Of a stretch of DNA of 32,000 nucleotides, positions 1-32,000 are shown one piece after another. A program made the translations under genes and the position numbers. How positions within the stretch are numbered: the first letter of the stretch is position 1; every line of letters starts with the position of its first letter. This stretch comes from Promethearchaeia archaeon (GTDB lineage Archaea > Asgardarchaeota > Lokiarchaeia > Sigyniarchaeales > SOKP01): contig JAWOFX010000106.1 in NCBI GenBank assembly GCA_046497275.1, forward strand, positions 93 to 32,092, in the 5' to 3' direction. The notes beneath the pieces are model-generated. The model worked only from the letters and a program-made list of their open reading frames with translations, had not been told where the DNA came from and did no database searches.

Positions 1-269
1 AATTTAGTTTAAAACCTTTACCGATAGCATATACTTTTTCTTAATCATTTAAATAATTATCTTTTTTTTTGAAATATTTTCACGAAGATTTATATATATC
101 TTAATTAAAAGTATTAATTTAACAAAAAAAGGTAAAGAATTGAGTTTCCAAAACACTAAAAGGATTAGATAATGAAAAAAGTCGATTTAAGAAACTGAGG
201 AAAAAAATAAATTTATATAAGATCAAAAAATAATATTTAAATAGAATACTCAATTTGATGTAATTTGAT

Positions 270-683
270 ATGAAAATTTCGAAATTAGAACTCATTGATA
301 AGGTGAAATATGCCAAAGATGCCTTATTAGAGAAGGAAAATACAAAGGCGGCACAAATTCTTGAAGAGCTTCTGCAAGATGATCCCATAAATGACCACTT
401 GTGGCTGCTTTTTGGCATTGTAAAACGAAGAATGAATGAATTTGAGAAGGCGATTAGTTGTTTTGAAACTGCGATAGAACTTAATCCTTCATTAGAAGAA
501 GCTTGGGGTTTATTAACCATTACTTATTTAGATATCAATGATAAGAAGCAAGCAGAAAATGTGATGAAAAAAGCTTTAGAATTAAATCCATATAATAATA
601 AAATACAGTTTTATCAAGAAAATCTCATTAATGTTTACCTAAAATTTGGCTCCTTTTTTGACAAGTTTGATAATGTAGCCTAG
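270..683 (+). CDS. TPR-repeat protein
   Basis: Two clear TPR units (LWLLFGIVKRRMNEFEKAISCFETAIELNP; AWGLLTITYLDINDKKQAENVMKKALELNP). Confidence 0.85.
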   Translation: MKISKLELIDKVKYAKDALLEKENTKAAQILEELLQDDPINDHLWLLFGIVKRRMNEFEKAISCFETAIELNPSLEEAWGLLTITYLDINDKKQAENVMKKALELNPYNNKIQFYQENLINVYLKFGSFFDKFDNVA

Positions 684-879
684 AAATTTAATCAAATTAA
701 ATATATTTTTGCCCTTTCTTTACGATTTTTATTGATTATAAAATTGTTCAATTTTTTCTTTTTTTTCAAATTAAAATAATGAAAAACTTCACGTTTTTAT
801 ATGCCGACACTATTATGTTATTACCCTATTAATAAAATTTCTTATAGGGGAACAAAAAAAGTTATAGGGTTAAGGCATT

Positions 880-1140
880 ATGACTTTAAATTTTGAAGAT
901 AAAGAGCATCTAAGAAGAGCCTTTTTAAAAGAATTAAATTGGTTTGAAGAGGAATTAGATCTCTTATTTAACGGGAAAACAAGTAATTTCACGCAAGAAG
1001 ATTTTAAATTAGCCGAAAAAATTTTAGATGGTATGTCTGAAATCATAAATAAGTATAGTTATGAAGAATTCTTATATGTTCTAACGTCAAAATTAAATAA
1101 TATCAATAAAAAATACCCTGAATTATTTAAGAATTTATAA
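880..1140 (+). CDS. Small helical hypothetical protein (86 aa)
   Basis: ATG start, protein-like charged and helical composition, followed by a pyrimidine-rich tract at 1141-1170. Confidence 0.7.
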   Translation: MTLNFEDKEHLRRAFLKELNWFEEELDLLFNGKTSNFTQEDFKLAEKILDGMSEIINKYSYEEFLYVLTSKLNNINKKYPELFKNL

Positions 1141-1324
1141 TCTCTTTCTTTTCTGAGTTTTTTATCTTTTCAAATTTAATCTAATTATTAATCAAGCTAT
1201 AATATAATAAGAGTAAATTATTATTAGAAAGAATTTTTAATATTGAAAACTCTCAATTACTATTAAAGAAAAAAAAGTAAATTTCGTAAAATAATTATAT
1301 GATTTGAGGTGTTGGATAAATTAA

Positions 1325-2182
1325 ATGAATGAAAAAAGTGTCTTTATTACAGGAGCTGCGACAGGAATTGGTAAAGCGTTGTCATTAAAATTAAATCAGA
1401 TGGGATGGAGGATATTTGGTACCTATAATAGAACCCCCCCAGATGATCTTCTTAAAAAAGCATCGCCTAATATTACTATGATGAAGTGCAATGTAGCAGA
1501 TCCAGAAGCCATAAAAAAAGCGGCAGAAAAAGTTGAAAAGGAATTAGGGGATGCTGGATTATCTTTATTAATCAGCAATGCAGCAATGACGGGTGCACCC
1601 GGACCTGTTGAAACATTAGATTTAGAGGAATTCCATTTTTTAATGGAAGTGAACTTTTGGGGACCGATACGTTTAGTACAAGCATTTCTCCCTCAACTTC
1701 GAAAATATGAAAATGCGAGAATAATAATAGTGACTTCTACATCAGTATATCTCACTATCCCTCTTGGAAGTACTTATCCCACTTCGAAAAGCGCTTTGAG
1801 TGCATTAACTCGTCATCTTCGCATGGAAATGGAACCATTTGGTATCCAAGTTACCGCATTAGAACCTGGTGGAGTGAGAACAAAAATGACAGGATTTACA
1901 AAAGAAGAAGAAACCAAATTATGGGAATCAATACCTCCTCATTTATTGACTCAATACCAAAAATATTTCTCCAATCCTGGCGATCAGATTGAAGAAAACT
2001 TTAAATTATGGTCTCCTGCACGATTTGCTGAAAAAGTATATAAAAAAATTATTCTTGCTAAAAAATGGAAACCCGTGTATATCATTGGACCAGGAGTGAG
2101 GGCACTTCCAATCATGCGTCGATTATTCTCGCGCAGTCGAATAGAAAAAACTTTTAAAAAATTATTTGGTGTTAAATCTTAA
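1325..2182 (+). CDS. Classical short-chain dehydrogenase/reductase (SDR)
   Basis: TGAATGIG cofactor motif, LISNAA, catalytic YPTSK (YxxxK), LEPGGVRT. Confidence 0.93.
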   Translation: MNEKSVFITGAATGIGKALSLKLNQMGWRIFGTYNRTPPDDLLKKASPNITMMKCNVADPEAIKKAAEKVEKELGDAGLSLLISNAAMTGAPGPVETLDLEEFHFLMEVNFWGPIRLVQAFLPQLRKYENARIIIVTSTSVYLTIPLGSTYPTSKSALSALTRHLRMEMEPFGIQVTALEPGGVRTKMTGFTKEEETKLWESIPPHLLTQYQKYFSNPGDQIEENFKLWSPARFAEKVYKKIILAKKWKPVYIIGPGVRALPIMRRLFSRSRIEKTFKKLFGVKS

Positions 2183-2192
2183 TTTTTTTTTT
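2183..2192 (+). terminator. Oligo-T tract (archaeal intrinsic terminator candidate)
   Basis: T10 run directly after the SDR stop codon. Confidence 0.55.
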
Positions 2193-2287
2193 AAAAAAAA
2201 CTCGTTTTATATTTTGCCAATTTGGAGTTTGATTTCCAATCAATCATAAGAATTTCTTTATAAAAGTATAATTCATTTGAATTTGAA

Positions 2288-2647
2288 TTGCAAAAGGATG
2301 ATACCACTCAAGAGATAGTAAATAAAAGAGAGTTACACCAGTTCATTGCCAGTATAACGTTTTACTTGGTGGTTTTTAACTCTCAAGTTTTTATTAAAGA
2401 GGGGAGCAAACATTCGAGAGCAGATTATGCATTGTTTGCGTCACAGCGGGAATTGTTTTATGATAATGAAATCACGGGATTATCTTCAAAGGGGATTGGA
2501 AGTAGACAATTAAGTCCCACTGGACTTAGTATTATGTCCATATGGGGCGATAAATGGAATCGAGATGCAGGTGGTAGGATTGTGTGGAATTACGGTGATT
2601 GCTGGCCAATATACATGTTTGATGACTGTTTAGGGATAATTGATTGA
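2288..2647 (+). other. Doubtful 119-aa ORF or uncharacterised GC-richer segment
   Basis: TTG start, no recognisable motif, codon and amino-acid usage unlike neighbours. Contains a perfect 7-bp hairpin TAAGTCC-CACT-GGACTTA (2511-2528). Confidence 0.25.
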
Positions 2648-2733
2648 TTTAAATCTCACTTCCTTTCATCCAGAGACGATATTTTGAAATTGGAATAAAT
2701 TTTAATATCCATAATACCTTAATACCTTGATAA

Positions 2734-3900
2734 ATGCCAGAATTCAGAATCAATAAGTTTTTATCTCTCATATTAGATGGTAATCAGACTATTATTTATG
2801 TAAAAGGAGTACCGTTTATTCATTGCAAGTCGCTATTGATCACGATTCCTAAAGATCAAGTCCAAAATTTTGATAATATCAACTCGATTGATGAGGCAGA
2901 AGAAAAATATGAATTATTAGATGACGATATGGGATATAGAAATGCTGAAATCTCTCCAGAGACCGAATTTTGGGGGCATTGTTCCAACCTTCAAGTCTGG
3001 GCAGAGAATGGCTATGATACTCGCTTTCTCCATTCAAACATTGCATTTGCCTTACTTAAGAAATTAACAGAGGTCGGTGATCCGAAAGCAAGAGGAAGAT
3101 TTTACGAGGAGATAAAATATAGATACGCGCACGGCTCCAAAAGTGTGAGAGAATATCTTAGGCGGGAGGCATATCTTGATTGTCTTCCCGAGGACCAGAG
3201 GTTCCATTTACTCGTAAATGACGATGATTTCAATGCAGTCTATGATCTTTCAGAAGAACTACGTCCTCATTACGGAGATCATTCCCTTAATGCAGTAAAA
3301 AGTGTAATCAAAATTGAAGGTCAGCGTATCACTGAATTATCGATTCGAGGAACTAATCTCGAAGAGATCCCAAAATCAATTTCGAAGTTTAACTCATTGG
3401 AATTTTTAGACTTGAGTTATAATGGATTTACAGAAATTCCATTAAACATATTGGAAATGGAAAATCTTAAAAAATTATATTTTGATAATAACAACCTCCG
3501 CTATATACCCAGCAGAATAACTCGAATGAAATTATTAGAGCATTTAGATCTCTCATTCAACAAATTAAGATGTCTTCCTAAGAGGATTGGCAAACTTAAA
3601 AATCTGAAAAAATTATCTCTTTCTAGAAATCTGATCTATAGATTACCAGAATCCTTCTCGAAGTTGAAACAATTAGAATCCTTATATTTATCTTTTAATA
3701 AACTAATAACCTTACCGGAATGGATTGGACAACTAAAAAATTTAAAATGCTTAAGTCTAAGGGGTAATAAATTAAGAGAATTGCCATCATCTTTCGCGAA
3801 TTTAAAAAAATTGGAACACTTGGATCTCAAAAAGAACAAATTTACAGAATCCCCTGAACTGCTAAGTAGCTTACCTAATCTTAAGAGAACTGATATTTGA
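2734..3900 (+). CDS. Leucine-rich repeat protein with Lokiarchaeia-type conserved N-terminal domain
   Basis: Eight 23-aa LRRs (LxxLxLxxNxLxxLPxxIxx, about 3328-3897). N-terminal EFWGHCSNLQVWAENGYDTRFLHSN motif recalled as typical of expanded Loki families. Confidence 0.9.
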   Translation: MPEFRINKFLSLILDGNQTIIYVKGVPFIHCKSLLITIPKDQVQNFDNINSIDEAEEKYELLDDDMGYRNAEISPETEFWGHCSNLQVWAENGYDTRFLHSNIAFALLKKLTEVGDPKARGRFYEEIKYRYAHGSKSVREYLRREAYLDCLPEDQRFHLLVNDDDFNAVYDLSEELRPHYGDHSLNAVKSVIKIEGQRITELSIRGTNLEEIPKSISKFNSLEFLDLSYNGFTEIPLNILEMENLKKLYFDNNNLRYIPSRITRMKLLEHLDLSFNKLRCLPKRIGKLKNLKKLSLSRNLIYRLPESFSKLKQLESLYLSFNKLITLPEWIGQLKNLKCLSLRGNKLRELPSSFANLKKLEHLDLKKNKFTESPELLSSLPNLKRTDI

Positions 3901-3939
3901 AGATGGTATGGTTCTTCTTCTGATCCTCAATTTGCCACA

Positions 3940-3948
3940 TTTTTTTTT
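3940..3948 (+). terminator. Oligo-T tract downstream of LRR gene
   Basis: T9 run 40 nt after the LRR stop, between convergent genes. Confidence 0.4.
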
Positions 3949-3955
3949 GCATAAT

Positions 3956-4711
3956 TTATTTTCTGTGACCCGTTCTTCGGGCAGCTATTTGTCCAACTTT
4001 GCGGCCGGGTGGAGTATTGCGACCGATTGTTGTTGGCTTATGAGGAGACTGCTTAGCGCCTCCGCCGAAGGGATGAGAACAAGCATTCATCGTAACACCC
4101 CTGACTACGGGCCATTTTTTAGCTTTTGACCTCACATAATAATGTTTACTTCCTGCTTTTAGAAAAGGTTTATCAGTCCTGCCCCCGCCAGCAACTACTC
4201 CGATTGTACATAAACAATTTTCATTGAACCATTTTGATTTTTTAGATCTGAATTTCACACTTACTTTATTCCCAGATTTTTCCTTGATAATTGCAGACAC
4301 ACCAGAAGCGCGTGAAAATTTGCCCCCATCATTTGGTTTACCTTCAATATTACACACAACCGTTCCAAGAGGGACATCTTTCAGAGGAACTATATTTCCC
4401 ACGTTAATCATGGCTTGTTTAGCTTTGATGGTTTTCTTTTTATCGATATCTTTTCGAGTTTGTACATATTCATCTCCTACATATACACCCTCAGGAGGCA
4501 AATATAAGCCTTTTAGACCATCTTCATATCTAATTTTTGCGACTGGAGCCCCTCTTCCAGGAGAGTGTATAAAATCAACGATTTCAAAGGAATATTTCAT
4601 CTCGCCTTCCTTAAATGGGCGATATCTCACTGATCCAATATGACGATGACTTGGACTACGTGCCCATGTATGTCCATATCCTTTCCTCTGTGCTAAAATT
4701 CTTTTTCCCAT
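3956..4711 (-). CDS. rpl2: 50S ribosomal protein uL2
   Basis: MGKRILAQRKG start, IHSPGRGAPVA, GVVAGGGRTDKPFLKAG, WPVVRGVTMNACSHPFGGG. ATG at 4711 preferred over the track's GTG at 4720. Confidence 0.97.
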   Translation of the reverse strand: MGKRILAQRKGYGHTWARSPSHRHIGSVRYRPFKEGEMKYSFEIVDFIHSPGRGAPVAKIRYEDGLKGLYLPPEGVYVGDEYVQTRKDIDKKKTIKAKQAMINVGNIVPLKDVPLGTVVCNIEGKPNDGGKFSRASGVSAIIKEKSGNKVSVKFRSKKSKWFNENCLCTIGVVAGGGRTDKPFLKAGSKHYYVRSKAKKWPVVRGVTMNACSHPFGGGAKQSPHKPTTIGRNTPPGRKVGQIAARRTGHRK

Positions 4712-4865
4712 CTGTATCACTTGAACATGTCAAATAAATAATGTAAGAAAAATAATTGTTAAAACTTTAAATTTTTTATTCTTTTTCAAGTAGAATTAAA
4801 ATTTATCAATAAGAATTGAATTACTTTTGGATAGGTTTTTGAGTTAATTTATAAAAATTTAGGCT

Positions 4866-6224
4866 TTAAAGCTTATTATCTTCTAATAAGTCGTCAATAT
4901 CGTAATTAAACGCAATAGGAATTTCTCGTTCTAAGAACTCCCCGGCAATATTCGTGGATAATAATTCTTTTGCTTCTTCATAATTGTCTGTTTGTCCTAA
5001 AACCCATCCTAATTTCACGTATCCCACTTCGGGGATCATATTTTTACCTGAGATAACTCCCATATTAATTAATTCTCTACCAGTTGAGTATACATTCATA
5101 CCTGTAAACCCGTGAAGAGTTTGAGTTGTCATTAATACTACAATTTTCTCTTCGATGGCACGTTGAATCGCATCAAATACTCGATGACTTACATGTCCTA
5201 ATCCAGTTCCGGCAATAAGGATTCCTTTATATCCCTTATCGACATAAAAATGAATTTCCTCATTCGTTAATCCTGGATATGAGTAGACGAATCCAATCTT
5301 CTCTTCAAATTCTGTGAGGGCTATAGTTTTTCTTTTCCCTTTCTTACGATAATCATTTGTAAACATTCTGATTTTTCTGTCCTTAACCATTCCCATTGGA
5401 ATATTATCTATCGTTCTAAAGGTATTTCGATATGAAGAATGCATTTTTCGTACTAAAGTTCCTTTATGAATTAAGTCATATTCATGAGATGAAGACCCAA
5501 GCATCACTACCACTACTTCAGCGATATTTGAGGCAGCAACAGAAGCAGCATTAATAAGATTCATTGCCGCATCAGATGATGGTCGGTCAGAGCTACGTTG
5601 ACTTCCAACTATGACTACTGGAATTGAGAGATCTTTCAACATAAATGATAATGCCGCAGAAGTATAACCCATAGTATCTGTTCCATGGGCGATAACAATG
5701 CCATCTCTTCCAGAATTAGAAAGTTTTTGGATTTTATTAGCTAATTTTTTCCAATATTCTGGTTTCATATCTTCCGAATAAATTTTAAAAACAATCTCCG
5801 TCTCAAGATTGCATACTTCAGCTAATTCTGGGACTGCGCTGAAAAGTTCCCCAGGACTAAACGCAGGAATTACAGCTCCTGTGGTATAATCTAGACGAGA
5901 TGCTACAGTCCCTCCAGTTCCTAATAGAGTAATTTCGGGGAGTCCTTTTGTCGTAGGAAATTTTTTTTCAGGGATCTTATACTTCGCTTCTCTTTTTCCA
6001 ATCTTTTCAATATTTTTGATATCTTCAACTTTAATACCCACATTATAATTATTTTCTAATTTAATCTCAATAAATCCTGGCTCAGAATATTCATTTCTTG
6101 GTAAAAGAATTCCTTCAAAATCCGTTTTATCAGTAAATACCCTTATAATATCCCATATTCCCAGCTTCTTTTCATTTAAGAATTCCTTTACTTTTTCCTT
6201 ATATCCTTTTAATTTATCATTCAT
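4866..6224 (-). CDS. gatD: Glutamyl-tRNA(Gln) amidotransferase subunit D
   Basis: Asparaginase-like LGTGGTVASRLDYTTGAV, HGTDTMGYT, VGSQRSSDRPSSD plus N-terminal GatD domain; abuts gatE. Confidence 0.97.
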   Translation of the reverse strand: MNDKLKGYKEKVKEFLNEKKLGIWDIIRVFTDKTDFEGILLPRNEYSEPGFIEIKLENNYNVGIKVEDIKNIEKIGKREAKYKIPEKKFPTTKGLPEITLLGTGGTVASRLDYTTGAVIPAFSPGELFSAVPELAEVCNLETEIVFKIYSEDMKPEYWKKLANKIQKLSNSGRDGIVIAHGTDTMGYTSAALSFMLKDLSIPVVIVGSQRSSDRPSSDAAMNLINAASVAASNIAEVVVVMLGSSSHEYDLIHKGTLVRKMHSSYRNTFRTIDNIPMGMVKDRKIRMFTNDYRKKGKRKTIALTEFEEKIGFVYSYPGLTNEEIHFYVDKGYKGILIAGTGLGHVSHRVFDAIQRAIEEKIVVLMTTQTLHGFTGMNVYSTGRELINMGVISGKNMIPEVGYVKLGWVLGQTDNYEEAKELLSTNIAGEFLEREIPIAFNYDIDDLLEDNKL

Positions 6225-8153
6225 TTAGTTCATCTCCTTTAAATTTTGCGTTATTGCTTCTTTTAATTTTTTTGATATTATAGCACCGTCAATCTTACCT
6301 CGTAATCTTTTCATCGCATCTCCCATCAATGGTCCCATTGCTCGCATTTCCTGTTCTTTGATTAAATCTTTGTTTTTATGAATAACTTCATCGATTATTT
6401 GATTAAGCTCATCCATAGAAACCTTCTCAATTTTTAACTTTTCCTTTACCTCTTCAATTGAGAGAGTTGGATTATCGGCTTTTTCTGCCATTATTTCTTC
6501 AATTGCTTCTTTCCCAATCTCTCCATCGTTTAATAATGTAAAAATTTCTTTATAATTCTCGTTAGAAATATTTTCAATTTCCTTTCCATCCCTTTTAAGA
6601 GCAGTTGTGGTCTCTAAGAGAGTTGTAAGGATATGAGTTGGATTTTCTGGGTAAATTTTAACGAGAGTATTAAACAATTCCAAGTCCCCATTGAAAATTA
6701 AGTCTTTAATTACTCTTTCTTTAGTGTTATATTTTTTAGAATAATCTTTAATAATTTCCCATGGATAATCAGGCAATTCATCTTGAATAGCTTTTATTTC
6801 TGATTGTTTATTAATAATGGGTTTTGTATCTGTGTCAGGGTACAGACGTGCTCCTCCATGAAGTTCTCTCAAGAATTCTGTATTTCCATTATCTAATGCT
6901 TTTCTTGTTTCAGGTGGGACTCCATTAAACGCAGATCTAACACGGTCTTTAATCACATTAGAAGCTTTTTGTACTTCATTTTCATTTCCGATAATTAAAA
7001 CAAAACAATCCTTCTCATCATACCTTAATTTTTTCTTAATTATATTGATATCCGAATCTGAAAACCCATAATCTTTTAGATTCTCATCAGAGTGGATAAT
7101 TCCTTTCAATCCTGAGATTGATTGAACTTTACTGCTTACTTCAGTTCCAAAACGATAATCGGGAATAAGTTCCATTCCAAAAATTCCACTAAAATTTTTA
7201 AAATTAATACCAACAAGATTTTTTCCTTTTTTAAATCCATTTGCGATAAATTTACAATCTGTTTTTTTTAAGTCATGTGAAAGGTCTATTGGATTGCCGA
7301 TCGCATCCTCCTGTTTTATGTTCATATCTTTTAATTTTTCTTTAATTTTTAGAAGATTGTATTGACGTGAAATTTCATGATTAATTAAGACAGGAATCCA
7401 ATCCAATTTCTGTACTCCCTTTATTTCTATTCTCGTTCCTCCTTTTATACTCACATTTATATCCTGTCGAATTGAACCTAACAATTTTTTTACTTTAGTA
7501 GACCATAATAAGAGCCCTAAACGTTCTGCACATTCTCTACACTCATTAGGGTCATTAATATCAGGTTTTGTTGTTACTTCTACAAGAGGTATGCCCAATC
7601 TGTCTAATCTAAAAATATTAGTTTTTTCTAGCGTTTCAATTTTACGCGCGGCATCTTCTTCTAAACACAAAATATCTATTCTAATTTTCTTTCCTTTTTC
7701 TAATTCAATATAACCATCTTTGGCTAAAATCATGGTTCTTTGAAAACCACATGGTACGCTTCCATCAAGATAGTTTTTTCGACACACATGCATCTCTTTG
7801 ATAATATTTGAATTAAGAAGTAGAGCAATTTCTAAGGCGATTTTTCTTGCCTCATCATTACAATCAAAGGGAGGAGTTTCATCCATTTCATATGTGCATA
7901 TTACATCGTTATAGCATTCATAAATGGTTTTCATCTCTTTTTCATACTCTGTAAGCATCGCCTCATCATAGGCACCCATCTCTCCAAGCACAGGCCTCAT
8001 TTCTCTCCGTAATATAAAATCTGGTTCTCTTGTTCCTTGTAGTTCATTCGGACATCTACAAAATAGCTTTTTCTCTGAATCAAGCTGTTGATGGATCTCT
8101 AAACCACATTTTAAGCCTAGTTGTTTATAATCAAAATCTTCCATATTTATCAT
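6225..8153 (-). CDS. gatE: Glutamyl-tRNA(Gln) amidotransferase subunit E
   Basis: GLKCGLEIHQQL, KNYLDGSVPCGFQRT, LEEDAARK, LDRLGIPLVEVTT, GGARLYPDTD, C-terminal RAMGPLMG. Start may be the second ATG (MEDFDY). Confidence 0.97.
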   Translation of the reverse strand: MINMEDFDYKQLGLKCGLEIHQQLDSEKKLFCRCPNELQGTREPDFILRREMRPVLGEMGAYDEAMLTEYEKEMKTIYECYNDVICTYEMDETPPFDCNDEARKIALEIALLLNSNIIKEMHVCRKNYLDGSVPCGFQRTMILAKDGYIELEKGKKIRIDILCLEEDAARKIETLEKTNIFRLDRLGIPLVEVTTKPDINDPNECRECAERLGLLLWSTKVKKLLGSIRQDINVSIKGGTRIEIKGVQKLDWIPVLINHEISRQYNLLKIKEKLKDMNIKQEDAIGNPIDLSHDLKKTDCKFIANGFKKGKNLVGINFKNFSGIFGMELIPDYRFGTEVSSKVQSISGLKGIIHSDENLKDYGFSDSDINIIKKKLRYDEKDCFVLIIGNENEVQKASNVIKDRVRSAFNGVPPETRKALDNGNTEFLRELHGGARLYPDTDTKPIINKQSEIKAIQDELPDYPWEIIKDYSKKYNTKERVIKDLIFNGDLELFNTLVKIYPENPTHILTTLLETTTALKRDGKEIENISNENYKEIFTLLNDGEIGKEAIEEIMAEKADNPTLSIEEVKEKLKIEKVSMDELNQIIDEVIHKNKDLIKEQEMRAMGPLMGDAMKRLRGKIDGAIISKKLKEAITQNLKEMN

Positions 8154-8253
8154 AAATTTAGTCTAATTTATTATCTTTTTTACAATTATTATCTAAAATT
8201 ACGATTTACTTTAGAGGGAAGAAAGAAAAGTGAAATAATAGGGAAAATTAAAC

Positions 8254-9324
8254 TTATTTTAAATAATATTTTCCATTGTATTCTTTCACTTTCACATAAT
8301 TTGAAAGATACTCTAAAAAAAATTCTCTTTGTTCTTGTTTAGAGGGGTTTAAACGGATTCTAAAGATTAATTCTTGTTCATTCTCAATTTCAATCCAGTG
8401 AAGCTTTTCAAAAAATCTTAGAAAATTTAATAGACGATTTTCCATATTTCCATATTTTTCTATATTTTCTTCTATTAGTTTTATCCATCTGTGTCTAGCA
8501 AAATCATCCTCAAAATCAATAGACACATCCTTATCAGAAGCCATTTTCATCCATAAATAATAATCATGATCTTTAAGCACTCCAGTATAATTAATAAAAA
8601 ATTGGATATTGTAATCTATTAATTTACGTAGTTCTTCTCTGGAGACATTTTCCTCAAACATCAACTCGATGCCTTCTGCCTCAATCCGATAATAGGAATT
8701 CTTAGGTGAATGTATAAAACTTGTTAATTTTATCCCTAAAAGACCAAATATCGCACTAACAAATTTTGCATTCTCATATATAAGATTTTTATAGAGACTA
8801 GTTACCTCCACTCTAAACTTTGGATAAATTGAATCATTTTGGGTTATAACTTCAAAATTCAGATGAGAACTTAAATTATTCTCTCTAAAATAGTTTTCCA
8901 ATCTTTTAATAAAGATTTCTAATTTATTTACATCTTTTTCTGTAAAATAGTCCTTAAAAAAAATTTTCATTGCTGAAAAAAAACTCAAAGTCCCTTCATA
9001 ATCAAGTTCAGTATATTTATTAGTCTCAAGAATCATTTCATAAAAGGGAATTGTAGCTTTGAAGCTGAATTTGTCATAAAAACTATTAACTTCTTCATCT
9101 ACAAATTTTTCAAAATCATCAAGAGTTTTTCCTCGTTCAAATGCATTAAGAGTTTTTTCCATTACTTGGGTATAAAAAGCAGAGATACTTTTATATCTCT
9201 CATCCTCAGGATGTTCATTTTTCATTTTATTAACATATCTATTAATCCAATCTTTTAGAGCTGGAGATATGGATATACATTGTTGAGAAGTCTTTTTAGT
9301 CGATAAATATTTTTTTGATGTCAT
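8254..9324 (-). CDS. Conserved-looking hypothetical protein, possible N-terminal ribbon-helix-helix
   Basis: Long ORF. Start moved to ATG 9324 (MTSKKYLS) because the track's upstream 37 aa are AT-rich promoter-like sequence. Confidence 0.75.
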   Translation of the reverse strand: MTSKKYLSTKKTSQQCISISPALKDWINRYVNKMKNEHPEDERYKSISAFYTQVMEKTLNAFERGKTLDDFEKFVDEEVNSFYDKFSFKATIPFYEMILETNKYTELDYEGTLSFFSAMKIFFKDYFTEKDVNKLEIFIKRLENYFRENNLSSHLNFEVITQNDSIYPKFRVEVTSLYKNLIYENAKFVSAIFGLLGIKLTSFIHSPKNSYYRIEAEGIELMFEENVSREELRKLIDYNIQFFINYTGVLKDHDYYLWMKMASDKDVSIDFEDDFARHRWIKLIEENIEKYGNMENRLLNFLRFFEKLHWIEIENEQELIFRIRLNPSKQEQREFFLEYLSNYVKVKEYNGKYYLK

Positions 9325-9658
9325 TTTTTGTTGGATAAATTTTGTTTTTATATAATATATTAAAAAATGCAAAATATAAAACACTTTTTCAAATAATTTT
9401 ATGTTATTCATGAAAATAATATAAAAATGAAACAATTTCCTTAATTTTATTCAAAATTAAATATTATTGAATATCTTTTTCTAAATCGCTCTTAAATTGA
9501 ACATTTATAAAATAATAATCTAATAGTATTATTTAAATATAAAACTCAATACTATAAAGATAATAAACCAAAAAGAGAAAAAAGGGGAGCTTTACAGGAG
9601 GGCTTTTTTCAATTCTTATTTGAAGAGATAAATTTCATTAACATAATATAGCATTAAT

Positions 9659-11329
9659 TTAATTTTTAAGTGTCTTAGAGACATAGGGACCATCTAATAC
9701 ATATCCCATATCATAGAACCAACTTCTTACTCCAATTCCACTAATGACAGAAAGCTTTTTAGCATCAAAATCTCTTATGGCTATTTCTTCTGCTTCTTCT
9801 AATAAAGAAGTTCCGAATCCTCTATGTTGGAGTTGGGTTTTGTTATAAGGTTTTTTATCTTTTGCAACCAATTCTCCAACAACTTTTATTTCTCTCACGA
9901 CCATCGTGTTTCCGTCATTCAACTCTGGTCGATGTGCAAAATCTGATGGTTTTCTTAATCTCAAATATCCAATCAATAGATTATCCTTTTTATTTTCATA
10001 AGAAAGAAATACTTCATTTCCTTTCGAAGCAATATAATCTTTTCTATATAAACCAACTTCTTTTATAATTGATTCATTTAAAGTTTGTTTTCTAGTTTGG
10101 ATTCCATATTCTCTGCATCGAATACAGTTGCATTTAGAGTTTAGTTCAAGTAATCTTTCATGCACTAGTTGCCTTAAATTGCTTTTTTTACATCCTGCCT
10201 CTATTAAAGGTGCTGGGATATCACGCATGACTCTTTGAATACGTACATATGAAGGTACCATTTGTTTCCAAGTAGCAATAAGGTCGATTAAAATGTCCAA
10301 GGGATATGGTTTATAGGCACCATTTACCCATAACTTATATAATTCTGTTCCCTTTATAACTAAGCATGGATAAATTTTAAGCATGTCTGGTCTATAATTC
10401 GGATCTTCGAAAAGAATTTGAAACATATCTAAATCCTTTTCATATGAAGATCCTGGTAAGTTGGGCATTATGTGAGCGTTTATTTTCAACCCCGCATCCT
10501 TGGTTATCCTAATTGCTTCAATACTATCTTGAGTAGTATGATCTCTATTCACTAATTGATATATCTCATCAAAGACTGTTTGAATTCCAATCTCTACTCT
10601 AGTTGTTCCATATTCAAGCATTTTATCAACATGAGTTCTCTTGCAATAATCAGGCCTTGTTTCTATGGTAATTCCAATGATTCTTCTTTTTGAAGTTTCT
10701 GCTAATTTCTTAGCTTCTTCTAATGTATCCACTCGTTTATTTATAATTGCTTCAAGAGCTCCTTTGATAAATTCTTTTTGATATATTTCATCAGCAGAGA
10801 GAAAGGTTCCTCCCATGATAACTAACTCAATTTTATCAACATTATGGCCGATAGCTTCAAGATCTTCGATTCTACTTCTTACTTGTTTATAAGGATCATA
10901 ATTATAATGAATCGATCTCATTGCAGCTGGTTCTCTTCCCGTGTAGGATTGTGCTACCTTTTCTCCTGGCTGGGATTCAGAGCCAGGACAATAAATACAG
11001 TTTCCAGGGCATTCGAGAGGTTTTGTCATAATAGCAATAACTGATACTCCTGAAATGCTTCTGGTTGTCCTTCTTCTTAATTTAGTATTTATAAGACGTC
11101 TTTCTTCTTTTGTGAAATTTACCTGATCAACATAATCAAGAATAGTTGCATTTTTTATAACTCTACTATAATCGTATTTCTTGGCAAATCTTCCCTTTAT
11201 GTTTGTGATTTTCGAACGTGGTGTCTGAGGATTGCTAAGTAAATAATTTATGGTGCTAAGTGCAATATTTTTAATCTTTTCTTGATTATCAGAAGGATTT
11301 AAATTCATTTTATTCATGAGATGCATCAA
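9659..11329 (-). CDS. elp3: Elongator protein 3 (radical SAM + GNAT, tRNA wobble U carboxymethylation)
   Basis: CPGNCIYCP radical SAM motif, QSYTGREPAAMR, IMGGTF, TIETRPDY, RVEIGIQT, C-terminal QHRGFGTSLL and ISGIGVRSWFYDMGY. Exact start uncertain. Confidence 0.96.
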   Translation of the reverse strand: MMHLMNKMNLNPSDNQEKIKNIALSTINYLLSNPQTPRSKITNIKGRFAKKYDYSRVIKNATILDYVDQVNFTKEERRLINTKLRRRTTRSISGVSVIAIMTKPLECPGNCIYCPGSESQPGEKVAQSYTGREPAAMRSIHYNYDPYKQVRSRIEDLEAIGHNVDKIELVIMGGTFLSADEIYQKEFIKGALEAIINKRVDTLEEAKKLAETSKRRIIGITIETRPDYCKRTHVDKMLEYGTTRVEIGIQTVFDEIYQLVNRDHTTQDSIEAIRITKDAGLKINAHIMPNLPGSSYEKDLDMFQILFEDPNYRPDMLKIYPCLVIKGTELYKLWVNGAYKPYPLDILIDLIATWKQMVPSYVRIQRVMRDIPAPLIEAGCKKSNLRQLVHERLLELNSKCNCIRCREYGIQTRKQTLNESIIKEVGLYRKDYIASKGNEVFLSYENKKDNLLIGYLRLRKPSDFAHRPELNDGNTMVVREIKVVGELVAKDKKPYNKTQLQHRGFGTSLLEEAEEIAIRDFDAKKLSVISGIGVRSWFYDMGYVLDGPYVSKTLKN

Positions 11330-11443
11330 AAATTTAAAGTCAATTTTAATAATCGATTAAAAAACAAATATTTTATTATAATTATGTAAAAGAAAATGAA
11401 TATTTTTGATTAAGAGAATCTAAATGTAATACTAGATTCCATC

Positions 11444-12292
11444 CTAAATTTTTGATTTCTTTCCTGTAATATCTCGCCTAAATTTTCCAAAGTCATCAAT
11501 TTTACGCAAAATTTGAGAATTAAACACAGGTCCATCAAAGCATACTAATAAACCCAGTGGATCTAAAGTGCATAATCCACATAATCCACATCCGCACCTC
11601 ATCATACGTTCAAGGCTTGCTTCCATAGGAATGTTTTTTTCTTCACAAACATGAAATATTTCATACATCATTTTTTCAGGACCGCAAGTATAAACTAACG
11701 CATTTGACAAACTTTTTTTGGAATACTTTTTAATCTCATTGTTGAAGATAGTTGAGGCAAAACCTTCACTACCAAAACTTCCATCATCTGTACAAAATAT
11801 AACATTCGAGAAATCATGATCAAGTGACTCAAATTGATTAATAAATATGATTTCTCTCTCTTTATTTGCTCCTTCGATTATAGTATGTTTTAATTTTTTT
11901 TCTGCTAGTTTCTTAGCCAGAAAATTAAGAGGTGCTATTCCAGTTCCACCACCAATAAGAAAAATCAGTTTTGTTTTATCTTTTGGAATTGTAAATGAAT
12001 TCCCCAAGGGACCTCTAAAACCAATATAATCACCTTGAGAAAGATTGCATAATATATTGGTACACTCACCTACATTTTTAACCGTAATTGTCCAATTTCC
12101 TTTCAAATCTGCGCCTGATAATGACATAGGAATTTCATCAACTCCGGGAACCCAGACCATTACAAATTGTCCTGGCATAGGTTTTATATTGGAATCTAAA
12201 ATATTTTTAACATTAAATGTAAGATTCAAAACACCATCGCATTCCTCTTCTATATTCTTGATTTTAACTGAATTAATTTGATTTTTATTCAA
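11444..12292 (-). CDS. pyrK: Dihydroorotate dehydrogenase electron transfer subunit
   Basis: PGQFVMVWVPGVDEIPMSLS, RGPLGNSF, IGGGTGIAPL, TDDGSFG, CGPEKMM, [2Fe-2S] motif CGCGLCGLC...CFDGPVF; overlaps the pyrD stop. Confidence 0.95.
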   Translation of the reverse strand: MNKNQINSVKIKNIEEECDGVLNLTFNVKNILDSNIKPMPGQFVMVWVPGVDEIPMSLSGADLKGNWTITVKNVGECTNILCNLSQGDYIGFRGPLGNSFTIPKDKTKLIFLIGGGTGIAPLNFLAKKLAEKKLKHTIIEGANKEREIIFINQFESLDHDFSNVIFCTDDGSFGSEGFASTIFNNEIKKYSKKSLSNALVYTCGPEKMMYEIFHVCEEKNIPMEASLERMMRCGCGLCGLCTLDPLGLLVCFDGPVFNSQILRKIDDFGKFRRDITGKKSKI

Positions 12293-13212
12293 TATTCTGG
12301 CTCCTCCTGAGTTTTGAATGTATGTGCTTCTCCAATTAATTTGGAAATATTATTAATACTATTTCTTTTCAAATAATCTTTTAAATCCTTATTAATTTCA
12401 GTCAATGTATCAACTCCCTTATGTAATGCTGTGCCTATTTGAACTGCACTTGCTCCTGCCAAAATGAATTCTATAACATCTTTCCAATTAGATATACCAC
12501 CACAGCCTATGATTGGAATTTTTAATTTGTCATAAAGGTCAAAAACTTTTTTAATGGCGATTGGATGGATTGCTCGGCCTGATAAACCCCCATTCCCATG
12601 AGAAAGAATAGGGGCCTTAACATTAATGTCAATAACCATTGCTGCGAGTGTATTTATTGCTACAACTGCATCAGCACCACCATTTTCAGCAGCTAAACCT
12701 ATCTTTGTGATATCAGTCACATTTGGATTAAGTTTGACAAAAAGAGGAACAGATATTTTTTCCTTTAGAGATTTTACTAATGAATATGTGAGCTCTGGAT
12801 CAACTCCAATAGATGAAACCTTAGCGTGGGGGCAGGAAATATTTACTTCTATAGCATCACATCCTGATTTCTCCGCCTTTAATGCAACTTTAATATAGGA
12901 TTCAATGGTATCTCCAAAAACACTCACAATTAACGGGAAATCAAAACTTTTAATTTTTTTAATTTCTTCTTGAAATTCATCTATTCCCGGATTCGCCAAT
13001 CCAACACTATTTATAAAAGTTCCTTCAAAAACTTCAAATATAGATGGGTTTTTATATCCTTTCCTTGGTCGAGGACCAACAGATTTAGTAGTTATTGCTC
13101 CCGCCCCAGCATCAATCACTCGTTTCATAGAGGAATAGGAAACACCCAATATCCCAGAAGCTAATATCAATGGAGATTGTAATTTTAATACACCAATATT
13201 TGTTTCTAGCAT
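12289..13212 (-). CDS. pyrD: Dihydroorotate dehydrogenase (class 1B) catalytic subunit
   Basis: ILASGILG, INSVGLANPG, EVNISCPH, VKLNPN, INTLAAM, GGLSGRAIHPIA, PIIGCGGI, GASAVQIGTA. Confidence 0.96.
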   Translation of the reverse strand: MLETNIGVLKLQSPLILASGILGVSYSSMKRVIDAGAGAITTKSVGPRPRKGYKNPSIFEVFEGTFINSVGLANPGIDEFQEEIKKIKSFDFPLIVSVFGDTIESYIKVALKAEKSGCDAIEVNISCPHAKVSSIGVDPELTYSLVKSLKEKISVPLFVKLNPNVTDITKIGLAAENGGADAVVAINTLAAMVIDINVKAPILSHGNGGLSGRAIHPIAIKKVFDLYDKLKIPIIGCGGISNWKDVIEFILAGASAVQIGTALHKGVDTLTEINKDLKDYLKRNSINNISKLIGEAHTFKTQEEPEY

Positions 13213-13238
13213 TTGTTTCTAGAATTTGTTTCTAGCAT
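13198..13238. repeat. 3 x 13-bp tandem repeat spanning the pyrD start codon
   Basis: TTGTTTCTAGCAT (13200-13212), TTGTTTCTAGAAT (13213-13225), TTGTTTCTAGCAT (13226-13238). Confidence 0.9.
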
Positions 13239-13300
13239 TATTATTATTTAAGTATTAAACATTAATAATATTACAAGTCTATTTATGAGAGCGTCTAAAA

Positions 13301-14482
13301 ATGAAATGTTATATTATTGACACTTTGATTGGATTATTTGCGCAAGATAATCAAGGGAATTTATTAAATTTTAGAAATTTTAATGATCAAACAGAAAGCG
13401 CAATAAATTTCTTCACAAAACTCGATCAAGGAGAATTATTAGAAGAATATATAAATCTTTTGGATGAATTAACAAATTCTGGATTTGATACATTTATATT
13501 TGATAATGAAAATCTGAAAGCTGCGACCTCAGAAAAATTACATATAAATGCCAAATTAGAACCATCATCCTTAGAATTTAAGAATTTTAGATCCAACCTT
13601 CTTGAGAAATTAAAAACAATTGGATTGAACTACACTGAACAAGAAATTAAAAAAAGGTATAAAAAGATAAGCCAAGAACTTATACGGCAAAAAGTTAGAG
13701 AGGCAGGTGAAGAAAAGGATATATTTATTGTTCAAGTAATCGAGATATTAGATTCTCTCAAAGAAGCAATAAGTCAATTTTCAAGTCGCTTGAGGGAATG
13801 GTATGGCTTACATTTTCCCGAACTCACCGATAGGATTATTGAGGATAATATATTATTAGCCGAAATTGTTGCAAAGGTAGGAAACAGAAAAAACTACAAT
13901 GAAGAAGTTTTTAAAAACGGATTTGAAATTCCCCAAAGATTAATAGAGAAGTTAATAAATATGTCCACGAAATCAATGGGAGCAGATATCAATCTCAAAA
14001 TGGTTAAAGATTTCGCTCAACAGATTCTCTCAATCAATAATTATAGAATATCTTTAGAATCATATTTAGAGGATCTTATGTCCATAACGGCACCAAATAT
14101 TCAAGCTATTGTAGGATCTCTCATAGGTGCAAAATTAATCGCAAAAGCAGGAAATCTTCGAAAATTAGCATTTATGCCAGCTTCAAGAATCCAACTTTTA
14201 GGAGCTGAGACCGCGTTATATAGACATTTAAAATCGGGACAAAAGCTCCCCAAACATGGAATTATTTTTCAATGGCAGCAAATTCGTGGAAATCCCCCTT
14301 GGATACGGGGGAATATAGCGAGATTAATTGCTGGTAAACTGGGGTTAGCAGCAAAAATAGACTATTTTTCCGGAGATTTTGTAGGGGAAGAATATGCAAA
14401 AGAGATTGAAGAAAAGATCGAAGAAATAAAGAAAAAATATCCAACACCTCCCGAAAGAAAACCAAAGAAAAAAAGGAAATAA
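13301..14482 (+). CDS. nop5: Box C/D sRNP core protein Nop5 (Nop56/58 homolog)
   Basis: RLREWYGLHFPEL, APNIQAIVGSLIGAKLI, PASRIQLLGAETALYRHL, PKHGIIFQ, RGNIARLIAGKLGLAAKID, basic C-tail. Confidence 0.96.
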   Translation: MKCYIIDTLIGLFAQDNQGNLLNFRNFNDQTESAINFFTKLDQGELLEEYINLLDELTNSGFDTFIFDNENLKAATSEKLHINAKLEPSSLEFKNFRSNLLEKLKTIGLNYTEQEIKKRYKKISQELIRQKVREAGEEKDIFIVQVIEILDSLKEAISQFSSRLREWYGLHFPELTDRIIEDNILLAEIVAKVGNRKNYNEEVFKNGFEIPQRLIEKLINMSTKSMGADINLKMVKDFAQQILSINNYRISLESYLEDLMSITAPNIQAIVGSLIGAKLIAKAGNLRKLAFMPASRIQLLGAETALYRHLKSGQKLPKHGIIFQWQQIRGNPPWIRGNIARLIAGKLGLAAKIDYFSGDFVGEEYAKEIEEKIEEIKKKYPTPPERKPKKKRK

Positions 14483-14499
14483 TGAGTTGATATGATATA

Positions 14500-15192
14500 A
14501 TGAATAATATTAAAATCCGAAAACACCCAAAAATATATAATGTATTTGTATCGGGGCCTTTATCCAATCCGCGTTTATATACAAGGAATTTAGTTCCTGG
14601 AAGAAAAATTTATGATGAAAAATTAATTGAGGTTGATGGGATTGAATATAGAAGCTGGGATCCCAAAAGAAGTAAATTAGCGGCTATTTTTATAAATGAT
14701 CCCTCAATTAGTTTTTTGAGAAAAGCTAATAAATGTTTGTACCTAGGTGCCGCTTCAGGGACTACAATTTCACATCTTAGCGATATTTTACCTAATGGAA
14801 TAATTTATGCAGTAGAATTTTCTGAGCGCAGCATTCGACAATTAATTCAAAATACTTCAGATAGAAAAAATGTAATTCCTATATTAGCAGATGCACGCTA
14901 TCCAGTAGATTATGCAAATGCCATTTTTACTGATATTGATTTAGTCTATCAAGATGTTGCTCAACCAAATCAATCTGAAATTATAGTTAAAAATATGGAT
15001 TATTATCTTAAAAAAAATGGAACTTTTATCTTTCTAATAAAATCACAATCAATTGATAGTATCTCAAAATCAGAGAAAATTTACAGCGAGGAAAAAAAAA
15101 TTCTCCAAAAAGCAGAGTATAAAATACAAGAAAGTATCAATATTCATAATTTCGCTAAAAATCATATAGCTTTAATTGGAGAGAAAAAATAA
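14500..15192 (+). CDS. flpA: Fibrillarin-like rRNA/tRNA 2'-O-methyltransferase
   Basis: EYRSWDPKRSKLAA, LYLGAASGTTISHLSD, YAVEFS, NVIPILADAR, YQDVAQPNQ; directly after nop5. Confidence 0.97.
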   Translation: MNNIKIRKHPKIYNVFVSGPLSNPRLYTRNLVPGRKIYDEKLIEVDGIEYRSWDPKRSKLAAIFINDPSISFLRKANKCLYLGAASGTTISHLSDILPNGIIYAVEFSERSIRQLIQNTSDRKNVIPILADARYPVDYANAIFTDIDLVYQDVAQPNQSEIIVKNMDYYLKKNGTFIFLIKSQSIDSISKSEKIYSEEKKILQKAEYKIQESINIHNFAKNHIALIGEKK

Positions 15193-15258
15193 TATTTTGC
15201 TTACTTTTTCATATTGAAACTGTAAATCATTTTACCCATATCTAATGATTTAGACGAT

Positions 15259-15982
15259 TTATTCATTAAAATATTGAGTTATTTTCCTATTATAAAGCTC
15301 TAAATCCAAGATTTTTTTTGTTGTCTGCCATGTTTTTCGAGCAAATGTTGGTGCTCTTTTTTCGATACGGATCCATTCTTTTAAAAAATTTATAGTAAGC
15401 TCATCAGAGGGATATCCTGAGCCAAGATCTGAATATCCCATATTTAAATATTTTTCTCGCAAGGAAGTTATAATCATATCGCGTTTATGTTTTGCAATGA
15501 TTGACGCTGCTGAAACGATGGGATAATTTTCATCTGCCTTATGCTCTGATATTAATTTTAGAGGTTTATAATCTAATTTTTTACCAATCAAATTTTTAAA
15601 TTTTTCCGCATTCGTATCGGCAGCATCCATATAAACTATGTCTGGCTTTAATTCATTGATTATTTCTGCAAATTTATTCATTTCGAGGCCATTTAAATTA
15701 ATATCATTATCAAATCTTTTATCAATCTCTTGAGCAGATATAACTAACGAATCATAACACACACAAGCATTTTTTATTAATTTAGAAAGATTTGCACGCT
15801 TTTCTGGACTCAATAATTTAGAATCTTTTACTCCAATCTTTTCGAGATAATGTAAATTTGATTGTGCAAAACAAACACCGCAAACAACCAGTGGACCTAA
15901 TACGGGGCCTTTTGGGCAATTAGGCGATATGCCTTAAATAACTCCCAGCCTCGTCAATTCCACAGATTAAAAAATCTTTCAT
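15259..15982 (-). CDS. rnhB: Ribonuclease HII, interrupted by a 31-nt putative intron: join(complement 15942-15982, 15259-15910), 230 aa
   Basis: Removing 15911-15941 gives [52 protein letters not shown]..., in frame with the track ORF 15259..15813. YMDAAD, HKADE, VSAASIIAK, GSGYPSD and a C-terminal PIP-like RKITQYF are all intact. Confidence 0.93.
15911..15941 (-). other. Putative bulge-helix-bulge (BHB) mRNA intron
   Basis: Pre-mRNA ACGAGGC-UGGG-AG/U-UAUUUAAGGCAUAUCGCCUAAUUG-CCCA-AA/A-GGCCCCGU. Central 4-bp helix UGGG:CCCA, two 3-nt bulges (AGU, AAA), and cuts after bulge nt 2 give exactly the frame-restoring junction AG^A (Arg). Confidence 0.85.
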
Positions 15983-16128
15983 TATAATATTATCAGATTT
16001 GTGTAAAAATTCGATTTTAATTAATATATTAAAACATTTTAATCGATAAAAAAATAAATATTGTTATATAATAAAGCAGTAATAAAATATTATTGGAATA
16101 CTTAGAGATATCGAGTTTTAATACAATT

Positions 16129-17151
16129 CTAATTAATTGAAGTAGATTTTTCTGAATCTTGTACGAGGTTTATGAATTCTTCCTCATCATCGATTTTTTC
16201 TAATTGTTTAATCTTAATAATCGGAATTTTCTCCTTCGGAAGATTTTTAGGTATTTTTATACCATTATTTATGATAAATATCGCTTGCTTATGAAACAAA
16301 TTTGTAAGGATTTTTAAATTTTGTAGGCATTTTAAATTGATCTCCTTAATTTTTTCTTTTTCAGAAACCTCAGAGAATAATGGATAAAATTGATTTTCTA
16401 TATCTACTTCCAAATTTTTGGAAGAGAGTAAGACTTCGAAAGGGAATTGCCTTTTATACCAATATGATTTTATACCAATATCTTCAATAATATCTCGAAG
16501 ATGTTCCTCAAAAGGACTTAATTCTTTTTCTTTTTCAATAGTCAATTTTTCGAAATCGAATTTAAAATGCCAATCTAACACATCTATATTTCGTACAAAA
16601 GAGTTAGAGCCCAGAGCTTTTCCAAGTTTCTCGGCAATCTCCATTGAGGGTCTCATATTTTCGCTTTCATATGAGCAGAGAGTTCTTTTTGTTATTCCAA
16701 TCTGATCTGATAATTCTTTTCTAGATATTTTTTTCTCTTCCCTCAGTTTTTTCATAATATCTCCATCAAGAAAAACAACACCACCCCCTCTTCTAGCCAA
16801 AATATAGGGATAAAATCCTTCTCTTAATATTTTTTCTAAAGTATTTATATTGATAAAGGGTAAACCTTCTCGTATATATATTGTATTATCTTCCAGCTTT
16901 TGGTATCTATTTTTCATTCCAATAAGAAGAGGTTTTGATTTTAAAAGTTTTGAAAGTAATTTAATACCTTCAAGTATATCCTCATTAATATTATCGATAT
17001 TTGAAAATAATTTTACTATAAATACCAGATTATACTTCTTGACTAGAAAATCGTAGCAGTAGCTCTGTCTGTTAGTATTAAATCTGAATGAAAATGTTTC
17101 AAACTGTGCTTCATTTAATAGATGTTCAATTTTTTGTAAAATTTTTTCCAT
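16129..17151 (-). CDS. Archaeal HTH transcriptional regulator (COG1395-like, XRE-type HTH)
   Basis: N-terminal YDFLVKK...FIVKLFSNIDNI...KLEDNTIYIREG, RRGGGVVFLDG, HTH KLREEKKISRKELSDQIGITKRTLCSYESENMRPS. Confidence 0.85.
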   Translation of the reverse strand: MEKILQKIEHLLNEAQFETFSFRFNTNRQSYCYDFLVKKYNLVFIVKLFSNIDNINEDILEGIKLLSKLLKSKPLLIGMKNRYQKLEDNTIYIREGLPFININTLEKILREGFYPYILARRGGGVVFLDGDIMKKLREEKKISRKELSDQIGITKRTLCSYESENMRPSMEIAEKLGKALGSNSFVRNIDVLDWHFKFDFEKLTIEKEKELSPFEEHLRDIIEDIGIKSYWYKRQFPFEVLLSSKNLEVDIENQFYPLFSEVSEKEKIKEINLKCLQNLKILTNLFHKQAIFIINNGIKIPKNLPKEKIPIIKIKQLEKIDDEEEFINLVQDSEKSTSIN

Positions 17152-17210
17152 TTGTTCTACTAGTACTATACGATTTGTATTAAAAAATCTTTATTGTTAT
17201 TAAGAATAAT

Positions 17211-18026
17211 CTAAAAATGATATCTAAAAATTTGAAGAACTTCCTTTCCCTCTTTGGTTAAATAGATCTTTTTGTTTCTTTTATGATCTGATACATTAAT
17301 ATAATTTAATTCCGAATTCAACCTATTTAGATATTTTTTGCTGTTCATATATTTACTTGCTTTTAATTTCCTTTCATCTTTATTCTTATTTTGTAAAGTT
17401 AATACTTTCTCTTTATAGAGCTGTTCAACTAAATCTTTTTTATATATAAATTTTCTTTTCTTTTCATTGTAATCTTTTCCCTTATATCTTTCTTCTATTA
17501 ATTTATCAATTAATTTGAGGATTTTAATATATATTTCTTTTGGTTTTTTCAAAGGAAAAGTTAGGGGCTCAATAAGGATCATTTCACCTTTATGTTCGGG
17601 GCCCTCACCAGATGGATTATAATCTGTAGAGTAAACATAGTAGATATCGCAGTCCCACAATTTTGCTGCTTCAACAGATGCAATACCAGTTAATTTCGAT
17701 CCTGATCCAACATTAATATAAATCTCGCAATTAGGATTTTCTTCTCTTTCATCTTTAATAATTTTAGAGATCTCTTGAATAACCTCGATATAATTGGCAT
17801 AGTCAACTTCTTTTTTAATTATTTCAAGTTGAGGGAGTTTATTTTTAAGAAGTTCTATATTTTGCTCTAAATATGATAAATTCTGATCCTTTTGTCCCGT
17901 GTCACGAATGTAGGCGGTGAAATAATATAATTTGTTTGGAGGATGATCAAGTAAAGGTTTTGTTATTCGGTCTTTTTCTCTTGAATTGAAAACGAGATGG
18001 ATTTGTTTTGTGAAGATATTAATCAC
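17211..18026 (-). CDS. DUF6293-like protein (CARF-like N-domain plus C-terminal winged helix)
   Basis: IHLVF...DRITKPL...NKLYYF, IYINVGSGSKLTGIAS...AAKLW, C-terminal wHTH ending KKIYLTKEGKEVL. Confidence 0.7.
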   Translation of the reverse strand: MINIFTKQIHLVFNSREKDRITKPLLDHPPNKLYYFTAYIRDTGQKDQNLSYLEQNIELLKNKLPQLEIIKKEVDYANYIEVIQEISKIIKDEREENPNCEIYINVGSGSKLTGIASVEAAKLWDCDIYYVYSTDYNPSGEGPEHKGEMILIEPLTFPLKKPKEIYIKILKLIDKLIEERYKGKDYNEKKRKFIYKKDLVEQLYKEKVLTLQNKNKDERKLKASKYMNSKKYLNRLNSELNYINVSDHKRNKKIYLTKEGKEVLQIFRYHF

Positions 18027-18306
18027 TTTTTAATTATGTTAAATGTGATTATTTAATAAAATTAATTCATCATTATATATTTTAAACTAAAATCTTAGTT
18101 AAAAATTTAGCTCTTGTAAATTTTGAAAGATTTTTTTCTACTTTTAATATTCTAACAAAAGACCCCCTTTAGAAAAATTTTAATTAAAGGTTATGAAAAC
18201 TTAATTATTTAAATTTGAATTCAAATAAAAATCAGAATTTTTTATAATGGATTGTTAATTTAGAAATATATTATACGACGATCAGTATAAATTAAATGAT
18301 GAGTAA

Positions 18307-19536
18307 ATGTTAAAAATCGATAAATGCAAATTTGGAGAGATCGAAAAATCTGATTTTCCTGAGCTTTGTGAACGGAAAGGAGTTGGACATCCGGATTCCG
18401 TCTGCGATGCAGCTGCTGATTTAAGCTCGAGGATGCTATGTAAGTATTATTTTGAAAATTTTGGGCGTTATTATCACCATAATGTAGATAAAGCTGCTTT
18501 AGTTGGCGGGATGGCTAAACCAGAGTTTGGTGGCGGAAAGATTTTAGAACCACAGTATTTCATGATAGTTGGACGAGCAATAAATCAAATTTTCAAGGAT
18601 AATAAACTAGAGTATATTCCAGTCGCACCTATATGTTTAGATGCATGTAAAACTGTTGTTTCTAATGTTTTCAGAAATTTAGATTTAACCTCCCAAATTC
18701 AATTTGATTATGCTATTAAGCCAGGTTCGATTGATCTCACCGGAGTATTCGAGGAATCTGATGTGATGGATCACATTCCACTGGCAAATGACACGAGCTT
18801 TGGCGTTGGTTTCGCCCCTTTATCAGACTGCGAAAGAATAACCTTAGAAACGGAACGTTTGCTTAATTCTGACGATTTCAAGGATAAATGCCCTGGTTCA
18901 GGGGAAGATATAAAGGTGATGTCAACAAGAACGGGAAATAAGGTAGATATCACTATCGCAAATGCTATGGTTAGTAAGTATATCTTAGATAAGGGTGAAT
19001 ACACCAATTATGTGGAACAAGTTCAAGATACAACTATGGATTTGGCATCAAAACTGATTCCAGAGAGAGATGTAAGTGTTTCGGTAAATGTGGGGGATAA
19101 TTTAGACCAAGAAATTATGTATTTGACGATAACAGGCACTAGTGCGGAAGCAGGGGATGATGGGCAAGTAGGGAGAGGAAATAGGGCAAATGGCCTTATA
19201 ACACCTTGCAGAACAATGTCTCTTGAAGCTGTATGTGGAAAAAACCCGATAAACCATGTTGGAAAAATTTATAACGTTCTTGCGAATAATATATCAAAGA
19301 GGATCTATGAAAAAGGACAAGGAGATATTAGAGAAGTTCATGTAAAATTGTTATCCCAAATAGGTCGTCCTATTACAGATCCTTGGGTTAATTCAATTTC
19401 CCTTATACCTGCCGATAACGTGAATTTCTCAAGCATTGAAAAAATCGCCAAAGACGTTTCTGAAGAATTATTTAGTAAAGAGAAAATTATCGATCTGAGA
19501 GAACGCTTAATTTCTGGCAAAGAACAAGTATTTTAA
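18307..19536 (+). CDS. mat: S-adenosylmethionine synthetase, archaeal type
   Basis: ELCERKGVGHPDSVCD, HHNVDK, ANDTSFGVGFAP, GEDIKVM, YLTITGTSAEAGDDGQVGRGNRANGLITPCR, GKNPINHVGKIYN. Confidence 0.97.
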   Translation: MLKIDKCKFGEIEKSDFPELCERKGVGHPDSVCDAAADLSSRMLCKYYFENFGRYYHHNVDKAALVGGMAKPEFGGGKILEPQYFMIVGRAINQIFKDNKLEYIPVAPICLDACKTVVSNVFRNLDLTSQIQFDYAIKPGSIDLTGVFEESDVMDHIPLANDTSFGVGFAPLSDCERITLETERLLNSDDFKDKCPGSGEDIKVMSTRTGNKVDITIANAMVSKYILDKGEYTNYVEQVQDTTMDLASKLIPERDVSVSVNVGDNLDQEIMYLTITGTSAEAGDDGQVGRGNRANGLITPCRTMSLEAVCGKNPINHVGKIYNVLANNISKRIYEKGQGDIREVHVKLLSQIGRPITDPWVNSISLIPADNVNFSSIEKIAKDVSEELFSKEKIIDLRERLISGKEQVF

Positions 19537-19681
19537 CATGATTGATACATATCTTATTTTTTATAATTTTTTTCTAAACTCTTCAATAACGATTTCTAAT
19601 AGTTTTAATAAAAAATATTTAAAATTATAAAAAAGATCTTACATATAAAATCTGGTAAACAATTGCAGAGAGAAAATCAAA

Positions 19682-19945
19682 ATGAGCTTAGATAAATGGA
19701 TAAAATCAGATAAAGAAAAGGACCAAGAGAAGAAGCAAGAAATTAAGAAAAAACAAAAAAAAGAAAACATATCAACCATAGAGAATCAAATAGAAAAAGA
19801 AGAATCATTTAAATTAAATAAATTCAGATTAAAATGTTCTAATTCTAAATGCAATTATCAAAAAACATTAATGAAACGGCAATTGGCTAATAAGGATAAA
19901 AAATGTCCTCGATGTAATAGTATAATGAAAATAATTGAATCTTAA
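19682..19945 (+). CDS. Small zinc-ribbon protein (87 aa)
   Basis: C-x4-C (CSNSKC) ... CPRC at the C-terminus; Lys/Glu-rich N-terminal half. Confidence 0.8.
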   Translation: MSLDKWIKSDKEKDQEKKQEIKKKQKKENISTIENQIEKEESFKLNKFRLKCSNSKCNYQKTLMKRQLANKDKKCPRCNSIMKIIES

Positions 19946-19969
19946 TAAATTCCAATATTAATTTGTAGA

Positions 19970-20194
19970 TTATTTAGATGGATTAGATACATCAAGTTTC
20001 CTCTCGCAATAAGGGCACGTATCTTTTTTCTTTCTATAACGCAATATTAAATAAATTAAATAACCAAGGCCAAAAGTCAAGCAAACGAAAAAGAAAATTA
20101 ACTCGTGATATTTATGATCGAAATTCTTTCTTCTCGGAATAACCATCCTTTCACATGTTGAGCAATAAATTTTCTCTTTCACTTTTCTCATCAA
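19970..20194 (-). CDS. LITAF-like zinc-ribbon membrane microprotein (74 aa)
   Basis: CSTC ... hydrophobic LIFFFVCLTFGLGYLIYLIL ... CPYC architecture. Confidence 0.75.
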   Translation of the reverse strand: MMRKVKEKIYCSTCERMVIPRRKNFDHKYHELIFFFVCLTFGLGYLIYLILRYRKKKDTCPYCERKLDVSNPSK

Positions 20195-20296
20195 TTAAAG
20201 TAATTTATGATATAGTGTATAATAGAAAAATTTTTTTAAAAATTAAATTCTCGCATTAAGCTTAATATTAATTGAAAAATCATAATTCGCAATTTA

Positions 20297-21022
20297 TCAA
20301 TCGATCCTCCTAAGTTTCTTTGCGGGGCGTCCAACATAAATCCATCCATTTTTCAATCTTTGACCAATTTTAGTATAGCTACCCATTCCTAGAATGCTTC
20401 CTTCTTCGATAATAGTACCCGGGGCCACAACGCTATAGGCTCCCACGGTGCTTCGGTCTTCAATTATAGTTTTTTTGATTAGTAGTTTGTTATTGATTAT
20501 TAAAGAACTAAAAATAATTGAACCTTCTCCTAATAATGATTCCTCCCCAAATTCAATAAAATCGGTATCAATATAACTATCTAAGACACCAGCACTTGTT
20601 GGCATCCTAAGATTAAAAAATTTTAATGGAAAAATTTTTGCCCAAGGAAGGGGAAAATAATCGTAAGTTTTTAATATGAATTCCTTAATAGTCTTTCTCA
20701 TACAATAAAAAAAATAATTCTTATCCTTTAACGAAAGATCAAATTCTCCTTCTTTTGGGAGATGAATTAAATTGAATAAAATCAAATACAATTTTCCAAT
20801 CCCAAATAAACTTAGAATAAATAATCCAAGATATAGAAGCAGATATCCGGGTAATAGAATCAGAAAGAATATCATCCCATACAATTTAAAGAAAAATTCA
20901 AAATAGAATAAAACCGATATTAACGTAAAAAATATAGCCGGCCAAATTATTAAGAATTTTAAGATAAAGAATCTTTTTTCTTTTAAGTTATTACCTTCAA
21001 TAATTTTTAGCTCAGATGACAT
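20297..21022 (-). CDS. Membrane protein with left-handed beta-helix (hexapeptide acyltransferase-like) domain
   Basis: Two N-terminal TM segments, HLPKEGEF, then IEFGEESLLGEGS...VGAYSVVAPGTIIEEGSILGMGS...YVGRPAKK. Confidence 0.8.
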   Translation of the reverse strand: MSSELKIIEGNNLKEKRFFILKFLIIWPAIFFTLISVLFYFEFFFKLYGMIFFLILLPGYLLLYLGLFILSLFGIGKLYLILFNLIHLPKEGEFDLSLKDKNYFFYCMRKTIKEFILKTYDYFPLPWAKIFPLKFFNLRMPTSAGVLDSYIDTDFIEFGEESLLGEGSIIFSSLIINNKLLIKKTIIEDRSTVGAYSVVAPGTIIEEGSILGMGSYTKIGQRLKNGWIYVGRPAKKLRRID

Positions 21023-21030
21023 GAATCAAT

Positions 21031-22665
21031 CTATCTTTTTATAATTTTGATAAAATTTAATATATCGAGATTAAATATATCCCTAAAATCTTTCAAATTT
21101 TCCATTTTTTTAGCGGGAGCATCATAATAAATGGAGTTAGGATCAATTATTTCATTTTTAGAAACTATTGAAAAAGGCATGATATGTGTATTTTTCTTAA
21201 TAATAGTTCCTGGGGCAATGCAGCATCCATCATTAATTACAACACCATCTTTTATAGATACGGATTTTACTGTTAAATCTTTATCCCATAATTGAGTTGT
21301 TAGTAAAATCTTGCCAAGATAAACGTTTTTTCCCACATTTAAAAACTCTTTTGCTAAATACATATCTTCAATAATTGAATTTTTTCCAAATTGACAATTT
21401 CCAATAAAATTAAACACCTTCTTGATAAGCCATGGGTAAGGACCTCGCTGAATCTTCCATTTAATATATCTAAGTAAGAACGAACGAAGAAAGTAATAAT
21501 CATAATCCTTCGATTTATTTTTCCAGTGAAAGACTCCTTCTTTTGGTTTATTTATCTTGCAGATAATATAATAGCATATTTTTGTGATGAATACAGTTAA
21601 AAAAATATTACTAAGATGCATTACCATTATAAATGGTGGAGTAAATGTTAAAATTAATATAGAAGTATTAGTGATAAAAAGATCATGGAAAGAAGGAGAA
21701 GCTAGCACAAAAGGATAAAAAATATCAGTAAAATAGTAATAAGAAATTATCAAAACAGGCATGTAGGCTGCGAAATATAATAGCAAAAATATAGTAATAT
21801 AGGTGGGAATTTTCTTTATGAATTTTTCAGCAGGTTTATACGATTCTGTAGTTTTTTTTGAAGTTTCTTGAAATCTCCTCTCGTTTTCTTGAATTTTTTG
21901 TTTTATGTAAGAATTGTCATTAGTTTGTTTATCTTCAATTGTTCCTTTTTTTCTAGCAGGATATCCTGAATAAATTGAATTTTGTTCCAAAATTTGATTA
22001 AATTGAGTTAAAGAAAGGGTATTTATAATTGTATTATTTTCTATTTTAGTTCCAGGAGAAATATAGCTATGAGGTCCTATTATGACATTATCTTGAATAA
22101 TTACTTTTTTTATAATTAGATAATCGCCATATATCATAGAGGATTTTATAAAAGATCCTTTTCCTAGGGTTATATTTTTTCCTAATTCAATGAATTCAGT
22201 GTCCATATTTGCATTGTTGATGCTACTAGTGAAAGATGTTTTGATTCCAAATATTGTTAGAGTAAGATTATTTAAAACTGATGAGGGTAAAAGACTAATA
22301 ATCCAGATCGGCCATTTTTTAATTACTGCTCGGAGACTCCAAAAATAATAATCCTTATTATCCTTAACTCTTCTAAAATTTCCTTCTTTTGGTTTATGAA
22401 TAAGATTTACAAATATTAAAAGTAATTTTGCCGTCAATAAAGAAGAAAAAACAAGAATAAAATATCCGATAAATAATTGAATCGGAAAAGACAAAAAGAG
22501 GAGGATAATATCGCTCTTGAATAAATTATAATAGAGTAAAAATTCAATAATAATTACATAAAAGCTAATCCAAATATTAATTCCATAAATAATTAAAAAC
22601 TTTCGAGAGACTAATGTGTTAGTTGAATAAGGACCGTCGTGAATAGATGTGGGAAAACTTGTCAT
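21031..22665 (-). CDS. Membrane protein with two tandem [TM-TM-LbH acyltransferase-like] modules
   Basis: Internal duplication: HKPKEGNF...YYFWSLR...IELGKNITLG...YSGYPA and NKPKEGVF...YYFLRS...LNVGKNVYLG...YYDAPA. Confidence 0.82.
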   Translation of the reverse strand: MTSFPTSIHDGPYSTNTLVSRKFLIIYGINIWISFYVIIIEFLLYYNLFKSDIILLFLSFPIQLFIGYFILVFSSLLTAKLLLIFVNLIHKPKEGNFRRVKDNKDYYFWSLRAVIKKWPIWIISLLPSSVLNNLTLTIFGIKTSFTSSINNANMDTEFIELGKNITLGKGSFIKSSMIYGDYLIIKKVIIQDNVIIGPHSYISPGTKIENNTIINTLSLTQFNQILEQNSIYSGYPARKKGTIEDKQTNDNSYIKQKIQENERRFQETSKKTTESYKPAEKFIKKIPTYITIFLLLYFAAYMPVLIISYYYFTDIFYPFVLASPSFHDLFITNTSILILTFTPPFIMVMHLSNIFLTVFITKICYYIICKINKPKEGVFHWKNKSKDYDYYFLRSFLLRYIKWKIQRGPYPWLIKKVFNFIGNCQFGKNSIIEDMYLAKEFLNVGKNVYLGKILLTTQLWDKDLTVKSVSIKDGVVINDGCCIAPGTIIKKNTHIMPFSIVSKNEIIDPNSIYYDAPAKKMENLKDFRDIFNLDILNFIKIIKR

Positions 22666-22765
22666 TATTGTGGTTTAGACAGAGAGAAAAATAATCTACT
22701 TAACATAATAAATTTCTTGTTTTTAATTAAATATTATGTATTTTAAAAAAAGGATAAAATATACT

Positions 22766-22894
22766 TTAGTCGTCTTCTTCTTTTTTTGGTTTACTCAAAA
22801 GATCAAACGTACTTTTCATTCCCATTTTATCCAATCGTTCACGTTCGCGCTTTATGTCATCTTTTTTATAATCTTTTTCTTCATTATCAGACAT
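22766..22894 (-). CDS. Small charged protein (42 aa), absent from the ORF track
   Basis: ATG TCT GAT...GAC GAC TAA = MSDNEEKDYKKDDIKRERERLDKMGMKSTFDLLSKPKKEEDD. AT-rich upstream region, downstream T7 tract, codon usage like neighbours. Confidence 0.7.
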   Translation of the reverse strand: MSDNEEKDYKKDDIKRERERLDKMGMKSTFDLLSKPKKEEDD

Positions 22895-23074
22895 ATTGTT
22901 AAGTATTATTCTTTGTTATTTTTATAATCGATTCTAATCTTATTTTATTATAAAGTAAATAATCTTTTTATTTAATATAATTAAGTTCAAAAATAATTTT
23001 ATATATCTATTCTTGTTTATTTTTCTAGAATACGATTTAAATTAATAAAATTTTAGGATGTGCAGAGAAAAAGT

Positions 23075-24112
23075 ATGCCAAGATGCTATCATTGTGGGGA
23101 GAGATTCGACGATTTATATAAATGTGATAAATGTAATCAATATTATTGTTATTTACATAAAGATCCGATAAATCATGAATGTAATATAGTTAAAGAATCA
23201 TTAGAACTACAATATAGTTCAAATGAACCGAGTCATGATTATTTAAGATCTTATAATCAATCAAGCACAAATTACGCTGAAAATATATCATCCACTCATC
23301 AGCAACAACCAAATTATCAGTCAAGTTATTCTGAAAGCTCAGAAATACGTGGAAGTACCGATAGTACTTTTACATGGTATCGGAGAGAATCAAATATTCC
23401 TGATAATGCTTTTAGTCCTAATTCTGGCATTGAATTTAAGGGAATTCTTCTTCCCTATAAATCTGAGTTTTTACATTTGTTAATTGGATCAGTCTTAATT
23501 TATATTATCGGTTTGATAGGGTTTTATAATCCTCAGAATCAACAGCTACTTAATGATCTAGGATTTGGATGGATTATTTTTATGGTTGCAGGATTTTATA
23601 CAACTGCATTTCTTTTTCATGAATTTGGACATCGTCAAGTGGCGATCCATTTCGGACTCCAAACTAAATTCCGTTTATTAAAATTTGGGATGATTATCAC
23701 AGCATTTGGTTTATTAATGGGCCTTATTTCTATATCTTCTGGAGTTCAAGGTCTTCCAGGTTTAGCACTACCTGGGGCAGTAGTCGTTCTTGGATTGGAT
23801 AAAATAGATAAAAAAACCGGTTTATGTAAAGCAGCTGGACCTACAGTTAATTTAATATATGGTTCAATATTATTCGCTGTATCATTTCTAATACCCATTT
23901 TTCCGATTAATTTATTCATCGGAATGTCCGCATCCATAAATTTTATGCTTGGACTTTTTAATCTAATTCCGATTGGTATTTTAGACGGTGAAAATATCTT
24001 TAAATGGAATAAAAAAGTATATTTCTTCCTTGTAAGTTCTATGCTTATCCTAATTATAATTAATTATATTTGCATCTACTTACCTTCAGCCTCAAATCCC
24101 TATTATATTTGA
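23075..24112 (+). CDS. AN1-type zinc finger fused to M50 (site-2 protease-like) intramembrane metalloprotease
   Basis: CYHC-x-CDKC-x-YCYLH-x-HEC; HEFGH zinc motif; AAGPTVN; FNLIPIGILDG. Start set to ATG 23075 (MPRCYHC) rather than the track's 23060. Confidence 0.88.
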   Translation: MPRCYHCGERFDDLYKCDKCNQYYCYLHKDPINHECNIVKESLELQYSSNEPSHDYLRSYNQSSTNYAENISSTHQQQPNYQSSYSESSEIRGSTDSTFTWYRRESNIPDNAFSPNSGIEFKGILLPYKSEFLHLLIGSVLIYIIGLIGFYNPQNQQLLNDLGFGWIIFMVAGFYTTAFLFHEFGHRQVAIHFGLQTKFRLLKFGMIITAFGLLMGLISISSGVQGLPGLALPGAVVVLGLDKIDKKTGLCKAAGPTVNLIYGSILFAVSFLIPIFPINLFIGMSASINFMLGLFNLIPIGILDGENIFKWNKKVYFFLVSSMLILIIINYICIYLPSASNPYYI

Positions 24113-24274
24113 TTTAAAATAACGATTTAAATTCTAATAAAAATTATACAGAAGGAACAGAAAGTGAAAAAAATATCAATGATACTACTTTTTATTAGAC
24201 AAGAAGTAATTTTCAGTCCAATTTCATATCGGACTAAAAAATACAAATAAAAGAATATTTAGAAGAACAATTTT

Positions 24275-25192
24275 ATGCCATATTGCGAGTATTGTGGGGA
24301 AGAGATCGGATTTCTCCCCTTTAAATGCAAATACTGCGGCGGAATCTTTTGTAAAGAGCACAGATTACCAGAAAATCATGAATGTACATTTGAGCGAAAA
24401 CATAGACCGACTGTACCTACTTCGAGGAGAGGAGAAAAAAGGGAACAAGAGAGATACCGGTTTGTCTCAACAGAAGAGGATCCTAAAAAAGTTAAAAAAT
24501 TTATGAAAAAGCAAGATAAACAAAGAGATAGAGCAAGAAAGTTATTTGAAAGTGGTATTTCTGGATATGGAGGGACCTCGATAACAACTTATCTTATTAT
24601 AGCAATTTTTATAGCATCTATCATGGGATCCATTATGCCAGAATTTTTATGTTTGAGTTCTTCAAGTTTTTTCAAGTTATATATATGGACCTTCCTCACA
24701 GCACCTTTTGTTAATGTCTCGGAAGGTTTTTTTGGAATGTTCTTTTTACTTATTATCATATTATTATTCTATAATATTATCAGAATAATAGAATTGCGAT
24801 TTGGGAGCAAATTTTTAATCACATTATATCTATTCTCAACATTTATAAGTGCATTAATATACATATCAATCTGGGTACCAATAGAGTTTGCAAGCCCAAC
24901 AAGATTATCTCCGTGGCCAATTGGATTAGCATTTGGGGGATTATTGGGAATAATTTCATTCATGATATATTTTAGTTTTGATAAAGAGATGACATTCCTA
25001 CTCATGTTTATTCCAATAAGGATGAAAGGGAAGATTATTCTATTGTTGTTGATTTTATTCAGTTTAGTACCCGGGCTTTTATTCTATTTATTAACCTTGG
25101 AACCTATTTATCTTGCCATTTATATTCCTGATTTAGGGGGGATATTGGGTTCTTATATAATATTTCGGTATAAATTTCGATATATTAGATGA
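24275..25192 (+). CDS. AN1-type zinc finger fused to rhomboid-fold pseudoprotease
   Basis: CEYC[23 protein letters not shown]. Rhomboid landmarks [21 protein letters not shown] (for GxSG) and PDLGG (for AHxGG). Confidence 0.78.
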
Positions 25193-25305
25193 ATGGGCAC
25201 ATATACGATAATGGTGAGAAGTTGAAACCTAATTTATAATTAAACCAAAATTTCTTATTTTTTAAACGTCTATATTTCATTAAAGAGATTTAATTTATTC
25301 GGAAA

Positions 25306-25971
25306 ATGCCTGAAAATAAAAATAATACGGTATCTAAGATAATCGAATTAAATGAAGATTTAATTAGAAATAATGATCTATTAGCGGCTGAAAATAAAAC
25401 AATGTTTGAAGAAAATCGGATAAAATCATTTGATATTGTCGGTGCAATAGGGGCAGGAAAGACTTCGTTATTAGAAGCGATTTCTCGAGATCTCCAGAAA
25501 GAATATCGTGTTTTGGTAATTAATGGAGATGTTGCGACTCGAGTGGATGCGGATCGCATTGAAAAAGTGGGAGCAAAAGCAATTCAAGTCAACACAGGGA
25601 GAGAGTGTGCACTAAATTCATATCATATTTCACAAGTAATTAAAAATATCAATTTAACTGATTATGATATTGTATTTATTGAAAATGTAGGAAATCTTAT
25701 TTGTCCGTCAGATTTTATTCTAGGAGTTTCTAAACGTGTGGTTGTTGTTTCAATTACAGAGGGACCTTGGGTGATTGAGAAACATCCATTATTATTCAAA
25801 ATGTCTGATATTGCTGTTATAAATAAAATCGATTTATTAGATGTTGTGGAGGTAAATATTGAGAAAATGGTAAATGATGCGAAAGAGATTAATCCAAGAT
25901 TAAAAGTCTTCACCACAAGTTGCAAGACTAGGGAAAATGTTGATAAGTTAAAAAAGGCATTAATAGAATAG
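25306..25971 (+). CDS. hypB: Hydrogenase nickel incorporation GTPase HypB
   Basis: GAIGAGKTSLLE, VINGD, DADRI, QVNTGRECAL, FIENVGNLICP, KHPLLF, INKIDL. Confidence 0.93.
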   Translation: MPENKNNTVSKIIELNEDLIRNNDLLAAENKTMFEENRIKSFDIVGAIGAGKTSLLEAISRDLQKEYRVLVINGDVATRVDADRIEKVGAKAIQVNTGRECALNSYHISQVIKNINLTDYDIVFIENVGNLICPSDFILGVSKRVVVVSITEGPWVIEKHPLLFKMSDIAVINKIDLLDVVEVNIEKMVNDAKEINPRLKVFTTSCKTRENVDKLKKALIE

Positions 25972-26016
25972 ATTAAAATATATCAAAAAACTAAAAAAAA
26001 CCGAAGCGAATTAATC

Positions 26017-26430
26017 ATGTCAATGCGAGAATATAATACTGAACTACAAAAATTCATCGATAAAATTGTTAAGGTATATATAGATAATGAACGATTTTTT
26101 GTAGGAACTCTCAAGGGTGTTTCTGAAGAGGCAAATTTGATAATAAATTCTGCAAAAAATGAGAAAAATAAAGTTTTTCCCCAGATCTTAATTAATAATT
26201 CCTATTATCAGTATGTGACAGTTGAGGAAGAACCATTTCCTATGGAGGCATTAGCAGAGAGGATTTCGAAAATCTTCAGTAAAGGGCACGTTCAATATAT
26301 CGAAGAACAGAATATAATTTCAATTTTAGGTGGAAAAATCATAGTTGATGAAAACGGAGTTAGAGGTAGCGGCCCAAGCGCAGAAAGAGTTAAGAAAATA
26401 TTCGATCAATTTAAAATGGACTTAGAATAA
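26017..26430 (+). CDS. Augmented Sm-like archaeal protein (SmAP3-type, Sm fold plus Lsm C-terminal domain)
   Basis: Sm1-like KIVKVYID...FVGTLKGVSEEANLII, then C-domain FPMEALAERISKIF...GGKIIVDENGVRGSGPSAERVKKIF. Confidence 0.75.
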   Translation: MSMREYNTELQKFIDKIVKVYIDNERFFVGTLKGVSEEANLIINSAKNEKNKVFPQILINNSYYQYVTVEEEPFPMEALAERISKIFSKGHVQYIEEQNIISILGGKIIVDENGVRGSGPSAERVKKIFDQFKMDLE

Positions 26431-26462
26431 TCATTCCTTTTTTTAATATTTTAATTAATCAT

Positions 26463-26966
26463 TTATTCTTTTTTGATGATTTCAAGGAGATTTTTTAAAT
26501 TTATATTTTCGATTACATTTTTCAATAAAGCTTTCCCTAAAGGAGTAATTTTAATTATTTCTAAATTATTGATGGTAAGTTTTCGAATGTAATCTTTTTT
26601 TAATAAAAATTCGACAGTATCCCAAATTTTCGAAAAAATGTCCCTAAGATCAGAAAATTTTAAATTCTCATCAACATCTTTAGTTAACGCTAATATAAAT
26701 GCAAGAGCACCATATTGGCTTGGGGTTATATCATCATCTTTTCCCTCTGTAGTTAATATATAAAATTTCTGTTCTAGAAATGTACTTGTTATTAATTCAA
26801 ATCCTACATCCATCAAATTTTTATAAGTTTGATTTATGACTTGTTCAAAATCTATTGATCCAGGACATAGATTAAGTAAATCTTCTTCGCGAATCATTTT
26901 TTGTTCATTAGTTAATATAAGTTTTGTTATTTTTTGAACAGTCTGATTAAATATTTTTTCTGACAT
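26463..26966 (-). CDS. Tandem winged-helix protein, KITE-like (ScpB/MksE/Nse1-Nse3 type)
   Basis: Two WH-sized halves, linker helix ITPSQYGALAFILAL, wing ending IKITPLGKALL; directly downstream of the SMC-like gene. Confidence 0.5.
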   Translation of the reverse strand: MSEKIFNQTVQKITKLILTNEQKMIREEDLLNLCPGSIDFEQVINQTYKNLMDVGFELITSTFLEQKFYILTTEGKDDDITPSQYGALAFILALTKDVDENLKFSDLRDIFSKIWDTVEFLLKKDYIRKLTINNLEIIKITPLGKALLKNVIENINLKNLLEIIKKE

Positions 26967-26979
26967 TTTAATTTAACTA

Positions 26980-26986
26980 ACCTCCT
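26980..26986 (-). promoter_or_regulatory. Shine-Dalgarno-like AGGAGGT overlapping the upstream stop
   Basis: Minus strand TAAGGAGGT; TAA is the SMC-like stop and the ATG at 26966 lies about 14 nt downstream. Confidence 0.55.
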
Positions 26987-28548
26987 TAAATTTTGATTAT
27001 ATTTAAATTTTCAATAGGGCGTTTCAACTCTAAATTTGAAATAAGAAATTGTACTTTTATATCTGAAAAAATCTTCTCATGATTTAAAATTGGCAATATT
27101 TTTCTGATTGTACGAAATAGAGAACCTCTTTTATTAAAATTTTCATGTAGGAATAAATTTGAGAAAATTATTTGTTTTATATCAAGACCAATATTAATTG
27201 AAAAAAAGAATACCATAACCACAAAAACTTTTTCAGGAGTGGTTAAATCTTCAAATTTTAAAGAATCCTTTTCGTTCCTTATGAATGCGGTTTGGATAAA
27301 AAATTTTTTTGAATCAAAATCTGTAATTAGAACTAATTTCATCTCCAAATTAATATTAATTAAAAATTTATTCGAAATATTCTCGAAATTTTTTAGGATA
27401 AGCTCAAAATCTCTCAATCTTTCTACAGAGTTCAATATCTTATTTTTATCAATATTGAAAGTTAAATTTTTTTTATTATCAATTAGTTTTTCATAGAACT
27501 GGGATAATTTTTGATCAAAAGGCTCTAAATCCTGCATATTCTCACCGCTAATATTATTATTCTTAATTGTGTTGATTTCTCTCTCGGTTTGATTTAATTC
27601 CTTTTTTATTTGTTCATAATCTCGAATATTATTAAATTCATTCATATCATATTGAGGAGTCGATTCTTTTATCTTATGCTCTAATAAATCTTTGATTTCA
27701 TCTTGTTGTTGCTTGATTTGATTTTCTTGTCGTTGAATTGTAGATTTTAAAGCACCAAAATCTTTTTTATATGATTTAAATTTCGGTTGTATTTCATATA
27801 ATTTATTTTTAGCTTCATTAAGTTTAGATTCAATTTGTCTTGATTTATAATGGATATCCTTTGCGTCACTTCTTAAGTTTTTAATTTTTTCTGCATTGGA
27901 GAGTTCAGAGAGATCTGGCAATTTTTTTTTATTTTCAGGATGTTCCATATCTCTAGTGATTCTATTTATTTCACTAAATTTTTCTTTTCTCTCTTTTTTT
28001 AATTTTTTAATCTTCTCATTTAAATTATTAATTCTATCATGAATCTGCTTTCTTTTGTTTTTTATTTCGAAGTAATCTTCTTTCAGATATTCTAGTTCTT
28101 TTCTATTTTTTTTAACTTGATTATTTAGATTTTTAAGTAAATTAGTTTTTGTAGACAATAGGTTTGATTTTTCTTTGATTTTGGAAAGTTTCAATTCATT
28201 AGATAAAGAATCTTTTCTCTTTAATGCTAAATTATATTGCATGTGATTGAATAAGGAATCGAGAATCTCGACATAATTATTGATTAAACAAACATTTTCA
28301 GCAGAAACTCTCCGATAAACATCTAAATACTCAATTATTTTATTTAATTTTTCGAATTTCTTTGTAGTAATATCTATTCTTTTAAAATATTTTAATAATT
28401 TCTTAAAAGGATTTAGATTTAAATCTTCCAATTCTTTGAATATAAAATTCTTTTTATATTTCCGCAGGTCTTTTTCCTCAAAATCTCCCACTATTAAGTT
28501 ATATTGTTCCTTTAGTGGAATCTTTTTATTTCCTATTGATATCTCCAT
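26986..28548 (-). CDS. SMC/Rad50-like coiled-coil protein with degenerate ATPase head
   Basis: N-terminal KIPLKEQYNLIVGDFEEK (Walker A position), about 260 aa of coiled coil, C-terminal FEDLTTPEKVFVVMVFFFSI...QIIFSN...VQFLISN (signature, Walker B and H-loop positions). Confidence 0.7.
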   Translation of the reverse strand: MEISIGNKKIPLKEQYNLIVGDFEEKDLRKYKKNFIFKELEDLNLNPFKKLLKYFKRIDITTKKFEKLNKIIEYLDVYRRVSAENVCLINNYVEILDSLFNHMQYNLALKRKDSLSNELKLSKIKEKSNLLSTKTNLLKNLNNQVKKNRKELEYLKEDYFEIKNKRKQIHDRINNLNEKIKKLKKERKEKFSEINRITRDMEHPENKKKLPDLSELSNAEKIKNLRSDAKDIHYKSRQIESKLNEAKNKLYEIQPKFKSYKKDFGALKSTIQRQENQIKQQQDEIKDLLEHKIKESTPQYDMNEFNNIRDYEQIKKELNQTEREINTIKNNNISGENMQDLEPFDQKLSQFYEKLIDNKKNLTFNIDKNKILNSVERLRDFELILKNFENISNKFLININLEMKLVLITDFDSKKFFIQTAFIRNEKDSLKFEDLTTPEKVFVVMVFFFSINIGLDIKQIIFSNLFLHENFNKRGSLFRTIRKILPILNHEKIFSDIKVQFLISNLELKRPIENLNIIKI

Positions 28549-28563
28549 AATGTGTCACTAATT

Positions 28564-29610
28564 TTATTGGTCTTTTGATTTGTTATCTTTAAATTTTTTC
28601 AGAAATTCTTTATATTCTTCCGTCTTCTTCTTTTTTCTATCTCTTATAATATTTTTAGGATCTAATGAATCATCTTTTTGGATTAAATATTTATCTTCAA
28701 AAGAATTTTCGAATTTAGATTTGAACTTTTTAATTTTCTGCTCAACATCTTCCCCTATTTCTTTCTTTATTTCAGGTTTTTGAGCTATTTCTGAAAGATT
28801 CTCTCTTTTTTGTTTACGACGTCTGCGCTCAAATTCCTTATCTGAATATTTTAAATATTCCTTATATAATTTATTCTGTTCCTCTTGTTTTCTTTTTAAA
28901 TCTTCTAACATACCTTTTTCTTTAGCTTTTTGGATAGATTCAGTCTTTTCTTTTAATTTTTTTTTAATTCGTTCTTCTTCAAGCTCTCTAATAAAACTAT
29001 CAAAAGTTAATTGAGGATTCTCTCGAAATGCTTCTTTAAACTCCTCTAAAACAGATTTATCGATATAATCGGGAATTTTGATAAGTTCTTTTTCTAATTT
29101 ATTATCGATTATTTTGTTATAAAAAATATTAATATCGTCTAAAATAGAGATGAATAGGGAATTATCCTCAAGATAATCAGTCATTTCTAACCATTGATCT
29201 AGTTTAATGGATGAAATATAAGAAGCTTTTTTAAGAATCTTTGCGGTATCTTTATTTTCAATTAATGAGAGCCCTATTTTTCTAATATGTGATGGATTGA
29301 CTTCTAATTGCTTTAAACGATTTATATGGATTAGTTTATATTTTTCAATCAAAATGTCTTGAAATTCAATAAATGACTCGAGATTGTTTTGATTTATTTC
29401 GATTAAAATATCATTAATTAATTCTATTTGTTTTTTGAGACTCCTTAATTGGGGCTTAGCGTCCTTATGGGCGGATTCCTCAAGATATCGCTCTTTTAAT
29501 TGAATAAACTCATTATATTTTGATTCGAGAACATTTAATTTTCCCTCGAGGATATTTAATGGATTAAAAAAACTTTTTATTTGCTGCAGATTAAATGGTT
29601 TATTCTCCAA
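28564..29610 (-). CDS. Helical hypothetical protein with highly charged C-terminal coiled coil
   Basis: 348-aa ORF with TTG start, tight spacing (15 and 31 nt) in the minus-strand cluster, K/E/R-rich C-terminal third. Confidence 0.8.
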   Translation of the reverse strand: MENKPFNLQQIKSFFNPLNILEGKLNVLESKYNEFIQLKERYLEESAHKDAKPQLRSLKKQIELINDILIEINQNNLESFIEFQDILIEKYKLIHINRLKQLEVNPSHIRKIGLSLIENKDTAKILKKASYISSIKLDQWLEMTDYLEDNSLFISILDDINIFYNKIIDNKLEKELIKIPDYIDKSVLEEFKEAFRENPQLTFDSFIRELEEERIKKKLKEKTESIQKAKEKGMLEDLKRKQEEQNKLYKEYLKYSDKEFERRRRKQKRENLSEIAQKPEIKKEIGEDVEQKIKKFKSKFENSFEDKYLIQKDDSLDPKNIIRDRKKKKTEEYKEFLKKFKDNKSKDQ

Positions 29611-29641
29611 TCAAATCAGCTCTATTTTTTTTGATTAATAT

Positions 29642-30724
29642 TTATATTTCAGGAGGTCCTGAAGTAGGAGGTCTACTTGCTCTATATTTTTCTTTATTTC
29701 CCGAATTTCGTTTGGAATGACTAAGGAGATCTTGCCGTTCTACATGAACAGCAGTTCCCCCTACTAATTTTAATGAGTTATAAAAAATATCATAGGTCAA
29801 TACTCCCGTTTGAATAACCTTAAAAAGTGCTACTCTAGTCCCTCGTTCAATATCAGACCCTGAATATCCAACTGTTAATTTTAGAAAGGCACCTATTTCT
29901 AAATCTTTCTCAACTTCATTCCATAATAGATTATCTTCAAATTCAGATACTTTTCTTCCTAATTTGGTTTCTAAATTTTTATGAATTTTCTTTATAGCCT
30001 TATATTCTTGATCAAGCTTTTTGTATATTGTGTCATCAATTCCAATGTTGGCATTTGAAATTTTATTAAGATAAGATTCAATAATTTCTTTCCTTAATTC
30101 ATAATTTGGAAAATCAAATTTAAGATGAAAGGTAAATCTTCTCCAAATTGCAGAATCTAATTGATGTTGATGATTAGTTGCTCCAAAAATGGCCAATGGA
30201 ATACCCTCATAATTTACCTTATCAATAACTTGCAAAAAAGAGATCACTGCTCGTTTTATCTCTCCTACTTCATGAATATTTGATCTCTCAGAACCTATTG
30301 CATCAATCTCATCAAAGAATAGGATGAAAGCATCGTTTTCCCTCGCGATGTCGGCTGCTAATTCCACCACATTTCTTATATTTTTTATTGTATCACCTAA
30401 TAAAGGGGAAACTAGTCTATCTGATTCCACAACGCACATTGGAATTTCATATGTTTTAGAGTAAGCACGTGTTAGGGAGGTTTTTCCTGTTCCTGGTGGA
30501 CCATATAAAAGTACAGTTAAACTTGGTGATAATTTGGTTTTTTTAAGTTGTTCTGAAATATCTTTATACTTTTTAAGTCCCTTAAAAAAATCGTCTAAAC
30601 GTTCCTTTTTAGACTCATTTCCTTTAATATCATCAATATCCTCCTTGATATCTTCTGGTAAATAAACAGCTCCATATTTTCCCAATCGTTCTTTGATTTC
30701 TTCATTGCTATATGTAATTTCAAT
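29642..30724 (-). CDS. Single-module classical-clade AAA ATPase
   Basis: Walker A LLYGPPGTGKT, Walker B FILFFDEIDAIG, SRH ATNHQHQLDSAIWRRF. The frame is open upstream of the track's TTG (30685) to ATT at 30724. Confidence 0.92.
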   Translation of the reverse strand: MEITYSNEEIKERLGKYGAVYLPEDIKEDIDDIKGNESKKERLDDFFKGLKKYKDISEQLKKTKLSPSLTVLLYGPPGTGKTSLTRAYSKTYEIPMCVVESDRLVSPLLGDTIKNIRNVVELAADIARENDAFILFFDEIDAIGSERSNIHEVGEIKRAVISFLQVIDKVNYEGIPLAIFGATNHQHQLDSAIWRRFTFHLKFDFPNYELRKEIIESYLNKISNANIGIDDTIYKKLDQEYKAIKKIHKNLETKLGRKVSEFEDNLLWNEVEKDLEIGAFLKLTVGYSGSDIERGTRVALFKVIQTGVLTYDIFYNSLKLVGGTAVHVERQDLLSHSKRNSGNKEKYRASRPPTSGPPEI

Positions 30725-30742
30725 TCAACCCTTTTTTATATT

Positions 30743-32000
30743 TTATTTATTATTTCTTTCCTTTTCAATTTTCTCACAATATATTCCTACACTTTCAATC
30801 AAGCTTTCTAAATTATCAATCTGAGCTCCAATAAAATTAAAAATTTCTTTCCTATACTGTGGAGAATCTCGAATTTTTGTTTTATCCAAACCAAGATAAT
30901 TTGGAAAACAGATTAATTTCATTAAATATGGTAAAACTTTTTCATTTGTTTGAAGATCATTGAATATTGAATAAAAGATATTCTCATCAGTGAGCTTCCA
31001 TTTCAAAATACCCATATAGACTAAAAAAGCAAAATTCATAGCAATCCAGTTTATTAATTCTTTAGATAAGAAGCCTCTTCTCCTTGACGCAAATGCTAAG
31101 TAAAAGAGTATTAATGTCTCATTGCTAAATTGAGGTATATATCGAACCGTTCCATCTGATTGTTTAGTTTTTCTCAGAAAATTGTTTTCTAAAAAAAGAT
31201 CAATAGTCCTTTCTTGAGGAGCTAAAAAAATACCATCTATGACTCTAAGTCCTATTCTTTCTGCGATGTTATTGATAGCTTCCTCTTCTGCATTGGCAAT
31301 GGAGTCAATATATGGTAAAAACACATCTTTTATCAATACCATGGGTATTTCTTGATCTTTTCGTTCCGGAAAATTCCCATAATTCGGATCTAAATTAAAA
31401 AATGATGTGATGTTATTAATTAATTGATAAACCTTAGGAGAAATACCAGGAATTGTAAAGAAATCTGGATGTTCTAAGTCTTCCCTATAATAAGTGTGTA
31501 CTCTTAATAGATGTCTTTGAGATTCATAGAAATCAGGTGCATGTTCCAGTAACCGCTCATAGATGATTTTTATACTTGATCCCCTCGGAAATAAGATCCC
31601 TTCAATATATTTTACTAATCGATATAAGTAAGTATTATCTAAATTTCTTTCATCCGGATTAGTAATATTCCTCAGGATTGTTAAAGCTTGAACTGATTCT
31701 TGAAGAAAATCAATAATATAATCTTTGATATCAATTAAAGGGATCCGATCTCTATATTTGGTGATAAAATCTTTCATAATTTCATATACATTTGAACGAT
31801 ACATTGCAGAGAATTCCGTTAAGGCACGCACTTTCCGAACATTTCTTTTTTCCTCTTCTTGTCGTATTTTATCTAATATTTCTGTATCATAAAGGAGGTC
31901 TGGATCAAGATTCTCAATAATTCTCCTAGTTTCTCGTAATATTGGCTTCATATGACTAATGAAAGTCTGATAACGGGGCAAAATATCTGTCCATTTTTCT
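30743..32000 (-). CDS. Conserved-looking hypothetical protein, 5'-partial (runs off the window edge)
   Basis: The frame stays open upstream of the track's TTG 31981 (E-K-W-T-D-I-L-P-R-Y) to the window end; 412+ aa, mostly helical. Confidence 0.85.
   Translation of the reverse strand, partial: EKWTDILPRYQTFISHMKPILRETRRIIENLDPDLLYDTEILDKIRQEEEKRNVRKVRALTEFSAMYRSNVYEIMKDFITKYRDRIPLIDIKDYIIDFLQESVQALTILRNITNPDERNLDNTYLYRLVKYIEGILFPRGSSIKIIYERLLEHAPDFYESQRHLLRVHTYYREDLEHPDFFTIPGISPKVYQLINNITSFFNLDPNYGNFPERKDQEIPMVLIKDVFLPYIDSIANAEEEAINNIAERIGLRVIDGIFLAPQERTIDLFLENNFLRKTKQSDGTVRYIPQFSNETLILFYLAFASRRRGFLSKELINWIAMNFAFLVYMGILKWKLTDENIFYSIFNDLQTNEKVLPYLMKLICFPNYLGLDKTKIRDSPQYRKEIFNFIGAQIDNLESLIESVGIYCEKIEKERNNK

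Follow-up and report, generated by a model that had tools for sequence, protein, structure and literature searches.

A 31-nucleotide insert in the RNase HII gene of a Lokiarchaeia archaeon as a probable bulge-helix-bulge intron of the pre-mRNA

The gene for RNase HII (rnhB) in the archaeal DNA examined here is interrupted by an insert of 31 nt that, judged from its own sequence and from those of its relatives, is highly likely to be a bulge-helix-bulge (BHB) intron that is spliced out of the pre-mRNA. The DNA, referred to below as the window, is the whole stretch of 32,000 nt that was analysed (positions 93 to 32,092 of contig JAWOFX010000106.1, assembly GCA_046497275.1), and it belongs to the order Sigyniarchaeales of the Lokiarchaeia. 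In the transcript, an exonic UGGG would pair with an intronic CCCA between two 3-nt bulges on opposite strands, bordered by a hairpin within the intron and by a helix between the two exons. The splicing endonuclease, probably a two-subunit enzyme assembled from both of the EndA paralogs of this genome, would cut after the second base of each bulge, and RtcB would then join AG to A, forming the Arg codon of the motif DEAGRGP in an RNase HII of 230 aa. Since exon 1 holds two of the catalytic carboxylates, no active RNase HII would be expected without splicing, and very probably the enzyme can be made only after the tRNA-splicing machinery has cut and rejoined its mRNA. We infer cleavage and ligation in vivo from the sequence, from its conservation and covariation, from exons that are intact and from a genome that encodes the machinery.

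The reading frame on the minus strand of the window defines the insert to the base. An ATG at 15982 opens a stretch of 13 codons that runs on into SYLRHIA and a stop codon, giving an unspliced product of 20 aa (ORF 15920-15982), and the large ORF downstream (15259-15813, minus strand, 184 aa, with a TTG start) is without the RNase HII N-terminus. Deletion of the 31 nt at 15911-15941 joins AG^A and yields GAC GAG GCU GGG AGA GGC CCC, which reads DEAGRGP, and the conceptually spliced product is an RNase HII of 230 aa. Only one deletion restores this motif, and it is the same as that given by the canonical BHB cut sites; the predicted spliced junction is GCUGGGAG^AGGCCCCG. A first-pass annotation, made from the letters of the window, had proposed this ATG, the early stop and the 31-nt deletion leading to a 230-aa RNase HII, and its coordinates proved exact to the base. 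The parts of the gene are as follows.

15942..15982, minus strand: rnhB exon 1, beginning at ATG 15982, with 13 codons plus AG, the first two bases of an Arg codon; it includes the Asp-Glu of DEAG
15911..15941, minus strand: predicted BHB intron of 31 nt; its first base completes the 5' bulge and its last two bases open the 3' bulge
15259..15910, minus strand: rnhB exon 2, opening with A 15910, the last base of the Arg codon, and continuing GPVLGPLVV..., with the stop codon at 15261-15259

Exon 2 by itself matches positions 9-199 of the 199 positions of the Pfam profile RNase_HII (PF01351, E 6e-41), profile positions 1-8 being absent, and in an alignment with two archaeal enzymes of solved structure, 1EKE and 1IO2, its translation (from 15909) starts at their residue 12. 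The residues of RNase HII that are absent from exon 2 are exactly those given by the upstream ORF of 13 codons, which includes CGIDEAG. The Asp and Glu of the DEAG motif are presumably the catalytic residues, as in the RNase HII of Thermococcus and Methanocaldococcus.

In the public records, the window gene (15259-15930, minus strand) is filed as an N-truncated 'ribonuclease HII' of 223 aa, and the public calls for most of the intron-bearing relatives are likewise N-truncated (204-213 aa), with starts inside or just after the intron and without DEAG. The gene lies downstream of one for a 340-aa PDDEXK_19 + HTH_3 protein (window 16129-17151, minus strand) and tail-to-tail with a pair of genes for Nop5 (nop5, 393 aa) and fibrillarin (230 aa) at window positions 13301-15192 on the plus strand. 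In the relatives, the C-terminal end of the PDDEXK_19 + HTH_3 protein, ...IDDEEEFIELIQES, is found directly upstream of rnhB, which indicates that the synteny of rnhB is conserved.

The elements of the motif in the RNA, with a slash at the predicted cut within each bulge, are listed here.

15902..15954, minus strand: whole hBHBh' motif (outer helix, two 3-nt bulges, central helix, intron hairpin)
15944..15947, minus strand: central helix, 5' strand UGGG, exonic, consisting of the third base of an Ala codon and a Gly codon
15916-15913, minus strand: central helix, 3' strand CCCA, intronic, pairing with UGGG 15947-15944 in 4 bp
15943, 15942 / 15941, minus strand: 5' bulge AG/U, cut at 15942/15941
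15912, 15911 / 15910, minus strand: 3' bulge AA/A, cut at 15911/15910
15940-15931 with 15925-15917, minus strand: inner stem (intron hairpin), with a 5-nt loop at 15930-15926
15954-15948 with 15909-15902, minus strand: outer exon-exon helix, with one bulged G and one A.C mismatch

This geometry, with UGGG:CCCA, the bulges AG/U and AA/A, the intron stem and the exon-exon helix, was found as the first-pass annotation had described it, and a cut after the second base of each bulge makes precisely the deletion that the protein requires. The inner stem of the window has one U.U mismatch and one bulged A, and this copy is among the less regular ones. The folding energy of the window motif is not above chance (MFE -17.3 kcal/mol, z = -0.06 vs shuffles); a fold in which neither bulge is paired costs 0.8 kcal/mol relative to the MFE, and the unconstrained MFE structure pairs the 5' bulge. 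Minimum free energy folding thus fails to single out the BHB, and the significance of the motif comes from comparative data, not from thermodynamics.

Such data are available from the close relatives of the organism. The pattern GAYGARGCNGGNAG-N24-40-AGGNNCNGT was searched in 154 genomes of the same order, and it matches exactly once in each of 78 of them, namely in 77 of 134 family members and in the window's own genome, with zero matches in 19 genomes of three other families of the order and none for the reversed-pattern control across the order. Five further copies in the family were found by eye; they include the variants AG/G and AA/A (Lys for Arg), and one lies beside a run of N. The rnhB gene was found in 127 of the 135 family genomes, as a single copy each time, and the presence or absence of the insert in these orthologs, which had been put forward as a check on the intron, was scored: 83 of the 127 carry it at the same codon and 44 are intronless. 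A relaxed pattern applied to 400 genomes of the phylum gave 11 matches outside the family, all of them unrelated and at about the rate of the reversed control. Outgroup genes and the intronless genes of the family read DEAGRGP without a scar, and the related rnhB loci found on other genome contigs, which come from distant archaea (no more than 45% identity), are all uninterrupted. The nearest named relatives by exon 2 protein are from Lokiarchaeota or Promethearchaeota MAGs, and the earlier suggestion of a probable Asgard host therefore holds.

The inserts themselves have the properties of sequence that is removed, and the exons those of sequence that is kept. Among 74 distinct copies, the lengths are 30 nt (70 copies), 29 (2), 28 (1) and 31 (1, that of the window), and all 74 contain an in-frame stop in the frame of exon 1. 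The variable lengths and the stops indicate that the insert is neither translated nor constrained by frame, as is predicted for an excised sequence. Conceptual splicing of the 80 complete intron-bearing genes yields in every case an ORF, 219-238 aa in length, with the start ...CG[IL]DEAGRGP. In the last 23 nt of exon 1, compared over 74 homologs, variation is found at third codon positions, except for one first position (I/V/L), all second and 7 of 8 first codon positions being invariant; this codon-periodic variation indicates that selection maintains exon 1 as coding sequence despite the stops between it and the main ORF.

A few family members depart from the usual motif, at the loci L210 (in G151) and L186 and L190 (in G060 and G059, respectively), and read DEAGKGP, with Lys (AAA), rather than DEAGRGP. 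In G151 the Lys codon itself is split by the intron (AA/A), which shows that either AG or AA can stand in the 5' bulge.

Removal of a BHB intron in the proposed way calls for both EndA and RtcB, and both turn out to be encoded, each in two copies, by the window's genome (G000; 3.85 Mb, 30% GC, 99% complete). Profile PF01974 gives two matches over the cut-off, in ORFs of 201 and 200 aa, located as follows.

G000:C46:30060-30665 and C168:8026-8628 (L131, L132): EndA paralogs, found with profile PF01974

Read by eye, one of these paralogs has the Tyr/His/Lys catalytic pattern and the other is without the His. Profile PF01139 finds two RtcB genes, both full-length (on C100 and C145; L212 and L213). 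Asgard archaea have been reported to have (alpha-beta)2 EndA enzymes with a broad-specificity L1 loop (PMC5829648), and the two paralogs are consistent with an endonuclease of this (alpha-beta)2, broad-specificity type. There are hints that the tRNA genes of this genome are heavily interrupted: ARAGORN calls only 26 tRNAs in a genome that is 99% complete, 14 of them with introns and several of these introns of 28-31 nt, and probably many tRNA genes were missed by the program owing to non-canonical or multiple introns. Comparison of the rnhB intron with the tRNA introns called by ARAGORN in the same genome, the boundaries of which are imprecise, revealed no obvious sequence family.

Similar inserts interrupt other genes of this genome. 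The P-loop of EF-1alpha is split between GHIDHG and KSTMMG by 32 nt (G000:C83:19094-19165, plus strand), with a helix AUGG:CCAU and the bulges UA/U and AA/A; exon 1 of this gene encodes MADKKPHLNLVIIGHIDHG, and EF-1alpha is single-copy, the sole other tblastn match in the genome being a paralog of 26% identity. The gene for RNA polymerase A' is split between CMGHFGH and IELARPV by 30 nt that contain an in-frame TAA (G000:C83:1622-1700, plus strand), with a helix GGGC:GCCC, a 9-bp stem, the 5-nt loop GGCUA and the 3' bulge AA/A. Canonical cuts restore the universal motif exactly in both genes (GHFGHIELARP in A'). In a UbiA-family DGGGP synthase-like gene (G000:C111, ~36455, minus strand), removal of a BHB-shaped insert of 30 nt restores the Asp-rich D..D.EIDKINRPERPI. 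Neither EF-1alpha nor RNA polymerase A' is expected to be dispensable; mRNA splicing of the BHB type must therefore work in this host, and these two split genes are the strongest indirect support for the splicing of rnhB. A blind scan of the genome for BHB geometry of the 3-4-3 form, run both with an ORF-fusion filter and without it, gave no enrichment relative to decoys (2-4-2, 4-4-4 and others); because chance hairpins at 30% GC swamp the signal, and because the rnhB intron itself fails the gapless-helix criteria, a scan of this kind cannot be used to count introns. Among its ten L=30 matches, only RNA polymerase A' and the DGGGP synthase are recognisable.

These observations bear on the possibility that EndA might cut the rnhB transcript and the halves be joined rarely or not at all, in which case the motif would be a cleavage site that destabilises or regulates the mRNA, and not an intron. 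Such a site would have parallels, as processing at BHB motifs is known beyond tRNA, from precursors of rRNA and from some mRNAs or UTRs (PMC7714728). We nevertheless regard this reading as very unlikely, since it would leave the genome with no functioning RNase HII and, on the same reasoning, with neither EF-1alpha nor RNA polymerase A', and since exon 1 could not be conserved as coding sequence unless it were joined to exon 2.

Also very unlikely is a gene that is N-truncated or a pseudogene, with the insert as a scar and the downstream ORF either translated from an internal start or giving nothing functional. Gene callers do annotate the locus in this way, with 223 aa in the window and 204-213 aa in many of the relatives, and some archaea can probably do without RNase HII. 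Against this, there is one rnhB copy per genome, exon 2 alone lacks the DE of DEAG (only Pfam positions 9-199 are covered), both exons remain intact in 80 genomes although the proteins diverge by roughly 50%, exon 1 is codon-periodic despite the stops, and the helices of the insert covary. Decay of rnhB in the orthologs had been named beforehand as an observation that would speak against an intron; the orthologs are not decaying, as judged from their intact spliced ORFs and from the codon periodicity of exon 1.

Covariation was counted on an alignment of the 74 distinct intron segments (alignment A1), over the 19 pairs of the BHB. In these pairs, 92.0% of the alignment cells form standard pairs. 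Shuffling of the columns gives 84.2 +/- 0.5, with 0 of 500 shuffles as high as the alignment itself, and a shift of the 3' partners over one to three columns brings the figure down to 25.7-45.1%; changes on both sides are seen in 11 of the 19 pairs. By helix, over the 74 sequences, the fraction of paired cells is 97.1% for the outer helix, 92.9% for the central helix (two-sided changes in 2 of 4 pairs) and 88.2% for the inner helix (two-sided changes in 8 of 9 pairs). Two of the pairs tie the third base of an exonic codon to the intron: pair 22-50, between the third base of the Gly codon and the first base of the intronic strand, occurs as U-G (38), G-C (13), C-G (12) and U-A (10), with 1 unpaired, and pair 19-53, which involves the third base of the Ala codon, occurs as U-A (53), A-U (4), U-G (4), C-G (3) and G-U (1), with 9 unpaired. 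Compensatory changes in UGGG:CCCA, suggested earlier as a test of the intron, are thus in evidence, since the proposed pairs covary with that helix included. Some relatives have a mismatch in the central helix, one per copy (9-11 of 74 at pairs 19-53 and 20-52), and the insert of G002 is without the base of the inner stem; copies with a central-helix mismatch or a weak inner-stem base imply an enzyme of relaxed specificity for part of the family.

It is a remote prospect that the ribosome hops over the insert by translational bypassing, as it does in T4 gene 60 or at the byp elements of yeast mitochondria. The resemblance is superficial, consisting of a short insert, a stop soon past the take-off region and a hairpin. 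A hop from Gly to Gly would remove the conserved Arg-Gly, and the Gly codons of the window, GGG at take-off and GGC at landing, differ and are not read by one tRNA; indeed, no matched take-off and landing codons yield DEAGRGP. Bypassing also needs neither the 3-4-3 BHB geometry nor covarying exon-intron pairs, both of which are observed.

An insertion of the 31 nt by an assembly or sequencing artefact, a legitimate question for a MAG, has a negligible probability and no support was found for it, as the rnhB insert is identical in an independent NCBI assembly, a contig from a DNA run spans 15891-16130 without a difference and homologous inserts occur in related genomes; the insert, for which assembly error had been raised as a check, is real DNA. 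The DNA contig came from the one DNA run that was compared beside three RNA runs; the gene is present in salt-lake metatranscriptome runs. The RNA contigs, from two studies, are 100% identical to exon 2 and end at 15882-15896, which is 14-28 nt short of the 3' splice site and before the intron and exon 1 are reached. In a collection of predicted proteins, a query with the first 70 residues of exon 2 gave no match, and the full exon 2 found the truncated call of its own gene (100%) and relatives of no more than 74% identity, with no spliced product.

The history of the putative intron was traced on a tree of 128 rnhB proteins, built by maximum likelihood and with five genes of neighbouring families, all intronless, as the root. 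The tree requires at least 14 changes between presence and absence, at least 8 of which are forced by well-supported branches; under shuffling the mean is 38.8 changes, and 0 of 500 shuffles are as low as observed. Intronless genes are sister to or nested among intron-bearing ones, as seen for G005 beside G006 and for G021 and G057 beside G010, and the intronless G101 is nested in the clade of the largest genus. The simplest history would have the intron gained once, close to the root of the family, and then precisely lost many times, with the intron about as old as the family and inherited vertically, though on the gene tree alone true loss and replacement by recombination with intronless alleles are inseparable. 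The repeated precise losses indicate that the intron is dispensable and argue against an indispensable regulatory role, so that it most likely persists because it is tolerated, not because it is needed as a regulator. The statement of the first-pass annotation that expression of RNase HII 'depends on' the splicing machinery is accordingly unsupported if it is taken in a regulatory sense.

The kind of intron proposed here is known, and its closest counterpart is that of the cbf5 pre-mRNA of Desulfurococcales and Sulfolobales (Watanabe 2002, Yoshinari 2006, Yokobori 2009 = PMC2738675), which is likewise short, of the BHB type and located in a protein-coding gene. The report on cbf5 in Crenarchaeota describes losses in particular lineages and connects the intron with endonucleases that are hetero-oligomeric (PMC2738675), and it bears out the earlier citation of cbf5 as the classic mRNA precedent. 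In both cases the splicing endonuclease of the host is hetero-oligomeric (probably so for the organism studied here), the intron is specific to a lineage with later independent losses, and gene callers routinely miss or misannotate it. The two introns differ in gene, phylum (Crenarchaeota vs Asgard) and sequence and hence are not homologous, being the same kind in another family. Unlike that of cbf5, the rnhB intron is mostly a strict hBHBh' with a stereotyped build of 30 nt (1 + 9-bp stem + 5-nt loop + 9 + 4 + 2), and it shares its genome with similar inserts in EF-1alpha, RNA polymerase A' and the DGGGP synthase. The splicing of cbf5 has been shown experimentally, whereas the case for rnhB is built on comparative evidence.

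Other systems offer more distant comparisons. The removal of the short mRNA intron of HAC1/XBP1 in eukaryotes (by Ire1 with RtcB or Trl1) resembles the rnhB proposal in being independent of the spliceosome and in using a stem-loop endonuclease and a tRNA ligase, but the endonuclease (Ire1) and the motif are different and the process is regulated by stress; no homology is implied. The BHB introns of archaeal tRNA and rRNA resemble the rnhB intron in size and share with it the recognition motif and the enzymes predicted to act on it, EndA and RtcB. Among Asgard archaea, the tRNA genes of Atabeyarchaeia and Freyarchaeia are very intron-rich (PMC11291895; bioRxiv 10.64898/2026.10.13.758758), with mRNA introns not reported there, and the literature that we found on Asgard introns concerns tRNA genes only. 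A full-text literature search found neither an rnhB intron nor an Asgard mRNA BHB intron, the only BHB intron of an mRNA that it turned up in print being that of cbf5; this agrees with the first-pass annotation, which had been aware of none in rnhB. The rnhB intron thus appears to be of a known kind in a new gene and a new phylum, and the wider phenomenon appears to be unpublished.

That wider phenomenon probably exists: the rnhB intron would be one of a population of stereotyped BHB mini-introns of ~30 nt in essential genes across the family (the EF-1alpha P-loop, RNA polymerase A' and the DGGGP synthase), with obligatory mRNA splicing by EndA and RtcB, accompanied by frequent precise loss, as a routine step of gene expression that has gone unnoticed because gene callers report such genes as truncated or split. 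The archaeal introns of protein-coding genes that are spliced by endonuclease rest in print essentially on cbf5 of Crenarchaeota, and here an Asgard enzyme of DNA repair and replication is split within its active-site motif, and EF-1alpha and RNA polymerase A' of the same genome are likewise split. The public annotations of 'ribonuclease HII' as N-truncated proteins of 204-223 aa are wrong, and wrong annotation of such genes biases the estimates of completeness and pseudogene content made for Asgard MAGs. With 83 genomes that have the intron and 44 that do not, and with at least 8-14 changes between the two states, the family is a tractable system for the study of intron gain and precise loss. 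Confirmation of splicing would mean that this lineage relies on the tRNA-splicing machinery for protein expression, and if the population of mini-introns is true, routine splicing of mRNA would take place in close prokaryotic relatives of eukaryotes.

Follow-up and report, generated by a model that had tools for sequence, protein, structure and literature searches.

SMC-kleisin-kite complexes (Smc-ScpAB, MukBEF, JetABC, and Smc5/6 with Nse1/Nse3/Nse4) are the described systems to which the locus reported here is most readily compared. A canonical SMC protein has an arm of roughly 330 residues and a head of roughly 330 residues, and the N-terminal domains of kleisins bind the SMC necks. To our knowledge, the described proteins of the SMC superfamily all work via ATP-driven head engagement, and we know of the kite fold otherwise only as a kleisin-bound subunit of SMC complexes. 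Rad50/SbcC proteins carry a CxxC zinc hook and have Mre11/SbcD as their partner, and Lamassu is a patchily distributed defence system with an effector subunit. For archaea, 'SMC5/6-related' operons have been described (bioRxiv 10.1101/2024.01.07.573240). The ASRPs (coalescin ClsN, Sph1/Sph2) contain Walker A, Walker B and, mostly, a zinc hook, candidates devoid of these motifs having been discarded (PMC9389158). A preprint on the evolution of Asgard SMC proteins covers the kites that were found by HMM searches.

We analyzed a stretch of 32,000 nt of Asgard archaeal DNA (the window), in which an earlier note had pointed out a gene for a shortened, catalytically dead SMC-like protein of 520 residues. 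The analysis led us to regard this protein as probably an ATPase-less and hinge-less 'mini-SMC' of the SMC/Rad50 superfamily, which would form the structural arm of a kleisin-like/kite complex and would be served by an AAA ATPase in trans. Full-text literature searches yielded no description of the mini-SMC family or of its operon.

The locus resembles the SMC-kleisin-kite complexes in the head formed by two termini, the antiparallel coiled coil, the adjacent tandem winged-helix kite, the operon layout, and the neighbouring protein whose N-terminal helices are predicted to lie on the neck. Unlike these complexes, it has an SMC-like subunit without P-loop, Walker B, signature, H-loop and hinge, with an arm of only ~140 residues and a head of ~180 residues; winged-helix ends cannot be recognised in its kleisin-like partner, and the operon encodes, in addition, an intact AAA ATPase as well as four orphan proteins. 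The Pfam models of SMC, ScpA and ScpB do not detect any of the operon subunits. Short Rad50/SbcC-like ATPases of the AAA_23 type (570–790 aa, from archaea and phages) share the short coiled coil and the small head, but they differ from mini-SMC in that the latter is missed by the AAA_23, SMC_N and AAA_21 models and has no P-loop. It also differs from Rad50/SbcC in lacking the CxxC hook, and its locus lacks Mre11/SbcD. [quoted passage not shown] Finally, LmuB of Lamassu is likewise SMC-like, with short arms and a similar size, and a Lamassu chain (9hqx_B) matches the fold with an E-value of 3.7e-5, whereas mini-SMC has no PADLOC Lamassu match, lies in a core genomic context and has a kite partner.

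The mini-SMC gene and its operon

The open reading frame proved to be real (P0001), and each of the strings quoted for it in the earlier note was located in its translation where that note had placed it: NLIVGDFEEKD at aa 17–27, HPENKKKLPDLSE at aa 203–215, LTTPEK at aa 435–440, QIIFSN at aa 459–464, and VQFLISN at aa 499–505. The protein contains one Cys. The gene belongs to a compact series of co-oriented genes, which encode proteins of 412 aa, the AAA ATPase, and proteins of 348, 520 (mini-SMC) and 167 aa, with gaps of 57, 31, 15, and 19 nt (Table 1). The AAA ATPase (PF00004, E 4.3e-25) is the sole recognisable NTPase among the operon products. For the orphan helical protein, a feature search of the ESM-Atlas with a 435-aa orthologue gave no usable match.

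Comparison of three longer contigs showed that the operon consists of eight genes, which at the locus L001 encode, in order, proteins of 366 aa, 322 aa (with Zn ribbons), 379 aa and 432 aa, the AAA ATPase, a protein of 346 aa, mini-SMC, and a protein of 167 aa. The flanks are constant in these contigs: one is formed by Elf1, the other by Lsm and HypB. The contig of the present genome ends within the operon, and the 379-aa gene was found at the end of another contig (C131); the three upstream operon genes are missing from the window because of an assembly gap. Mini-SMC is one subunit of a kleisin-like/kite/AAA operon and not a lone scaffold. As a separate observation, RNA-labelled salt-lake runs contained 20–51% of the words sampled from a 4.2-kb stretch, which is not evidence of transcription.

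Table 1. Positions of the operon genes in the 32,000-nt window and of the segments and motifs of the 520-aa protein.
Feature	Coordinates (nt)	Strand	Remarks
Tandem winged-helix (kite-fold) gene, 167 aa	26463..26966	-	19 nt downstream of the mini-SMC gene
Mini-SMC gene, 520 aa	26986..28548	-
C-terminal head half (aa 400-520)	26989..27351	-	alpha/beta domain in the model; best-conserved part
FLISNL (aa 501-506)	27031..27048	-	end of the last core strand, site of the SMC H-loop His; no His
NKRGSxxR motif (aa 472-479)	27112..27135	-	where the helix following the D-loop begins; invariant: N472, G475, S476 and R479
IIFSN (aa 460-464)	27157..27171	-	Walker B position; FSN invariant, no Asp-Glu
LTTPEK (aa 435-440)	27229..27246	-	position of the ABC signature (LSGGE/Q); invariant
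Descending arm (aa 218-399)	27352..27897	-	helix interrupted near aa 295-310, 332-341 and 358-367
Head-proximal coiled coil, 'neck' (aa 71-111 and 339-383)	27400..28338	-	where the 348-aa protein is predicted to dock
Apex loop (aa 203-217)	27898..27942	-	disordered, of variable length among relatives; pLDDT <50 at aa 206-214
Ascending coiled-coil helix (aa 60-202)	27943..28371	-	~21 nm, estimated at 1.5 Å per residue
N-terminal head half (aa 1-60)	28369..28548	-	three strands, helix, strand, helix in the model
Walker A position (aa 17-27)	28468..28500	-	P-loop deleted; three loop residues between strand 16-21 and helix 25-39
Charged helical protein gene, 348 aa, kleisin-like candidate	28564..29610	-	N-terminal hairpin aa 2-97 = nt 29320-29607
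AAA ATPase gene, classical-type, 347 aa	29642..30685	-	both Walker motifs intact (A, GPPGTGKT; B, FFDEIDA)
Orphan helical protein gene, 412 aa listed	30743..32000, listed ORF 30743-31981	-	5' end at contig end; orthologues 415-435 aa

Predicted fold of the 520-aa protein

Whether the two ends of the protein assemble into an ABC-type head had been set beforehand as the test by which the SMC assignment could be refuted. The test was run with AlphaFold2 and an alignment as input, and in the resulting model the N- and C-termini do join into such a head. The mean pLDDT is 85, with values of 88–91 for aa 1–60 and 83–95 for aa 400–520. In the model, both termini contribute to a small head, and the antiparallel coiled coil that carries this head has a disordered tip. 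The N-terminal half of this head is much shorter than the N-lobe of SMC proteins, which has ~160 aa.

The claim that the protein has neither a hinge-sized domain nor a CxxC zinc hook was borne out by the model and the alignment: the apex is a 15-residue loop of low confidence, and CxxC is absent from the 520-aa protein and from 36 aligned relatives. The alignment columns of the apex loop are gapped and unconserved. Directly after the apex, on the descending arm, there is a conserved motif, LSNAEKI, in which A229 is invariant.

Searches with Foldseek, VIA-align and the ESM-Atlas were run with the whole-chain model, head and coiled coil together. Among the 50 matches listed by Foldseek in the PDB, 49 were chains of the SMC superfamily, the exception (9a6c_A) being an integrative model that we could not place. 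The E-values reached 8.6e-8 for Rad50 (7zr1_C) and 1.4e-7 for the Pyrococcus Smc head (5xei), to be read with the reservation that Foldseek and VIA-align scores are raised by the long coiled coil and that many unrelated coiled-coil chains reach a similar Z. Other matches listed were Smc5/6, JetABC, Lamassu, MukB, cohesin, and condensin. The Foldseek and VIA-align matches to the heads of Smc, Rad50 and Smc5/6 cover model residues 1–520, and Foldseek also matched PDB entries that contain only a head, namely 4i99 (rmsd 4.0–4.7 Å over 136–137 alignment columns) and 1xew_Y (TMt 0.49).

The closest shapes in the ESM-Atlas were clusters of AAA_23/SMC_N proteins of 570–790 aa from archaea and phages, with a TM-score by query of 0.33–0.42 and 209–281 residues aligned over aa 1–520. 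For the C-terminal 129 aa, the language-model features led to SbcC_Walker_B, AAA_21 and SMC_N fragments, which we regard as a lead only.

Alignment of the head halves with SMC profiles

Scans of the whole 520-aa protein against Pfam, NCBIfam and PADLOC gave coiled-coil noise only and no SMC, Rad50 or ABC family; the sole PADLOC match for mini-SMC, obtained with the L001 orthologue, was JetC with an E-value of 0.054 over the coiled coil. When the head halves were scanned against Pfam, there was no match to the SMC superfamily at E-values up to 10, and the C-terminal half gave scattered chance matches. Likewise, phmmer and hmmsearch did not find an SMC among the PDB sequences, be it with the protein, the full alignment, or the alignment of the C-terminal head. 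Matches of the C-terminal head profile to TAL effectors were dismissed as chance, being sums of many sub-threshold repeat matches.

Because the HMMER-type searches found nothing, profile alignments of the two head halves were built and compared by hhalign with reference profiles of the N- and C-terminal heads of 22 Asgard SMC and SMC5/6-like genes. The C-terminal halves aligned with a score of 27.5 (P 0.0015), the best of 30 column-shuffled profiles reaching 17.7 and the reversed profile 11.9. The score of the N-terminal halves was 23.3 (P 0.0034), as against 14.8 for the best of 30 column-shuffled profiles and 9.9 for the reversed one. The hhalign probabilities were low, 10–17%. LTTPEK fell on SGGEK, and the FS of IIFSN came to lie under the Asp-Glu of Walker B; N472 aligned, with low confidence, to the conserved Asn that follows the SMC D-loop. 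At the N-terminus, the family consensus DRFTLIxGkFk was placed on GFTAIVGPNGSGKSN of SMC with six P-loop residues deleted. Alignment with the SMC5/6-like subset again placed LTTPEK on SGGE, and the subsets of canonical SMC and SMC5/6-like genes gave lower scores and did not discriminate between the subfamilies.

Of the motif positions proposed in the earlier note, those of Walker A, the signature and Walker B were thus recovered independently by hhalign, and that of the H-loop follows from the order of secondary structure in the model, hhalign being unreliable in the region of FLISNL. Taken with the model and the Foldseek E-values down to 8.6e-8, the hhalign scores above those of shuffled controls indicate that the SMC-head layout goes beyond a chance likeness.

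Predicted partners of mini-SMC

The 167-aa protein models as a kite of the Nse1/Nse3/ScpB-like kind. No significant match was obtained when Pfam and the PDB were searched with a profile of the kite alignment, and it is at the level of the predicted fold that we identify this protein as a kite-fold subunit.

The 348-aa protein received no family or fold assignment in Pfam, PADLOC and NCBIfam scans and in a feature search of the ESM-Atlas. Complex prediction with the 520-aa and 348-aa proteins gave an ipSAE of 0.65 in three runs, the best of three controls giving 0.00. The runs agreed in at least 86% of the contacts, and the pLDDT of the 348-aa partner was at least 60. In a calibration of the tool, 58 of 80 solved complexes and two of 110 mismatched pairs attained the ipSAE mark, counts that apply only roughly here because our own alignments were used as input. 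The predicted interface comprises residues 71–111, 339–383 and 406–419 of the 520-aa protein and residues 2–97 of the 348-aa protein, and the contact is with the neck only and not with the cap. Since the predictor may have succeeded by remembering SMC-kleisin structures, the result demonstrates likeness and not binding. The model supports the view that the N-terminal hairpin of the 348-aa protein may bind the mini-SMC neck in the fashion of a kleisin.

The failure of all sequence-only searches might also mean that the 520-aa protein is no SMC homologue, being instead a structural or cytoskeletal coiled-coil protein with a cap that is head-like by convergence or predictor bias. The Pfam noise does consist of coiled-coil families, and the VIA-align lists are full of coiled-coil chains. 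Several findings speak against it: each half of the head aligned to SMC in the proper register, with a score exceeding those of the shuffled controls; entries consisting of heads alone were matched; the adjacent gene encodes a predicted kite; and for the product of the other adjoining gene the complex prediction gives an interface of the neck type. We consider this explanation unlikely.

Distribution of the family

In a word-indexed search, ~160 relatives with lengths of about 410–546 aa came up. An exhaustive search reduced to 75 representatives at 50% identity, all of them unnamed or called 'coiled-coil protein'. Longer relatives, of 911–2600 aa, were not found, which is weak evidence. The names that depositors have given to the sources of the homologues vary (Loki-, Hod-, Hermod-, Thor-, and Promethearchaeota).

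We then sampled 200 further genomes of the phylum, of which 40 were from the window's own family and three from its sister family. The profile of the C-terminal head matched in 39 of the 40 own-family genomes, at a single locus in each with one exception, and in none of the 160 genomes outside the family at E-values up to 1e-5. The kite gene and the 377-aa operon gene were present in the same 39 genomes and in two of the three from the sister family, and in none of the 157 other genomes of the phylum. The 348-aa protein was found in 36 of the 40 further family genomes, and its gene adjoins that of mini-SMC wherever coordinates exist. Overall, the operon was not found in the 158 other genomes of the phylum that were sampled.

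The sister-family locus keeps the whole operon. The 377-aa protein is 51–56% identical between the two families; the sister-family mini-SMC is much more diverged (P0180, 25% identity to the 520-aa protein) and is likewise without a P-loop, having IIQGENSKK, LPTEEK and YSDEN at the motif positions. In this sample, the mini-SMC family is confined to one order-level lineage and is not spread across the Asgard archaea. The genome from which the window comes has, besides mini-SMC, a canonical operon of SMC, ScpA and ScpB and another full-length SMC, and mini-SMC is therefore an extra module and no replacement.

These data also bear on the possibility that the operon is a defence against viruses or plasmids, either SMC-like (Lamassu, Wadjet) or an ATPase system like IetAS. 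The best named match of the AAA ATPase is indeed the anti-phage ATPase IetA/IteA (top match of the L001 orthologue in both PADLOC and NCBIfam, 1.9e-58), and chains of Lamassu and JetABC occur among the fold matches. However, the match to IteA has 176 bits, far short of the cut-off of 510, the PADLOC models recognised no non-AAA subunit of the L001 orthologue, and neither a nuclease nor a protease effector was recognised. Defence islands are patchy and mobile, whereas this operon occurs as a single copy almost throughout the family and at a constant chromosomal site, next to the Elf1, Lsm and HypB genes. With this core-like pattern, and with PADLOC matches confined to the AAA domain, a defence role is unlikely.

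Conservation of the degenerate head

The earlier note had asked whether the degenerate residues are conserved, and this was clearly the case, LTTPEK and FSN being invariant in 36 aligned relatives. The other invariant residues of this alignment are G21, N472, G475, S476, R479, S504 and L506. The mean column identity is 60% for the C-terminal head half vs 35% for the N-terminal half. None of the 36 relatives contains G-x4-GK[ST] or the Asp-Glu of Walker B.

Since the residues of the P-loop, signature, Walker B and H-loop have been lost, canonical binding or hydrolysis of ATP is unlikely, and, judging from the sequences, mini-SMC is most likely incapable of both. The replacement residues are themselves invariant, which suggests that the head is still selected, probably as an interaction surface. 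That mini-SMC could still be an ATPase or bind another nucleotide through non-canonical residues, for example at a phosphate site made up of the NKRGS..R helix start and LTTPEK, is highly improbable: these two motifs are invariant and lie on the former active-site face of the head model, and a helix N-terminus with Gly-Ser, Lys and Arg would be a plausible anion site, but none of the 36 members has a P-loop, three loop residues stand in place of the eight-residue P-loop of SMC, the acidic pair of Walker B is missing, and the sister family differs at the very positions concerned.

Discussion

The reading of mini-SMC as the structural arm of a kleisin-like/kite complex with an AAA ATPase in trans implies the following arrangement. 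The termini of mini-SMC would form a reduced ABC-type head, from which an antiparallel coiled coil of ~140 residues would extend to a flexible loop at the apex. The N-terminal helical hairpin of the 348-aa protein would be laid on the head-proximal coiled coil as the N-domains of kleisins are on the SMC neck, and mini-SMC, the kleisin-like protein and the kite would most likely make up a passive clamp or tether together. The likely target of such a clamp would be DNA or nucleoprotein. The AAA ATPase would assemble, open or recycle the clamp in trans, in place of the mini-SMC heads. As a tentative extension of this arrangement, which we regard as possible though rather doubtful, the operon would encode an SMC-type DNA clamp or tether with its motor handed over, the AAA unfoldase of the operon loading, opening or recycling it.

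In mini-SMC, the head, the arm, the kite and neck-binding partners have been kept while every ATP motif has been lost under strong purifying selection. Because the head and the partners are kept and the ATP motifs lost, the family offers a test of which SMC functions need the ATPase. The constant association with an AAA ATPase suggests that energy is supplied in a different way. If true, the handing over of the motor would mean that an SMC-like complex is run in a manner known from no organism, and this in archaea close to the eukaryotic ancestor. Taken together, the operon products have the look of a machine not described before, in archaea closely related to eukaryotes.

Operon layout and flanking genes

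The operon encoding the mini-SMC, the 520-aa SMC/Rad50-like protein devoid of ATPase motifs, is broken by an assembly gap in its own genome. The gap falls between the 379-aa gene and a 412-aa gene, with window position 32000 (the end of contig C102) on one side and the end of contig C131 on the other. The absence of the 322-aa second gene from the window is due to this contig break; the gene was located in L001, a locus of a related genome, and its product carries two CxxC...CxxC zinc-ribbon segments.

Two genes, encoding an Lsm protein and a HypB/UreG-type GTPase, converge on the operon, and their position was conserved across every related locus examined. Two genes for membrane proteins with an N-terminal Cys/His zinc-finger segment also lie on the forward strand. 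The positional counterparts of these membrane proteins in the related loci showed zf-AN1 and a faint Peptidase_M50 match.

Features of the window and of related loci (L-numbers).
Feature	Location	Strand	Remark
Membrane protein, zinc finger	window 23060-24112	+
Membrane protein, zinc finger	window 24275-25192	+
HypB/UreG-type GTPase	window 25306-25971	+	convergent to operon
Lsm protein with Lsm_C extension	window 26017-26430	+	convergent to operon
Operon gene 2, 322 aa	L001:2305-3273
Mini-SMC locus, sister family	L136:10369-11988		compared with window 26986-28548

Shared 31-mers in salt-lake data

Between 20 and 51% of the 31-mers sampled from window 26463-30685 were present in salt-lake runs labelled as metatranscriptomes (three studies), which gives only a hint that the operon of a close relative is expressed in situ.

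Canonical SMC and divergence of the mini-SMC

In the family to which the window belongs, the open frame of the separate canonical SMC spans about 1,486-1,489 aa (contig C69 of the own genome, L005/L006; L017, L018, L021, and L027); our ORF calls were 1,481 aa for the own genome and 1,473 aa for L045. The canonical SMC of the phylum's other families measures about 1,155-1,211 aa, and the greater length therefore points to an insertion of roughly 290 aa in the mini-SMC-bearing lineage.

A sister-type relative of the mini-SMC (P0180) showed 25% identity to the mini-SMC of the window, as against 51-56% for the co-operonic 377-aa protein between the two sister families. Judged by these identities, the mini-SMC is far more diverged between the two sister families than the 377-aa subunit, and the arm seems to have evolved several times faster than the remainder of the machine.
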